DNA from: a virus
Lineage: Duplodnaviria > Heunggongvirae > Uroviricota > Caudoviricetes
IMG/VR virus record: IMGVR_UViG_3300044951_001136
Direction: 5' to 3' (one strand)
DNA length: 64,000 nucleotides
This document shows positions 1-64,000 of this stretch, piece by piece (positions within the stretch are counted from its first letter, which is position 1; every line of letters begins with the position of its first letter). A program made the position numbers and the translations under genes. Below the pieces are notes generated by a model that did no database searches, was not told where the DNA came from, and worked only from the letters and a program-made list of their open reading frames with translations.

Positions 1-1
1 T

Positions 2-661
2 AATGTATCCGGACAAGTAGCCAATGCATTAGTAGCAGGTACAGTATACACGAATGCACAACCAAATATTACAAGTGTCGGTACACTTACTGGATTAACT
101 AGCGGAGGTGTAGTAAATCTTACTACGGCAAGTAATGTAGCATTAGGGTCAAATGCTAATGTTCATATTACCGGCGGCACTGCTAATTATGCATTGATAA
201 CGAATGGAACGGGAGCTTTAAGTTGGAGCGATATTAGTGGTATTTCGGGCAGTACAGCACAGACAGTTACTACCTGGGTCCCTACATTAACTGCAACAGG
301 TGGCGGAACATTCACTTATAGTATTCAGACTGGTTATTATATTAAAAGCGGCAGAAGTGTATCATGTTTCTTCACCATAACGATAACAGGTGTAACTGGC
401 GTGTCTGGTACAGTGCGTGTTAGTAACTTGCCGGCGACTGCAATTAATCAAACTAATGCAGGAGGTGGAGCACTAGACAACTATAGTTTCGCAGTATTAC
501 CTTCACATGTGACAGGATTAGTAGCTGCAAATAACACATATATGGATCTATATTGGCATGATCGTACAGGTTCAACTAATACAATAGCGTTGATGACTAC
601 AGGACTATTAGGTACGTCAGCTACTTTAATCGGACGTGTAACTTATATTTCCGCAACATAA
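2..661 (+). CDS. 3' end of a tail-fibre-like virion protein (5' truncated by window)
   Basis: Frame is open from base 2 (NVSGQVANALVAGTVYTNAQPNITSVGTLT...) into track ORF 194..661. G/T/S/N-rich. Shares AQPNITSVG and LGSxxNxHITGG..Y.L.TxG.G.LSW motifs with the fibres at 27873 and 55548. Confidence 0.75.
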   Translation, partial: NVSGQVANALVAGTVYTNAQPNITSVGTLTGLTSGGVVNLTTASNVALGSNANVHITGGTANYALITNGTGALSWSDISGISGSTAQTVTTWVPTLTATGGGTFTYSIQTGYYIKSGRSVSCFFTITITGVTGVSGTVRVSNLPATAINQTNAGGGALDNYSFAVLPSHVTGLVAANNTYMDLYWHDRTGSTNTIALMTTGLLGTSATLIGRVTYISAT

Positions 662-672
662 GCAAGTTAGGT

Positions 673-680
673 TATAAATA
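673..680 (+). promoter_or_regulatory. T4-type late promoter TATAAATA
   Basis: Exact T4 late consensus, 6 nt before ATG 687. Confidence 0.7.
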
Positions 681-686
681 CTCATC

Positions 687-962
687 ATGAGTATATTTGA
701 TCCTTTTAATCAAGCGAAGTTACAAAACGGACTATCAAAAGTTCGTAATGCCACTATACCTAAAAAGGACATGTCACTTGATGAGCTAAAGCGATTGAGT
801 GGTGTTGATAAAGTTCAACCAGAATACAAAGTAGTTGACAATCAACAAAAACATCAGTTCATGCGTGAGAACAATATAAAGCCAGGTGATCAAGCCTGGT
901 TTAAACTTTGGTACGCTAAACCTCACATTACTGGTGAAGACCCTTTCGGAAAGAATAAATGA
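687..962 (+). CDS. hypothetical late protein (91 aa)
   Basis: ORF after a late promoter; stop overlaps terminase start (ATGA). Confidence 0.75.
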   Translation: MSIFDPFNQAKLQNGLSKVRNATIPKKDMSLDELKRLSGVDKVQPEYKVVDNQQKHQFMRENNIKPGDQAWFKLWYAKPHITGEDPFGKNK

Positions 963-2527
963 GTAGCAAAAATGCAAACATAGGTAGCGGGCCTTCTTTA
1001 GTAAAGAACCCCTATACTAAAACAAAATTCAACAATGATAAAGAATTACAAGACTTTATCAGATGCTGTGATCCTGACACAGGTTATCTATACTTCATGG
1101 ATAACTTCTTTATGATACAACATCCTACTAAAGGTAGCATGGTATATCACCCTTATGGATATCAAAAAAGATTAATCAATACATATCATAATTATAGATT
1201 TAGTATAAGTTTGATGCCAAGACAGTCAGGAAAATCCACATCAGCGGCCGGGTATCTTCTTTGGTACGCTATGTTTAAACCAGATAGCACGATTCTTATT
1301 GCAGCACACAAGTACACCGGCGCACAGGAAATTATGCAAAGGGTGAGGTACGCCTACGAAAACTGCCCAGATTACATCAAAGCGGGTGCTACAACTTACA
1401 ACAAGGGTAATTTAGACTTTGAAAATGGTAGTCGCATTGTAAGTGCTACAACAACTGAAAACACAGGTCGTGGTATGAGTATTACATTACTATACCTTGA
1501 TGAGTTTGCATTCGTCAGACCAAGTATTGCTAAAGAATTCTGGACTGCTATTACACCAACATTGTCAACTGGTGGTAAAGCGATTATTACAAGCACTCCA
1601 AACAGTGATGAAGATCAGTTTGCTTTTATTTGGAAAGGGGCTAACAAAACTGAAGATGAATTTGGCAACACCACTGAATTGGGTGTTAATGGTTTCAAAG
1701 CATACCGCGCACACTGGAGTGAACAACCGGGACGAGATGAAAAATGGGCGAACGAAATGAGGGCACAACTCGGGGATGATAGGTTCGAGCGGGAAATAAA
1801 TTGTGAATTTATTATTGCGGATGAAACTCTTATCAATCCTAATACATTATTGATGTTGTCGGGTATAGAACCTATAACTAGAATGGGACAAGTTCGTTGG
1901 TATCAAAAACCAAAAAAGGGTAATATCTATACAGTAGCATTAGATCCAAGTATTGGAACAGGTAATGACCCAGCAGCAATACAAATCTTTGAAGCAAATA
2001 CAGTTACTCAAATCGGTGAATGGAAACACAATAAAACGGATATCCCAACACAAATTAAACTTATAGCACAGATAAACAAACATATCGTAGAATGTACAGG
2101 GGAACCAAACAACCTGTATTATTCAGTGGAGAATAACAGCATAGGTGAAGCAGCATTAGTGTCATTAAACGAATATGGGGAAAATAATATTCCCGGAACA
2201 TTTATAAGTGAACCCGGTAAAAAGCGTAAGGGCTTTAACACTTCAAACAAAAGTAAATTAACCGCTTGCGCTAAGTTCAAAACCTTAATAGAAAGTAAGA
2301 AACTAACTGTAAATAGTCGCAGTCTTATTAGTGAATTAAAAGCATTTGTGGCCCATGGTGGTAGTTATGCTGCTAAAATTGGTGACCATGATGACCTCGT
2401 AATGGCGTCACTCTTATCAATTCGCATGATTCAAGAACTTGGTTCGTATCATTTTGAGTTAGATAGTTATGTCAGAGACCATGAAGAATTTGTTGCTCCA
2501 TTACCCTTCTTTGCAGTGTTGTCGTAA
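959..2527 (+). CDS. terL: terminase large subunit (T4 gp17-like)
   Basis: Walker A PRQSGKS, Walker B LLYLDEFAF, ITSTPN coupling motif, RNase H-like ALDPSIGTGND and HDDLVMA. Confidence 0.95.
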   Translation: MSSKNANIGSGPSLVKNPYTKTKFNNDKELQDFIRCCDPDTGYLYFMDNFFMIQHPTKGSMVYHPYGYQKRLINTYHNYRFSISLMPRQSGKSTSAAGYLLWYAMFKPDSTILIAAHKYTGAQEIMQRVRYAYENCPDYIKAGATTYNKGNLDFENGSRIVSATTTENTGRGMSITLLYLDEFAFVRPSIAKEFWTAITPTLSTGGKAIITSTPNSDEDQFAFIWKGANKTEDEFGNTTELGVNGFKAYRAHWSEQPGRDEKWANEMRAQLGDDRFEREINCEFIIADETLINPNTLLMLSGIEPITRMGQVRWYQKPKKGNIYTVALDPSIGTGNDPAAIQIFEANTVTQIGEWKHNKTDIPTQIKLIAQINKHIVECTGEPNNLYYSVENNSIGEAALVSLNEYGENNIPGTFISEPGKKRKGFNTSNKSKLTACAKFKTLIESKKLTVNSRSLISELKAFVAHGGSYAAKIGDHDDLVMASLLSIRMIQELGSYHFELDSYVRDHEEFVAPLPFFAVLS

Positions 2528-2533
2528 TAAATT

Positions 2534-2541
2534 GATAAATA
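2534..2541 (+). promoter_or_regulatory. late promoter GATAAATA
   Basis: Intergenic T4-late-like box upstream of 2563. Confidence 0.6.
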
Positions 2542-2562
2542 CTCTATTAGAAAAACTACCAA

Positions 2563-4065
2563 ATGCCAACAAATACCGAATCATTAAACCGCGAACTGTT
2601 TAGATTACTTTCTAAATACAAACCAAAACCATTAGATGCTGAAGGCAAAGCTACTCCTATCCCCGATGAAGCAGATATTTTCAAGTTTGAATTCACTAAA
2701 GACGGGAAAGATTACGGAACTGTTTATGCCACATTAGATGAAGATAGAGTATTAACTGTATATTTTGGCGATGATGTAACCGATAGTCCTGATGGTAAAA
2801 CACCCGGACTAGATTACGATGACACCTGGAGTGGACTACTACATCAATTAAGTGCTTGGAGAATGACCAAAGGACTTAAAGGATTTAATACACAAAACAA
2901 AGACCGTGTTGGAGATGACATGGCCAGAAGGAACCATATGAAGAACAAAGATAAACTAGCAGAAGGTTACTACGCCACAGGTAAGAAGTCAAGTTATAGT
3001 GATGCTGTGCCCACCGTAAAGATTGTAATTGAACATAGCCGTGTTATTGAAGAAGGTGAACAACGCTATCGTAACATCAACCGAATTTTTCTAGAAAATC
3101 AATTAGGTGAACGCTATTTACTTGATACCAAGAAGCCAGGTATTGCCCGTGTCTATGCCAGACATATCGCTGAGGGTGGCAAGGTCAATGATGATCGTTG
3201 GAGTCACATTGGTAGTCTTTGTGAAGAATATACCAAGATGGCTGGGTTTGTTCGTGCCACACGCAATGGTCAATTCAATGAATCAGCACAATCATTGGTG
3301 AACGAAGGTATTGCACATTATCAAAGTTTGCGTGAATCATTAAGCCGTATGACTGGCAAGCGCGGATACAATGTTTATTTTGAAAGTTGGACCCCTGCAT
3401 TAATGGAAGATGGAACTGAAGAAAATACCCTAAATGAATTATTTGTACAAGAGACATTAGATCCGCGTATTGAAAGTGTAATGCCAATATTGAATAGAAT
3501 ACATAAGAAGGTTTCTGAATCCGTAGTTGACATAGAGATGAGCAAGTTAGCAGAGTGGGCTGATGGGTTGACAGAAGCCGAAGGGGAAAGTTTAACAAGT
3601 AACAATTCAATTGGTATTCCTGAAGAAGGTGTGGCGGAAGGCTCACTAAACGAATCTGATAAATTTACAAGTTGGTATGATTGGAAAGATCAGGCTAAGA
3701 GTAGTGGGTATACTATTACGAAAAAAGATAATAAAATAGTAGCATTGAACAAACAAGACCAAGTAGTGGGTCATTGGTCTGATGTTGGCAAGTTCCTAAG
3801 TGGTAAGGCACCTCGTCCAAATTTCAAACGACCAGACGAGCAAGGTGTGGCGGAAGATTTAGATGCTGATCAAAAGCGGGTAGGTCAATTAGGCCCAACA
3901 GGTGGACCTGCTAAACCGGGTGACTTAGTTGGCGCCACTGAAAACTTCATCAATACGGTTGACCAAGCTGTTGTATCTGAAGAAGATGAAATGACTGAAG
4001 GTATTGTGAAAGAAGGGCAAGATGACTTAGACCGTATCTTACAGATTATGAAACACAGAAGATAA
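2563..4065 (+). CDS. putative head/internal virion protein with acidic modular C-terminus
   Basis: 500 aa; late promoter; repeated EGVAE motifs; acidic tail ending in amphipathic helix DDLDRILQIMKHRR. Confidence 0.6.
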   Translation: MPTNTESLNRELFRLLSKYKPKPLDAEGKATPIPDEADIFKFEFTKDGKDYGTVYATLDEDRVLTVYFGDDVTDSPDGKTPGLDYDDTWSGLLHQLSAWRMTKGLKGFNTQNKDRVGDDMARRNHMKNKDKLAEGYYATGKKSSYSDAVPTVKIVIEHSRVIEEGEQRYRNINRIFLENQLGERYLLDTKKPGIARVYARHIAEGGKVNDDRWSHIGSLCEEYTKMAGFVRATRNGQFNESAQSLVNEGIAHYQSLRESLSRMTGKRGYNVYFESWTPALMEDGTEENTLNELFVQETLDPRIESVMPILNRIHKKVSESVVDIEMSKLAEWADGLTEAEGESLTSNNSIGIPEEGVAEGSLNESDKFTSWYDWKDQAKSSGYTITKKDNKIVALNKQDQVVGHWSDVGKFLSGKAPRPNFKRPDEQGVAEDLDADQKRVGQLGPTGGPAKPGDLVGATENFINTVDQAVVSEEDEMTEGIVKEGQDDLDRILQIMKHRR

Positions 4066-4083
4066 GGGTAAATTACTTATCAA

Positions 4084-4108
4084 AAACCTCACTTAAAAGG
4101 TGAGGTTT
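4084..4108 (+). terminator. hairpin/intrinsic terminator
   Basis: AAACCTCAC/GTGAGGTTT inverted repeat right after the 2563..4065 stop. Confidence 0.55.
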
Positions 4109-4119
4109 GCCATAACTGG

Positions 4120-4159
4120 CATAAATACTCTTGACGAATCGCTACAAGTAGTGTATACT
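4120..4159 (+). promoter_or_regulatory. tandem late (CATAAATA) and sigma70 (TTGACG-17-TATACT) promoters of ssb
   Basis: CATAAATA 4120-4127; TTGACG 4131-4136; TATACT 4154-4159. Confidence 0.65.
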
Positions 4160-4231
4160 TGTGATTCGTTAGTTACATAATTATGTGTAGCGAATTGTAA
4201 ACAAAGACCATCTTAATATAAAGGAAACAAA

Positions 4232-5218
4232 ATGGCTTCACTCCAAGAAATCCGCGCTCGGCTCGCAGCGCAAGACAACAAATCCCAAAACAAAAACTCT
4301 TCACCTCAAGGTGACGGCGCTGCCTATCCTCACTGGAATATGGACGAAGGCTCAACAGCTTCTATTCGTTTCTTGCCCGATGATGACAGTAAAAATGAAT
4401 TCTTCTGGGTAGAAAAACAAATCATCAAACTCCCATTCAATGGAGTTAAAGGTCACCCTGATATGAAGAAGGTTGATGTACAAGTTCCATGCATGGAAAT
4501 GTATAATGGCAGTTGCCCAATCTTAGCAGAAGTTCGTCCTTGGTACAAGGATGAGACATTGAAAGAAATGGCTAACAAATATTGGAAGAAGCGTAGTTAC
4601 TTGTTTCAGGGTTTTGTTCGTCAAAATCCAATTGGTGCAGACACTACACCAGCGAATCCTATTCGTAGATTCATTATCAGTCCGCAAATTATCCCAATCA
4701 TTAAGAGTGGGTTGATGGATCCTGAAATCATGGAATTGCCAACTGACTATCTTAAGGGTCTTGATTTTACAATTAAGAAAACTTCTAAAGGTGGTTATGC
4801 TGATTATTCAACTAGTAATTGGTCACGCCGTGAATCAGCATTGACAGAAGTAGAAGCAGCAGCAATTGAAGCACATGGATTGTTTAATCTAATAGACTTC
4901 TTGCCCAAGAAGCCTTCAGAAGCTGAATTGCGTATCATCAAGGAAATGTTTGAAGCAAGTGTTGACGGTCAACAATATGATCCTGAACGCTGGGGTCAAT
5001 ACTATCGCCCATGGGGCATTGACGCCCCTTCAGGGTCATCAGCACGAGTTGCAGCAGTCGCACCAGCTAGTCTACCCGCTTGGGAAAAGGATGTTGCAGC
5101 AGCAGAGGCATCGTTCACTCCTGCTACAGTTGTAGTTCCGGTAGCAGCGGCAACTACATCAAGTGACAAAGCAGCAGACATTTTAGCCCTTATTAAGGCT
5201 AGACAAATCAAGTCTTAA
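4232..5218 (+). CDS. 32: single-stranded DNA-binding protein (T4 gp32-like)
   Basis: IRFLP, VPCMEMY..CPI, YWKKRSY motifs of the gp32 family; lies upstream of uvsX/uvsY. Confidence 0.85.
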   Translation: MASLQEIRARLAAQDNKSQNKNSSPQGDGAAYPHWNMDEGSTASIRFLPDDDSKNEFFWVEKQIIKLPFNGVKGHPDMKKVDVQVPCMEMYNGSCPILAEVRPWYKDETLKEMANKYWKKRSYLFQGFVRQNPIGADTTPANPIRRFIISPQIIPIIKSGLMDPEIMELPTDYLKGLDFTIKKTSKGGYADYSTSNWSRRESALTEVEAAAIEAHGLFNLIDFLPKKPSEAELRIIKEMFEASVDGQQYDPERWGQYYRPWGIDAPSGSSARVAAVAPASLPAWEKDVAAAEASFTPATVVVPVAAATTSSDKAADILALIKARQIKS

Positions 5219-5223
5219 TCTTA

Positions 5224-5247
5224 TTAGGGGCCACGGCCCCTAATTTT
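5224..5247 (+). terminator. intrinsic terminator
   Basis: TTAGGGGC-CACG-GCCCCTAA then TTTT. Confidence 0.75.
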
Positions 5248-5258
5248 AGGAAAATATT

Positions 5259-5519
5259 ATGACACTCCCAGACGAAAGATACCGGGCTATGAAGCAAGGT
5301 AAAAAATTGTTAGAAGAATTGTGCGATCCTGGTAAAACACCCAGGGTCCCTGGCATAGTTCGGGCTAGGGCACGAGGAGCATTACGACATTATCCAAGTG
5401 ATTATGATTTGGAAAGAATGGCAGATCAATGTCCCGATATGCTTGATAAAGTATCGTTTACAGATAGAATATATCTGAACCGTGAAATCAATAAAGAAAG
5501 AGAGAATATCAATGGCTAA
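5259..5519 (+). CDS. hypothetical protein (86 aa)
   Basis: AGGA RBS; overlaps the uvsX start. Confidence 0.75.
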   Translation: MTLPDERYRAMKQGKKLLEELCDPGKTPRVPGIVRARARGALRHYPSDYDLERMADQCPDMLDKVSFTDRIYLNREINKERENING

Positions 5520-6579
5520 ACCGTTTGATGTATCAAAATTTAGGAAAGAAATTACTAAGTCTATTGAAGGACTTAGCATAGGATATAACGACCCAACTGA
5601 TTGGATTTCAACTGGTAATTTCGGCTTAAACTATTTGATATCAGGTGATTTTAATAAAGGCGTACCTCTTGGTAAAGTTACTGTCTTTGCCGGAGAGTCT
5701 GGATCAGGTAAATCATTCATCTGCTCAGGAAATCTCGTCCGACATGCACAACAACAAGGCATATATGTTGTATTAATTGACAGCGAAAATGCACTAGATG
5801 AAAAATGGTTGCATGATCTAGGAGTAGACACCAGCGAAACTAAATTGCTCAAGTTGAATATGGCTATGATTGACGATGTAGCAAAGACTATCAGCGAGTT
5901 TATGAAATCATATAAAGTTTTGCCAGAAACAGACAAGCCGAAAGTTTTGTTTATCATTGACAGTCTTGGTATGTTATTGACACCAACTGATGTTAATCAG
6001 TTTGAAGATGGTAACATGAAAGGTGACATGGGTCGCAAACCAAAAGCACTAACTAGTCTTGTTCGCAATTGTGTAAACATGTTTGGTAGTCATAATGTAG
6101 GATTGGTTGCTACTAATCATACCTATGCAAGTCAAGATATGTTTGACCCAGATGATAAAATCTCAGGTGGACAGGGTTTTGTTTATGCAAGTTCAATTGT
6201 AGTTGCTATGAAGAAATTGAAGTTGAAAGAAGATGAAGATGGTAACAAGGTTCCCGAAGTAAATGGTATTCGTGCTGCTTGTAAGATTATGAAAACCCGC
6301 TATGCAAAGCCGTTTGAAACTATTCAAGTTAAGATTCCATACGAAACAGGGATGAGTCCATACAGTGGATTGACTGATATGTTTGAGAAGTCTGGGGCTT
6401 TGAAGAAAGAAGGTAACAGTTTAGTTTTCGTAACTGATTCCGGTGAAATTCTGAAATCATTCCGTAAGGGATGGGAAGCTAATAAAGACGGTTGCTTAGA
6501 TAAAGTTATGCTGGAGTATACTGGAAAATCTAAAAGTGTGATAAGTACTGTAACCGTTGAAGAGGAAATCACAGAATGA
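5512..6579 (+). CDS. uvsX: RecA-like recombinase UvsX
   Basis: Walker A FAGESGSGKS, IDSENALD, FIIDSLGML, GGQGFVYASSI. Start moved to ATG 5512 (MAKPFDVSKFRK). Confidence 0.93.
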   Translation: MAKPFDVSKFRKEITKSIEGLSIGYNDPTDWISTGNFGLNYLISGDFNKGVPLGKVTVFAGESGSGKSFICSGNLVRHAQQQGIYVVLIDSENALDEKWLHDLGVDTSETKLLKLNMAMIDDVAKTISEFMKSYKVLPETDKPKVLFIIDSLGMLLTPTDVNQFEDGNMKGDMGRKPKALTSLVRNCVNMFGSHNVGLVATNHTYASQDMFDPDDKISGGQGFVYASSIVVAMKKLKLKEDEDGNKVPEVNGIRAACKIMKTRYAKPFETIQVKIPYETGMSPYSGLTDMFEKSGALKKEGNSLVFVTDSGEILKSFRKGWEANKDGCLDKVMLEYTGKSKSVISTVTVEEEITE

Positions 6580-6809
6580 GTTTAGATATTATTGCAGAAG
6601 TTTGGGATGCATTGCGTGAACATGTTGATTTGAATGATCGTGGTAATGCAGCAGATACACTTGTTAATTTTTTAATTGACAATAATTATGAAATTGATGA
6701 TATCAAAGATGCCTTTAAGGATAAAGATATTACCAAAGCATTAAAAGGATATGCCGAAGAACATTTTCAAGACGAAGATGAAGAAGATGATGCTGACGAC
6801 TGGGACTAA
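6576..6809 (+). CDS. small acidic hypothetical protein
   Basis: 77 aa, D/E-rich C-terminus; coupled between uvsX and uvsY. Confidence 0.75.
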   Translation: MSLDIIAEVWDALREHVDLNDRGNAADTLVNFLIDNNYEIDDIKDAFKDKDITKALKGYAEEHFQDEDEEDDADDWD

Positions 6810-7268
6810 ATGAATTGGTATACCCGCATAACAGTAAATCTAGGTGTACTCCCAGATTTCATTCAGTACTTTGAAGCTGAATTAGAACATGCAAAAAAAG
6901 AGGTAAAGATATATGGTAATGTTGAAAAGAACATTGCTGCAATACCCGGGGTAACAGAACACAGATTTAATCAATTACAAGAAGTAGAAGCGGTGCTTAA
7001 CTACTTAAATATTCAATTACGGAAAATTCGCCGAAAACATTTTCAAAAATATTTAGAAGCGTATAATAGAGCATTGACAAGCCGTGATGCTGAAAAATAT
7101 GCTGAAGGTGAAGATGAAGTAATTGACATGGAAGTTTTGATTAACGAAGTAGCTTATCTTAGAAATAAGTTTTTAGGAATTATGAAGGCATTAGAATCAA
7201 AAAATTTCATGCTGGGTCATATTACTCGGTTGCGGGCAGCAGGTATGGAAGATATTACAATAGGTTAA
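6810..7268 (+). CDS. uvsY: recombination mediator UvsY
   Basis: Helical protein with KYLEAYNRALTSRDAEKY and LESKNFMLGHITRLR pattern; follows uvsX. Confidence 0.75.
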   Translation: MNWYTRITVNLGVLPDFIQYFEAELEHAKKEVKIYGNVEKNIAAIPGVTEHRFNQLQEVEAVLNYLNIQLRKIRRKHFQKYLEAYNRALTSRDAEKYAEGEDEVIDMEVLINEVAYLRNKFLGIMKALESKNFMLGHITRLRAAGMEDITIG

Positions 7269-7286
7269 CAATGAAAGAAATTACAA

Positions 7287-8096
7287 TTGACTAATTCAAA
7301 TTCAAATACAAATCAAATTGCAGCGCAGCAAGTATCCCTTAATGCAATCGCTACACAGTCCTTGACACCGTTTGGTGCTAGTGGTGGCATCTTCAACATG
7401 AATATTCTTGGGGAAGCTATTGATTGTGATAATAAGTATGTAAAGAAATCTATAGTGGTTGAAACCACAGAAGATGTTTTAGCATTGAGTGTTACTTGGC
7501 ATAGATTGCGAACACTAATCAATCAAGGTATTAGTACTATAGATAGACCAACTAAACTTACTGATGACATCTTATTCAAAGAAATGATTCAGGAAGATAG
7601 AGAAAAGGCTAATATTATCCGTGACTATTACAGCAAGAAACTTATGATGAGTAACTTACGAGGTCAACGGATTTCTAATTATAGAAAAGATTTATCTATA
7701 TTCATCCATGGAGATGGCAAAGTAGTTAAAGAAGAATTCATGCCTTTGATTTATCGTCTACCTGAATTCCATGAACATGATATCGGCACCGATGAAATGT
7801 TTAGAAATTTGAATACTAGGTTTGAAGGGCCAGCGCAAGTATATCCTAAAGTATTAAATTTAACCCCGGTTAAAAAATTCGCATACAAACGCAAATCAGG
7901 AAAATTCGTTGAGTATTGGTTAAAAGACAGTGATAATATTCCGTATAAGATTGAAGTTTCTGCTATTAATGAATTGATACACTTGTGGGATTACTTTTTT
8001 GACAAAGGTCAATCTATAAGTTTAGATGGGTTAATTAAATTCATGGAGCGTGACGGGGTACATTTTAATAAACTATTTAAGTGGACTCTAGCATAA
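7287..8096 (+). CDS. hypothetical protein
   Basis: 269-aa ORF filling the gap; start uncertain (TTG). Confidence 0.7.
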   Translation: MTNSNSNTNQIAAQQVSLNAIATQSLTPFGASGGIFNMNILGEAIDCDNKYVKKSIVVETTEDVLALSVTWHRLRTLINQGISTIDRPTKLTDDILFKEMIQEDREKANIIRDYYSKKLMMSNLRGQRISNYRKDLSIFIHGDGKVVKEEFMPLIYRLPEFHEHDIGTDEMFRNLNTRFEGPAQVYPKVLNLTPVKKFAYKRKSGKFVEYWLKDSDNIPYKIEVSAINELIHLWDYFFDKGQSISLDGLIKFMERDGVHFNKLFKWTLA

Positions 8097-8126
8097 TTAT
8101 TGTTCTGGTCAGATCAAAATCTGAGG

Positions 8127-8155
8127 TTGACAGTAAATGGCTTTGGGTATATAAT
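8127..8155 (+). promoter_or_regulatory. early sigma70 promoter
   Basis: TTGACA-17 nt-TATAAT, perfect consensus. Confidence 0.9.
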
Positions 8156-8185
8156 AGATACTTAGATTGATTAAAGGACACTAGA

Positions 8186-8410
8186 ATGACTAAGCAATTT
8201 GTACAAGTTAGCGCCCGCAAAGACAGCAATAATTTCATGTACTGTACCAACATGAGCCTGATGGAAAATCAGAAACTGTCTTACCATCAGGCTCTGCGTA
8301 AATTGCAAGTTATGGTTGATGAATATGAACTGAATGGATACAAAGTTGAGTGGACCACTAAAAGTTTTGATGCAGTGGACGAGGAATATTACCGCGAATT
8401 GTTTGCTTAA
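8186..8410 (+). CDS. early hypothetical protein (74 aa)
   Basis: AAGGA RBS, directly under promoter 8127. Confidence 0.8.
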   Translation: MTKQFVQVSARKDSNNFMYCTNMSLMENQKLSYHQALRKLQVMVDEYELNGYKVEWTTKSFDAVDEEYYRELFA

Positions 8411-8412
8411 AC

Positions 8413-8441
8413 TTGACATTAAATGGTTTTGGGTATATAAT
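8413..8441 (+). promoter_or_regulatory. early sigma70 promoter
   Basis: TTGACA-17-TATAAT. Confidence 0.9.
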
Positions 8442-8471
8442 AGAGTCTTATTCAGTCAAAAGGAGTTGTTC

Positions 8472-8690
8472 ATGGCTTACAAAGTTGTCGCAGACAAGCA
8501 TCAAATGGATGAAATGCGTACTAAGTACGGTCCGCGTAAGGGTCTGGAAGGCCCCTTCAACTTCACCGGTCGAGTGTTGTATTATGACAACATAGAGGGT
8601 CAGTACTATGATCCTAAATCGGATTTTTATGTTGAGCAGTCTGAAATGGACCTGATCCATCAGCGAATCGTGAACATACTGAAGGCTTGA
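8472..8690 (+). CDS. early hypothetical protein (72 aa)
   Basis: AGGAG RBS before ATG 8472; the track start at 8334 runs through the promoter and is unlikely. Confidence 0.8.
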   Translation: MAYKVVADKHQMDEMRTKYGPRKGLEGPFNFTGRVLYYDNIEGQYYDPKSDFYVEQSEMDLIHQRIVNILKA

Positions 8691-8715
8691 CAGTAAATGG
8701 GTTTTCGTATATAAT
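8687..8715 (+). promoter_or_regulatory. early sigma70 promoter
   Basis: TTGACA-17-TATAAT; the TGA of TTGACA is the stop of the preceding ORF. Confidence 0.9.
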
Positions 8716-8748
8716 AGACTCTTAAACAGTTAATTAAAGGAATCAAAA

Positions 8749-8931
8749 ATGATTACTACACTCGCACAATTTATTCAGCAATGTGAAGTGTCCTCAAATG
8801 ATCAAATTTATGAAATGTTTGAATTCAATTGCAACGACACTGTCCGTACTGAGGTTTATTTCTGGGCCGATCTTGAAAGCTCGGAACCTTTTCGTAGTGC
8901 TATGTTCAATCTAGGGTTTACTGACTATTGA
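8749..8931 (+). CDS. early hypothetical protein (60 aa)
   Basis: AAGGA RBS, own promoter. Confidence 0.75.
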   Translation: MITTLAQFIQQCEVSSNDQIYEMFEFNCNDTVRTEVYFWADLESSEPFRSAMFNLGFTDY

Positions 8932-8956
8932 CATTAAATCAATTCGGGTATATAAT
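8928..8956 (+). promoter_or_regulatory. early sigma70 promoter
   Basis: TTGACA-17-TATAAT; overlaps the stop of 8749..8931. Confidence 0.9.
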
Positions 8957-8990
8957 AGAGTCTTAATCAGTTAATTACAGGAGTTTTTAT

Positions 8991-10022
8991 ATGTCAACAA
9001 TTCGCATTCTCGCTGGCTCTTATCGCAATAACACCGTTGCTGGTGAAGTGTTTACTCTGGTCAAGGGTTATCAAGTTGGCAAAAAGGGCGGTTTTGTTAC
9101 TGTTAAAAATGAAGGTCAGCTTGAAGTAGGTGGTCCTCAGGTCCGTATCAATCTTCAAAGCATTGAAGATATTGAATTTATGAACGGAGAGCATATGATT
9201 AGTAATACTGTAGAATTCAAGGTAAGGCATGAAGTGCCCGCAGAAACTGAAGAAGAAGCAATGAATCGCATTGCCGAACGATTTGGCATTCTTGATGAAA
9301 TGGCTCGTGCATGTATCAGCGGTGATATCCGTGCAATGATTGTTGCAGGCCCTCCGGGTGTTGGCAAGAGTTATGGTGTTGAGACACAAATGGAAAAAGC
9401 TAGCATGTTTGACAAGATTGCCGGCAAGAAGGTTCGTTTCAATGTCGTCAAGGGTGCAATGACTGCACTTGGGCTGTACACACAATTGTACAAATATTCT
9501 GACACAAAGAATGTACTGATTTTTGATGATTGTGATAGCGTGTTCGCCGATGAGTTGGCATTGAACATTCTGAAAGCAGCATTGGATTCAGGTAAGACTC
9601 GCAAAATTTGCTGGAATAGTGACAGTCGTTTGCTGCGTGAAGAAGGTATCCCGAACGAATTCAAATTCAATGGCAGTGCTATCTTTATCACTAACTTGAA
9701 GTTTGACAATATCAAAAGCAAGAAGTTGCAGGATCACTTGGAAGCATTGCAAAGTCGTTGTCACTTTCTGGACCTGACGATCAATAGTGAGCGTGACAAA
9801 ATGTTGCGTATCAAGCAAGTGCATCGTGATGCAGACGGCGGCTTGTTCAAGGACTATGGCTTCACTCCTGAATTGGAAAATGAAGTGTTGGATTTCATGT
9901 GGGAAAATCATAGCAAGTTGCGTGAATTGAGTTTGCGTATGTGCTTGAAGATTTCTGACCTGATCAAGATCAGCCCAGCAAACTGGAAAAATCTTGCTCG
10001 TACTACTTGTATGCGGACTTAA
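8991..10022 (+). CDS. AAA+ family ATPase with N-terminal extra domain
   Basis: Walker A VAGPPGVGKS, Walker B VLIFDDCD, sensor/arginine finger ALQSRC; CAGGAG RBS. Confidence 0.85.
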   Translation: MSTIRILAGSYRNNTVAGEVFTLVKGYQVGKKGGFVTVKNEGQLEVGGPQVRINLQSIEDIEFMNGEHMISNTVEFKVRHEVPAETEEEAMNRIAERFGILDEMARACISGDIRAMIVAGPPGVGKSYGVETQMEKASMFDKIAGKKVRFNVVKGAMTALGLYTQLYKYSDTKNVLIFDDCDSVFADELALNILKAALDSGKTRKICWNSDSRLLREEGIPNEFKFNGSAIFITNLKFDNIKSKKLQDHLEALQSRCHFLDLTINSERDKMLRIKQVHRDADGGLFKDYGFTPELENEVLDFMWENHSKLRELSLRMCLKISDLIKISPANWKNLARTTCMRT

Positions 10023-10078
10023 CTCTACAGTGTGAGTAAAGGGCAATGTCAATAAGTCCCGTAGGAAAAGGAAATTTT

Positions 10079-11101
10079 ATGACTCGCAAGATGGCTACTA
10101 TCCGAAAAATTGACTCTATTCGGGATATTCCCGGAGCAGACTCTATTGAGTGTTGCTCCCTTGGAGGGTGGAATGTTGTTACTCGTAAGGGCGAATATAC
10201 TGCCGGTGATCTAGCAGTGTACTGTGAAATTGATTCATGGATTCCATATGAGGTGGCACCATTTCTATCAAAGGGAAACTTCCCTCACGTTTACAATGAA
10301 GTCAAAGGCGAACGTCTGCGTACTGTAAAATTGCGTGGCCAATTGAGCCAAGGCTTGTTGCTGCCTAGGCATGCTGCACTAGACAAGATCGGAGAGATTT
10401 ACGAAGGTATGGATGTTTCAGAACTGCTTGGCATTGTCAAGTATGAAGCACCAATTTCTGCGGCATTGGCCGGAGAAGTTAAGGGAATGTTCCCTTCCCG
10501 TATTCCCAAGACGGATCAAGAGCGTATTCAAAACTTGTCAACTGAGTTGGAAGAATGGCGGGCAGAAGGTCTCACCTGGGAAGTGTCTGAGAAGTTAGAT
10601 GGCTCGTCAATGACTGTTTATGTTATTGATGGGGAAGTTGGTGTCTGTTCCCGCAATCTTGACCTCAAGCGTAACCCAGACAATTCACTATGGCGTGCTG
10701 CTATCAAGCACGGACTTGAACCAAAGCTAGTTGCTTATGGCCGCAATATTGCAGTTCAAGGTGAATTGATTGGCAATGGCATTCAAGGAAATATGTACAA
10801 GTTTCGTGATCAAGACTTTTATGTTTACGACATTTACGACATTGACGCGGGACATTACTTTACCCCCGCTGAACGCCACATATTTGTATCAGAACATGAG
10901 TTGAATTATTGTCCGATATTCAAGTCAGACTTTATGCTTACCACTGAGACTGTGGCGGATTTGCTAAAGATGGCAGAAGGTAAGAGTGTAATGGGCAACA
11001 TTGTTGGTCCAGAGCGTGAAGGTCTTGTGTACAAGTGCAACGAACGGCAAGTGTCCTTCAAGACAGTTTCTAATAAGTTTTTGCTTAAGGGCGGTGAGTA
11101 G
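10079..11101 (+). CDS. ATP-dependent RNA ligase (DRB0094/Rnl2-like) with N-terminal OB-like domain
   Basis: Motif I EKLDGSS, QGELIG, REGLVYK, FKTVSNKFLL. Start moved to ATG 10079 after AAGGA. Confidence 0.85.
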   Translation: MTRKMATIRKIDSIRDIPGADSIECCSLGGWNVVTRKGEYTAGDLAVYCEIDSWIPYEVAPFLSKGNFPHVYNEVKGERLRTVKLRGQLSQGLLLPRHAALDKIGEIYEGMDVSELLGIVKYEAPISAALAGEVKGMFPSRIPKTDQERIQNLSTELEEWRAEGLTWEVSEKLDGSSMTVYVIDGEVGVCSRNLDLKRNPDNSLWRAAIKHGLEPKLVAYGRNIAVQGELIGNGIQGNMYKFRDQDFYVYDIYDIDAGHYFTPAERHIFVSEHELNYCPIFKSDFMLTTETVADLLKMAEGKSVMGNIVGPEREGLVYKCNERQVSFKTVSNKFLLKGGE

Positions 11102-11128
11102 TGGTTTTATTTTATAAAGGGTTAATTT

Positions 11129-11374
11129 ATGTTTAAGGATATTCGTTTTATTGCTGCTATGCGTACATTGGCAGTTTTTGCATCCATATTAGTAGGTGCG
11201 GGAGTTTTTCAGGTTCTACTTATTTACGGTAGTTATCAGATTATGATGTTGGTACTTGTTGGATTTGTACTGTGTCTATCAATTTCTATGATATATAGCC
11301 TTATGCTAGATAAAGTAAAACAAGAGCAAAATTCAAAAAAACTTTCTGACCGTATTGCTGATATCACCAAATAA
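11129..11374 (+). CDS. small membrane protein
   Basis: Two hydrophobic stretches; 81 aa. Confidence 0.7.
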   Translation: MFKDIRFIAAMRTLAVFASILVGAGVFQVLLIYGSYQIMMLVLVGFVLCLSISMIYSLMLDKVKQEQNSKKLSDRIADITK

Positions 11375-11388
11375 GGTTGATGATAAAA

Positions 11389-11410
11389 AAAAGGGACTTG
11401 GGTCCCTTTT
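11389..11410 (+). terminator. intrinsic terminator (possibly bidirectional)
   Basis: AAAAGGGAC-TTGG-GTCCCTTTT. Confidence 0.75.
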
Positions 11411-11460
11411 GCCGTTATTGTTGTAATCGTATAATTGATTATGCTATACTAAGTACTAAT

Positions 11461-12948
11461 ATGAAACAAGTTAAATTAGAAATTAAAGATGAAGTAAATG
11501 TTAAGATCCATGGATTGGAACTAACCGAACGCAAAGCATTAGTTAAAATGTTTGAGTACGATGTACCCGGTGCACGATATCTTCCTGCAGTGCGACTTGG
11601 TAGATGGAATGGTAAGGTAAGTTTCTTTAGTCTAGCTGGATCAAGCTATGTTAATCTACTTCCTGAAATACTCCCGTTCATTGATAGCAGAGGCTATGAT
11701 ATTGAACTAGAAGACCTGCGTACATATAGCACCTCGTTTAATTTTGCTGAAGTGTCCGAAGAAACATTCAAGCATAAGAATTGGCCCGAAGGACATCCAA
11801 TCGCAGGGCAACCGGTGGTATTGCGGGACTATCAAATATCAATCATCAATGAGTTTCTAAAGAATCCTCAGTCGCTACAAGAGATTGCAACAGGTGCAGG
11901 TAAAACTTTAATCACAGCAGCACTAAGTTGGTCTATTGAAAGTTATGGCCGTAGTATTGTTATTGTACCTAACAAAAGTCTTGTGATACAAACAGAAGCA
12001 GATTACATTAATCTTGGATTAGATGTTGGTGTATACTTTGGCGATAGAAAAGAATTTGGTAAAACACATACAATTTGTACTTGGCAAAGTCTTAACAATA
12101 TGCTTAAGAAAACAAAAGCAGGTGAAGCCGAAGTTGAGATTGGTGACTTTCTTGAAAATGTAGTGTGTGTCATGGTTGACGAGGTTCACATGGCCAAAGC
12201 AGATGCACTAAAAGAATTACTTACTGGGGTAATGAGCAACATCCCGATTCGTTGGGGATTGACTGGAACTATCCCTAAAGAAAAATTTGCAAGTCAAGCG
12301 ATCTTTATCAGTCTAGGCAATGTAATTAACAAACTATCAGCCAGCGAGTTGCAAGACAGAGGTGTACTAGCACAATGTCATGTAAACATCGTTCAACTGC
12401 AAGATGGTGTTGAATTCAGTAATTACCAATCTGAATTAAAACATTTGCTTGAAGATGGCAAACGGTTAGATAAGATTAGTCAACTAGTAGATACAATTAA
12501 AAACACTGGTAACACATTGATATTAGTTGATAGAGTAGCAGCAGGCAAAGAATTACATAACAGATTAGCCGAACTATTACGGGACTTCAAAACAGAATAT
12601 GATGTTGTATTCGTATCAGGTAATACTGGTATGAATGAACGCAAAGAACAATATGATGAGGTTGCAACATCAACTAACAAAATCATTATAGCTACTTATG
12701 GTGTAGCGGCCGTGGGTATTAATATTCCACGAATCTTTAACCTTGTGCTAATTGAACCGGGTAAGAGTTTTGTCAGGGTAATACAAAGTATCGGGCGTGG
12801 TATTCGTAAAGCCGAAGATAAGGCTCACGTGGAAATTTGGGATATCACAAGTAGCTGTAAATTTGCTAAACGACATCTTACCCAACGAAAAACATTTTAT
12901 AAAGAGGCTAACTACCCGTTTGATGTAGAAAAAGTTACATATAAATGA
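11461..12948 (+). CDS. uvsW: SF2 DNA helicase UvsW
   Basis: ATGAGKT, MVDEVH, GLTGT, QSIGRGIR motifs. Start moved to 11461, downstream of the terminator and TATACT 11445-11450. Confidence 0.92.
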   Translation: MKQVKLEIKDEVNVKIHGLELTERKALVKMFEYDVPGARYLPAVRLGRWNGKVSFFSLAGSSYVNLLPEILPFIDSRGYDIELEDLRTYSTSFNFAEVSEETFKHKNWPEGHPIAGQPVVLRDYQISIINEFLKNPQSLQEIATGAGKTLITAALSWSIESYGRSIVIVPNKSLVIQTEADYINLGLDVGVYFGDRKEFGKTHTICTWQSLNNMLKKTKAGEAEVEIGDFLENVVCVMVDEVHMAKADALKELLTGVMSNIPIRWGLTGTIPKEKFASQAIFISLGNVINKLSASELQDRGVLAQCHVNIVQLQDGVEFSNYQSELKHLLEDGKRLDKISQLVDTIKNTGNTLILVDRVAAGKELHNRLAELLRDFKTEYDVVFVSGNTGMNERKEQYDEVATSTNKIIIATYGVAAVGINIPRIFNLVLIEPGKSFVRVIQSIGRGIRKAEDKAHVEIWDITSSCKFAKRHLTQRKTFYKEANYPFDVEKVTYK

Positions 12949-12960
12949 TACAATAATTGT

Positions 12961-13464
12961 ATGAATATTTTATTGCTAGACACAAATACCCGCTACAATT
13001 TGGAAATGTTACCCGAAGAAGTGGAAGACCTTAGATTCGCTATACTAGACAATTCAAACCCTTCAAATGTGGATTATCATTATATCCCGTTAATCTTTTT
13101 AGAAAGTTTTAATGCCCCGGCTCTTGTATTGAAGATTGGTAATCATACAATTAAGATGCCAGTAGATTGGCAGATATTGATTGGTGAAAAAGAACACGGG
13201 GACTTAGAGACATTACCACTGACAAGTATCAATGACAGAGGATTTAATGTGTTTCAGTTTAATCCATTAACTAGTTTTAGTCCTACATTTCTGCCCATTG
13301 AGATTGTAGATATCTATCACGATGTAACATGGTATGCTCCGCGATTGCGTAATGGTCAATTTCTGTGTGTTCCACTGAATGATGGTCCTAAACCCGAATG
13401 TGTTTATTTTGTAAAAGAGATTAGTCGTAATTGCGAGATTGTGGACTATAACCAAGCCTTTTAA
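12961..13464 (+). CDS. hypothetical beta-rich protein (possible degenerate Hint-like fold)
   Basis: 167 aa, operonic with uvsW; fold guess is inference only. Confidence 0.6.
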   Translation: MNILLLDTNTRYNLEMLPEEVEDLRFAILDNSNPSNVDYHYIPLIFLESFNAPALVLKIGNHTIKMPVDWQILIGEKEHGDLETLPLTSINDRGFNVFQFNPLTSFSPTFLPIEIVDIYHDVTWYAPRLRNGQFLCVPLNDGPKPECVYFVKEISRNCEIVDYNQAF

Positions 13465-13466
13465 TT

Positions 13467-14060
13467 ATGGCAACCAAAAAAGCAGCAACACCAACTGATG
13501 AAAAATTTGATAAACAAGATTTAAACTTGTTTGAGGTCCTTGCCGCATTAGATAAAAAGGATTATGATTTCTTTGACAGGCTATCACCTGAACAACAAAA
13601 GAAGTTTGTCCCGTTCACAATGATTCAATGGCTAAGTGCAATTAAGGGCAATGAAGCATTGAGCAGATATTATGTAATGAGTACAGCCGAGTATGCGAAT
13701 AAGTATTTGTTTAATGAGAATGTGCAGAAGCACCCAAAATTACAATGGTTAATGATGTGTGCAAGTAGTCCGGGAGTAGGTAAACAATTTCATCAGTGGA
13801 TACCCAACATTAGTCCTAAGGTAAGTAAATTACAAGCACCGGCTAAACTAAAAGATATCAAAGAGTATTACAATAAAATATATCCTAGAGCGGATAGTGA
13901 TGACATTGACGCGGTAAGTGAAGCGTTTGTATCTGGTCAAAAGCGCAAACTTAAATTAGCAGAATTGTTTCCTAATATGAAATTAACAGATATTGAGGTT
14001 TTAAATGAAACTATCACTGATCAGCAACTTAAGCAATATGAACGAGACCTCGGCAATTGA
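13467..14060 (+). CDS. probable clamp-loader small subunit (T4 gp62-like)
   Basis: Pattern PFTMIQWLS...YANKY...LQW...KQFHQWI...IKEYY resembles gp62 homologues; replication-cluster context. Confidence 0.5.
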   Translation: MATKKAATPTDEKFDKQDLNLFEVLAALDKKDYDFFDRLSPEQQKKFVPFTMIQWLSAIKGNEALSRYYVMSTAEYANKYLFNENVQKHPKLQWLMMCASSPGVGKQFHQWIPNISPKVSKLQAPAKLKDIKEYYNKIYPRADSDDIDAVSEAFVSGQKRKLKLAELFPNMKLTDIEVLNETITDQQLKQYERDLGN

Positions 14061-14742
14061 TAAGCCGGTGAAGTATGGTTGCGAGTTTTGCAAAAGAGAA
14101 TTCCTCAAAGAATCAACCACGCTTAGACATGTATGTGAAACGAAACGCAGATGGTTAGACAAAGACAATCATGGCAATAGAATTGCATTCCAATGCTGGT
14201 TAGATTTTTATAAAAAGAATACATCAAAACGAAAAAATCTAGCACACGAAGATTTTATTAAGAACCCATACTACATTGCGTTTGTTAAGTTTGGTAACTA
14301 TTGTGTCAGTATCAATGCAATTAACATTCCCAGATTTATTGATTGGTTATTGAAGAATCAAACTAAGATTGACAACTGGTGCAGTGATAGTACATACACT
14401 AAATATCTTGTTGAATATTTGCGATACGAGGACGCATTTGATGCTATACATCGTAGCGTGGGAAATTGTATTAACTTAGCAGAAGATGCAGGTATACAAC
14501 CACAAGATATTTTAAGATACGGGAATGTAAATAAAATATGTTATGCTATCACCGCAGGTAAGATAAGTCCATGGTTGTTGTATCAAAGTAACAGTGGTAC
14601 CCATTTTCTAGATACATTAAATGAAGGACATGTTAAACTAATCATTGATTATATCAACCCAGAACAATGGGCAATAAAGTTCAAACGAGATGCAGACCTT
14701 ACTAAACGAGTTAAAGACACCCTCAGCGAAGCTGGGTACTAG
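14005..14742 (+). CDS. hypothetical protein with N-terminal C2HC/C2H2-like zinc finger
   Basis: YGCEFCKREF...LRHVC; alternative start ATG 14038. Confidence 0.65.
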   Translation: MKLSLISNLSNMNETSAIDKPVKYGCEFCKREFLKESTTLRHVCETKRRWLDKDNHGNRIAFQCWLDFYKKNTSKRKNLAHEDFIKNPYYIAFVKFGNYCVSINAINIPRFIDWLLKNQTKIDNWCSDSTYTKYLVEYLRYEDAFDAIHRSVGNCINLAEDAGIQPQDILRYGNVNKICYAITAGKISPWLLYQSNSGTHFLDTLNEGHVKLIIDYINPEQWAIKFKRDADLTKRVKDTLSEAGY

Positions 14743-14923
14743 AGTTCGCATGCCATGGACGGCAATTACAGGCGGCCCAGGTTGGAATGACCCTTATGCT
14801 TGGGCAGTAGAAAATTTAGGAGTGCAAGGAGAAAATTTTCACACTAATTGTTCTGTACATTATATGGATTTTTATTTTTATGATGAGAGGAATGCAATAT
14901 ATTTTGCGTTGAGATGGTTATGA
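14690..14923 (+). CDS. small LRW-family paralogue
   Basis: AWAVENLG...FYFYDERNAIYFALRWL; start may be ATG 14750. Confidence 0.7.
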   Translation: MQTLLNELKTPSAKLGTRVRMPWTAITGGPGWNDPYAWAVENLGVQGENFHTNCSVHYMDFYFYDERNAIYFALRWL

Positions 14924-15207
14924 TAAAGAAACGCGCCATGAGTACAGCAAGATGGGCTAATTGCATTGAAACTGATAACATGAAACACCTTGAAACTGGT
15001 TATGCTGACGCTTACCCTAAATATCCTTATTGGGTTAAACCAATGTACTTTTCTGCTGTTGAGTGGTATGCAATGGCAGATTGGATAACAATGACATTTG
15101 GGGATAGTGATTGGTCAACCCCTAATAGTTGTTGGATAGGCAGTGATCGTAAATATTGGTTCCGTAATGAAGCAGATCGTAATTGGTTCATGTTGAGGTG
15201 GCTATGA
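14920..15207 (+). CDS. small LRW-family paralogue
   Basis: DWITMTFG...YWFRNEADRNWFMLRWL; ATGA overlap. Confidence 0.75.
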   Translation: MIKKRAMSTARWANCIETDNMKHLETGYADAYPKYPYWVKPMYFSAVEWYAMADWITMTFGDSDWSTPNSCWIGSDRKYWFRNEADRNWFMLRWL

Positions 15208-15494
15208 ATAATATAATGGTTGAAGATTTTACAAGACGATATAATGCCAGGATACATTATCAGTATTATCGCAACAGCCCCCATGCCTCACTTGGAGCAT
15301 TAGATTACACTGATTCCAGAGATAGAGTAGAGATTGAACTCCCCGTAAGAGCATTTCAGCTTATGGTTCGTCTGGATAATCGTGCAGAGGAAGATAGTAG
15401 AGAGCAGCAGGAAGAACGACAAATTCGTGCAAAGTATCCTGCAGTGGCTGATGCATATGACAAATATAAAATGTTACTGGCGTTATGCAAATAA
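15204..15494 (+). CDS. hypothetical protein (not LRW family)
   Basis: ATGA overlap with GAGGTG RBS; ends AYDKYKMLLALCK. Confidence 0.7.
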   Translation: MNNIMVEDFTRRYNARIHYQYYRNSPHASLGALDYTDSRDRVEIELPVRAFQLMVRLDNRAEEDSREQQEERQIRAKYPAVADAYDKYKMLLALCK

Positions 15495-15883
15495 TTGACT
15501 ACATTGTAGACAAGTATCTAACTTGGCGTACTGGGCTAGACAAACAAACCCGCGATCATCGCAAGTGGTACGAAGAAACAGTTGTACATGGTGCCGGCAC
15601 GATTGAAAATATGTTTATGAATTTCAAATACATACTTCCAGTCTCCACTGAGATATTTAATTCTTCTGACCCATTTGGTTGGAACCCGAGTAAAGACTTT
15701 CGGCAGTACATGTATCCTAACCGAGCGTTAAATAACTGTGCAGTATATTACTTTGCCCGCGGGTATAGAGATCGATGGGATGGAAAGTTTCATATTAATG
15801 ATATGCGGCACGAACAAGACCAAGTATTCGTAGCAACCAACAATGAAAGGGATGCTGTGATGATAGCATTAAAATTCACATGA
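15485..15883 (+). CDS. LRW-family-like protein
   Basis: Ends VFVATNNERDAVMIALKFT. Confidence 0.7.
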   Translation: MQIIDYIVDKYLTWRTGLDKQTRDHRKWYEETVVHGAGTIENMFMNFKYILPVSTEIFNSSDPFGWNPSKDFRQYMYPNRALNNCAVYYFARGYRDRWDGKFHINDMRHEQDQVFVATNNERDAVMIALKFT

Positions 15884-16125
15884 GCAAATTCGTACACAGA
15901 ACAGAACGCTATTTTGGCAGCAAAATTAATATACATACTATCTCTTGGAAGGGACAAGAAGATGTTGACACCAAAGAAGTAAAGAAATGGTGTAAGAAGA
16001 ATTTTGGCAACTCAGGCTATGATGATGAAACTAGTAGCAATCGTTGGTTAGATAATAGTAAAATTAGCGAGATAGTATTAACTCGTGATGAAGATTTAAC
16101 TTTGTTTTTACTACGATGGGAATGA
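15880..16125 (+). CDS. small LRW-family paralogue
   Basis: KWCKKNFG...IVLTRDEDLTLFLLRWE. Confidence 0.75.
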   Translation: MSKFVHRTERYFGSKINIHTISWKGQEDVDTKEVKKWCKKNFGNSGYDDETSSNRWLDNSKISEIVLTRDEDLTLFLLRWE

Positions 16126-16307
16126 AGTATGTTACATTGCCGTACGATTTGACTTGGGAAGCATTAGCTTGGGCCAAAAAACATTCCCCAAGTTATGTTA
16201 CCAATGATCTACATCAGGATGGGTACAATCACTATGATCTTTATCAGATTGATTACTTTTTTAGTGATGAGCAAGATGCTATTTGGTTTAAGTTGAGGTG
16301 GACATGA
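16122..16307 (+). CDS. small LRW-family paralogue
   Basis: AWAKKHSP...YFFSDEQDAIWFKLRWT. Confidence 0.75.
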   Translation: MKYVTLPYDLTWEALAWAKKHSPSYVTNDLHQDGYNHYDLYQIDYFFSDEQDAIWFKLRWT

Positions 16308-16669
16308 GCAAGTATAACATCAAAGGTATTTTCTTTTGGAAGGAAAAATATTCACATTGGATACCCTGTGGACTAACCATCAACGAAAAACTCTGGTGGA
16401 GATTTGTTCCCGGTGTTGTTATCAATGTTGCGTGGCCTGATGGTCCAATAATTAAAGAATTCATTGATCAATATAAAACGGACGAGCAGTGGTTGTCAGC
16501 AGATCCAAACGTTCATTATAGGCCCTGGATGGAAAAACATATTGGAAAACAAGGATGGGATTGGGACTGGGGTCTAGCCGATCGGGATGCTACCGAGAAC
16601 CGATTAACCATAAAGATTAGACAAAAGCATGCCAAATATGCTACAATAGCAGCATTGAGATGGTCATGA
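16304..16669 (+). CDS. LRW-family paralogue
   Basis: PWMEKHIG...IKIRQKHAKYATIAALRWS. Confidence 0.75.
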   Translation: MSKYNIKGIFFWKEKYSHWIPCGLTINEKLWWRFVPGVVINVAWPDGPIIKEFIDQYKTDEQWLSADPNVHYRPWMEKHIGKQGWDWDWGLADRDATENRLTIKIRQKHAKYATIAALRWS

Positions 16670-16938
16670 CCAATATATCAAAGTCATTCCAAGATTATGA
16701 TCACGATGATCCTGATATAGATTTCAGAAAGAATCGTTGGAAGTATTGGAAGCTACTTAAACAAGCAAGAGTAGAATTCATGGAAGAAGATAAGACAAAT
16801 TATTATGACCATGATTTTGAAACTTATATTGAAAATAAGTATGGACTAAAGATGATCTTAGTCAACGGTAACATCACTGATGGTTACACGATAGTGGACG
16901 AACAAAAATACTTGATATTCTTATTGAGGTTTCAATGA
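16666..16938 (+). CDS. LRW-family paralogue
   Basis: TYIENKYG...TIVDEQKYLIFLLRFQ. Confidence 0.75.
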   Translation: MTNISKSFQDYDHDDPDIDFRKNRWKYWKLLKQARVEFMEEDKTNYYDHDFETYIENKYGLKMILVNGNITDGYTIVDEQKYLIFLLRFQ

Positions 16939-17168
16939 AGAATATAGACTGGGAAAATATTAAGCCAGGATGGCATGAACTAGTTATTAAACTTAATATG
17001 TATGACCTAGCTGAACAGCGCATAGAGATAATAGATTGGATAATAGCAAACATACAAAAATCAGAGAGGCATTGTGTGTATGCTTGGATGCATAATGAGA
17101 TTTGTTGGCTATTTAAAATTAAATTTAGATATGAACGAGATTACATTTTAGCCAGATTGAGGTGGTAA
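16935..17168 (+). CDS. small LRW-family paralogue
   Basis: DWIIANIQ...IKFRYERDYILARLRW. Confidence 0.75.
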   Translation: MKNIDWENIKPGWHELVIKLNMYDLAEQRIEIIDWIIANIQKSERHCVYAWMHNEICWLFKIKFRYERDYILARLRW

Positions 17169-17172
17169 AACT

Positions 17173-17448
17173 ATGGCAAAAATCATATATAGCGGAAATT
17201 ATGCCCCGATTCAAAATTATACCAGTAGTAAACTTTGCCGTGACAGTAAAACAACATCAGGTAGCAAAACAATCTACCAAAGAGATTGTAGTTATCATAA
17301 AGAAGATCCAGTTAGCCTAGTAAAATGGATGAGAAGAAATTTCGGTGAAAGACACCATGGTTGGGACTTCTCCTTAGCTAGCGGATGTGTTATAATAGAG
17401 TTGTGGGATGCTAAGTTTATAACAATGTATGAAATGTGGTATATGTAA
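17173..17448 (+). CDS. diverged LRW-family paralogue
   Basis: KWMRRNFG...IELWDAKFITMYEMWYM. Confidence 0.7.
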   Translation: MAKIIYSGNYAPIQNYTSSKLCRDSKTTSGSKTIYQRDCSYHKEDPVSLVKWMRRNFGERHHGWDFSLASGCVIIELWDAKFITMYEMWYM

Positions 17449-17804
17449 TGACCGATCTGTGTGATGTGCGAGTTGTAGGCAATAAGTATGCAGTAACTTG
17501 GAATAAACATATCACTGGTTTAAGTGTTTATGGCCCCAAAGTACATCTGTTGCTTAATATGATGTTAGACAATGTTAAATCATCTACAGTTGGAATTATA
17601 TTAAGTGATGGGAATGTAATGTGGTTAAGTTCAATATTATTGGTTACATTGAGATATGACACACTAACAGAATATCTTGAGCGTGTTGGTAGGGTGTTTG
17701 ACGAGACACAAATACTAGGTGCTATATTTGATAACACAACCGATGTTGAAGTTTTTACTAAGCGCCTTGAACAAAAATACATATGGCATATACTAAAGAA
17801 ATGA
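17448..17804 (+). CDS. hypothetical protein (possible distant LRW-family member)
   Basis: TAATG overlap; EYLERVG...AIFDNTTDVEVFTKRL. Confidence 0.65.
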   Translation: MTDLCDVRVVGNKYAVTWNKHITGLSVYGPKVHLLLNMMLDNVKSSTVGIILSDGNVMWLSSILLVTLRYDTLTEYLERVGRVFDETQILGAIFDNTTDVEVFTKRLEQKYIWHILKK

Positions 17805-17813
17805 GGAAATAAA

Positions 17814-18365
17814 ATGGATATTATGATAGATATTGAAAGTTTGAACACGACACCAGATTGTGTGATTCTTACGATTGGTGCAGTATTGTTTGACCCTCGC
17901 GGTCAGGGCATTATTAGCAAGATTGAAATTAGACCTACGATTGAAGATCAAACAGAGATTTACAATCGTAGTATCAATGATGCCACTTTAGAATGGTGGG
18001 GTAAACAAAGTCCAGAAGCTATTGAAGAAGCTATGGGTGATCAAGGTCGTGTATCATTTAGTGATGCAATGAAACAACTGTATGACTTTTGTTGGAATCA
18101 TGGTAAGCCATGGAGTCATGGAGCACCATTTGACATTGTGGTTATGGAACATGCTTGGCGACAACTTGGTTTAAGATCACCGTGGTCTTACGGGGATGTC
18201 AGAGATACACGAACATTGTTTGATATCACCGGTGTTAGTCTTAGAGACAAAAAATATAAAACTTCAACCACACACAAGGCAGTAGAAGATGCTGAACATC
18301 AAGCAATTGTGGTTCAGGATGCATACATGAAATTAATGAAAGCAGGATTGGTTCAACCGCGATGA
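17814..18365 (+). CDS. DEDDh 3'-5' exonuclease (T4 DexA / Rv2179c-like)
   Basis: IMIDIESL, WSHGAPFD, RDTRT, HKAVEDA motifs; GAGG RBS. Confidence 0.85.
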   Translation: MDIMIDIESLNTTPDCVILTIGAVLFDPRGQGIISKIEIRPTIEDQTEIYNRSINDATLEWWGKQSPEAIEEAMGDQGRVSFSDAMKQLYDFCWNHGKPWSHGAPFDIVVMEHAWRQLGLRSPWSYGDVRDTRTLFDITGVSLRDKKYKTSTTHKAVEDAEHQAIVVQDAYMKLMKAGLVQPR

Positions 18366-18673
18366 AAGCATATATTGTAAAGTATACATTTGAAACAGAA
18401 AAAGAATATAGTGACTTTCGTAAACTCGGAGATGATTTTAAGTTAATCTCTTGGTTGGTTGACAAGGAAATATCTCCTATTTCAATTGAAGATTGTGACG
18501 ATAACGGTAAAGATAGTGCAGAGTTTAGTTTTAAATTAAAAAAAGATGCAAAAAGATTTGCAAATGCATTTAGATTAACTGTAGAAGGACCGTATGATTG
18601 TGACTTTAGCAATCCATGGTTACCTCCTGATTGGAACGGTGACTGGGATGATTTACCTGGTTTCAGAGGATGA
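18362..18673 (+). CDS. hypothetical protein (LRW-like core)
   Basis: ISWLVDKE...FSFKLKKDAKRFANAF; ATGA overlaps at both ends. Confidence 0.65.
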   Translation: MKAYIVKYTFETEKEYSDFRKLGDDFKLISWLVDKEISPISIEDCDDNGKDSAEFSFKLKKDAKRFANAFRLTVEGPYDCDFSNPWLPPDWNGDWDDLPGFRG

Positions 18674-19245
18674 GAATAGATAGTGACATTGACATTGACT
18701 TTGGTTCAAGAAATAAATTGCTTGAACTGATTAAGCATACAAGCGCGGCAATGCGTAATGTTAATCCAATTCGCAAACATGCAACTGGTGTATATGTTAC
18801 CCCTATTCCCTATGACCCTATCAATGACATAGCTAGTATTGATTATACAGTAGCAGAAAAGCGCGGATACTTTAAACTAGACTTATTGAATGTTCATGTC
18901 TATGAGAATGTCAAAGATGAACAACATCTCAATGAATTAATGGTTGACCCCGATTGGAGTAAACTTAAGGATAAATCTTTTGTTGAGAAACTAATTCACT
19001 TGAATAATCAGTATTACAACTTAGTGAAGATGCCAGAACCCATAGACAGTATCCCAAGATTAGCAATGTTTCTAGCAGTTATTCGTCCTGGCAAAAAGCA
19101 TTTAATCGGGAAAACTTGGAGTGAGATTAGTAAAACAGTGTGGGATAAGGGTACAGATGGGTATGTGTTCAAAAAAAGTCATAGCCTAGCTTACAGTCAA
19201 CTGGTTGTGGTACATATAAACCTCTTAGGACAGTCGCTTAACTAG
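18670..19245 (+). CDS. minimal DNA polymerase III alpha (family C) catalytic core
   Basis: SDIDIDF, KHATGVYV, GYFKLDLL, FLAVIRPG and FKKSHSLAY, in the same order as the DnaE motifs. Confidence 0.8.
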   Translation: MRIDSDIDIDFGSRNKLLELIKHTSAAMRNVNPIRKHATGVYVTPIPYDPINDIASIDYTVAEKRGYFKLDLLNVHVYENVKDEQHLNELMVDPDWSKLKDKSFVEKLIHLNNQYYNLVKMPEPIDSIPRLAMFLAVIRPGKKHLIGKTWSEISKTVWDKGTDGYVFKKSHSLAYSQLVVVHINLLGQSLN

Positions 19246-19605
19246 TGTTATGGATCTTCTTTTTGAGCGGCGCTTACCTAAATCACTCATACTACAAATT
19301 GGACCGTGAACTACGATTAAACTCTTATTATTGAATGTTCTTAGATATGGTTTAAAAATGGCCCAATCATCCTTTAAGAACAAATTAATTGGGATAAGAC
19401 GATTTGATTCCCACCACCAAATTTCTCCTAGTTCTAGGAACTTTTCTTTTATACTACTGTCTGCAATAGCACCGTAATCGTATATAGTGGTAACCATGTC
19501 ATCACGATTTTGAACGATTCCAACATAATCCTGACTGGCATAGGAGCAAACGGTGATGAACGGGTGTAGTTCTGTAAGTTTCCTGAAGAATTCGTTTTGT
19601 ATCAT
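19225..19605 (-). CDS. hypothetical late protein
   Basis: Start moved to ATG 19605, 18 nt after minus-strand GATAAATA (19630-19623). Confidence 0.7.
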   Translation of the reverse strand: MIQNEFFRKLTELHPFITVCSYASQDYVGIVQNRDDMVTTIYDYGAIADSSIKEKFLELGEIWWWESNRLIPINLFLKDDWAIFKPYLRTFNNKSLIVVHGPICSMSDLGKRRSKRRSITLVKRLS

Positions 19606-19691
19606 TGTTTTAGTTAACAGTTTATTTATCGGGTAACCAAAGATATTCAAATTAATATAATAGACTAAATATGTGATAGGAGCCTACATTT

Positions 19692-20456
19692 GTGTATTCA
19701 ACATCAGTATTTTATTACCTTCAGCGCAACATTGTTGTACTATTGTCAGGCTATTCACCGAGGAGATATATGCCACAATACGCCAAACCCCTAACCCTAC
19801 ATAAGGGTGTGGATAATCAGATCCAGTTCCAGTTCATAAATCAAGAGCAGCGGCCCATTGACATTACCGGAAAAAGCATAACTTGCCGTATATTAAATTA
19901 TATGGGTAATGAAATTCTATTGCAAAAAGCATTGACATTACAATTTGCTGCTACGGGTATCTGTGCGTTATTCTTAAATGCTGCGGATCTTGAAGGGATT
20001 GAGGCTCAGAAATGCTATTACACTTTGGAAATTCCAGTCAATGAATTTGACTTCCCTGTATTTGTAGATCAAAACGCCGGCGCCCGTGGTGTAATGAATA
20101 TTGTTAATAGTGTATTACCTAACTTTGTCCCATCATATTTTATTACAATTCCAACTGGTCAACAATTCCCAAATACACCAAACAGCAATGGAAGTAGTCT
20201 AACCTATACTACAAGTGTACTAAGTACCAGCAATAATCCAATATTGACCATACAAACTGAATATATTGAATTTTACGGCAATACAACCATTCAAGGTAGC
20301 AGTATCGTAGATAACAACTGGTATAACATTGTAACTACTCAAGAAGTATCTAATGTTACACAAACGGTTGGATATGTCATTCAAGGATTCCATCCTTATA
20401 TCCGAATGCAATTTACCAGCAATGCAGGTGCTGTAACTAATATATTGACCAGATAA
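19692..20456 (+). CDS. putative virion protein (Ig/BppU-like beta-sandwich)
   Basis: GTG start with AGGAG RBS; late-type box 19664-19671; beta-rich. Confidence 0.55.
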   Translation: MYSTSVFYYLQRNIVVLLSGYSPRRYMPQYAKPLTLHKGVDNQIQFQFINQEQRPIDITGKSITCRILNYMGNEILLQKALTLQFAATGICALFLNAADLEGIEAQKCYYTLEIPVNEFDFPVFVDQNAGARGVMNIVNSVLPNFVPSYFITIPTGQQFPNTPNSNGSSLTYTTSVLSTSNNPILTIQTEYIEFYGNTTIQGSSIVDNNWYNIVTTQEVSNVTQTVGYVIQGFHPYIRMQFTSNAGAVTNILTR

Positions 20457-20457
20457 T

Positions 20458-20486
20458 TTGCTTTAACATTTCTATTGTGTTACACT
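20458..20486 (+). promoter_or_regulatory. sigma70-like promoter of primase (possibly leaderless)
   Basis: TTGCTT-17-TACACT, 6 nt before ATG 20493. Confidence 0.5.
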
Positions 20487-20492
20487 CAATAG

Positions 20493-21467
20493 ATGTTTGA
20501 TATCCTGTCTATATTACCTGGCAAAAAGAAACAAACAAGCTCGGGCTGGACCAGTTTTAATGCTATCTGCTGTACCCACTTTGGTCACAGTCAAGATAAA
20601 AGAATGCGCGGTGGTATCAAGTTTGATGGTGCTAACTGGACGATGCATTGTTTTAATTGCGGGTTCAAATGTAACTTTGTATTAGGCCGTTCAATAAGTA
20701 CTAAAACTCGCAATCTATTAGTTTGGTGTGGCGTTGATGATCAACAAGTCAAGCGATGGAGTTTAGAAAGTTTACAACAAAAGGACTTGATAGACTTTAC
20801 TCAACACAAGAAACAACAGATAAAAATCAAGTTTAATGATCACATACTCCCTGAAGGTGAGATTGTAGATAGTAATAACCCATTGCACAAAGTATATGTA
20901 GAATATCTGCAAAGTAGGAAGATAGATAGTAATGATTATCCTTTCTTAATTACCCCAAATGAAATAGGTAGGATGGCAAATAGGGTAGTAGTCCCTTACA
21001 CTTATAAGAATAAGATTGTAGGACATACTAGCAGATTTCTAGATAACAAAATTCCCAAGTATATCAATGAACAACAACCGGGGTATGTGTTTAATATTGA
21101 CATGCAGAAACCAGAATGGCAAGTATGTCTAGTAACAGAGGGTATATTTGATGCATTAAGTATTGATGGGGTAGCATTAATGCATGATGATATAAGTAGC
21201 GATCAATCATTGTTGTTAAGTACCTTAAACAAACAAATTATACTAGTTCCAGATAGAGATAAGACAGGACTAACATTATGTGATAAAGCACTAGAATTGG
21301 GTTATAGTGTTAGCTTACCTGATTGGGATAGTGATGTTAAAGATGTAAATGATGCAGTCGTTAAATATGGTAAGCTACCTACACTATTAAGTATACTACA
21401 GAGTGCAACTAATAGTAAAATCAAAATAGAAATGAGAAGGAAGAAAATTGTCAAAGCAGGAAACTAA
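20493..21467 (+). CDS. DNA primase (DnaG/T4 gp61-like)
   Basis: Zn ribbon ICC...HCFNC; TOPRIM VTEGIFDA, PDRD, KDVND. Confidence 0.9.
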   Translation: MFDILSILPGKKKQTSSGWTSFNAICCTHFGHSQDKRMRGGIKFDGANWTMHCFNCGFKCNFVLGRSISTKTRNLLVWCGVDDQQVKRWSLESLQQKDLIDFTQHKKQQIKIKFNDHILPEGEIVDSNNPLHKVYVEYLQSRKIDSNDYPFLITPNEIGRMANRVVVPYTYKNKIVGHTSRFLDNKIPKYINEQQPGYVFNIDMQKPEWQVCLVTEGIFDALSIDGVALMHDDISSDQSLLLSTLNKQIILVPDRDKTGLTLCDKALELGYSVSLPDWDSDVKDVNDAVVKYGKLPTLLSILQSATNSKIKIEMRRKKIVKAGN

Positions 21468-22890
21468 AAAGCAGTTGGAATATACAGCCGATGTTCAGAA
21501 ACTATTTCTGAGGATGATGATAACCAACGCGGAATTGTATACCCGTGTTATGAATATTATGAACAGTGAGAACTTTGAGCGTTCTCTACGCCCGGTGGCT
21601 GAGTTGTTTAAATCACATACAGACAAATATAGAGTATTACCGGATACAACACAGATTAAAGCAACAACTGGTATAGATATTGATCCTATTCCAGAATTAA
21701 ATGATGGGCATTTTGAATGGTTCTTTGATGAGTTTGAATCATTTACCAAACGGCAAGAACTAGAACGAGCGATTCTTAAAGCAGCAGACTTGTTAGAGAA
21801 GGGTGAGTTTGAACCAGTTGAGAAACTAATCAAAGATGCGGTACAGATTAGTTTACAGAAAGACATGGGTACGGATTACTTTGCTGATCCAAAAGGTCGT
21901 ATTAATAAGTATTTTAATTCAGGTGGACAAGTATCTACTGGTTGGCCACAGATGGATCGTATTCTGTATGGTGGAATGAGCAGAGGCGAATTGAATATTT
22001 TTGCAGGCGGCAGTGGTTCAGGTAAAAGTTTGGTGATGATGAATATTGCATTAAGTTGGATTCAAGCTGGTATGAGTGGGGTATACATCACACTAGAATT
22101 GAGTGAAGAATTAACTTCATTGCGTACAGATGCTATGTTGACTATGATGGGTACAAAGGCGATTCGCAAAGACATTGATACCACAGAACTTAGAGTTAAA
22201 ATGGCAGGCAAAAAATCTGGTAAGTATCAGGTTAAGAATTTTCCTGCCCAAAGTAATGTCAATGACATTCGTGCTTATTTGAAAGAGGTGCAGATTCAAA
22301 CCGCAATTAAGATTGACTTTGTTATGGTTGATTATCTTGACTTGGTTATGCCAGTATCTGTCAAAGTTAATCCAAATGACCAGTTTATTAAAGACAAGTA
22401 TGTTGCGGAAGAATTGCGTAATCTAGCAAAGGAACTTGGTGTCTTGTTAGTTACTGCAAGTCAGTTGAATCGTAGTGCTGTTGACGAACAAGAATTTGAC
22501 CACAGTCATATTGCAGGTGGTATCAGTAAGATTAACACAGCAGATAATGTGTTTGGTATTTTCACAAGTCGCAGTATGCGTGAACGCGGAAAGTATCAGA
22601 TCCAGTGTATGAAATCCCGCAGTTCAACGGGTGTAGGAATGAAGATTGATTTAGAATACGATGTTGAAACCATGCGTATTAGTGATTCAGGAGGTGAGGG
22701 TGAGGATAGTTATGCTCCAAAATCTAGTGCAAATGACATTATGAGTACATTAAAACCACAATCTACTGTCTCTGGCTATAGCGTTGATCAAGCCACAGGT
22801 GAAATAACAATTGCACCATTGACTAGGACCGTACATGCTGATGCACAGGGAGCTAAGTTAAAATCTTTATTGAACTCTCTAAAGAAATAA
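21448..22890 (+). CDS. replicative helicase (DnaB/T4 gp41-like)
   Basis: AGGSGSGKS, ITLELSE, VMVDYLD, TASQLNR motifs. Confidence 0.92.
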   Translation: MSKQETKKQLEYTADVQKLFLRMMITNAELYTRVMNIMNSENFERSLRPVAELFKSHTDKYRVLPDTTQIKATTGIDIDPIPELNDGHFEWFFDEFESFTKRQELERAILKAADLLEKGEFEPVEKLIKDAVQISLQKDMGTDYFADPKGRINKYFNSGGQVSTGWPQMDRILYGGMSRGELNIFAGGSGSGKSLVMMNIALSWIQAGMSGVYITLELSEELTSLRTDAMLTMMGTKAIRKDIDTTELRVKMAGKKSGKYQVKNFPAQSNVNDIRAYLKEVQIQTAIKIDFVMVDYLDLVMPVSVKVNPNDQFIKDKYVAEELRNLAKELGVLLVTASQLNRSAVDEQEFDHSHIAGGISKINTADNVFGIFTSRSMRERGKYQIQCMKSRSSTGVGMKIDLEYDVETMRISDSGGEGEDSYAPKSSANDIMSTLKPQSTVSGYSVDQATGEITIAPLTRTVHADAQGAKLKSLLNSLKK

Positions 22891-22928
22891 TTATTTGATA
22901 ATCGCATAAATACAAATAAGATAATTAT

Positions 22929-23168
22929 ATGCAAAAACAAACCCGATCCCTGCTGCAGGAATTAGAAGCACTAGGAAATAATCGTGATACTAGTCACATT
23001 ATTGAGAGTAGAGCCCATAATATCATAACCAGTGCAATTAATTTACTTGAGTTAATTAGTAAGCACTATCCAGAAGAGCAAGCACAGATATTAGAGCGAA
23101 AGCTATTGAGTGCGATTAAAAGCAAGGATCAGCAAAGATTTGCTAAATCATTAAAGAAAAAGCCGTGA
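22929..23168 (+). CDS. hypothetical late protein (79 aa)
   Basis: Follows CATAAATA 22905-22912. Confidence 0.75.
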   Translation: MQKQTRSLLQELEALGNNRDTSHIIESRAHNIITSAINLLELISKHYPEEQAQILERKLLSAIKSKDQQRFAKSLKKKP

Positions 23169-23230
23169 AATTGAATGAAATGAAATACCGAAGCCAAAGA
23201 GTTCAACAGGCTATGGCCAGTCAACAATAA
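23165..23230 (+). pseudogene. possible truncated gene remnant MKLNEMKYRSQRVQQAMASQQ
   Basis: GTGA overlap with the upstream stop; MKLNE start resembles MKLTE of 24753; only 21 codons. Confidence 0.3.
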
Positions 23231-23326
23231 CAATCCAAAATAACAACCCAAAACCTACTTTTTTGTAATAAATGATAAATAATTCTTATGAAGCAACAGG
23301 CTTCAAAACATTTAAGGATTTAAAAA

Positions 23327-23716
23327 ATGGCACAATTTACAAAAACAAATGGCGACTTGCTACCGGTAATCAACTTTGATTCACCTGCATACACAAACAG
23401 TGGTGCAAACGCAGTTAGCACAGCTAACACCGTTCAACCACAAGGTCCTAAGCTAGACTTCTTCACAGTTACAGCTAGTGGATCAAGTGCATTGACTGGT
23501 ACTCAAGTTAGCTTGATCATCCAAGCTACACAACAGTTAGCTACAGTTTATATATATGAGTTTACAACTGCAGGTCCTGACACATTGGCAATGGCTGTTT
23601 ATCCAGTCGCTGCATGGACAACTACTACATTGAACGCAGCGGTCGTTGCTGCATTGACTGCAGGCGGTGCAGCTAATACCACTGTAACAACAGCTACAGC
23701 TACATTCACAGGTTAA
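23327..23716 (+). CDS. small A/T/G-rich virion protein
   Basis: Late promoter 23274-23281, AAGGA RBS, own terminator. Confidence 0.7.
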   Translation: MAQFTKTNGDLLPVINFDSPAYTNSGANAVSTANTVQPQGPKLDFFTVTASGSSALTGTQVSLIIQATQQLATVYIYEFTTAGPDTLAMAVYPVAAWTTTTLNAAVVAALTAGGAANTTVTTATATFTG

Positions 23717-23734
23717 TCAATATCTGTATAAAAG

Positions 23735-23760
23735 AACCCTGGAATTTCTAGGGTTTTTTT
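23735..23760 (+). terminator. intrinsic terminator
   Basis: AACCCTGG/CTAGGGTT stem plus T-run. Confidence 0.75.
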
Positions 23761-23779
23761 ACGGCTGTTAAATAGTAGT

Positions 23780-24238
23780 ATGAGTTACACCTTCCGTTGC
23801 TATACCTTATTTGATATCACACAGACGAAAGTACTCAATCGGCATCGGCCTGTACAGGATCAAGATGTAAAAGAATGGATGCATAAACGCAATACTCAAT
23901 GCAATTTTGATACCATACAACAAGCAATATCATTGCGTAGCCAGCCCGAAGTAGTTCGTTTTCCTGAAAGAATTGATATAAGATTTAATGAGTTCACTGA
24001 GTTTGGATTTTTGTTTGAACAATTAGAAAACGAATCTTATCCCTGCTGGTCATTTGATTTTACAGTTCAACACCCCAGTGTGTTTTATGACGGGGTAAAT
24101 GAATTAGGATCATTGTATCGTGATTGCGATCAGGTTCCTATGATCAAATGTCACACAGAATGGAAACAACTTCCTGCATTCTTAGACTCAAGCGATGAAC
24201 TAAGAAATATATATTTTAAAGTATTAAAAAATGATTAG
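23780..24238 (+). CDS. hypothetical late protein
   Basis: 152 aa, 5 nt after TTAAATA. Confidence 0.75.
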   Translation: MSYTFRCYTLFDITQTKVLNRHRPVQDQDVKEWMHKRNTQCNFDTIQQAISLRSQPEVVRFPERIDIRFNEFTEFGFLFEQLENESYPCWSFDFTVQHPSVFYDGVNELGSLYRDCDQVPMIKCHTEWKQLPAFLDSSDELRNIYFKVLKND

Positions 24239-24707
24239 TGATAAACTTTTACACAAATTAGAAAAAACAGTATCCAAAATGGATTTGAATAAGTTAAGTG
24301 AACTATCCATAATGCAAGGACCAGATGGTTCTTATTTTCTGTTTAACAAATATACAATTAGAAAAAATAACGATTGTTTTATAGTAATAAAAGATAGTAT
24401 AGCAGGAAACAAATCCTTCAATATATTAAAGAATGCCGTGGCCTGGTGTACATTTGATCAACAAAACAGCTTATATGAATCCAATCGTATATTGACCCTA
24501 GATAACAACTTAGCCAGTGTAGATAGCGAGATTCAAATACATCAACATCTGGCGAAAAGGGCTAAAAATTTAGAAGAAAAATTAATTTATCTTGCTAAAA
24601 TGGGAGAGGAAAAGATGGAACGAAAGCACATTACTGAAGAATTAGCTGGATATGTGACTAGTTCTAGAATTTGGCAAAATAAACGGTTGAACAAATCCAC
24701 ACATTAA
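24231..24707 (+). CDS. hypothetical protein
   Basis: 158 aa; overlaps the upstream stop. Confidence 0.75.
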   Translation: MISDKLLHKLEKTVSKMDLNKLSELSIMQGPDGSYFLFNKYTIRKNNDCFIVIKDSIAGNKSFNILKNAVAWCTFDQQNSLYESNRILTLDNNLASVDSEIQIHQHLAKRAKNLEEKLIYLAKMGEEKMERKHITEELAGYVTSSRIWQNKRLNKSTH

Positions 24708-24752
24708 ATAAAGAAAAGATAAATATATTATATATTTCTTTGGAAAACAAAT

Positions 24753-25463
24753 ATGAAACTAACCGAACTAAACAACAATCGCCGTGCGTACTCTACTAGA
24801 GTATTAACAGAACAATATGAAATGCCTTTCAATGTAGATAGCATGTCAATGTCATCTACACGAACCATGCTTGCAAAAGTTCGCGGATTGATGAATGAAT
24901 CAAAACAAACTCCTGACTATCACAATATCCAATCATCAAGTTCATATATGAAACTGGTATTCATGGAGCAAGCACTTGCAGATCATTATACTGAATTACG
25001 CTCACAACCGCGAGCAAGAATCATGGTTGAGAACGAAGAAGTTGAAAAGTCACAAGTTGTACTCGCAGCACAAGACATGGTAGACCAAATACAAAAAATG
25101 CTTGAAGATGTTGGGCAAATGCAAGTTAAAGAATTGCCTGCATTAGTATCCAGTATTGAAAGCGAAATTGGCGTAAACGAAAGTCAAGCATATAATGATG
25201 CAGTTTCAGCACAATTAGATTCACTGTCTGCCTCATTAAAAGAATCTTCAAGTGCATTGAAGAATGCATTGAATAGTCTAACTGGTCAAACCGTAGATGC
25301 AGCGTTTGATGCCGGTGCTGATTTAGGGGCAGATGCTGGTATGGACGCAGGATTAGATGCTGGTATGGACGCAGATATGGGTGATGAAGCATCTGCGATT
25401 CCTCCCCCAACTGAAGAACCAGAAATGCCTCCATCGGGTGGGGTAGGTAGAGCAAAGAGATAA
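24753..25463 (+). CDS. acidic helical late protein (possible prohead core/scaffold-type)
   Basis: Late box 24718-24725; E-rich; 24-bp tandem repeat agatgctggtatggacgcag at 25331 and 25355 (DAGMDA). Confidence 0.55.
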   Translation: MKLTELNNNRRAYSTRVLTEQYEMPFNVDSMSMSSTRTMLAKVRGLMNESKQTPDYHNIQSSSSYMKLVFMEQALADHYTELRSQPRARIMVENEEVEKSQVVLAAQDMVDQIQKMLEDVGQMQVKELPALVSSIESEIGVNESQAYNDAVSAQLDSLSASLKESSSALKNALNSLTGQTVDAAFDAGADLGADAGMDAGLDAGMDADMGDEASAIPPPTEEPEMPPSGGVGRAKR

Positions 25464-25464
25464 T

Positions 25465-25803
25465 ATGTTTCTATTTGAACTTGATGGTGGAGACCCGTTA
25501 AGTACTACACTCATCGTTCTTGTTAATCAGCTTAAATCTGATGTTGAGCGCGGTGCGATTGATCCTAGTAGCTATACAACGGAAGAGTTTTTAGATTATC
25601 TACAAGATAACGGGGATATTGTTTTAGATGTAACTGACTTGTATGATATGATTAAGAACCCGCCATTAAATACTGTTATTAAAAATATTCAAGGTGATAA
25701 AATTATCTTCAAAGGACATGATGATACACAAGCACCCCCGGATCAAACTCAAAGTCAACAAGTGGTTGGTCAAATGGCTCAAAATGCGATGCCAACACAA
25801 TGA
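25465..25803 (+). CDS. hypothetical acidic protein
   Basis: 112 aa, operonic. Confidence 0.75.
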   Translation: MFLFELDGGDPLSTTLIVLVNQLKSDVERGAIDPSSYTTEEFLDYLQDNGDIVLDVTDLYDMIKNPPLNTVIKNIQGDKIIFKGHDDTQAPPDQTQSQQVVGQMAQNAMPTQ

Positions 25804-26120
25804 TAACTGTTACCGATAAAGCAACCAACAAAGTAAAACAAACTCTTGCTAAAAGGGGTAAGGGATTAGGAATCAGAATAGGTGTCAAAACGACAGGCTG
25901 TTCTGGTTTGGCCTATGTACTAGAATATGTTGATATCCCACTCAATGAAGATTTGAAAATTGATTGTGACGGGTGCGCTTTATATGTTGATCCAAAAAGT
26001 TGTGCCTATCTTCAAGGGATGACAATAGATTATGTCCGCAATGGACTTAATGAAGGGTTTGAATTTTTAAATCCAAATGTTCGTGATAAATGCGGATGTG
26101 GAGAAAGTTTTAGGATCTAA
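25800..26120 (+). CDS. iscA: A-type Fe-S cluster carrier (IscA/HesB family)
   Basis: GVKTTGCSGLAY, F.F.NPN..CGCGESF. Confidence 0.93.
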   Translation: MITVTDKATNKVKQTLAKRGKGLGIRIGVKTTGCSGLAYVLEYVDIPLNEDLKIDCDGCALYVDPKSCAYLQGMTIDYVRNGLNEGFEFLNPNVRDKCGCGESFRI

Positions 26121-26129
26121 CCAAATCAG

Positions 26130-26158
26130 TTGATACTTGGAATATAATTGACTATAAT
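26130..26158 (+). promoter_or_regulatory. sigma70-like promoter
   Basis: TTGATA-17-TATAAT; region contains tandem TATAATTGAC x2 plus TATAATT. Confidence 0.55.
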
Positions 26159-26169
26159 TGACTATAATT

Positions 26170-26856
26170 ATGTATAATCCAAACAAATATAAATACGAAC
26201 CAATTAAAAGAACTGATACCTCTGAAGGTCGCCGATATGCCACACCAGATGGCGAGAAGCTGCCAAGTGTTACTACAATACTAGAAGCAACCAAATCAGA
26301 AGAAAGTAAACAAGCATTACAAAATTGGCGAAGGTCCGTTGGAGTTCAAAAAGCACAAGAAATTACCACTGAAGCTGCAAGTCGCGGAACAAGAATGCAT
26401 AAATTCTTAGAGGATTATATTAAGACTGGCATAGTTACTGCATCTGGATCAAATCCATACAGCATACAAAGCCATAGTATGGCAAAGCAAATTATTGAGC
26501 AGGGACTGATAAACTGTAATGAATACTGGGGAACAGAAGTTCCACTTCACTATCCTAAGATATATGCAGGTACTACTGACTTGTGTGGAGTTCATAGTGG
26601 ATCAGATGCAATTATGGACTTCAAGCAAACAAATAAGCTAAAAAAACGAGAGTGGATTGATGATTACTTTTTACAACTAGTATTTTATGGAACCGCACAT
26701 AATGAAGTTCATGGTACTAAAATACGCAAAGGTGTTATCTTTATGTGTACCAAAGACAACGTGTATCAAGAATTCATAATTGAAGGGGCTGAATGGGACC
26801 AGTATGTAACTAAAATGTGGTACAGAGCAGAGGAATACTATAATAAATTTGTGTAA
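26170..26856 (+). CDS. PD-(D/E)XK exonuclease (MGME1/RecB-like)
   Basis: LPSVTTIL, RGTRMHKFLE, EVPL..YAGTTDL, MDFKQT. Start moved to ATG 26170. Confidence 0.85.
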   Translation: MYNPNKYKYEPIKRTDTSEGRRYATPDGEKLPSVTTILEATKSEESKQALQNWRRSVGVQKAQEITTEAASRGTRMHKFLEDYIKTGIVTASGSNPYSIQSHSMAKQIIEQGLINCNEYWGTEVPLHYPKIYAGTTDLCGVHSGSDAIMDFKQTNKLKKREWIDDYFLQLVFYGTAHNEVHGTKIRKGVIFMCTKDNVYQEFIIEGAEWDQYVTKMWYRAEEYYNKFV

Positions 26857-26926
26857 TTTTGATAAATAAGTGTGAGTCGCGGGACTGCAATCCCCACTCA
26901 CTCTAATGCTACAAGGAGCAATCAGC

Positions 26927-27607
26927 ATGAATATTTATTCAAAACTCTATCCGCCTTGCGGATTCTATGTTTACGCATATATCCGTAAGTATGGCAATAC
27001 TCCTTATTACATAGGAAAGGGTAAATTAGGTAGAGCGTGGACCCCTCACAAAAATATCGCTGTGCCTAAGGATCCTGAAAAAATAATAATATTAGAGAGT
27101 AATCTCACTGAGATAGGTGCATTCGCAATTGAACGACGAATGATAGCTTGGTATGGGAGAAAAGATTTAGGAACAGGCATACTCCGTAATCTAACAGACG
27201 GTGGCGAGGGAACGTCTGGTGCAGTATACGGACCGTATTCTGACGAAAGAAAACAAAGCATGTCTCAAGCAAGAATAAAAGGTATCAATGAGGGGAAAAT
27301 TGTAGCATGGAACAAAGGTTTAACTGGGTTACAAGAGGCATGGAATAAGGGCAAAACATTAACACCTGAACAAAAAATAAATATGGGCCCGCCTAAGGGC
27401 AGAATTCCCTGGAATAAAGGTAAAACAGGAGTCCAAGAAGGATGGAACAAAGGAAAAAAATTAGGTCCTTCTCATAATAAAGGTATACCTTCAGGCAAAA
27501 AGGGAATGACATATGAAGAAATCTACGGTCCTGAAAAAGCAGCAGAATTAAAAGAATTACGCCGAAATAAAAAACGAGATTACTGGTCTTCTAAAACAAC
27601 CAAGTAG
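26927..27607 (+). CDS. GIY-YIG homing endonuclease with NUMOD3-like WNKG repeats
   Basis: FYVYAY...YYIGKG...R, E..MIA.YGR, NLTDGGEG, and 4-5 [AP]WNKG repeats; AGGAG RBS before ATG 26927. Confidence 0.9.
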   Translation: MNIYSKLYPPCGFYVYAYIRKYGNTPYYIGKGKLGRAWTPHKNIAVPKDPEKIIILESNLTEIGAFAIERRMIAWYGRKDLGTGILRNLTDGGEGTSGAVYGPYSDERKQSMSQARIKGINEGKIVAWNKGLTGLQEAWNKGKTLTPEQKINMGPPKGRIPWNKGKTGVQEGWNKGKKLGPSHNKGIPSGKKGMTYEEIYGPEKAAELKELRRNKKRDYWSSKTTK

Positions 27608-27821
27608 AAGGTAATGAATTTGACAAATATAGTGACATGTGGTTTAAGCGGGTAGAACAATACTACATGAAGTTCATGGTACTAAAATACGCAAAGGTGT
27701 TATCTTTATGTGTACCAAAGACAATGTTTATCAGGAATTCATCATTGAAGGTAATGAATTTGACAAGTATAGTGACGTGTGGTTCAAACGAGTAGAACAA
27801 TACTACACAAAATTCCTTTAG
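27604..27821 (+). pseudogene. two displaced copies of the exonuclease 3' end
   Basis: 27604-27675 reads VEGNEFDKYSDMWFKRVEQYYMKF; 27667-27821 in another frame reads EVHGTKIRKG...EGNEFDKYSDVWFKRVEQYYTKFL*; 58 bp identical to 26702-26759. Confidence 0.85.
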
Positions 27822-27872
27822 CGATTAAGTAATTATTATGATAAATAAGTGTAAACGTGAAGAATTACACTT

Positions 27873-30800
27873 ATGGCCATAGTACAAATCTCAAAGATAA
27901 CACAACGAGCAGGAAATCTAGTTGATCTACCTCAGCTAGATAACGGCGAATTTGGTTGGGCAACCGACACAAATCGTCTTTTCATAGGCAAAACTGGAAA
28001 TGTTTATGCAGATGAAAATATTGAAGTACTAACTTCTTATTCAAATATAAATTTCAGTCAGATTACCGGCTCAGACGGAGGAAACTTTAATATTTCTGCT
28101 GCTCAAAATGGACAAATATTAACTTATGTGTCAAGTACTGATACTTGGGAAAATTATTCAGGTAATGCTAGTCAATTTGGCGGAACTAAACTACAATTAG
28201 GAAGTGTATCAAACATTTCAATGACAGGCGGAGCCATTGGGTATGTGCTAGAAACAGACGGCTTAGGTAATTTATCCTGGACACCTAAGAATTCTTTAAG
28301 AACTACTATAATAGGATTGACTAATAATGTAACTGGTAATATTGTTACAATGACAGTTGCAAACACTACTCCATATATCAACAGCCAATCAATTACTATA
28401 TCTGGCGCAAATATTTCTAATAGTAGCGCAAGTGCAAATATCAATAGTCAAACATTTTATGTTAAAGTTGATGCAAATTTTAGTGCTAATAGTAGTGTAG
28501 TTGGTTCAGGTAATGTAGTATTGTACACTGATACTGGTTTATCAACCACAGCCAATGGTGCTGGATTATTGTCGTATACAGCGAATACAGGTACTGCAAC
28601 AGCAGTACTAGGTAGCGGTAGCGGCGGCGCCGTCGCAGGTGGTTCAAATAGATCAGTACAATTTAATGACCAAGGCACCTCAAACGGTGTTGCAGGATTT
28701 ACATTTGATAAATCTACCGCAACCTTAACAGTTTTTTCAGGTAATATTAGTACTCAAAACATAAATGCAACATCACTAATTACTGCTCCTGTATTAATTT
28801 CCAATATTGCAACCGGTACGGCACCGTTAACCGTAACAAGTACAACACCAGTAGCTAATTTATCAGTAGCAACTGCAGGCAGTGCAACAACTGCCGGTAC
28901 AGTAACAACTGCGGCACAGGGTAATATCACAAGTGTTGGAATATTAACTGGATTAACAGTTGGTAATGTAACTGCTAATGCAGTATTTGGCAATGGAACA
29001 ATTGTATTGACGAGTTTAGGCAATATTACAGGTGGTAATTTATTAAGTGCGACATACTTAACAGGTACAGTAACAACTGCGGCACAGGGTAATATCACAA
29101 GTGTTGGAATATTAACTGGTCTTGTTGTTGCGGGTAATATTACACCTAATGCAAACATAACATATAATTTGGGTAATAATACAAATAGATTTAATGATTT
29201 GTATTTGGCTAATAGTACGATCTATATAGGCGCACAAACAATTAGTGCCAATACAACCTCTGTTTCTATATCTGGACAACTTGTTGCTACTATATCAGGT
29301 AGTGCAACTACAGCAGGTACGGTAACAACTGCGGCACAACCAAATATTACAAGTACCGGTTCATTGACAACTTTAACGGTTACTGGTAGCGCATTCCTTA
29401 GTACTACTAGCGGTAACGTGGGAATAGGCACTTCATCTAGTACTGCTAAATTAAGCGTTAACGGAGGAACAAGCACATCACAAATTCGCTGGGAAGTAAA
29501 TAACGCCGGCTATGTACAAGAGGTGTCTACCAACGCAGCACAAAGTGGGTATGTGTACAAGTCCACCGATGCTTCATACCATGTGTGGAAAACGAGTAGC
29601 TCACCAGCAATGACCCTTGATGCAAGTCAGAACCTTGGTATCGGGGTTGCGCCGAGTGCTGGCCGGTCGTTGACTGTAGGGAAAAATGTTACCGGAAGCG
29701 TGACTTCAATCGGAGTTCAGAATAACGGGCAAATTCAAAGTGATGTCATCAACAACTACATCGGATATTACTCATACCCATCCACTGTTGCAGCGGCATT
29801 TACGATACCGAGCCTCTATCACTACATAGCAGGCGGCATAAGTACCATGGGTGCCGGGTCTGCGGTTACCTACCAAACAGGTTTCCTTGCGGATTCTACG
29901 CTTACTGGTGCCACTAATAACTACGGGTTCCACGGGATTATCGCCGCTGCCACTGGCAGGTACAACCTGTACATGTCGGGGACTGCGGATAATTACTTGG
30001 CTGGCAAACTAATACTTGGCATAAGTCAAGGAGTTGTACAAAACGGCGCAGATGGCTACTTGGGTATTTCAGGTGGATCAAGTGTCGGACTTGGCGGTGC
30101 GATAATTGCATTCGGTGAGGCTCACGCTACCGCCCCCAACGAAATCCATTTCCGCAATAGTACGAACACCACACGGATGACCATCCTATCCGGCGGCAAC
30201 GTGGGTATTGCCAATATTGCCCCAACTCATACATTAAGTGTTACCGGTACCGCATCTGTTTCCGGTAATATAACAGCAGGTAATGTTGCAGCAACAACAT
30301 TCACCGGTGCATTAACAGGTAATGCAACTACAGCAGGTACAGTAACAACTGCGGCACAAGGTAATATCACAAGTGTTGGTACATTGACAGGTTTAAGTGT
30401 TTCCGGTAATATAACAGCAGGTAATGTTGCAGCAACAACATTCACCGGTGCCTTAACTGGTGCTGCAACTACAGCAGGTACAGTAACAACTGCGGCACAA
30501 GGTAATATAACAAGTGTTGGTACATTGACAAGTTTAAGTGTTACTGGTAATATAACAGCAGGTAATGTTTCAGCAACAACATTCATCGGTAATGCAACTA
30601 CAGCAGGAACAGTAACAACTGCGGCACAACCAAATATTACAAGTACCGGCACATTAACAAGTTCAAGTGTTACTGGTAATGTAAATATCAATACTGGAAC
30701 ACCGGTACAATATAATACAGATGGATCAATCATATCTGGTAGGCTATTAGGTAGGTATGCTAATCGTACGGGTAATATTAATTCTTATTTTGCTGATTAT

Positions 30801-32606
30801 AACGGAACCAATTCTATAACATCTACTGATGCATTAAGGGCGGGCCAATTGGGTCGACAACTTGATTCTGGTATAGGAAATAGTAATATATCAATGGCGC
30901 TTGGTACTAATTATGGCAGTAAAGCAGCCGGATTGGCATTTGTGTCAGGAACTGCAGATGATGTTCTTGCAATAGCAATAAATGGCACACCATTGTATCT
31001 AGGTAATGTAAATGCAGTAATGTTGGGTTACCCTACAGTGGGCCCTAGAATATTAGTTCAAGACTATGCATTACTTGATAGTGCGCCCAATGTGATTACC
31101 TATATAGCAAATACTCACTCTTTCAACGGTAATGTAAATATCAATAACAATAATGGTAATGGTAATGTAAATATCAATACTGGAACACCTGTTCAATATG
31201 CTACAGATGGATCAATCTTATCTGGTAGAATGTTAGGTAGGTATGCTAATGCGGCAGGCCTTGCTGCTAATATGTTTGCTGACTATGACGGTACTAATAC
31301 GATAACTTCAATGAATGATGGCTTAAAAGTACTTTCGTTGGGTTCATCAACTTTTACTAATATAGGAAATAGTAATATATCAATGGCGCTTGGTACTAGT
31401 TACGGCAGCAAAGCAGCCGGATTGGCATTTGTGTCAGGAACTTATACAGATATTCTCAGGCTGACAACAGGTCTGGAACCATTGTATACAGGTAATGTAA
31501 ATGCAGTAATGTTAGGTTATCCTACAGCGGGGCCTAGAATATTAGTTCAAGACTATGCATTAGCTGATAGCGCAGCCAATGTGATCACCTATATAGCAAC
31601 TACTCACGATTTCAACGGTAATGTAACAGTGGACAGCCTCACGTTTTCTGATACCTACGCTACTGGCATCAGAGACCTCAAGGCTATCAACAGCGGACAG
31701 CTTGCTGGCCTACGCAATCGGATCATCAACGGGAACATGATGGTGTGGGGGCGTGGAACGTTTATAACCAACCCCGCAAACGGATCATTTTTAGCAGACC
31801 GATGGTTCCTAGTTACCACCGGAACTGTGCCTGCCGTAGCAACGCAGTCCACCAATGTCCCAAATGCACAGTCTCTGTACTCGCTACTCTACAACGGGTC
31901 TGCGGGGAACACCGTGATTTCCCTCGCACAGCGCATTGAGTCGTTAAATATGTACGACATGAGCGGACAGATTGTGACGGTATCGGCGTGGGTCTACTCC
32001 AGTGATTCGCGCACGGTCACCATGGACCTTGTGTACCCAACTGCCACTGACAACTACACCTCGTACATCAACCTCGGGTCTAACGTATCTGAGGCCGAAA
32101 CTGGGTGGAGAAAAATAACGTACCAGTACACCATACCGGCGCAGCAGTTCGGCCTGCAGCCTTCGTTGACGTTCGGCGCGGTAGGGGCCGGGATATCGGT
32201 CGGCATAGCGCAGGTACAAATTGAGATTGGTTCCGTGAACACTAAGTTTGAGCAACGGTCTTACGGGCTGGAGCTGTCGCTGTGCCAGCGGTACTTCTAC
32301 AAAACCTACGATCAATCTCTGACCCCTGGCGCGGTGGGTGGCAGTGCCGGATCTATAGGGGGGATTGCGACAGCCGGTGGGCTAGCGGTAATAACTGGTT
32401 CGTTCCCAGTGACCATGCGTACTACCCCGACGGTGGTCTACTACAACCCAGTAAGTGGGGCTGTCGGCACATGGATGGACGGTGGCGCCACTGCTAGGGC
32501 GGTGTCTATGACAGCGTCGGGGTCATCCGGCGTATTGACCCTGTGTACCGTTTGCGCAGCATCATCATCTCTTGTCGGGCAACTCACCGCTTCCGCAGAA
32601 TTTTAA
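27873..32606 (+). CDS. long mosaic tail fibre (Mtd-N-like anchor, repeat shaft, carbohydrate-binding-like tip)
   Basis: N-term GEFGWATDTNRLFIG; six TAAQ[GP]NITS repeats; tip with NRIINGNM...[16 protein letters not shown]; late promoter 27840-27847. Confidence 0.85.
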   Translation: MAIVQISKITQRAGNLVDLPQLDNGEFGWATDTNRLFIGKTGNVYADENIEVLTSYSNINFSQITGSDGGNFNISAAQNGQILTYVSSTDTWENYSGNASQFGGTKLQLGSVSNISMTGGAIGYVLETDGLGNLSWTPKNSLRTTIIGLTNNVTGNIVTMTVANTTPYINSQSITISGANISNSSASANINSQTFYVKVDANFSANSSVVGSGNVVLYTDTGLSTTANGAGLLSYTANTGTATAVLGSGSGGAVAGGSNRSVQFNDQGTSNGVAGFTFDKSTATLTVFSGNISTQNINATSLITAPVLISNIATGTAPLTVTSTTPVANLSVATAGSATTAGTVTTAAQGNITSVGILTGLTVGNVTANAVFGNGTIVLTSLGNITGGNLLSATYLTGTVTTAAQGNITSVGILTGLVVAGNITPNANITYNLGNNTNRFNDLYLANSTIYIGAQTISANTTSVSISGQLVATISGSATTAGTVTTAAQPNITSTGSLTTLTVTGSAFLSTTSGNVGIGTSSSTAKLSVNGGTSTSQIRWEVNNAGYVQEVSTNAAQSGYVYKSTDASYHVWKTSSSPAMTLDASQNLGIGVAPSAGRSLTVGKNVTGSVTSIGVQNNGQIQSDVINNYIGYYSYPSTVAAAFTIPSLYHYIAGGISTMGAGSAVTYQTGFLADSTLTGATNNYGFHGIIAAATGRYNLYMSGTADNYLAGKLILGISQGVVQNGADGYLGISGGSSVGLGGAIIAFGEAHATAPNEIHFRNSTNTTRMTILSGGNVGIANIAPTHTLSVTGTASVSGNITAGNVAATTFTGALTGNATTAGTVTTAAQGNITSVGTLTGLSVSGNITAGNVAATTFTGALTGAATTAGTVTTAAQGNITSVGTLTSLSVTGNITAGNVSATTFIGNATTAGTVTTAAQPNITSTGTLTSSSVTGNVNINTGTPVQYNTDGSIISGRLLGRYANRTGNINSYFADYNGTNSITSTDALRAGQLGRQLDSGIGNSNISMALGTNYGSKAAGLAFVSGTADDVLAIAINGTPLYLGNVNAVMLGYPTVGPRILVQDYALLDSAPNVITYIANTHSFNGNVNINNNNGNGNVNINTGTPVQYATDGSILSGRMLGRYANAAGLAANMFADYDGTNTITSMNDGLKVLSLGSSTFTNIGNSNISMALGTSYGSKAAGLAFVSGTYTDILRLTTGLEPLYTGNVNAVMLGYPTAGPRILVQDYALADSAANVITYIATTHDFNGNVTVDSLTFSDTYATGIRDLKAINSGQLAGLRNRIINGNMMVWGRGTFITNPANGSFLADRWFLVTTGTVPAVATQSTNVPNAQSLYSLLYNGSAGNTVISLAQRIESLNMYDMSGQIVTVSAWVYSSDSRTVTMDLVYPTATDNYTSYINLGSNVSEAETGWRKITYQYTIPAQQFGLQPSLTFGAVGAGISVGIAQVQIEIGSVNTKFEQRSYGLELSLCQRYFYKTYDQSLTPGAVGGSAGSIGGIATAGGLAVITGSFPVTMRTTPTVVYYNPVSGAVGTWMDGGATARAVSMTASGSSGVLTLCTVCAASSSLVGQLTASAEF

Positions 32607-32615
32607 AAGGCTATC

Positions 32616-32900
32616 ATGTACAAACTAACCAACACAACTGCCGTCATCCGGCTCTCTGACAGGGCTTACATTCCGACAGACCCCGCAAACTCCGACTACC
32701 AGCGATACCTTGCGTGGGTAGCAGAGGGAAACACACCAGAGCCCGCCGATCCACCGCCGGTTGCCACGTACCAAGAACTCCGCCGTGCAGCCTACCCCGA
32801 CGCCACGGACTACCTCGATGGGATCGTTAAGGGTGACGCGGCTCAGGTGCAGGCTTACATCGCTGCGTGCCTAGACGTTAAATTGAGGTACCCCAAGTGA
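32616..32900 (+). CDS. tail fibre assembly/chaperone-like protein
   Basis: [23 protein letters not shown] pattern, directly after the fibre tip, same GC-rich composition. Confidence 0.6.
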
Positions 32901-32992
32901 TTGCCAACGAAATATCGTTTATCACCGTGGCGAAAGCATTATTGAAGTTGCAGTTGGCAGACTTTAACAATAAATAAGATATAGGAATAAAA

Positions 32993-33556
32993 ATGACAAC
33001 ATACGCATATACAGCAAACATTGCAACACCAGCAGCTTCGGCAAACATTGCAACCGATAAAGTAAGAATAGCCACTTCTAATGCAGCTATTCAATACACT
33101 ACTAGTTACCCTAATGTAGCACTAAGTGGAACTGTAACATGTGCTACTAATAGTAATACAGTAACCGGCTCAGGAACATTATTTTTAACAGAATTAGGAA
33201 TCGGTTATTGGATTGGCAATACTACTGGAAACACAGTTGGCATTGTTAAATCAATTGCCAATAACACTAGTTTAACACTAACAGCAAATGCTGCTGTAGC
33301 AATATCAGCTACTACAGCAAGATATAATCCTTACGGTGTGCCTTATACAGTGGCAACTGCAAATAGTGAAGTCATTCCGGCAAACACTGTAAATAATAGT
33401 ATTATTGTAGGGCAGGGTAACATTGTTTCTTTCTTAACCGTAGCAGGAGCTAACACTATATTCTCTATTACAGAATTGGGTATGCCGCATCCAAACAGCG
33501 GCACCTCTGGTGTTAATCCAGTTGGAAATAACCCATCCGGACTTCCCAACTATTGA
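32993..33556 (+). CDS. putative virion protein
   Basis: T/A/N/G-rich, late box 32969-32976, AGGA RBS. Confidence 0.7.
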   Translation: MTTYAYTANIATPAASANIATDKVRIATSNAAIQYTTSYPNVALSGTVTCATNSNTVTGSGTLFLTELGIGYWIGNTTGNTVGIVKSIANNTSLTLTANAAVAISATTARYNPYGVPYTVATANSEVIPANTVNNSIIVGQGNIVSFLTVAGANTIFSITELGMPHPNSGTSGVNPVGNNPSGLPNY

Positions 33557-33662
33557 TTTTTAGCTCCTTAAGATAAATATATTGATATAGCATAATAAGG
33601 TGCTTCGTAATGTTCTCATTAACGGCGGCTAGAACCCGCAACCCATAATAGGAGAAATCAAA

Positions 33663-34928
33663 ATGGGACGCCCTCTAAAAATCGCAAAGGCTCAAGCAGT
33701 CTTAACAATCACAAATACAGCAACAACAGGCAGTATCGTTACAATTTCAGGTGGAAATCTAACTACAACCCCTACAGTAGGTGTAGCTAACGGTATGTCA
33801 TTTGTACCTGCATCAAGCATTAGTGGTTTAGTAGCCAACACAATATATTATGTTGATACTATTTTATCAAACACTACATTCAGCGTTTCAACTACACAAT
33901 TAAGTGTTCAACCTCGTGTGATGGCTACATTAACTAATTCATCAGGAGGCACGGTTAAAGCATCTTTTAATGTCGTTGATGCATATTTCAATAACCCAGT
34001 TGGTGGAACTGGTTTTCCCGCAACAAATGCTAATACATATAGCGTAGTAGGTGGTAATACAGCTATTATCGGTAAGCAAGTACTTGCACAAGTTGCTATT
34101 GGTGTTAATGGTACAGGTACATTGTACTCTGCAACTAATACCGCTTATGTAACTGGTATTGGTACTGATTTGGCAAACACATTAAGTGTAGGTTCTGCTA
34201 TTCAAGTTGCTAGCGCAAACATCAACGGTAGTACAAATTATACTACGATAGGTTTTGCTAACACCGTTGGTGGCTTCACAGCAATTGCTGTTGCTAACAC
34301 AAACAACACCGGTAACATCATTCGTACTACCGGTAATGCTCAGACATTGTTTGCTAATGGTACAGTAAGATTTACTGCTAACTTGGGTGGTCTAGTATCT
34401 GGTCAAGTTTATTTTGTTAAAGCAATTGCTAACGCAACTGCACTTACTGTTTCAGAAACATTGGCTGGAGCAGAAGTTGATTTGTCTAATGCTACGGGCA
34501 CACCTGATGCACAACAAGATGTAGTTGAACTAGTTGCAAACGCCGCAGTTGCCTCAACAGGCGCCGCATTTGTCTATGCAAATGATGAAGCAGGTTTCAT
34601 TGTTCGTCAAAAGGGTAAGCAAAAATATTTAGTTACAGGCACAGTTACTGGATTAACATCACAGTGCTTTACTGCAAATCTTGCAAATACCGCATTGACT
34701 CCTAATACAATGCGGATTCTTGCTACATATGCTAATAGTGCTACTCAAACGGTTCAAAGTTTAAGTGATCACGTTGGCGAGTTGTTTACTGCTACTTCTG
34801 GTCCAGTTGCCACCGGTAATATTGTATTTCAAAATGCTACTCCGATATTTGCTACATTCAACACCGCAGCAGCAGCCAACTCAGTTGGTGCTCAGCCTTA
34901 CGAAATAGTTTCTATTGCTAGCGCATAA
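33663..34928 (+). CDS. putative virion protein with beta-repeat domains
   Basis: 421 aa; two GL.....Y.V....N.T...VS.T repeats; AGGAG RBS; late promoter 33572-33579. Confidence 0.7.
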   Translation: MGRPLKIAKAQAVLTITNTATTGSIVTISGGNLTTTPTVGVANGMSFVPASSISGLVANTIYYVDTILSNTTFSVSTTQLSVQPRVMATLTNSSGGTVKASFNVVDAYFNNPVGGTGFPATNANTYSVVGGNTAIIGKQVLAQVAIGVNGTGTLYSATNTAYVTGIGTDLANTLSVGSAIQVASANINGSTNYTTIGFANTVGGFTAIAVANTNNTGNIIRTTGNAQTLFANGTVRFTANLGGLVSGQVYFVKAIANATALTVSETLAGAEVDLSNATGTPDAQQDVVELVANAAVASTGAAFVYANDEAGFIVRQKGKQKYLVTGTVTGLTSQCFTANLANTALTPNTMRILATYANSATQTVQSLSDHVGELFTATSGPVATGNIVFQNATPIFATFNTAAAANSVGAQPYEIVSIASA

Positions 34929-34930
34929 TC

Positions 34931-35230
34931 ATGGTGCCCTCTAAAATGCAACCGGAAACTGAAATTGCAGTACTTCAGTACCAAGTTAAGAACCTTGAGG
35001 ATAAAATTGGGGAACTTAAACTGAATCTGAGGGCATTACATGATGCAATTGAAGCTAATGCAGAAGAAACTAGAAAAATGCTGAAATCTATGCGCGAACA
35101 GGATGTCAAAGAACACAATGAATTAGCTAGTAAAATTTCTGCACTTGAAAAATGGCGATGGATGCTAATGGGGGCCGGTGTAGTAATCGGCTCTATGGGG
35201 TTACCTACAGTGGCAGCACTATTAAAATAA
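34931..35230 (+). CDS. coiled-coil protein with C-terminal membrane anchor (XhlA/holin-like)
   Basis: Heptad N-terminus; ISALEKWRWMLMGAGVVIG. Confidence 0.55.
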   Translation: MVPSKMQPETEIAVLQYQVKNLEDKIGELKLNLRALHDAIEANAEETRKMLKSMREQDVKEHNELASKISALEKWRWMLMGAGVVIGSMGLPTVAALLK

Positions 35231-35256
35231 AAAAAGAGACTTAGGTCTCTTTTTTT
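35228..35256. terminator. bidirectional terminator between convergent genes
   Basis: A-run, AAGAGAC-TTAG-GTCTCTT, T-run. Confidence 0.8.
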
Positions 35257-35657
35257 GTAAGTGACTTTAATTTAGATTGAACCACATCAAAATGTACTGT
35301 GTTAAATAATCCCGGATGCAACGGTTTAGGATATTGATTATCACCCACCCATGCATAACCACAATGTTCGTCATTTAGTTTTGGTACAAACTCATCGTCT
35401 ACTTCACAGAAAAATGTATGATAGGTGAATGCATGGTTGATAAATTTTTGAAGTGGAACTAATTTTGCATTATATGGAAAAGATCCTAGTTCCTCTTGAC
35501 ATTCTCTTGCGATCCCTTCAAATAGAGTTTCATCATCTTCTATCTTTCCGCCGGGTATTCCCCAGTTTCCCGGGTTCTTATTATCAGTACGCAACAGATA
35601 TAGGTAGCGATCTGTTTTATTGCTATAAAAGAAAACTCCCGCTGCCTGGTTGCTCAT
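35241..35657 (-). CDS. NUDIX hydrolase
   Basis: Nudix box GGKIEDDETLFEGIARECQEELG. Start moved to MSNQAAG. Confidence 0.9.
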   Translation of the reverse strand: MSNQAAGVFFYSNKTDRYLYLLRTDNKNPGNWGIPGGKIEDDETLFEGIARECQEELGSFPYNAKLVPLQKFINHAFTYHTFFCEVDDEFVPKLNDEHCGYAWVGDNQYPKPLHPGLFNTVHFDVVQSKLKSLTKKET

Positions 35658-35676
35658 ACTATGATTTTTCACAGTA

Positions 35677-37053
35677 TTAGATGACCACTGAATAATTTCC
35701 CTGATCGTACCAACCCTCAAAACTTTTCTGCCAAATATCATCTATAAAACGATATTGGACATTAGTTGTTAAGTTGGTTACATATTCTAATGTAGTTGGT
35801 GTTGCTACCGTGCTATCAAAGCTGACAACCCATTCACCAGTACCTGTGCTGTATTCAATGATATCATTAGCAAAAGCAATCACCGTGCCCCAAGAAACTG
35901 TACTATCACCCGGTGCACCAATATTTTCTACTAGTAAATATCTACGACCATTAATTGGTCCGGGTAATCCTGCATTAGGGCCTGTCATTTGAGGATTTAT
36001 AACACCATCAACTGGAGTTAATGTATTTTGCGGCAATGTATCAGGGTCAATGTTGTAGATCAATACCCTATCATCGTTTGGATTGGGTACAATAGTACCT
36101 ACAATTTCAGTAGTCATATATGGATTTTGCAGCCAAATTTGACTTATGCCCGGTTTAATAGTTCCGTATACATTCAATACACTGGACCAGTATATATCTG
36201 TATCAGGATTATCCGGTAGATTTAGATTATCATTAGAAGGATCAAATGCAATAGCCTGTGGTAATATCTGTAAGGTATTTCCTAATAACAAAATCTTATA
36301 ACCATATGGTGTTATCTTTTGTCTGGTGCCCAATAACATGTCATCATTTTGCATATCTTGTAATGCATTACCTGAAAAAATACTTGCTATAATTTTCTCA
36401 ACAACTCCCATCTTCTTGACTTTACTTGCAGTAGTGATCCATATTGGCATATAGAATTTCCAACTCAAAACATCAATGGGATTTCCAGTACCAACTGGAA
36501 TAATACGACTGCTAAATGTCAATCCATCTTGAAACACGGCACTAAGACTTGTCCAGTCTAGAAAGTTATCAGTACTTTGAATTTCTAATGCAGGATTAAA
36601 TATCGTTCCTATTTGTTCAACTAATTGTAATTTTTGATTATAGTTGGTTGTCCAAAAATCAACTGTGATTCTTAATGTATACGGAACTGGCATTAATCTT
36701 TCAACCGTAAATGCTTGTCCTTGTACAGTTTCATATTGTTGTGTTTCTTGATTATATGCTCGTTGACGAACATTAATCTTGTCTACGAACGTAGGATCCT
36801 GAGTCCATTTTTGATTGTACTCCAGACCACTTATATAATATGTAATTAACGGTGCGCTAGGCAAGTTACTTGCGCTATTATTAGCAATAATAGTTGCGGC
36901 TTGTCTACTACTATCACCATACATGATTGGTACACGCACAATAATATCATTACCTGCAGGGTCTTTACCTTTAGTAACTTCCCAGTTTGAAAATATTTTT
37001 CCAAACTGGATTAAAAATCTGCGTATCTGCGAATCATAGAAGAAGGCGGCCAT
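35677..37053 (-). CDS. tail terminator/sheath stabiliser (T4 gp15-like) with C-terminal extension
   Basis: N-term FFYDSQIRRFLIQFGKIFSN...VPIMYG typical of gp15. Confidence 0.75.
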   Translation of the reverse strand: MAAFFYDSQIRRFLIQFGKIFSNWEVTKGKDPAGNDIIVRVPIMYGDSSRQAATIIANNSASNLPSAPLITYYISGLEYNQKWTQDPTFVDKINVRQRAYNQETQQYETVQGQAFTVERLMPVPYTLRITVDFWTTNYNQKLQLVEQIGTIFNPALEIQSTDNFLDWTSLSAVFQDGLTFSSRIIPVGTGNPIDVLSWKFYMPIWITTASKVKKMGVVEKIIASIFSGNALQDMQNDDMLLGTRQKITPYGYKILLLGNTLQILPQAIAFDPSNDNLNLPDNPDTDIYWSSVLNVYGTIKPGISQIWLQNPYMTTEIVGTIVPNPNDDRVLIYNIDPDTLPQNTLTPVDGVINPQMTGPNAGLPGPINGRRYLLVENIGAPGDSTVSWGTVIAFANDIIEYSTGTGEWVVSFDSTVATPTTLEYVTNLTTNVQYRFIDDIWQKSFEGWYDQGNYSVVI

Positions 37054-37062
37054 GTAAATACC

Positions 37063-38787
37063 TTAAGGTTGTGGGGGAATTGGATCTGGTTGTAATGCTA
37101 GGGCAGTAGACAATGCTTGGCGTTGCGGAACATATGTACCGTCAGTAAGTTTTGTCTGTGCGGTATCATTGATGAAACCTGATAACAACGATTGATCTTG
37201 TGCAGTGAATCCCGTATCTGTTCTTATATTAGATGATATTCTAACCCATACTCTACCGTCCCAACGATATAATAGTTGTGGGAAGTAATCAATTCGTAAG
37301 AAATAATCACCTACTTGGGGACTTGTTGGGAAACTGATGCCAGCACCGGAAATAGAAGCACCATCTGAGACTCCATTAGGAGCGGTCCCATCACCTGTCA
37401 TATAACCGGCACTATAACCAAAACTACGTGGACTACTACGAGAAATAAATTGAAATGCAGGATCACAATCTGCTCTCCAATCCATTTGTTGACTAATTGT
37501 TCCGGTAAATCCCGGAAGTTCAGGGTTAGCATCAGCAGTGGCGTATGTATTATCCGCGGTGCCATATGGCCCCGTGCTTGGTCCGCTACTAGTAACAGTT
37601 AGTACTATTTCACCACTAACTCTACCTGAATTTGTATCTGTTCTTTCTGGTGCTAGTGTGAATGTTTCTAAATGAGTGGTATTGAATACCTCTAATTTAT
37701 CATACCCCATGTCAGCAGTCATATCCCAAATACTTTTTATTGCTGCCTTAGGTATTCTGATTACTGGACTTGCATTTTTATATAGGCTACTACTCACCAT
37801 CATCACTGTACCTGTATAAGCAGGATTAGGTACTCCGCCATTTGTGTTTACATTGATAGGCGGAGCAGGATTGTTAATTGCTCTGGATAATACACCGTTA
37901 CTTGAATATTCCCCGTATGTAGGTACAATATACAAATTATTACTATTGTAGCCTGATTTTGGAACAAGCCTGGCAGCTTCTTGAAGTGCAGCATTATTGA
38001 TTGCAATGTTGGTATTGTAAGTAGCAAGAATATCTTTGAGATTATCTGCTGTATCCAGTTGCCAATATGTAGTATTAGGTGGGGTAATCCCTGCAGGAAC
38101 ATCAATCAATGCCGTATAATTTTTGTCACCGTAAGTAATAACATATCCTGCAGGGTACGGACTGGCAATATCCCAAATACCCAAGTAAGTATCTTGGTCT
38201 ATCGGAGCAGTTAATATCTGACTAAATTCTTCACTATCAACTAGTGGTTCACACTTTATACGCCATATATGAGGGAACCAAGTTGGGCTGAAACCTTCAC
38301 TTGCATAGTTTGCATCGGTAACCTGCATGAATCGCTTCAATGCGGTTGGTATAGTTTCTTTTAACGGATTATAATCAAGCAAGTGCGGTAACTCAATCAC
38401 ATCGCCTACCATCAATTTTCTACCAACTAAATCAATCATATCATTATAATGAACCGTAATGAATATGATATCATTGTTTAAGAATAATCCAAACTGACTC
38501 AAATCAAAGTCTAAATTCTGTACATTATAGTGACCACGCACACGGTAAACATTTGGGTCGTATGTTCTGTCACGATTCTCTAGAAATAACAAGTCTTGAA
38601 TGTTAGTGGGGCTTAATACATCATAGTTTGGTTGTGTATAATCAGTTGAAGTGCCCTGATTGGTAGGGCCTAGGTATTTATGAACATACAAATCCGTGGC
38701 ACCTGCGGTGAACTGTTCTGATATCGTTCTATCAAAAAAGTTGTAGTCGTTCGTTTTATTGGGGCGCCAAAGGCTTAATCTAGGCAT
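37063..38787 (-). CDS. neck/head-closure protein (T4 gp14-like) with inserted CBM-like module
   Basis: LLFLENRDRTYD...LSQFGLFL...VGDVIELPH; adjacent to gp15-like gene; late promoter 38815-38808. Confidence 0.65.
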   Translation of the reverse strand: MPRLSLWRPNKTNDYNFFDRTISEQFTAGATDLYVHKYLGPTNQGTSTDYTQPNYDVLSPTNIQDLLFLENRDRTYDPNVYRVRGHYNVQNLDFDLSQFGLFLNNDIIFITVHYNDMIDLVGRKLMVGDVIELPHLLDYNPLKETIPTALKRFMQVTDANYASEGFSPTWFPHIWRIKCEPLVDSEEFSQILTAPIDQDTYLGIWDIASPYPAGYVITYGDKNYTALIDVPAGITPPNTTYWQLDTADNLKDILATYNTNIAINNAALQEAARLVPKSGYNSNNLYIVPTYGEYSSNGVLSRAINNPAPPINVNTNGGVPNPAYTGTVMMVSSSLYKNASPVIRIPKAAIKSIWDMTADMGYDKLEVFNTTHLETFTLAPERTDTNSGRVSGEIVLTVTSSGPSTGPYGTADNTYATADANPELPGFTGTISQQMDWRADCDPAFQFISRSSPRSFGYSAGYMTGDGTAPNGVSDGASISGAGISFPTSPQVGDYFLRIDYFPQLLYRWDGRVWVRISSNIRTDTGFTAQDQSLLSGFINDTAQTKLTDGTYVPQRQALSTALALQPDPIPPQP

Positions 38788-38846
38788 AATTAATTCACTT
38801 TATTACTTATTTATCGTAAATATAGATGACGGGGTATTACCAAAAC

Positions 38847-38875
38847 TTGACATTAAATGGTTTTGGTGCTATAAT
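38847..38875 (+). promoter_or_regulatory. early sigma70 promoter
   Basis: TTGACA-17-TATAAT; 47 bp (38847-38893) identical to 39154-39200. Confidence 0.9.
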
Positions 38876-38907
38876 AGAATCTTAGACAGTAAAGAATAGG
38901 AAACAAA

Positions 38908-39135
38908 ATGCGTAGTTTTACTTTTGATCTAGTAGACATGATGGATGCTAATGGGCGTTGCCGCACAGTTGAAGGTGCTAAGTGGAATAAGCTAGCACTC
39001 AAGATGGTCAGTGAGGGTCGTGCTACTCTTGTAGAAAACAGCCGATCAATGACCGGATCCGGGACCGCATTTAGTAAATCGCATGATGTATGTTATTTGC
39101 GTTTCAACAAGACAGTTACCGAAAAGGTAAACTAA
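38908..39135 (+). CDS. early hypothetical protein (75 aa)
   Basis: AGGA RBS under its own promoter. Confidence 0.75.
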   Translation: MRSFTFDLVDMMDANGRCRTVEGAKWNKLALKMVSEGRATLVENSRSMTGSGTAFSKSHDVCYLRFNKTVTEKVN

Positions 39136-39153
39136 AAGTAGTATACTCTAAAT

Positions 39154-39182
39154 TTGACATTAAATGGTTTTGGTGCTATAAT
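39154..39182 (+). promoter_or_regulatory. early sigma70 promoter
   Basis: TTGACA-17-TATAAT. Confidence 0.9.
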
Positions 39183-39215
39183 AGAATCTTAGACAGTAAA
39201 CAAACGGAGTAAATT

Positions 39216-39473
39216 ATGTCAGCATTACAAGCATACATTGACCAAAAGAACAAATGGAACCGATTGTTCAAAGGCAAAGAATATGAGTTTGAAACTGCTA
39301 AGGGTCGGCAGGGCATTGCCAACAGCCTTGATGCTGACTTGAGCCCAGAGAACTTGTCCTGCGATGGCGAACTGAGCCGCACCCAAGTTAACGCACGATT
39401 CAAACAATTGATGGCCGCAGCAACTCAGTTGAAAAAACTGGATCCTAGCATTTGTATCTACGAATTAGGTTGA
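39216..39473 (+). CDS. early hypothetical protein (85 aa)
   Basis: GGAG RBS; stop TGA lies inside the next TTGACA. Confidence 0.8.
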   Translation: MSALQAYIDQKNKWNRLFKGKEYEFETAKGRQGIANSLDADLSPENLSCDGELSRTQVNARFKQLMAAATQLKKLDPSICIYELG

Positions 39474-39498
39474 CATTAAATGATTTTGGGTATATAAT
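39470..39498 (+). promoter_or_regulatory. early sigma70 promoter
   Basis: TTGACA-17-TATAAT. Confidence 0.9.
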
Positions 39499-39528
39499 AC
39501 TCTTATCAACTCGCAAAACGGAACAAAA

Positions 39529-39678
39529 ATGTCTTATATTCAACAAGCAATCCGCGAATGGGCTTGGATCGTGGGCGAGGAACGCCCGGATCAGCAATGG
39601 CTACTGACAGACTACGATTCATGGGTACCCAACCCGCACTATCGCGGTCCTGATCAAGGTCATCCCGAAGATTACTAA
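39529..39678 (+). CDS. early hypothetical protein (49 aa, below ORF-track cutoff)
   Basis: MSYIQQAIREWAWIVGEERPDQQWLLTDYDSWVPNPHYRGPDQGHPEDY*; fills the slot between two promoters; GGA RBS. Confidence 0.75.
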   Translation: MSYIQQAIREWAWIVGEERPDQQWLLTDYDSWVPNPHYRGPDQGHPEDY

Positions 39679-39689
39679 GATTAAGCAGG

Positions 39690-39718
39690 TTGACATTAAA
39701 TAGTTTTGGGTGTATAAT
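39690..39718 (+). promoter_or_regulatory. early sigma70 promoter
   Basis: TTGACA-17-TATAAT. Confidence 0.9.
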
Positions 39719-39751
39719 ACATACTTAGACAGTTAATTAAAGGACAACGCA

Positions 39752-39958
39752 ATGAATCAAATTCAGTATATCGCAGATGGTTACAACAAGAACCGTGAGC
39801 GGGTAGTTCTGTGGCGTACTGGCAACTATCAGTATCAACTGGAAGTTGCTGGCAAAAATACCAATTTCTCTGCTGAATATTATGATGCATTGGAGCGTTT
39901 CAAATCTCAAGTAGTTGAAGTGGTAGAAACTCCGGAAGATTTTGCTACTGTGGCTTGA
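39752..39958 (+). CDS. early hypothetical protein (68 aa)
   Basis: AAGGA RBS. Confidence 0.75.
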   Translation: MNQIQYIADGYNKNRERVVLWRTGNYQYQLEVAGKNTNFSAEYYDALERFKSQVVEVVETPEDFATVA

Positions 39959-40227
39959 AGGACAATATGATGAACTGTTTCCAAACCGTAGCATCTAATC
40001 TGCGTAACACAATCATGGGCAAGGAATTGCTGTTGGACACATACCAGAATCCATCAGTAAATCCTTACCCTAAAGGTGTAAAAGAAATGATGATTCAGAT
40101 GTTAGGAATCAACATTGGCGAACTACGGCGTATCTTGCAGGATGTGGAACAATGTATTTCCAAGGAACCTGAGTTCTCTGACGAGGATGACAAAGAAACC
40201 CGTATGGTGATTAGTGCAGGGCGGTAA
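39955..40227 (+). CDS. hypothetical protein
   Basis: Overlaps the upstream stop; start may be a downstream ATG after AAGGA. Confidence 0.65.
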   Translation: MKDNMMNCFQTVASNLRNTIMGKELLLDTYQNPSVNPYPKGVKEMMIQMLGINIGELRRILQDVEQCISKEPEFSDEDDKETRMVISAGR

Positions 40228-40235
40228 AATAAGTT

Positions 40236-40264
40236 TTGACATTAAGTGCAATCACTGTTATAAT
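40236..40264 (+). promoter_or_regulatory. early sigma70 promoter
   Basis: TTGACA-17-TATAAT. Confidence 0.85.
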
Positions 40265-40291
40265 CTACTTTAGACAAAGATAGGAATCAAC

Positions 40292-41458
40292 ATGGCTACA
40301 CGCAAACATACGGATGAGCATTTTGTAAAAGCACTCAACCCACGTGATGCTGATACAAAATATATGGGTGAAGAACCTTTCTTCCCACTTCAACCTAATA
40401 CCGAAGCACGATTCTCGGCTCTTGCCCGCAGCTTTACTTGGTACACCCGATTCTATAGCAAAAAAGATGCTAGGGATTTGATGGCACAATATCTAGATTA
40501 CAATAAACGCCCTGATGAAGCCAAATTGCTTAGGAAAGTGCATGAAAGTGAATTCATTCTGACATTGTGCTGGATAGCACGAATGACAATGCGCGGGCTA
40601 GAATTGACTGAGCATGAAGAACTTGCCTTGCAAAATGACATCAAACGACTGATCAAGACACTAACCGAAACAGAAGTGAAAACTAGTCAAACTAGTATTG
40701 CTAAGGAAACTGTAGTAGCAACACGCCCCAATATTCAGGAAATTCTAAAAGAAAAGGCGGGAGAAGCAGCAGGTGAAATGGAAGGGATGATTGACGATTT
40801 TGTTACTAAAGGTAAAGCAACAGAAAAGACAGTTGATATCGTGGCAAAATATAATGTTATGCCACAGCATATCCCAATCATTGTTGAAATCTGGAAACGC
40901 AAACAAGCTGAATTTCAGAAACTTTCTGACGGTGACGAGTATCTTAAAGAGGGTTACAGGTTTCTAGGTAAGGTTCAGATTCGTAACATTCTCAAATTCA
41001 TTGATGGGGTTCTCAGTGACTTGAACAGCTACATTAGCATTAAGAAAGCAAGCAAGGCTCCTCGCAAGAAGAAGGCTGTACCTGTTGAAAAGATTGTTGC
41101 TAAATTGAAATACTTGAAGGTGTTCAAGGATGCGGCTGCAAAGCTAGACTTGATTAGCATTCACCCTACAAAGTTGCATGGTGCAAGTGAAGCGTGGGCC
41201 TATGATACTGCAAAGCGGCGCCTTCATCACTACATTGCTGATGAGTATAGCAAGGTGTTTACTGTTAAGGGTAGTACACTGCTAGGATTTGATTCAGCAA
41301 AGAGCGAAGTCAAAACACTACGCAAACCAGGGGAACAACTTAAAGAAGTTATGGGGAGCAAGCCGGCTGCACGAAAATATTTCACAGATATTAAAGCAGT
41401 AGCCTCTACGCCGAATGGCAGGTTTAATGAGTCAATGATAATTTTGAAAGCATGGTAA
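40292..41458 (+). CDS. conserved hypothetical T4-like phage protein (388 aa)
   Basis: Basic helical protein ending KTLRKP...NGRFNE; function not recognised. Confidence 0.75.
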   Translation: MATRKHTDEHFVKALNPRDADTKYMGEEPFFPLQPNTEARFSALARSFTWYTRFYSKKDARDLMAQYLDYNKRPDEAKLLRKVHESEFILTLCWIARMTMRGLELTEHEELALQNDIKRLIKTLTETEVKTSQTSIAKETVVATRPNIQEILKEKAGEAAGEMEGMIDDFVTKGKATEKTVDIVAKYNVMPQHIPIIVEIWKRKQAEFQKLSDGDEYLKEGYRFLGKVQIRNILKFIDGVLSDLNSYISIKKASKAPRKKKAVPVEKIVAKLKYLKVFKDAAAKLDLISIHPTKLHGASEAWAYDTAKRRLHHYIADEYSKVFTVKGSTLLGFDSAKSEVKTLRKPGEQLKEVMGSKPAARKYFTDIKAVASTPNGRFNESMIILKAW

Positions 41459-41898
41459 TGAATATAGATTTAAACAAATACAAAGATTTCGTAGAAGCTG
41501 TAACAAGCAAAGCAAGCAATGACTTGACTACATTTATGGATACATGTGATCGGCTTGATGCTAATTACGAATTAGTTGACGGTGAGATGAAGCACGGTCC
41601 TGATGTTAACATCCCGTTGCTACTTACTGCATGTTTGGGATTAGCCGCAGAAAGTGGTGAATTTATTGAAGTGCCCAAGAAGATCATTTTTCAGGGTAAA
41701 CCCCTCACTGATGAAAATGTCTTCCATATGAAACGTGAACTCGGTGACATTATGTGGTACTGGATAAATGCATGTCGTGCATTGAAACTTGATCCTAATG
41801 AAGTAATTGCAGAGAATGTACGCAAACTAGAGTCACGCTACCCCGGTGGAAAGTTTGACGCATTGTATAGCGAGAATCGTAAAGCTAATGATATTTAA
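41458..41898 (+). CDS. mazG: MazG-like NTP pyrophosphohydrolase
   Basis: GLAAESGEFIEVPKK...KRELGDIMWY; TAATG overlap. Confidence 0.88.
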   Translation: MNIDLNKYKDFVEAVTSKASNDLTTFMDTCDRLDANYELVDGEMKHGPDVNIPLLLTACLGLAAESGEFIEVPKKIIFQGKPLTDENVFHMKRELGDIMWYWINACRALKLDPNEVIAENVRKLESRYPGGKFDALYSENRKANDI

Positions 41899-41900
41899 TA

Positions 41901-41923
41901 AGTAGGGCAGTAGCCCTACTTTC
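41901..41923 (+). terminator. hairpin/terminator after mazG
   Basis: AGTAGGGC-AGTA-GCCCTACT-TTC. Confidence 0.65.
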
Positions 41924-41924
41924 A

Positions 41925-42340
41925 TTATTGGCTTATAGGCAGCGCCGCCTTGAAGTGTGCCATTAATCCGTCCACAATCCATGCGGTGACGGTAGTTAAG
42001 ATGAATGCCAACATCCAATTTACAGGACTACCCTTCGGGATGCCTAAACGCCTGCTCACTAGCAGTTCACGTTTCCTGTACCTTACTGGTTGAGATAGAG
42101 TAATCTACTATAAGCATTGCCGCGTCATAGTGATAGCGATAGAGGGCGCGGGCTGGTTAAATCTACCTGATGAATTGAAGATTTAACACACAGCGAATAC
42201 GGCAAAATCCCTTTACGGGTTAGTGAGACATAGACAATCCTCCACTGTAATTTTTGAATTCATCATCGCACTCCCGTAAGGGCCTCAGGAATAGACACCT
42301 TTTTGGCGAGTAGGTATTTTATATCTACTCGCCTTTGCCT
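41925..42340. ncRNA. candidate structured non-coding RNA (strand unresolved)
   Basis: About 420 nt without a credible ORF, GC-richer than other spacers, at least eight complementary segments including UUCG and GNRA hairpins. Confidence 0.45.
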
Positions 42341-42398
42341 AGAAATAGAATAAACAAATCAGTAATACCCAGATAAATACACTTATTAGGTAACATAT

Positions 42399-43196
42399 AT
42401 GTCAACATATCCAACAGCATCAGTTCTTTCTACACCAACTGGATTAAACCTAGATGAATTAAAAGAGTTATTATTCACTAATTTAAGATATCGTTTAGGT
42501 GATGGTATGATTGACCTTGAATTAGACCCGCAGCATTATGAAGCAGCATACACCTATGCCATAAAGATATATCGTCAAAGGGCACAAGCAGCCACTGAGG
42601 AATCGTACATATTGATGACTATTGAGAAAAATGTAGATACATATACTCTTCCCGCAGAGTTTATCAATGTTAGAAGTATTTTCCGTAGATCAATTGGTTT
42701 AGAAACAGGCCCGTCAAGTAGTAGTTTTGATCCTTTCTCCAGTGCTATTTTGAATACATACTTACTTAACTATAACTATGCCGGTGGTATGGCAACATAT
42801 GATTTCTATGCAGGGTATGTTAAATTAGCAGCAAGAATGTTTGGTGGTTATGTAACATATACATTTAATCCAGTGTCCAAAGTATTGCGTATTGTGCGAG
42901 ATCCAAAAGGATCAGGGGAACATGTATTGATATGGGCCGATGTACAAAAGACAGAAGAAATATTACTGCAAGACCCGGGTGCTGGAGTATGGATCGGTGA
43001 CTTTGTTTTAGCTAATCTTAAACTTATGATCGGAGAAGCCCGTGAAAAATTTGGAACTATTGCTGGTCCGGGTGGTGGCACATCATTGAACGGTACTGCT
43101 ATGAAAGCAGAAGGTAAAGCAGCAATGGAATTACTCATTGAAGATTTGAAGAAGTATGTGGATTTTTCTTTTCCCTTAACGTGGGTCCAAGGTTAG
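42399..43196 (+). CDS. neck/head-tail adaptor protein (T4 gp13-like)
   Basis: RYRLGDGMIDLELDPQHYE...GTIAGPGGGTSLNG..MKAEG; late promoter 42372-42379. Confidence 0.75.
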   Translation: MSTYPTASVLSTPTGLNLDELKELLFTNLRYRLGDGMIDLELDPQHYEAAYTYAIKIYRQRAQAATEESYILMTIEKNVDTYTLPAEFINVRSIFRRSIGLETGPSSSSFDPFSSAILNTYLLNYNYAGGMATYDFYAGYVKLAARMFGGYVTYTFNPVSKVLRIVRDPKGSGEHVLIWADVQKTEEILLQDPGAGVWIGDFVLANLKLMIGEAREKFGTIAGPGGGTSLNGTAMKAEGKAAMELLIEDLKKYVDFSFPLTWVQG

Positions 43197-43263
43197 GATA
43201 ACCTAAACAGTTTTCTTTTTCATACTCCTGTAATATAATAAGTAATATAGGAGCATTTCACAT

Positions 43264-43926
43264 ATGATTATTTTGGGGATCACCGGATTGATAGGATCTG
43301 GCAAAGACACCATTGCAGATTATCTCACCACACAGCATGGTTTCAAACGAGTCAGCTTTGCTGCTAGTCTTAAAGATGCAGTAGCAGCAGTTTTTGGATG
43401 GAATCGTGAGTATCTAGAAGGCACAACAAAAGCCAGCAGAGCATGGAGGGAGAAAAAAGATGAATGGTGGAGTAATCGTCTAGGTATGAACATTACTCCA
43501 AGATGGATTCTACAGTATTGGGGAACAGATGTATGTCGTAACCATTTTCATAATGCCATCTGGGTAGCAAGTGTAGAACACAAACTCTTAAACTCTAAAG
43601 AAGATGTTGTAATCACAGACTGTAGGTTTGACAATGAAGTTGCTGCTATTAAAAATGCAGGTGGAATAGCTATTAGAGTACAGCGTGGACCAAATCCTGA
43701 ATGGTATGATGCTGCAATTGCATATAATAGAGGACCAGATGGTAATTCATATTGGGCACTAAGTAAAATGAAGTTAGACAAACTAAAAATTCATGCTAGT
43801 GAGTACAGCAGCATAGGATTAAAATATGATTATGTTGTTGAAAATAATGGAACAATTGATGAGTTACATACCAAGATTCATACTATTATCAATAGTCAAT
43901 CTCAAGGTCTCCCCGTCTCCAAGTAA
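43264..43926 (+). CDS. deoxynucleoside monophosphate kinase (T4 gp1-like)
   Basis: GITGLIGSGKDT, SFAASLKD, PRWILQYWGTD, ITDCRFDNE. Confidence 0.9.
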   Translation: MIILGITGLIGSGKDTIADYLTTQHGFKRVSFAASLKDAVAAVFGWNREYLEGTTKASRAWREKKDEWWSNRLGMNITPRWILQYWGTDVCRNHFHNAIWVASVEHKLLNSKEDVVITDCRFDNEVAAIKNAGGIAIRVQRGPNPEWYDAAIAYNRGPDGNSYWALSKMKLDKLKIHASEYSSIGLKYDYVVENNGTIDELHTKIHTIINSQSQGLPVSK

Positions 43927-44833
43927 TCTCTTTCTTTTTCACAACTTCTATGCAGTTTAAGCAAATGCTGCGTAGATTAGTTTGTTCATTGTGATCCAAG
44001 TGCCCATCAACATGAAATACTGTTATTTGTGTAACGAATAAACTCTTAAAGCCACATAAATCACATGTGGCTTTTTTCTTATAACCACTCTTAGTCCAAT
44101 TGGCTTTTTGTGGTTTTTGCTTCTGCTTCTTCCTACTACATTCATCACATATGCTTCTGTAATGTGTAACACCGGCACGTTTATAGTTCACTGCTGCGTG
44201 ATTCTTGTTACATTTATTGCAGAATGGCCGATTATTGTAATTGGGTTTTGAACCGTATGTGCCGTTGTCTATTGCTTTTTGTTTTCTTCTATCACGCTCG
44301 CCGACCCGCCTTTTTATTTTTTCTTCATTTTCTAATTTTTTAATTTCTTTGACCTTATTTTTTTCTTCCAGTTGACGAATTTTGGATAGCCGGTTTAGTT
44401 CTCGTTGATGCAATCTTTCTTCTCTTTTTTTGTTTCTTTCAAGTCGTTTTGCTTCATTGAAAGGTGCAATTGACGCTTTTTGTTTTTGGATGGATTCTTT
44501 ACTTTTAGGTCTGCCTTTTGTCCAACCTGGTCCTCTATGTCCACCGGGAGCAATGTTCCATCCAGTTGCTTTTTTTGGTCTTAGTATTTCTTCCATTTCA
44601 TAGCAATAAGATTCTTCACCGCATAAGATAACATCTTTGATTAGATTGTCCCATCCATATTTCCTAACTGCATGTATTAGATGTGGATTTTTATGTTTCT
44701 TGTTATTAATGTCATTCAAATGTCCTTTTAACCTACGGGCATAATCTTTAGAGACTCCAACATATCCGTCGGTAGCTGCATTAGTGTGTTCCGGTAGATG
44801 TATCCAATAGATAACAGTACTTTTTATATTCAT
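43889..44833 (-). CDS. GIY-YIG endonuclease fused to C-terminal zinc-finger/HNH-like domain
   Basis: IYWI...GYVG...R..H, E..I...GWNIAPGG; C-terminal CxxC pairs and HVDGHLDHNEQTNLRSICLNC; TATAAATA at 44872-44865. Confidence 0.8.
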   Translation of the reverse strand: MNIKSTVIYWIHLPEHTNAATDGYVGVSKDYARRLKGHLNDINNKKHKNPHLIHAVRKYGWDNLIKDVILCGEESYCYEMEEILRPKKATGWNIAPGGHRGPGWTKGRPKSKESIQKQKASIAPFNEAKRLERNKKREERLHQRELNRLSKIRQLEEKNKVKEIKKLENEEKIKRRVGERDRRKQKAIDNGTYGSKPNYNNRPFCNKCNKNHAAVNYKRAGVTHYRSICDECSRKKQKQKPQKANWTKSGYKKKATCDLCGFKSLFVTQITVFHVDGHLDHNEQTNLRSICLNCIEVVKKKEITWRRGDLEIDY

Positions 44834-44967
44834 GTAATTTCCTAAATACCTTTGAAGATATGCTTATTTATAAAAATGCAAGCAATTTGTTATTTTTTAA
44901 ATTTTTTGCTAAATAATAGTATGCAATTAGGTTGTAAACCTCAGAATTTTACTAAAGGAAAAATAAA

Positions 44968-47900
44968 ATGTCATTAACCTCACCGGGCGTCGAAGTCACT
45001 ATCATTGACCAAAGTCAATATCTACCTGCACCAGGCGCCACCGTGCCGTTGGTAGTTTTCGCAACAGCACAGAATAAAGCAAACCCTTCTGGTACAGGTG
45101 TCGCAGCCGGTACTACAGCGGCAAATGGAGGTAAATTATATCAAATTACAAGTCAAAAAGATTTGGTAGATTTTTATGGTGTACCGTTCTTTTATACAAC
45201 AACAGCAGGAACACCTATCCAAGGTTACGAATTAAACGAATACGGGTTATTAGCGGCTTATTCCGCATTAGGCACAACCAATCGGGTATATACATTACGT
45301 GCTGATATTGATCTAGCAAGTCTAGTAGGTTCAGTTGGTCGTCCTTCAGGTGCACCGGCAAATGGTGCATATTGGTTAGATACAACTACTTCTACATGGG
45401 GTATCTTCCAGTTCAATGCAACAACCGGACAATTTACAGCAAAAACTCCAATCGTTATAACAGACCAGGCATATTTAACCAATGGTGAACCTATTGCTAG
45501 TTTAGGTAATATTGGTGATTATGCAATTAATGCTACGGTTGAAGCTGATTCAGCATATCAACAATATTATTACAAAACTTCTAGTAATGTTTGGACAACA
45601 TTAGGGTCCAGAACATGGCGAGGTCAATGGCCAACTGTTCAAGGTACAAATTCTAACCCTACATTAACTGCCACTGACACTTTAATTATTAGTTTAAGTG
45701 GGGTGTGGTCTACTACTGTTGCGGTGCCTGCATCCCCTTTTAACACTGTTCAAGGTGTTGCAAATGCTATCAATTCATTGGGATATAGCTATATTACTGC
45801 GGAGGTAGTATCAGGTAAATTAGTCTTATTATCTACTCAACCTTCAACTACTGGTAATCAATATCTTGGAATTACTGGCACAGGCACAGTGTTAGCTGAT
45901 GTAGGGTTAACTGCACAAAATTACTATCAACCTCAAGTTGTATATGGTACTTCAGCAGAAATGCCGTTATGGTCAAGTAGTCAAACATATCCTCATCCAA
46001 CTGGTTCAGTATGGATTAAGGCTAGCAATGCAGGTCTTGGTTTAACCCCGGTTGTTTCTGAATATAATGCAGTTACTGGTTCTTTTGTAGCAAAATCTGT
46101 AACATTAGCTACCAATAACTGGTCAGCAGATGCTACTATTGACGCCACTGGCGGACAAGCGATTCCGGTAGGTACTGTCTACGCACAATACGATTGGAGC
46201 TATCCTTTTAAAAACAGCACCTTTCCTATATATTTATGGGAAAGAGCAGCAACAGGGCCAACAGTGGCAACCGGCAGTGAGACAGCTTTCACAATAGCTT
46301 TGCCGTATACGTTGTCAACAGCAACTATTACAGTTCAAACCAGTATACCAAATAGTACTAGCTTGTCAAGTCAATATACTGTTACTATTCCTAATAATTG
46401 TACTCCGTTGCAATTTGTAACTAACTGGTTAGCTGCTGCTATTCCTTATACAACTGCATTGTTAACTACTGACGATGCTGTGCAATTAGTACATACTCAA
46501 GGTGGCGAAATTGTAATGAATGATCGTATATCAACAGCAGGAGCTAATCAAGGGCGTTCTGCCACCATACTAACACAAGCTGGCTTTGATGCTCAAATTA
46601 CTCCTTTTGTTCAATACGATGGCCCACTTTCAGGTGCTAGTGTAGATTTTAATGGCATAGCTACTACAGGTGGTGCTGGCTCAGGATTGACAGTGAATGC
46701 AAATATTCAAAGTGGCTTCCTTTATGGTATAATAGGAACAGGTGTAGCGTCTGGCGGAACTGGTTATGCTGTAGGTAATACTATAACAGTTAGTGGAGCA
46801 TTATTGGGAGGAGCTACACCGGCCAATGATTTATTATTAAAAGTTGTATCAGTGAGTTCAGGTGTAGTTACCGCAGTAACTTATTACAGCGGTGTATCTT
46901 CACTAAAAACTTCTATTCAAGTTAGTAACTGGATTCCACTAGTGTTTACAGCAAATGAAGGTGCTCCGGTAGCAGCTCCTGCACAAGGTACAAATTGGTT
47001 CTGGAGTGTCATTGACCAAGTAGACATTATGGTTCAATCCGGCGGACAATGGAATGGTTATAAAAATATAAATTATGACAGTACTGGTTTCCCGACCCCA
47101 ACTGGAAGTAACACAACAGATCCAGCTGGTCCTATAATTGCTGCAACTGCACCAACAACTCAAAGTGATACTACAGCGTTAGTATACGGTGATCTATGGA
47201 TTGATACCAGTGATTTAGAACTGTATCCAATAATCAGTCGTTGGGAATTTGATACAACAAGCATGACAGACATGTGGGTATTGTTAGACAACGCTGATCA
47301 AACAAGCAGCAAGGGTGTAGTGTTTGCTGATGCACGTTGGGCAACCAACGACAACACAAATGTAGTTGATGATCCTATTCCAAGTATCGTTAGCTTATTG
47401 GCCAGCGACTATGTAGACTTAGATGTACCTGATGCAGCATTATACCCAACAGGTATGCTATTATTTAACACACGCCGTTCAGGTTACAATGTTAAATCAT
47501 ACCAAGCAAATTACTTCAACGGCATTAATTTCCCTGATCAAACTTTGCCAGTAGAAACAGCAACGTGGTTAAGTGAAAGTGGATTGCAATCAAATGGTGC
47601 TCCTTATATGGGTCGTCAGGCGCAACGTAATATGGTTGTAATATCATTGCGTTCAGCAATGGATACTAACAATGACATTCGTGATGAAGATAATTTCTTC
47701 AACTTGATGGCTACTCCTGGTTATCCAGAATTACAACCTAATATGGTTGTGTTGAATGCTGATCGTGGTGATACAGGTTATATCTTAGGTGATACTCCAA
47801 TGAGATTGCCATCAGATGCTACATCAATTCAAGCATGGGCAACTAACGCGGCAGGTGCTACAAGCACAGGTGAAGCAGGATGTGTAACACGTAATACATA

Positions 47901-48552
47901 TTTAGGTTTGTTCTATCCAAGTGGTATCACAAGTGATCTAAGTGGTAATCTAGTTGCAGTTCCCGCAAGTCATATGATGTTGCGTACATTTATCAGAAAT
48001 GATACAGTTGCTTATCCTTGGTTAGCAGCAGCAGGTACACGTAGAGGTAATATTGACAATGCAACAAACATCGGTTATATTGATAGTGCAACTGGTGAAT
48101 TTATAACTACTAAGACACGTATTGGTATTCGTGATGTGTTGTATATTAACTTTATCAATCCATTAGTATTCTTTACTGGCATTGGATTGTTGAATTATGG
48201 CAACAAGACAAGTTTCAATAGTTCTAGTGCTTTAGACAGAACTAACGTTGCACGACTAATTGCGTATGTTCGTAGACAATTAACATTAGCAGCACGTCCA
48301 TTCGTATTTGAACCTAACGATGCACTAACAAGACAACAAATTCAAGGGGTTATTCAAACATTGATGGTAGATTTAGTTGCTAAACGCGGAATTTATGATT
48401 ATCTTGTAATATGTGATGAAAGTAACAACACACCAGCAAGAATAGATAGAAATGAACTTTGGGTAGACGTTGCAATTGAACCAGTCAAGGCAGCTGAATT
48501 TATCTACATCCCGGTTCGTGTATTAAACACAGGTGAGATAGCAGGAATATAG
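44968..48552 (+). CDS. 18: contractile tail sheath protein (T4 gp18-like), enlarged
   Basis: N-term LTSPGVEVTIID; C-term VPASH..W.A.AG..RG, INP, GNKT, R.NVARL, FEPND, IDRNEL.V...PVKAAEFIYI. Confidence 0.93.
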   Translation: MSLTSPGVEVTIIDQSQYLPAPGATVPLVVFATAQNKANPSGTGVAAGTTAANGGKLYQITSQKDLVDFYGVPFFYTTTAGTPIQGYELNEYGLLAAYSALGTTNRVYTLRADIDLASLVGSVGRPSGAPANGAYWLDTTTSTWGIFQFNATTGQFTAKTPIVITDQAYLTNGEPIASLGNIGDYAINATVEADSAYQQYYYKTSSNVWTTLGSRTWRGQWPTVQGTNSNPTLTATDTLIISLSGVWSTTVAVPASPFNTVQGVANAINSLGYSYITAEVVSGKLVLLSTQPSTTGNQYLGITGTGTVLADVGLTAQNYYQPQVVYGTSAEMPLWSSSQTYPHPTGSVWIKASNAGLGLTPVVSEYNAVTGSFVAKSVTLATNNWSADATIDATGGQAIPVGTVYAQYDWSYPFKNSTFPIYLWERAATGPTVATGSETAFTIALPYTLSTATITVQTSIPNSTSLSSQYTVTIPNNCTPLQFVTNWLAAAIPYTTALLTTDDAVQLVHTQGGEIVMNDRISTAGANQGRSATILTQAGFDAQITPFVQYDGPLSGASVDFNGIATTGGAGSGLTVNANIQSGFLYGIIGTGVASGGTGYAVGNTITVSGALLGGATPANDLLLKVVSVSSGVVTAVTYYSGVSSLKTSIQVSNWIPLVFTANEGAPVAAPAQGTNWFWSVIDQVDIMVQSGGQWNGYKNINYDSTGFPTPTGSNTTDPAGPIIAATAPTTQSDTTALVYGDLWIDTSDLELYPIISRWEFDTTSMTDMWVLLDNADQTSSKGVVFADARWATNDNTNVVDDPIPSIVSLLASDYVDLDVPDAALYPTGMLLFNTRRSGYNVKSYQANYFNGINFPDQTLPVETATWLSESGLQSNGAPYMGRQAQRNMVVISLRSAMDTNNDIRDEDNFFNLMATPGYPELQPNMVVLNADRGDTGYILGDTPMRLPSDATSIQAWATNAAGATSTGEAGCVTRNTYLGLFYPSGITSDLSGNLVAVPASHMMLRTFIRNDTVAYPWLAAAGTRRGNIDNATNIGYIDSATGEFITTKTRIGIRDVLYINFINPLVFFTGIGLLNYGNKTSFNSSSALDRTNVARLIAYVRRQLTLAARPFVFEPNDALTRQQIQGVIQTLMVDLVAKRGIYDYLVICDESNNTPARIDRNELWVDVAIEPVKAAEFIYIPVRVLNTGEIAGI

Positions 48553-48561
48553 TAAACTAAA

Positions 48562-48581
48562 ATAACCCCTTCGGGGGTTAT
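48562..48581 (+). terminator. UUCG hairpin between sheath and tube genes
   Basis: ATAACCCC-TTCG-GGGGTTAT; weak U-tail, so may be a stabilising/processing hairpin; late promoter follows at 48594. Confidence 0.55.
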
Positions 48582-48623
48582 CAGTTTAGTTAAGATAAAT
48601 AAGATTAATAGGAGAAATATAAA

Positions 48624-49256
48624 ATGGCAACAGCCTCACAATCATTGTTCAACATGACAGTCGCCTCTGATAATGCCGGCGGCAATCAGGGCTTACTAAT
48701 GCCCAAACTACAGTTCAGATTCAGAGTTAATTTTTTGAATTTTGGAGCAGACACCAGTACGGTAGAGTTAACAAAGCAAGTTATTGATTGCTCTCGTCCC
48801 AACGTACAGTTCACAGAAATTCCAATAAATATTTATAACTCAACAATGTATTTGGCTGGAAAGGCTGCATGGCAAACATTAGCTATCAACATTCGTGATG
48901 ATGCTTCAAACAGTGTGTCAAGATTAGTTGGTCAGCAATTACAGAAGCAAATGGATTTTGTTGAACAAGCAAGTGCGGTATCTGGTCAAGACTACAAGTT
49001 TCAAACAAACATTGAAATACTAGACGGTGGCAATGGTGCAAGTACTCCGGTAGTATTAGAAACTTGGGAATGTTATGGTTGCTTTGTTCAAACCGCAAAC
49101 TATAATACATTAAATTATGTTACAAACGATGCAGTGACAATTTCATTGACCTTACGTTTTGATAACGCAATTCAATCACCTCTCGGTACAGGGGTCGGTA
49201 CACAAGTACCAAGGACATTTGGTTCAATTACTACCGGTATCGGTGGTTCTTTCTAA
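48624..49256 (+). CDS. 19: tail tube protein (T4 gp19-like)
   Basis: Follows sheath; RFRV.F, RP...F..I, GK..W..L....RDD, W...GCF pattern. Confidence 0.85.
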   Translation: MATASQSLFNMTVASDNAGGNQGLLMPKLQFRFRVNFLNFGADTSTVELTKQVIDCSRPNVQFTEIPINIYNSTMYLAGKAAWQTLAINIRDDASNSVSRLVGQQLQKQMDFVEQASAVSGQDYKFQTNIEILDGGNGASTPVVLETWECYGCFVQTANYNTLNYVTNDAVTISLTLRFDNAIQSPLGTGVGTQVPRTFGSITTGIGGSF

Positions 49257-49283
49257 AAAGAATCGTAACTAAATAAATCTAGC

Positions 49284-50489
49284 ATGTCTGGATTTTATCA
49301 AAACTTACAAACAGACACTGCCGGAGCATTTTCCGGCAGTGTTTTCCTTCGTGATTACACTCACGCTAGTAAAACATTTAGACCCAATGCATATGAAAAT
49401 GCTCCTAAATTTAAGTTTCTATTTCATGTTTACTTTCAACTTAATCCAACTGGATTGCCAAGCGACTTCAATTTGGCTAGTTACGGCCTATTAGTTAAAA
49501 CAGTAAAACTCCCTGGCTTTAATTTAGACGTAGCAACATTGAATCAATATAATCGTAAAAGATTGATACAAACAAAAATCAAATACGATCCAGTTAATAT
49601 TACGTTCCATGATGATAATGGAAATTCAATTAGAAAAATGTGGAAGGGTTATTACAATTACTACTACGCCGATGGAACAAAACCACAAGTTGTGTTTAAC
49701 GGAGCAAGAGGAGATACCCCAATATCACAATTAACAGGAGGCGGAGGGTTCGCAGGTGAAACTGATGCCACATACAATAGCAGAACACAATATCAACCTT
49801 CTATTACTGGGAATGCAAGTTGGGGTTATCAAGGTAGTACTAGCGATCCAACTGGTCAAAAAATACCTTTCTTTAAAAATATAACAGTGTTTGGTTTCAA
49901 CCAACATAATTTTGTAGCTTATACATTGATCAATCCTGTAATAACAGCTTTTAGCCATGATACATATGATTATGCTCAAGGCAACGGAACAATGGAACAT
50001 CAAATGACATTGGATTACGAAACTGTAGTTTATAATGAAGGTGCAATAGATGGTAAGAGCCCCGATAATATCGTCACTGGATTTGGTGAGGAAGCTTTTT
50101 ATGATAGAAGATTAAGCCCTATAGCAAGACCCGATGCAAATTCAAAGATATTAGGTCAAGGTGGATTAGTTGACGGTGCTGGCGGCACATTGAAAACTAA
50201 TAGAAATATAGTACAAGAAACTAACACGGCGAATGGCACGGCATATAATACATTTAAAAATACAAACATAGTGAATATTGCAAAATCAGAAGTTGTCAAT
50301 GGTATAAATAATTCAGTAGGACAAACCCCAAATAGAAATGTCAATGTAGCAACTCCTATATTTGGTGCTATTCAAAGTAGAATTGGAACTGCTGGAGCAA
50401 AATTATCAGGAGCACTATCTGCACCTCCACAGATAGGCGGTAATCCTTCCGCGGGTTCACAAACATCCGGTCAGAGTGGACCACAATAA
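49284..50489 (+). CDS. tail-tube-like/baseplate tube initiator (gp48/gp54-like)
   Basis: VKTVKLPGF...NQYNRKR...YDPVNITFHDD tube-fold motif; follows the tube gene. Confidence 0.6.
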   Translation: MSGFYQNLQTDTAGAFSGSVFLRDYTHASKTFRPNAYENAPKFKFLFHVYFQLNPTGLPSDFNLASYGLLVKTVKLPGFNLDVATLNQYNRKRLIQTKIKYDPVNITFHDDNGNSIRKMWKGYYNYYYADGTKPQVVFNGARGDTPISQLTGGGGFAGETDATYNSRTQYQPSITGNASWGYQGSTSDPTGQKIPFFKNITVFGFNQHNFVAYTLINPVITAFSHDTYDYAQGNGTMEHQMTLDYETVVYNEGAIDGKSPDNIVTGFGEEAFYDRRLSPIARPDANSKILGQGGLVDGAGGTLKTNRNIVQETNTANGTAYNTFKNTNIVNIAKSEVVNGINNSVGQTPNRNVNVATPIFGAIQSRIGTAGAKLSGALSAPPQIGGNPSAGSQTSGQSGPQ

Positions 50490-50498
50490 AGTAAAAAA

Positions 50499-50858
50499 AT
50501 GTCACAAATTATAGATAATCGTACAAACTTAGATCAAACAGTTAGAATTTTTGATTCTTTTTATGCGTTCAATTCAGTTGTTAATGCTGTAGAATATGAT
50601 ATCGTATATTCATATTTTGTATCTGTTTGTGCCTCTAAAAATATTGCAGCTAATTTTACTGCGGTGTTATTTAGAATAGCACAAGAAACACAGATACCTG
50701 TATTACAATTAATTGACCAAATCAAAGGTACAAAGAAAATGGAAATGAATCAAATTCTTGCTTACTATCTAAATAGTTTTAAAAGCAAAACTTCATTATA
50801 TGGCATAGCTATCATACCAAAATCAAATCAACCAGTGGCACGAAACATAGTGCAATAA
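50499..50858 (+). CDS. hypothetical protein
   Basis: 119 aa in the tail operon. Confidence 0.75.
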   Translation: MSQIIDNRTNLDQTVRIFDSFYAFNSVVNAVEYDIVYSYFVSVCASKNIAANFTAVLFRIAQETQIPVLQLIDQIKGTKKMEMNQILAYYLNSFKSKTSLYGIAIIPKSNQPVARNIVQ

Positions 50859-50860
50859 GT

Positions 50861-51310
50861 ATGGCTAATTATGCTCAGGGTACTTATACTTGCCGAAATC
50901 CACAAAAGTATGTAGGTAAACATAAACCCAAATACAGATCGTCTTGGGAAATGCGGGTTATGATGTTTTTAGATGAAAATAAACATATTACACATTGGGC
51001 AAGTGAATCAATTTCAATACCGTATCGTAGCCCATTAGATGGAAAAATACATCAATATATTCCTGATTTTTTTGTGGTTTATGAAAATAAATCACATCAA
51101 ATTAAGGCAGAAATAGTTGAAGTAAAACCAAAAAGTCAAACATCATTGACTGAAGCAAAAACCAGACATGATAAATTACATGCAATAGTTAACCAAGCTA
51201 AATTCCTATCCGCTACTGCATATTGCAAACAGCACGGTTATGTTTTTAGGGTCATTAGTGAAGATTCAATTTTTGCAAATACTACTAGTAGTGTAAAAAA
51301 AAGAAGATGA
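50861..51310 (+). CDS. head completion nuclease (T4 gp4-like, TnsA-type PD-(D/E)XK)
   Basis: NPQKYVG..YRSSWE...W.SE...IPY.SPLDGK.HQYIPDF, EVKP, N.AK...A. Confidence 0.85.
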   Translation: MANYAQGTYTCRNPQKYVGKHKPKYRSSWEMRVMMFLDENKHITHWASESISIPYRSPLDGKIHQYIPDFFVVYENKSHQIKAEIVEVKPKSQTSLTEAKTRHDKLHAIVNQAKFLSATAYCKQHGYVFRVISEDSIFANTTSSVKKRR

Positions 51311-51351
51311 CCTTTTTAGAAATGGGTCACGAAAGTAACTAAATACTTTCT

Positions 51352-51828
51352 ATGACGAAACGACTAGAAGAACTTTTTGAACTGCCGCAAGATGAAATAG
51401 ACACCTTGGCGAAACCAACACCAGAAAATGCACAGGAAATAACCACTGAAGCATTAGATAGTCTATCAAAAATAGAACAAGCATTACCTCAAGTCCGTGG
51501 ATTAGAAGCCGCAGATGATGAGATGGATGCATTAGCTGAGATGGCTACAAGCAGCTACAAAGACTTAATTGATCTTGGGATGCAAGTGGATAGCAGATAT
51601 GCCAGTGAGATATTTAATGTTGCTGGAACTATGCTTGGTCATGCTATTACTGCAAAAACTGCTAAACTAAATAAGAAGTTAAAGATGATTGATTTACAGT
51701 TGAAAAAAGCACAATTGGATCAAAAAGAATCAAGTAGGGACAAGGAAATTGAAGCTACCCCAATAGGAGAAGGTAGAGAACTTGATAGAAACGAGTTGCT
51801 TAAGATGTTGGCAGCAAAATCCACTTAA
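51352..51828 (+). CDS. probable terminase small subunit (T4 gp16-like)
   Basis: Helical pattern VDSRYASEIFNVAG.ML...KL.KKL.L resembles gp16; no direct confirmation. Confidence 0.4.
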   Translation: MTKRLEELFELPQDEIDTLAKPTPENAQEITTEALDSLSKIEQALPQVRGLEAADDEMDALAEMATSSYKDLIDLGMQVDSRYASEIFNVAGTMLGHAITAKTAKLNKKLKMIDLQLKKAQLDQKESSRDKEIEATPIGEGRELDRNELLKMLAAKST

Positions 51829-51859
51829 AAAGATAAATAATATATACAGGAATAAAAAC

Positions 51860-52489
51860 ATGCGAAGCCTTAAACATTTCATTGTTGAAAGTATACATAC
51901 TTACAAGTATACTATCAAAATTGCCGGCACCATTGACAAAAACTTTATAGACATGTTTAAGTACAATCTAAAAAAGTTTGACCCAGTGGAAATTGGTGAA
52001 CCAAAAAGTACTCCAATACAGAAATCACCATATGGTTTTCCTAACTTAGAGAACGAAAGTGTTACATTGATTAAAGTTGAGTTTAGATACCCAGCTACAG
52101 AACCAATGGTGCAACAACTTGCTCAGTTATGCGGATACAATGTTAACATGGTGCGTATGATATCAACTGCTTTTGATGATAGTATTGATAGTGAACAGGC
52201 GGGATATCAAAATGAAATGAGTCATAGCCCATTGCTTGATAAAGAAGAAATGGGTGAGCAGCCTGATGCCAAAGCAGCAAGCAAGGCGTACGGGGATTCA
52301 TATTTACAATCAATCAAAGATCAAGCTAAAGAGTCTAAGATTGATATTCCATATGCAGGGACAAGAACAAAAGATGCGTTTGACCCGTTCAAGCCATATT
52401 TAGATGATAAGAAGATGGGGGACAAGAGCCCAATGAGTACTATAAAGATGCCACCAAAGCCAAAGACTGGCGCAGCATATAACCGTTAA
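51860..52489 (+). CDS. hypothetical late protein
   Basis: Start moved to ATG 51860 after GATAAATA 51832-51839 and AGGA. Confidence 0.75.
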   Translation: MRSLKHFIVESIHTYKYTIKIAGTIDKNFIDMFKYNLKKFDPVEIGEPKSTPIQKSPYGFPNLENESVTLIKVEFRYPATEPMVQQLAQLCGYNVNMVRMISTAFDDSIDSEQAGYQNEMSHSPLLDKEEMGEQPDAKAASKAYGDSYLQSIKDQAKESKIDIPYAGTRTKDAFDPFKPYLDDKKMGDKSPMSTIKMPPKPKTGAAYNR

Positions 52490-52499
52490 GGAAAATAAA

Positions 52500-55448
52500 A
52501 TGGATTTCAGAGATATATTAAAATCGTTTGACAATTTATCAGAAGCCACAACTACTACTGATACAGGTGAAGTTCACACTGCTGACCCAGGTGGTTACGG
52601 TCGTAAAGACGATGAAGATGCTGACGGTAACCCAGTTAAGCAAGCACCTCCTGCCGTGAAGCGTGGCAAAGGTCGTCCTCCAAAAGCAGCCCCTGCAGGT
52701 AGCAAGCCTGATTGGTCAGCATTTGGTGTAACAGGTAAAGATGTTAAGTTGCCCAAGTGGGATAAAAGTAAAACTACTAAGCATAGTTTGAAAGAATACT
52801 TTGATCAATTAACCCAAGCATTGAATGAAGCTGATCAAATTGAAATCAAACCGGCTTCACAAATGCCTAAGCAGCCCGGACAAACACTACAGCCCGGACA
52901 ACAGCAACAAATGGCAGGTCAACCACAAAAGAACACACAAGTTATTGCACAAGGTGATAAGACACTAGGTACAGTTGACAACGCTCAATTAGCACAACAG
53001 ATTAAACAATCTATTGGTAAAGGTGAACTGACTTTAATGCCTGATCAACAAATGGCTGAAGATGGTGAAAATTGGATCAAGGGTGCTATTAAGCATCCGG
53101 GCGCCTTCACCACAAAAGCAAAATCTCACGGTATGACTCCTACTCAATTCAGAGCAAAAGTCTTAGCACACAAAGAAGATTATCCTGCTAAGACAGAAAA
53201 GCAAGCACAACTTGCTACGACATTAAGCAAGATGCATGAGGCTGAAGCTCCACAGTACTTTGCACAATCAAGTCCACTAAGCACTGCTAATCGCGGTGTA
53301 TTAGAAGGCAAGAAAGGTGTAAATCCTTTTGTCAAGAAAGATGACAAGGCTGAAAAGATTGGAAAAAAAGTTACCAAAGATATAGAAAAGGATGAGAAGA
53401 AAGGGAACGCACCTAAGAAAGGTGTTAATCCTTTTGCTAAGAAATCTGCCAAACCAGACTTTCTAGATATAGATAAAGACGGTAATAAGAAAGAGCCAAT
53501 GAAGAAAGCTGTCAAAGATAAAAAGAAAGTTAAAGAAGGCATGGAACATAATTTACAAGCTGCAAGACTTCAAGGTAAAAGCCATGCACTAAGAAAAATG
53601 CCATACAATTGCACAAACGATGATATGGAAGAAGCAAGACACTATCACGACGGGTTCAAAGAAGGCTTAGATGAGTGCTATGGTCAAATGCCAATACTAG
53701 GTCTCACTGCAATTGGTGAAATGGGTCAAGGACCTGAAGTTGGCACAATGGCTAGTTATGGCGCACATGATGTAATGGATGAAGGCATGGGTAAAGGTGA
53801 TATAGATATGTTTGGTGAAGATGATTATATGGATATTATCCAAGACATGATTGATAATAATCGCCGCTATATGAGTCCAAGTAGAAAACCAAGAGTAATG
53901 GCCGCAGTTAAAAAATATGTAGAATCAAACGGTGGAGTATTTGATCCTATGTTGTTTGAAGAAATGTATGATCGGATAGTATCATTCGCCCGAGATATAT
54001 TTAACGAGCAAGGCATGGGTGAAGTAGATGAGATGGATAAGACTTCTTACATGAAGCAACAAGCAATTACAACGCCCGGTAACACTTTCAAAGCATTTGG
54101 ACAAACAATGCGTGATAACAATGTTTTAGATGAATTTGCTTTTGAATCATTAGATAAGCAATTAAATTCTTTACTTGAAAATGTTAATGAAGGTAGAATG
54201 AATGAACTATCATTGGATTTTAAAGAGTTAACTGACGCAGAATTCAAAAAGAAATACGGTAAAACTAAGGCTGAATTCAAAGCCAATGTGAAAAGTGAAG
54301 AAAATGTATCTGAAGGAATGACAGTTTCAATCAGTAAAGGTCAACAAGGATCACCTGATTCAGTGTCAGTATCAGCACAAGATGGTGAAGCTGACCAATT
54401 GTTATCTATAATTAAATCAGCAGGTTTAGGCTTATTTGGAGGTGAAGAACAAGGTTTCAATGCACCACAAGGCTCAGCAGGTGCTCACGGTGGTATCAGC
54501 GTAGTTGATGACCATGACGGTATGATGTCATTGATGAAGAAATTGTCAGGCACTGGCGGCGGAGAAATGACAGATGACGGTGACTATGAAGATGAAGAAG
54601 GTTCCAGTGAAGAAGATCATGGGCATGAGGCAGAAACATGCGAGTCATGTGGCGACATGATGGAAGAGAATCATCAATGTGAATCCGATGAACAACCAGT
54701 TATGGGCGAAGATGAATCAGAAGATCAAATGACTGATGATGTATCTGAAGCAAATGCCCCAGATTCCGGTGCTGATAATACCAATGCTGATGTTGCAGGG
54801 AATGCAGCAGCTAATAGTGCATTGGCAACGGCAGATGCAGGTGCAGACGAAGAAGAAGGTGAAGTATATTCAAGCCCAACTAACGAAGCTGAAGATGAAA
54901 CAGGTGAAGAAGCCGGCACAGACGCATTAGATGAAGATAACAATTGCAAAAAATGTGATTGCAATCCTTGCAAATGCGAAACAATGTCAGAATCAAGTTT
55001 CACTAATCTTTTCAGAAAAATAGCAATGCTTTCAGAAGAATCAACTAAAGTAGAAGAATCAGAAGAAAGACCTTTTATTTGTGTACATGCTAAAAAAGGT
55101 AAGTGCGAAGTTAAAGCAAGTAGTAGTTATCAAGCAGCACAAAAAGCTGCTCAGAAATGGGGACTTAAAAGTACAGCTGGCATTGATGCCCACTTGTCTG
55201 ATGTAAAAAAGGATACTAGTTCAATAGAAGAATCATACGCTAACAGTGCAGATGATACATTTGAAGCTGACATTGGATTTATGATGAATGTTATAAGTGG
55301 TGGATTGAATAAACAAAAATCTACCGGTCAAACAACTATCCCAGTAATCTCAGGGCAAAAGAATCGCATGGGTGCTGATGGCTTAGGTAATCCTATGAAA
55401 GAATCCACTGAGTTGTTAAAAGACTACATGAAATTAAGCGGTCTATAA
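52500..55448 (+). CDS. large acidic modular protein (putative internal-head polyprotein)
   Basis: 982 aa, D/E-rich; many [VLM]xE sites; in-frame cassettes bounded by direct repeats; ends LLKDYMKLSGL. Confidence 0.6.
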   Translation: MDFRDILKSFDNLSEATTTTDTGEVHTADPGGYGRKDDEDADGNPVKQAPPAVKRGKGRPPKAAPAGSKPDWSAFGVTGKDVKLPKWDKSKTTKHSLKEYFDQLTQALNEADQIEIKPASQMPKQPGQTLQPGQQQQMAGQPQKNTQVIAQGDKTLGTVDNAQLAQQIKQSIGKGELTLMPDQQMAEDGENWIKGAIKHPGAFTTKAKSHGMTPTQFRAKVLAHKEDYPAKTEKQAQLATTLSKMHEAEAPQYFAQSSPLSTANRGVLEGKKGVNPFVKKDDKAEKIGKKVTKDIEKDEKKGNAPKKGVNPFAKKSAKPDFLDIDKDGNKKEPMKKAVKDKKKVKEGMEHNLQAARLQGKSHALRKMPYNCTNDDMEEARHYHDGFKEGLDECYGQMPILGLTAIGEMGQGPEVGTMASYGAHDVMDEGMGKGDIDMFGEDDYMDIIQDMIDNNRRYMSPSRKPRVMAAVKKYVESNGGVFDPMLFEEMYDRIVSFARDIFNEQGMGEVDEMDKTSYMKQQAITTPGNTFKAFGQTMRDNNVLDEFAFESLDKQLNSLLENVNEGRMNELSLDFKELTDAEFKKKYGKTKAEFKANVKSEENVSEGMTVSISKGQQGSPDSVSVSAQDGEADQLLSIIKSAGLGLFGGEEQGFNAPQGSAGAHGGISVVDDHDGMMSLMKKLSGTGGGEMTDDGDYEDEEGSSEEDHGHEAETCESCGDMMEENHQCESDEQPVMGEDESEDQMTDDVSEANAPDSGADNTNADVAGNAAANSALATADAGADEEEGEVYSSPTNEAEDETGEEAGTDALDEDNNCKKCDCNPCKCETMSESSFTNLFRKIAMLSEESTKVEESEERPFICVHAKKGKCEVKASSSYQAAQKAAQKWGLKSTAGIDAHLSDVKKDTSSIEESYANSADDTFEADIGFMMNVISGGLNKQKSTGQTTIPVISGQKNRMGADGLGNPMKESTELLKDYMKLSGL

Positions 55449-55462
55449 AAGAATCGTAACTT

Positions 55463-55494
55463 AAAATACTCGGCTTTATGTCGGGTATTTTTTT
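55463..55494 (+). terminator. intrinsic terminator
   Basis: AATACTCGGC/GTCGGGTATT stem plus T-run. Confidence 0.8.
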
Positions 55495-55532
55495 GGGTTG
55501 TTGTTTCTTAAAAAACGATAAATACATTATAA

Positions 55533-60725
<5,193 letters not shown>

Positions 60726-60828
60726 TTATGTGTAATTTGCGGCGGCATAAATATATGTGACAACATTGTAAAATTCCTGGGGTCGCATCCGGCGTATCTT
60801 AGGTAACAAAACATAAATGGAAATTAAA

Positions 60829-60972
60829 ATGAACGACAAAAAAATTGAACTATCTTTAAACTTGATCAACGGCATCTTGCAGTATCTGGCCACACGCCCC
60901 TACCAAGACGTTGTTGTATTGATTCAGGGGATCCAAGAGCAAGCCAAGGACGCATCTGTACCCGCGGAGTAA
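60829..60972 (+). CDS. small fibre-associated protein (47 aa, below ORF-track cutoff)
   Basis: MNDKKIELSLNLINGILQYLATRPYQDVVVLIQGIQEQAKDASVPAE*; late box 60746-60753; in-frame ATG also at 60817. Confidence 0.65.
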   Translation: MNDKKIELSLNLINGILQYLATRPYQDVVVLIQGIQEQAKDASVPAE

Positions 60973-61101
60973 AAAATTACCTGAAATCAAAAACCGTGGG
61001 GTTTTCGGCCTTCTAGCAGAGGGCAGCACCCCACAGTCTTGTGTAGTCGGTTACGGCGACATAAGCAGATTCTGGTAGGCATACGCATATTAGGAAAAAA
61101 A

Positions 61102-61722
61102 ATGGTAACTTTAGATTTATTAACGCAGATATGTCCGCACACAAAATCAAGTATTCTTGAGGGATATATTGAACCACTTAACACCGTGGCTGAATACTAT
61201 GAAATGAATGTGAATCCAGCAAGATTGGCTGGCTTTCTAGCACAAACTGCACACGAATCCGGTGGTTATAACTTCATTAAAGAAAATCTAAATTATAGTT
61301 CTAATGGACTACGCAGTACATTTGGTAAATATTTTACCAATGATGACATGGCAAATCAATATGCAAAAAAGCCAGAAAAGATTGCTAATCGTGTTTATGC
61401 TAACCGAATGAAAAACGGGGATGAATCAAGCGGTGATGGATATAAATTCCGCGGGCGTGGACTTATTCAATTAACTGGTCGTGATAATTATACTAAATTT
61501 GCCAACGATTTGGGTATGAGTTTAGAAGATACTGTTGCTTACTTAGAGACACCAAACGGTGCAGTAGCAAGTGCAGGATGGTTCTGGGAAAATAACAAAT
61601 TAAATCAATATTGTGATAGTGGAGATTTTGTTACATTAACTAAACGTATCAACGGTGGTACTATTGGGTTAGCAGATAGAAAACATCACTTTGAATTAGC
61701 GATGCATTACTTAACAGCATAA
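61102..61722 (+). CDS. glycoside hydrolase family 19 endolysin
   Basis: FLAQTAHESG, ENLNYS, GDGYKFRGRGLIQLTGRDNY, TKRINGG; start moved to ATG 61102 after AGGA. Confidence 0.92.
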   Translation: MVTLDLLTQICPHTKSSILEGYIEPLNTVAEYYEMNVNPARLAGFLAQTAHESGGYNFIKENLNYSSNGLRSTFGKYFTNDDMANQYAKKPEKIANRVYANRMKNGDESSGDGYKFRGRGLIQLTGRDNYTKFANDLGMSLEDTVAYLETPNGAVASAGWFWENNKLNQYCDSGDFVTLTKRINGGTIGLADRKHHFELAMHYLTA

Positions 61723-61723
61723 T

Positions 61724-64000
61724 ATGTCACAGCCTATTTGGAATACCCCTGCTGGCTCTATAGGAAGTTATCCATATGGATATGCAACTTCATATGTATT
61801 ATTGGCAACACCAGTTGCCCCCGCTACTAGTGTAAGCTATCAAGTTTTAGCAGGATCATTACCTAACGCAATAGTACTAAACACTAATACCGGTGTATTA
61901 TCCGGGATTCCTGCAATAGTAACATCTGACACACTAACTATATTCACTGTAAGAGCAACAGATAATTTAAATAATATCCGTGATAGAACATTTAGTATGT
62001 TGATTACTGGTGCTGTTACACCACAGATTACTACACCAAGTGGGGTAATATTAACTACCCAAGATAGTGTTTGGACACAGATACAAATAGAATATTCTAA
62101 TCCTGTTCCAAACAATATAGTATTAATAGAGTTACAACAGGGGCTATTGCCTCCGGGTCTTGAAATTTCTACATCAGGGTTGATACAGGGCTATCCACAA
62201 CCACCAACAACAATAGTTACATTACCCTTAGTAACCGCATTTAGTTTAAATACATCATCTACATCGTTGATTTATTGTTTATCAATTATAGGTATAACTA
62301 TTGGAAGACCGGTGACATTTACCGATCCTATAGGTGGAATAATCGCAGGACAAACATATTATATAAAAACTATTGATACGACTAACACTGCATTTACTAT
62401 ATCTACCACCCAAAATGGAAGTACTTTTGTATTGAGTGAAGATGCAGGAGGGATGAATATTACATTACCTGCAATTTCTACCGGTCAACCTATAATTAGA
62501 ACTTACAATTTTGTATTGGCACTAGTAAGTGCTTTGGGTAACGCAACTGCTTCTTATTCAATTACAGTTTTAAATCAAAACACCCCTGTAAGTCAAGGTG
62601 GTCCTGGAAACCCACCTAACACAAGACAGCCCACTTTATTAAATACTAGACCATTGACAATTACAGTAAATGATAGTGATCCGTATTATGGTTATTATTT
62701 ATTGCCACCGATAGCAACTTCAACGAATGCTCAATTAGGTACATTTTTAAGTGATAACTACTTTGCTTTCAAATTAATTGGATATGAGTTTGATGGCAAC
62801 GATATTAATTATTATGTTTCTGGATTGCCGCAGGGAATAGCACATGATTCTACCACAGGTTGGATAACAGGAACTCCTATTTTGTCATCACCGGGTATTA
62901 ATAACTATAGTTTTACTGCACAAGTAGTAAGAGCAGGTAATACTGGAATAGTGTCTCCGGTGTTTAATTTTGCATTCAATCTAAGTTTGGATATCACTGG
63001 TACAATATCTTGGGTCACACTACAAGATTTAGGTACAATATATAACGACACTCTTAGCATATTAAAAGTCCTTGCAGTTTCGGACACCCCATTAGAGTAT
63101 AGATTAACTTCAGGTAGTTTACCTCCGAATTTAACATTATTACCCAGCGGTGAAATAACAGGTATTGTAGCTAGTCAACCAACAAATACTTTTTTAAATG
63201 TTGGTGAACAAACTGCTTTTACATTTACAATTCAAGCATACTCGTCAAACTTTGCTATTGTAGAATCTAGCAAAACATTTACCGTAAATGTATATCAAGA
63301 ATATGGGCAACCTACTGATATATTATATATTCAAGCGGCCCCTAGCATTAACGATAGAAATATACTACGAACATTGTTAGACAGTGAAGCACTAATACCT
63401 ACTGAATTATTATACAGATCAGATGATGTTAATTTTGGAAAAGCAACCAATGTCATATACGACCATGCATATGGTATATATGCAAGTGGTCTACAAGAAT
63501 ATATAGCATCAGTCACACAAAATCATTACTGGAGAAATATCACTTTAGGTGAGCTAAAAACTGCTATTGCAAGAGATAACAATAATAATATAATTTATGA
63601 AGTAGTATACAGTGAAGTAATTGATAATTTGATAAATCCCCAAGGGGTTAGTGTTCCTAGTAGTATATATTGGCCAACTCCAATTGATTTACATTTGGGA
63701 CCTTGGTACACAAGTGTAACCGATATATTCACTAGCTATGTTGAATTGTTAAATCAACAATACTTTACTAGTTTGACTTCCGGATATGCTAGAACGCTAT
63801 ACCCTAACAGTTTATTTAACATGCGTAATAGAGTAGCTGATATCCTGGGACAAGTATTAAACAGCACACTATTGCCAGTATGGATGACTAGTCAACAAAC
63901 AAATGGTAGTACTTTGGGCTATACTCAAGCATGGGTAATATGCTATACAAAACCAGGCCAAGCTGAAACTATTAAAACGAATATAGAAACTAACTGGCCA
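61724..64000 (+). CDS. putative-Ig (He_PIG-like) repeat virion/baseplate protein, 3' truncated by window
   Basis: MSQPIWNTPAGSIG...; repeated GxLPxGL...SGxIxGxP...FTV.A.D motifs; frame appears open to the window end (hence absent from the track). Confidence 0.75.
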   Translation, partial: MSQPIWNTPAGSIGSYPYGYATSYVLLATPVAPATSVSYQVLAGSLPNAIVLNTNTGVLSGIPAIVTSDTLTIFTVRATDNLNNIRDRTFSMLITGAVTPQITTPSGVILTTQDSVWTQIQIEYSNPVPNNIVLIELQQGLLPPGLEISTSGLIQGYPQPPTTIVTLPLVTAFSLNTSSTSLIYCLSIIGITIGRPVTFTDPIGGIIAGQTYYIKTIDTTNTAFTISTTQNGSTFVLSEDAGGMNITLPAISTGQPIIRTYNFVLALVSALGNATASYSITVLNQNTPVSQGGPGNPPNTRQPTLLNTRPLTITVNDSDPYYGYYLLPPIATSTNAQLGTFLSDNYFAFKLIGYEFDGNDINYYVSGLPQGIAHDSTTGWITGTPILSSPGINNYSFTAQVVRAGNTGIVSPVFNFAFNLSLDITGTISWVTLQDLGTIYNDTLSILKVLAVSDTPLEYRLTSGSLPPNLTLLPSGEITGIVASQPTNTFLNVGEQTAFTFTIQAYSSNFAIVESSKTFTVNVYQEYGQPTDILYIQAAPSINDRNILRTLLDSEALIPTELLYRSDDVNFGKATNVIYDHAYGIYASGLQEYIASVTQNHYWRNITLGELKTAIARDNNNNIIYEVVYSEVIDNLINPQGVSVPSSIYWPTPIDLHLGPWYTSVTDIFTSYVELLNQQYFTSLTSGYARTLYPNSLFNMRNRVADILGQVLNSTLLPVWMTSQQTNGSTLGYTQAWVICYTKPGQAETIKTNIETNWP

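Follow-up and report, generated by a model that had tools for sequence, protein, structure and literature searches.

The mazG-gp13 gap

The window, by which we mean the whole stretch of 64,000 nucleotides that was analysed, is part of a large T4-like phage whose closest cultured relatives in gp13, from jumbo phages, are 35-38% identical. Between its mazG-like gene and its gp13-like neck gene lies a gene-free gap of 500 nt (41899-42398), the longest true gap of the window; the apparently larger gaps at ~62-63 kb arise because an ORF there continues past the end of the window. The GC content of the gap is 0.43, against ~0.2-0.35 for most spacers, and an earlier note on this DNA, which had described the gap as the longest non-coding one and as GC-richer than other spacers, was right on both points. 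Folding energy computed from the single sequence is by itself unremarkable (z of -1.5 for the + strand and -2.0 for the - strand). The features of the locus are:

40236-40264, + strand: last of five sigma70-type promoters (12/12 match), heading a unit of a 388-aa gene, mazG and the RNA; putative source of the RNA's transcript
41452-41898, + strand: mazG-like pyrophosphatase gene, the upstream neighbour (phrog_229, E 9e-45)
41900-41921, + strand: GC hairpin with an imperfect U tail, a leaky terminator or processing stem; a hairpin is present there in ~15 of 46 homologues
~41926-42346, + strand: structured non-coding RNA of ~420 nt, its ends placed by conservation
42372-42379, + strand: late promoter motif of the T4 type, GATAAATA, serving the neck gene (late-type ATAAATA at 42373)
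42399-43196, + strand: gp13-like head-tail adaptor (neck) gene, the downstream neighbour (phrog_211)

The early-to-late boundary at which the earlier note had placed the gap agrees with the sigma70-type promoters upstream, all five of them perfect (TTGACA-17-TATAAT, 12/12 matches) and lying within 1.4 kb at 38847-40264, and with the late-type motif downstream. Because that late promoter motif is also found in relatives that lack the RNA, we do not count it as part of the RNA. In RNA-less spacers such as L004:2950-3003, a hairpin GTGTTACC...GGTAACAC lies over the late promoter and ribosome-binding site of gp13, and we liken it to hairpins of T4 that keep early readthrough transcripts from being translated.

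Elsewhere in the window, 43889-44833 on the - strand encodes a 314-aa GIY-YIG-like protein with a C-terminal zinc/HNH-like part, which in relatives is a stand-alone ORF of 113-135 aa; this protein could be a driver of co-conversion of nearby DNA. At another locus, L147, a GIY-YIG-like ORF lies directly 5' of the RNA. The window also contains genes for an RNA ligase (PF09414, 10046-11101) and an IscA-like Fe-S protein (PF01521, 25800-26120).

Homologues and genomic contexts

Motif scans and nhmmer located homologues of the RNA at ~110 public viral and metagenome loci, a count that includes some contigs fetched twice. From these we obtained 46 non-redundant full-length homologues, 46-87% identical to the window RNA. 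They occur in three contexts in two unrelated phage groups:

Class A: the mazG-gp13 site, upstream of gp13, in large T4-like phages
Class B: in an unrelated group of smaller phages (L172 and others), close to the terminase region
Class C: after an Hjc-like resolvase gene and facing convergent baseplate-type genes, in the same T4-like group as class A (L193, L225, L243, L277, L297)

The neighbours of the RNA thus differ across contexts, and it is bound to no single neighbouring gene. One 277-kb contig carries two divergent copies (L145 and L248, at positions 30334 and 251108), and a near-full copy was found on aquatic metagenome contigs. We found no match in cultured phage genomes or in the bacterial genomes of GTDB, where all four pattern matches were due to chance. 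No partner protein came to light: only tail-fibre-like proteins were common to both phage groups in the limited flanking DNA that was compared.

Repeated elements flank some of the loci. In L193, L225 and L243, three to four spaced repeats of the CTCAGGTC type are found ~100 nt 5' of the class C RNA, in the interval that separates it from the resolvase gene. Tracts of GCGAAGC/GCGTAGC-like mini-hairpins are found 50-150 nt 3' of the RNA in classes B and C and in some class A loci (L248, L155, L174, L191).

Covariation and strand

The earlier note had proposed testing covariation in relatives, and across the 46 homologues it is strong. For the 73 base pairs of our model, 95.2% of alignment cells are paired, and 58 of the 73 pairs show double changes; none of 500 shuffles was as good, and controls in which the model was slid along the alignment gave 33-47% pairing. 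Under a tree-aware null, in which substitutions were re-dealt along a tree, 11 pairs reach E<=0.08, every one of them a canonical helix pair, while the single pairs of the pseudoknots are weaker (E 0.25-5). Pseudoknots PK1, PK3 and PK4 are paired in 91-100% of cells and PK2, in which alignment registers vary, in 75%. Unbiased mutual information, RNAalifold and pair counts concur on the fold.

The strand is indicated by 77 G.U cells versus 18 A.C cells. GNRA loops are kept in 19/19 and 44/46 members, and a U.G pair stands at 42125/42146 in 35 of the 46 homologues. A conserved short ORF or decayed gene, which the earlier note had named as a competing explanation, was also looked for: no ORF is shared among eight representatives, frame-breaking indels occur throughout, and compensatory change is seen in nearly every helix. 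Class C keeps the topology of the fold with largely different sequence. On this comparative evidence the element is almost certainly a real structured RNA of the + strand.

Fold of the RNA

Four pseudoknots and a three-way junction, whose loop is near-invariant, mark the fold of the RNA, along with GNRA loops and a tail at the 3' end; many of the unpaired bases are invariant. The parts, all on the + strand, are:

41928-42015, + strand: 5' domain, with the same topology but different sequence in class C
41928-32/42007-11, + strand: PK1, in the 5' domain
41937-40/41947-50 (stem) and 41943-45/41957-59 (PK2), + strand: H-type pseudoknot of the 5' domain
41968-71/41989-92, + strand: hairpin of the 5' domain
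42000-15, + strand: hairpin presenting the PK1 strand
42021-42080, + strand: junction domain, with closing helix 42021-27/42074-80
42028-30 (CUA), 42039-43 (GAYGC) and 42046-48 (AAA), + strand: invariant bases of the junction domain
42096-42107, + strand: optional hairpin, found in 19 members, each time with a GNRA loop
42120-42151, + strand: helix 42120-26/42145-51, whose loop holds GURA (42130-33) and the PK3 strand (42135-43); strongest covariation
42152-42194, + strand: long hairpin whose loop (42168-75) forms PK4 with 42258-65
42195-42256, + strand: three-way junction domain, with helices 42203-07/42252-56, 42209-11/42217-19 and 42222-25/42243-46
42227-40, + strand: near-invariant loop GAYAUAGWCAAUCC of the three-way junction
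42195-96/42238-39, + strand: tertiary pairs of the three-way junction domain
42283-42292, + strand: direct repeat R1, of the CCU(C)AAGAAU type
42305-42334, + strand: 3' switch, in which strand 42324-34 pairs with loop 42135-43 (PK3) or locally with 42305-13
42338-42346, + strand: direct repeat R2, co-varying with R1

All ten motifs listed in the earlier note are present in the window at the positions that it gave, and several of the helices that it proposed are backed by covariation: all 7 bp of TACAGGA/TCCTGTA, the CCGCGTC/GGCGCGG helix, the hairpin of 42156/42179 (in a register that varies) and, of the CCGTC/GACGG hairpin, CCGT/ACGG. The cUUCGg hairpin and the CCC-GTAA-GGG hairpin exist in the window but vary among homologues, the former being found in 8 of 46. 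Its two long-range proposals fared worse: CTCACTAGC/GTTAGTGAG is paired in only 6/46 and 15/46 homologues at two positions, and GGCAAA/TTTGCC in 8/45 at one position, CAAAA 42203-07 pairing with 42252-56 instead. The four supported pseudoknots were absent from its account.

Two further candidate pairings, GGUUG 42088-92 with CAAUC 42235-39 and UGCC 42041-44 with GGCA 42201-04, were dropped when inspection of the alignment revealed no covariation. L191:7372-7775 (- strand) has the invariant loop motif GACATAGACAATC twice, the additional copy being located in the PK4 hairpin stem.

The 3' tail

The strand at 42324-34 can pair in two ways, and the GGCGAGTAG/CTACTCGCC hairpin of the earlier note, which is partly conserved, is one of the alternatives. 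Both partners are kept better than in shuffles (0/300 each, by shuffles that ignore kinship). When PK3 forms, C42328 and C42333 are left bulged.

R1 and R2 are more alike within a member than across members (5.8 vs 4.7 of 7 identical; 0/2000 shuffles), and the pair 42288/42342 between them has an E of 0.25 in the tree-aware null. Class C has a different repeated pair in place of R1/R2. A scan of the whole RNA gave no Watson-Crick partner for either repeat, and the U-rich strand between them was rejected as a common partner, its covariation not being significant (112/300 and 32/300). We take R1 and R2 to resemble the CCUAAG strand of GNRA receptors.

Loss, regain and exchange of modules

Among 80 gp13 relatives, most have a spacer of 45-55 nt after mazG, and 5 carry the RNA. 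In a quick gp13 tree, for which RNA-positive rows had been sampled by RNA motif, the window falls in a clade with 96% support in which 33 of 35 rows are without the RNA. The core motif is absent from the whole of four RNA-less contigs (171-303 kb, 49-86% complete). The core of the window RNA is 87-92% identical to that of L109, L152, L154, L155 and L131, against only 69-74% for gp13. In a DNA comparison with L152, identity is highest over mazG and the RNA (82% vs 69-72% on the flanks). This mismatch and this peak of identity, in a mostly RNA-less clade, indicate that the window lineage regained the RNA laterally, through recombination at a slot that is hypervariable and shows no target duplication.

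Exchange within the RNA is apparent in a near-identical phage (L002:796-900, L003:2517-2620), with 99% identity in gp13 and 90% in mazG. Its RNA 5' domain is 56-68% identical to that of the window, while the remainder of the RNA is 94-95% identical; to judge from these figures, recombination within the RNA has exchanged the 5' domain as a unit. Other relatives carry alternative cargo in the mazG-gp13 slot, namely a 232-aa ORF, zinc-ribbon ORFs of 64-72 aa and a 312-aa repeat protein (L008, L026, L031, L037, L049, L062). Comparison of the loci shows the RNA to be optional and mobile.

Comparison with known RNAs

The earlier note could match the region to no tRNA, tmRNA, RNase P or intron consensus, and for the first three our searches agree with it. 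An Infernal/Rfam scan of the kind that it proposed, run on the window and distant members both at the gathering cut-off and at E<=10, returned no relevant match, and no GOLLD, ROOL, tmRNA, RNase P or group II RNA; ARAGORN found no tRNA gene in the window, and there was none in 12 loci. As a positive control, Rfam scored four phage GOLLDs (RF02032) at 151-216 bits and did not score the window RNA, and the family HMM found nothing in the same four GOLLDs.

The closest likenesses are to large RNAs of phages. GOLLD (RF02032) is likewise a large, ornate and optional phage ncRNA with pseudoknots (phage members of 414-487 nt) and an obscure function, but the window RNA lacks its tRNA context, has other motifs and gives no covariance-model match. 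ROOL too is a multi-pseudoknot ncRNA of phages and prophages; it is longer (~580-660 nt) and often near tRNAs. The window RNA gave no match to the Rfam model of ROOL, in a search whose positive control was GOLLD only. The part of the published ROOL alignment that was compared holds none of the core motifs, except one unrelated 9-mer. ROOL is non-essential in one host and forms RNA-only cages, and the cages of GOLLD and ROOL are built via kissing loops that were first detected as covarying pseudoknots (10.1101/2024.12.08.627333). tmRNA shares the number of four pseudoknots, and the 5' H-type knot of the window RNA looks like its pk1; the window RNA differs in having no tRNA-like domain, no tag reading frame and no ARAGORN or Rfam match.

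Two catalytic RNAs were considered and rejected. For RNase P RNA, a GAGGA..GUC look-alike on the minus strand has no CR-V partner, the strand evidence favours +, and Rfam gave no match. For a group II or permuted group II RNA, neither D5 (AGC/CGC triad) nor D6 was seen by inspection, and Rfam gave no match at E<=10. Circularly permuted group II RNAs offer a precedent: an ornate RNA that stood free, had no ORF and carried additional pseudoknots at its 5' end turned out to be a ribozyme in rearranged form; the report on them does not mention phages (PMC8637638).

We found no publication on this RNA family, including by a motif search; the candidates of Fremin 2023 are <=151 nt, so a fragment may be listed there. 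With a length of >350 nt, no coding capacity, and many covarying helices and pseudoknots, the RNA has the attributes of a large ornate phage ncRNA, and it is a new class within that known kind.

Expression and proposed role

The 5' edge of the RNA adjoins the stop codons of many different genes, and no conserved promoter was found next to it among the homologues. Among the assembled contigs of four sequencing runs, one metatranscriptome contig spans 42072-42294; because the neighbouring genes are also covered, it says nothing on expression of the RNA. We infer that the RNA is co-transcribed with the early operon and then processed.

The reading that we favour, and hold about equally likely to be right or wrong, is that of a trans-acting, self-folding scaffold RNA from the end of the early operon, similar in role to GOLLD and ROOL. 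The RNA, which would lack a promoter of its own, would form the 3' end of the early-operon transcript, starting in the window at the sigma70 promoters (38847-40264), and processing at the AU-rich 5' edge would set it free. It would be kept in the shape of a compact particle by GNRA docking and by pairings between loops. Some of these contacts might be made between copies, as in GOLLD and ROOL, giving a compact or multimeric particle. Strand 42324-34 would first form the local hairpin and later dock into loop 42135-43, and we therefore propose that the RNA is locked only once it has been fully made. During infection it would act in trans, as a scaffold or as a decoy for a host or phage factor. 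If, as we also propose, its benefit is conditional, loss in one clade and lateral regain would follow. A ribozyme or a switch would be as compatible as a scaffold with the bistable 3' end and with the large number of invariant bases at the junctions.

The main rival, which we regard as unlikely, is a self-processing ribozyme, possibly descended, in rewired form, from the core of a phage group IA intron. A P7-like centre would be built from the invariant CUA and GAYAUAGWC; the substrates used one after the other would be either the direct repeats or the two partners of the 3' strand; and the outcome would be release or circularisation of the RNA, or protection of the operon 3' end; release from the operon is something that the RNA needs. 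The two most conserved stretches do resemble the R and S elements of group I introns and stand in intron order: as in the group IA introns of T4 (td, nrdB, nrdD), an R-like GACUA is followed by a CCC/GGG hairpin and then by an S-like GAGAYAUAGWC, with a CGAAWAC-GG-hairpin segment between R and S. In T4, the td and nrdB cores are among the weak matches of the family HMM (E 2-4). Against a profile of 113 intron cores two class C members reach p=0.003 and 0.016 and score far below true introns. Rfam detects only one of the three T4 introns, so its silence is weak evidence on group I. The three-way junction may recall P3/P8/P15 of the lariat-capping ribozyme GIR1.

Against these likenesses, the window itself scores 14 on the intron profile (p=0.10) vs a median of 56 for introns, and a covariance model built on the junction fails to retrieve introns. 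The bases of the R-like element pair elsewhere: G42026, the analogue of the G-site, covaries with 42075 (A-U in L129 and L174), which leaves A.C versus 42235. The next would-be P7 pair is A.A in 38/46 homologues, and the 262-312-type pair is absent. The RNA has no G-binding pair, P4-P6, P9 or exons and interrupts no gene, being intergenic in all loci; its covarying helices cannot be mapped onto P4-P6, and P1/P10 and the terminal G are wanting too. A group I intron as such was therefore rejected, and remote group I ancestry is a lead. In its most far-reaching form, to which we give a rather low probability, the ribozyme would be a new free-standing phage class, possibly with a strand-swapped group IA core, acting on its own 3' repeats or on host RNA and spreading between unrelated phages.

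We consider a cis-acting switch at the end of the early operon distinctly improbable. It would act on termination, readthrough or stability, with the 3' strand as its expression platform and with central domains as the sensor of a ligand or protein. The two pairings of 42324-34, each better than all shuffles, the early/late boundary position in class A, and a U-run after the local hairpin in class C members L225 and L243 agree with it; however, class A shows no U-tract 3' of the hairpin, a separate late promoter serves gp13, the downstream genes vary by context and are convergent in class C, and close relatives without the RNA show no replacement.

The replication origin that the earlier note had offered beside a large phage ncRNA is very improbable. 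A DNA-level element, whether an origin or an ssDNA initiation structure, would suit a long non-coding site at an operon end and the GCGAAGC-like tracts downstream in classes B and C, but G.U pairs and GNRA loops are conserved, UUCG loops occur, the RNA is missing from most close relatives, and cumulative GC skew makes no turn at 42 kb. The other half of that proposal, the ncRNA, stands on the conservation, covariation, indels and want of a shared ORF among the 46 homologues. The last alternative, that the hypervariable slot houses a neutral passenger, a small ORF or what is left of a decayed gene, recalls the various small ORFs that the slot holds in other relatives, but it is largely refuted by covariation, along with the frame-breaking indels and the absence of a common frame, and has next to no probability.

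Significance

Few classes of large, highly structured orphan RNA are known in bacteria and phages, and several of these proved to be ribozymes or RNA-only nanocages. The window RNA is a further orphan class with a fold of its own. At ~420 nt it is of a size that makes in vitro transcription and study feasible at once, and the pairs of close relatives with and without it, together with its lateral regain, suggest selection and make its function testable.

Follow-up and report, generated by a model that had tools for sequence, protein, structure and literature searches.

One gene in a 64,000-nucleotide stretch of DNA from a virus of the Caudoviricetes (IMG/VR record IMGVR_UViG_3300044951_001136; below, the window) raises the question of whether a phage head protein can serve as a carrier for small, exchangeable protein domains. 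A preliminary description had noted three in-frame modules in this gene, each flanked by exact short DNA repeats at hydrophobic-x-Glu sites, and had read the product as a capsid-targeted polyprotein that releases its modules on maturation. We mapped the parts of the gene (Table 1) and compared it with its relatives. From a reading of the sequence, the gene lies in a T4-like structural region with tail sheath and tail tube genes upstream, and terminase, gp32, and UvsX/UvsY/UvsW are encoded elsewhere in the window. The carrier ORF contains 29 [VLMI]xE motifs, against 15.2 expected. Residues L13 and E15 of its short leader are nearly invariant among orthologues, and by comparison with the capsid-targeting sequences of T4 (PMC9026906) the leader is a candidate capsid-targeting propeptide. 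The AT-hook-like motif that follows may bind DNA. The Atlas model of the whole chain had low confidence. Pfam searches, run with the carrier and its modules as well as with 53 family members and 36 variable regions from the second carrier, gave nothing above the curated thresholds that would assign a function, and no carrier module matched any family or fold of known function. Positions 53307 to 53537 encode a basic stretch in which a KKGVNPF unit is duplicated and a DxDxDG motif resembles a calcium loop; these short units differ in copy number between orthologues.

Table 1. Features of the carrier gene and of the second carrier (window coordinates)
Feature	Position	Strand	Description
Second carrier of the same system	2563..4065	+	500 aa, after terminase; matches phrog_13484 (virion structural protein)
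72-codon module of second carrier	3626..3856	+	exact 15-nt repeat at 3626-3640 and 3842-3856
Carrier ORF	52500..55448	+	982 aa, acidic, mostly low-complexity
N-terminal leader, 15 aa	52500..52544	+	ends in L-x-E, then A/G/S; candidate capsid-targeting propeptide
AT-hook-like basic motif, aa 54-62	52659..52685	+	conserved; K54, G58, and R59 nearly invariant
8-nt repeat, left of W	53054..53061	+	chance level; missing in other W-bearing orthologues
W module, aa 188-247	53061..53240	+	basic, four helices; slot A
8-nt repeat, right of W	53240..53247	+	exchange breakpoint at codon 247; identity to L001 resumes at 53238
11-nt repeat, left of G	53782..53792	+	encodes E-G-M-G
G module, aa 429 to 508-511	53784..54032	+	acidic/aromatic; slot B
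11-nt repeat, right of G	54010..54024	+	in a degenerate QGVAE-type linker (QGMGE)
K module, aa 561-598	54180..54293	+	fourth cassette, overlooked in the preliminary description; no exact flanking repeat
Scaffold core, about aa 606-690	54315..54570	+	conserved; anchor of the orthologue search
11-nt repeat, left of P	55051..55061	+	V-E-E-S; left edge of transferred cassette
P module, aa 854-911	55059..55232	+	beta-beta-alpha-beta mini-domain; mobile between genes
11-nt repeat, right of P	55225..55235	+	I-E-E-S; right edge of transferred cassette
Terminator-like hairpin 3' of carrier gene	55463..55491	+	consensus match only

Using the conserved core (aa 600 to 700) as the query, we retrieved 80 orthologous loci. 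The same gene lay upstream in 80/80, and the loci yielded 57 distinct complete proteins of about 660 to 1240 aa. The cassette system in the carrier gene is real: as had been proposed, the modules are present in some of these 57 proteins and missing from others. W (62 aa) occurred in 21/57, P (58 aa) and K only in the studied copy and its near-identical relative L001, and G (76 aa) in the studied copy alone (1/57). The DNA of L001 is 96 to 98% identical in blocks, yet it lacks W and G, and its identity to the studied copy resumes precisely at the Glu codon that closes W. Dozens of further private inserts were found in other orthologues. Among 37 clean indels, 10 had an in-register [VLMI]xE motif within three residues of both ends (0.22 expected), a coincidence reached in none of 100,000 simulations. 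All 10 belonged to the 25 inserts of at least 38 aa; shorter indels were changes in repeat units. Another orthologue (L078:1370-4912) carries a 348-aa insert past slot A, made up of a module of about 100 aa duplicated in tandem.

Slot A held exactly one basic module in each of the 57 orthologues and never two: W in 21, the unrelated H in 35, and a third type in 1. Mapped onto the scaffold tree, the slot has changed 11 to 12 times, with at least 5 to 6 of the changes forced by well-supported branches. W and H have net charges of +7 and +6, respectively. Slot B was vacant in most orthologues and elsewhere held at least four unrelated inserts. No allele missing exactly the 76 aa of G was seen among the 57 orthologues, and comparison of G with the empty alleles suggested an insert of about 82 to 83 aa. 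The modules are under purifying selection (W, pS 0.53 versus pN 0.12; closest P copies, pS 0.32-0.46 versus pN 0.04-0.05); the values for the scaffold core were pS 0.51 and pN 0.05.

The proposal that modules might also exist alone or in other hosts held for G, P, and W: P was found in other hosts, and G and W also as free genes. A pattern search of IMG/VR found no relatives of G, and a full HMMER search did. G occurred in five other proteins: two are strings joined by linkers, two are short and either free or fragmentary, and one is acidic. The gene of the acidic host lies two genes upstream of one that resembles gp21 (the gp67 position), and in this host G stands between INE and VME. A free gene of 96 aa that bears G has a short M-R-I-N-E leader, and G itself contains an internal LFE motif. 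One further HMMER candidate, P0010, was rejected as a false match to a repeat protein. W forms a free gene of 59 to 66 aa in Thermus phage P23-45 and in many uncultured phages. It is also homologous to aa 310 to 356 of crAss-like cr108_1 gp56 (E 4.9e-8 scaled to a million sequences), which carries the Pfam domain crAss_CARG1 (crAss cargo protein 1); in crAss001, cargo protein 1 sits inside the virion (PMC10172136). Neither the G nor the W profile matched PDB sequences, and the fold search with the W model (best Z 4.5) pointed to no known function.

P was found in 49 loci, and its host proteins form about 16 clusters, among them orthologues of ORFs 2563 and 24753 of the window. Within the carrier-gene orthologues its position shifts to between 101 and 468 instead of 856, and in other proteins it also stands at the N terminus behind leaders of 9 to 11 residues. 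In its hosts it nearly always lies between [VLMI]xE motifs. At the DNA level it is about 90% identical to P in L090/L092 of the ORF-2563 family, and because this identity begins and ends at the two repeat copies, the P repeat reflects genuine transfer from one gene to another. Most other hosts of P keep the motif on both sides and share only 3 to 9 nt of DNA. The search found neither P nor the scaffold in cultured phages. The P model had a pLDDT of 85, and its best fold matches were PaaB (Z 5.7), ribosomal eL20 (Z 5.3), and AcrIE2 (Z 4.8); we rejected all three as indications of function, as such Z scores are background level for a small beta-beta-alpha-beta unit. The window ORF at 24753 to 25463 encodes a 236-aa protein that matches phrog_14154 (virion structural protein), and P recurs in its distant relatives L123 and L135.

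We then turned to the DNA repeats themselves. Those around G, P, and W are in frame, occur only twice each in the window, and are spaced by 228, 174, and 186 bp, respectively, as first described. A [VLMI]xE motif stands beside every joint (E187/E247 for W, E428/E508-511 for G, and E853/E911 for P). The claim that the repeats exceed chance was not borne out. The carrier gene holds 205 exact repeats of at least 8 nt, so the 8-mer at W is unremarkable; 25 of the 205 are in frame at 120 to 300 bp. In-frame repeats of at least 11 nt at this spacing numbered 3, whereas synonymous reshuffling with the protein fixed gave 1.69 +/- 1.07 (P of at least 2 = 0.54) and codon shuffling gave 0.40 +/- 0.67 (P = 0.07). 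The repeats differ in how precisely they bound the modules: at P both copies are the exact edges, at W the right copy falls on the exchange breakpoint and the left copy is missing from other W-bearing orthologues, and at G the copies lie close to the probable edges. The right G repeat matches the linker at 3836 to 3856 in 17/21 nt, a pattern picked after the data were seen, and both G-flanking copies carry one and the same variant. Across the 25 inserts of at least 38 aa, codons at matching joint residues were identical in 30/47 cases (27.8 expected); since this is no clear excess, target-site duplication is not the rule. Exact duplication that includes silent positions at both ends was seen only in individual cases (P and the ORF-2563 linker). 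The DNA repeats are thus mostly a by-product of coding for the [VLMI]xE motif, with no excess at silent sites, and the shuffles, the P hosts, and the joint codons do not support exact repeats as a general hallmark of the cassettes.

What is kept at the joints is the protein motif. The Glu of [VLMI]xE was conserved at 0.82, compared with 0.55 for other Glu residues (p = 4e-5). V, L, and M were about twofold enriched two residues before Glu, with V and M as frequent as L at this hydrophobic position, and A, G, and S were about twofold enriched right after the motif Glu; L and M showed no such enrichment before Asp. Acidic proteins commonly contain so short a motif, and its enrichment is only about twofold. 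Glu conservation and the motif-bounded indels nevertheless uphold the earlier view of the joints as gp21-type sites and show them to be under selection. It is at these motif-coding joints that small, autonomously folding modules come, go, and are exchanged. T4 gp21 cuts after L/I-x-E (PMC9026906). Peptidase_S77 (PF03420, gp21) and Gp23 (PF07068) were present together in 4/5 long orthologue-bearing contigs; the gp21 gene was seen in relatives only, not within the window. In the complete 349-kb genome of one relative (G004), the most motif-enriched proteins included the scaffold at the gp22 position, the ORF-2563 orthologue, gp21, and the carrier orthologue, and gp23 has L-A-E at residue 43, ahead of its Pfam domain. 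From these patterns, a gp21-type protease probably cuts the carrier at [VLMI]xE during head maturation.

The second carrier, ORF 2563, has a conserved N-terminal half and a C-terminal half that is a highly variable string of modules. Between orthologues, N-terminal halves can be 95% identical while the module strings are entirely different. Its 15-nt repeat encodes G-V-A-E with codons that are rare in the family (GTG 5%, GCG 4%), and this linker is kept letter for letter twice in the gene and also in relatives. Some modules of the ORF-2563 family are common to the carrier-gene family, and the module pool is common to other head proteins and free-standing small genes. At 8472 to 8690 of the window, a free 72-aa gene (phrog_13298) stands among nonstructural genes, and its homologue also serves as a module inside the carriers of relatives (L102, L104, L125, and L159). 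The G004 genome also encodes, on the minus strand at 287939 to 290983 (L152:7939-10983), a 1014-aa string of modules with xxE sites between them; one module starts with an RRGFLG twin-arginine-like motif. Two modules of this string occur in phrog_727 proteins, which are found in over 300 cultured cyanomyovirus records and differ by module-sized indels (Syn9 gp114 and S-RIM50 gp140). In Syn9 gp114 and S-RIM50 gp140 the indels lie near xxE, but motif enrichment and a virion annotation in the records were both lacking, and we therefore do not take the cyanomyovirus proteins as proof of packaging.

Taken together, we consider it reasonably likely that the carrier is associated with the prohead core and that its modules, exchanged at xxE joints, are cut apart by a gp21-type protease, with accessory pieces retained in the head. 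The product of a T4-like phage of about 350 kb would be targeted to the prohead core by its 15-aa leader, as T4 biology suggests. Cutting of the conserved low-complexity scaffold at its [VLMI]-x-E punctuation would give pieces of 20 to 120 residues. Recombination at the joints would have only short homology in the motif-coding DNA to guide it, and selection would keep in-frame products with a cut site on each side. By analogy with T4, some pieces would stay in the head; their ejection and action on the host are speculative. The basic charge of the slot-A modules and the AT-hook-like motif suggest DNA-contacting core peptides, which is most likely the role of W, H, or the third type in this slot; the internal proteins of T4 touch packaged DNA through their lysines (PMC3012670). 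For the sporadic modules (G, K, P, and others), the likeliest role is that of accessory pieces that stay in the head and may be ejected, and they could act as accessory effectors resembling Ip1-3 (PMC12373910). As a counterpoint to the cargo view, W is a free gene in Thermus siphoviruses, which are not T4-like; given this and the free homologue of another module at 8472 to 8690, modules need not be capsid bound. Possible but doubtful is the broader idea of an in-frame cassette system that spans the genomes of large T4-like freshwater phages. In it, several head proteins would serve as carriers, mini-proteins from a common pool would be shuffled among them at protease sites, and maturation would free a cocktail, specific to the strain, whose injection disarms or reprograms the host.

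The carrier could instead be filler resembling gp67, gp68, and gp22 that is cut in order to exit the prohead, with modules that act in assembly or in the cytoplasm, or merely ride along, rather than forming a payload. In T4, cleavage of the core proteins yields many fragments, most of which exit the head (PMC9026906); the predicted carrier fragments are mostly short or very acidic, and G lies within a protein at the gp67 position. However, the modules are compact, their protein sequences are conserved in unrelated hosts, and W is shared with a known family of ejected cargo. Disposal alone does not explain the spread of the modules, and we find this explanation unlikely.

It is quite improbable that the carrier works uncut, as a flexible multidomain hub in the virion or cytoplasm whose xxE sites are helix-end linkers that tolerate indels. 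The low-confidence model of the whole chain is consistent with such disorder, but Glu and the hydrophobic residue two positions before it are specifically conserved, with L and M not enriched before Asp; the same motif recurs at the end of the gp23 leader and in the scaffold of relatives, and modules exist free-standing. Very improbable is a dedicated mobile element, or a site-specific system, with duplication of its target and the DNA repeats as its footprint. The edges of the P cassette do fall on the repeat, the rare-codon linker is exact twice in ORF 2563 and in relatives, and the G-flanking copies share a variant. Against this, joint codons agree about as often as expected, P elsewhere is flanked by only 3 to 9 nt of shared DNA, K has no repeat, and repeat counts agree with those of synonymous shuffles, all of which disfavours such an element for the carrier gene.

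A T4-type internal protein would be expected to have an N-terminal capsid-targeting propeptide of 10 to 19 residues and to inhibit a type IV restriction enzyme or another defence. In T4 and the T-even phages, IPI, IPII, IPIII, and Alt carry a capsid-targeting sequence and are processed by gp21 (PMC9026906, PMC3012670, and PMC12373910). The carrier resembles them in its short N-terminal leader ending in hydrophobic-x-Glu, in having small domains that vary from one related phage to another, and in the gp21/gp23-type head of its relatives; it had no sequence or fold match to any of them. Unlike the internal proteins, with one leader and one cargo per gene, it strings many modules inside a conserved scaffold (982 aa with at least four cassettes), and its modules move between unrelated genes. 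Because internal proteins are single-cargo genes, we view the carrier as working like a multiplexed version of that system and not as a member of it. Acidity, low complexity, and many L/I-x-E-like sites are shared with T4 gp22, gp67, and gp68 (PMC9026906). Unlike these, the carrier is not homologous (no Pfam or PHROG match), lies outside the gp20-gp23 operon, after the tail sheath and tube genes, and holds exchangeable folded modules; in G004, separate core genes stand beside gp21.

The use of short repeats as crossover points and the gain and loss of small ORFan cassettes recall PeSL shuffling in T4-type phages, in which intergenic promoter/stem-loop elements of about 100 bp move whole genes (PMC2839356). 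The carrier joints, unlike PeSLs, are in frame, span a few codons (8 to 15 nt), and are conserved mainly as protein, and promoter-like counts were near shuffle level. Crassvirus cargo protein 1 (gp45; PF25725; PMC10172136) is an internal virion protein, and some members hold a W homologue; unlike the carrier, it is a podovirus-like ejection protein with no xxE joints seen around W, and the W segment within it has been neither resolved nor characterised. Head proteins of the giant phages phiKZ and SPN3US (PMC5694885) undergo multiple Glu-specific cuts in one precursor, as predicted for the carrier, but there the cuts strip a long propeptide from one mature protein, and cassette exchange is not described. 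We found no description of cassette polyproteins of this kind in a literature search that covered few subscription papers.

If cut and packaged as predicted, the carrier would multiplex the T4 internal-protein trick, with one gene delivering many small proteins. On sequence alone, the [VLMI]xE joints would then delimit a large library of mini-proteins, conserved and self-folding, that could be expressed and screened singly for DNA binding or antidefence activity. The carrier would also illustrate a route for phage orphan genes to become virion cargo. Next to it, positions 55548 to 60725 encode a 1725-aa tail-fibre-like protein with a collagen-like GAT repeat; the GC content of 52 to 54%, versus about 38% in the rest of the window, suggests a recent acquisition. 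Two free-standing genes (26906 to 27607 and 43889 to 44833) resemble GIY-YIG homing endonucleases, judged by sequence reading only, and a 191-aa ORF at 18670 to 19245 resembles a truncated DnaE-type polymerase core.
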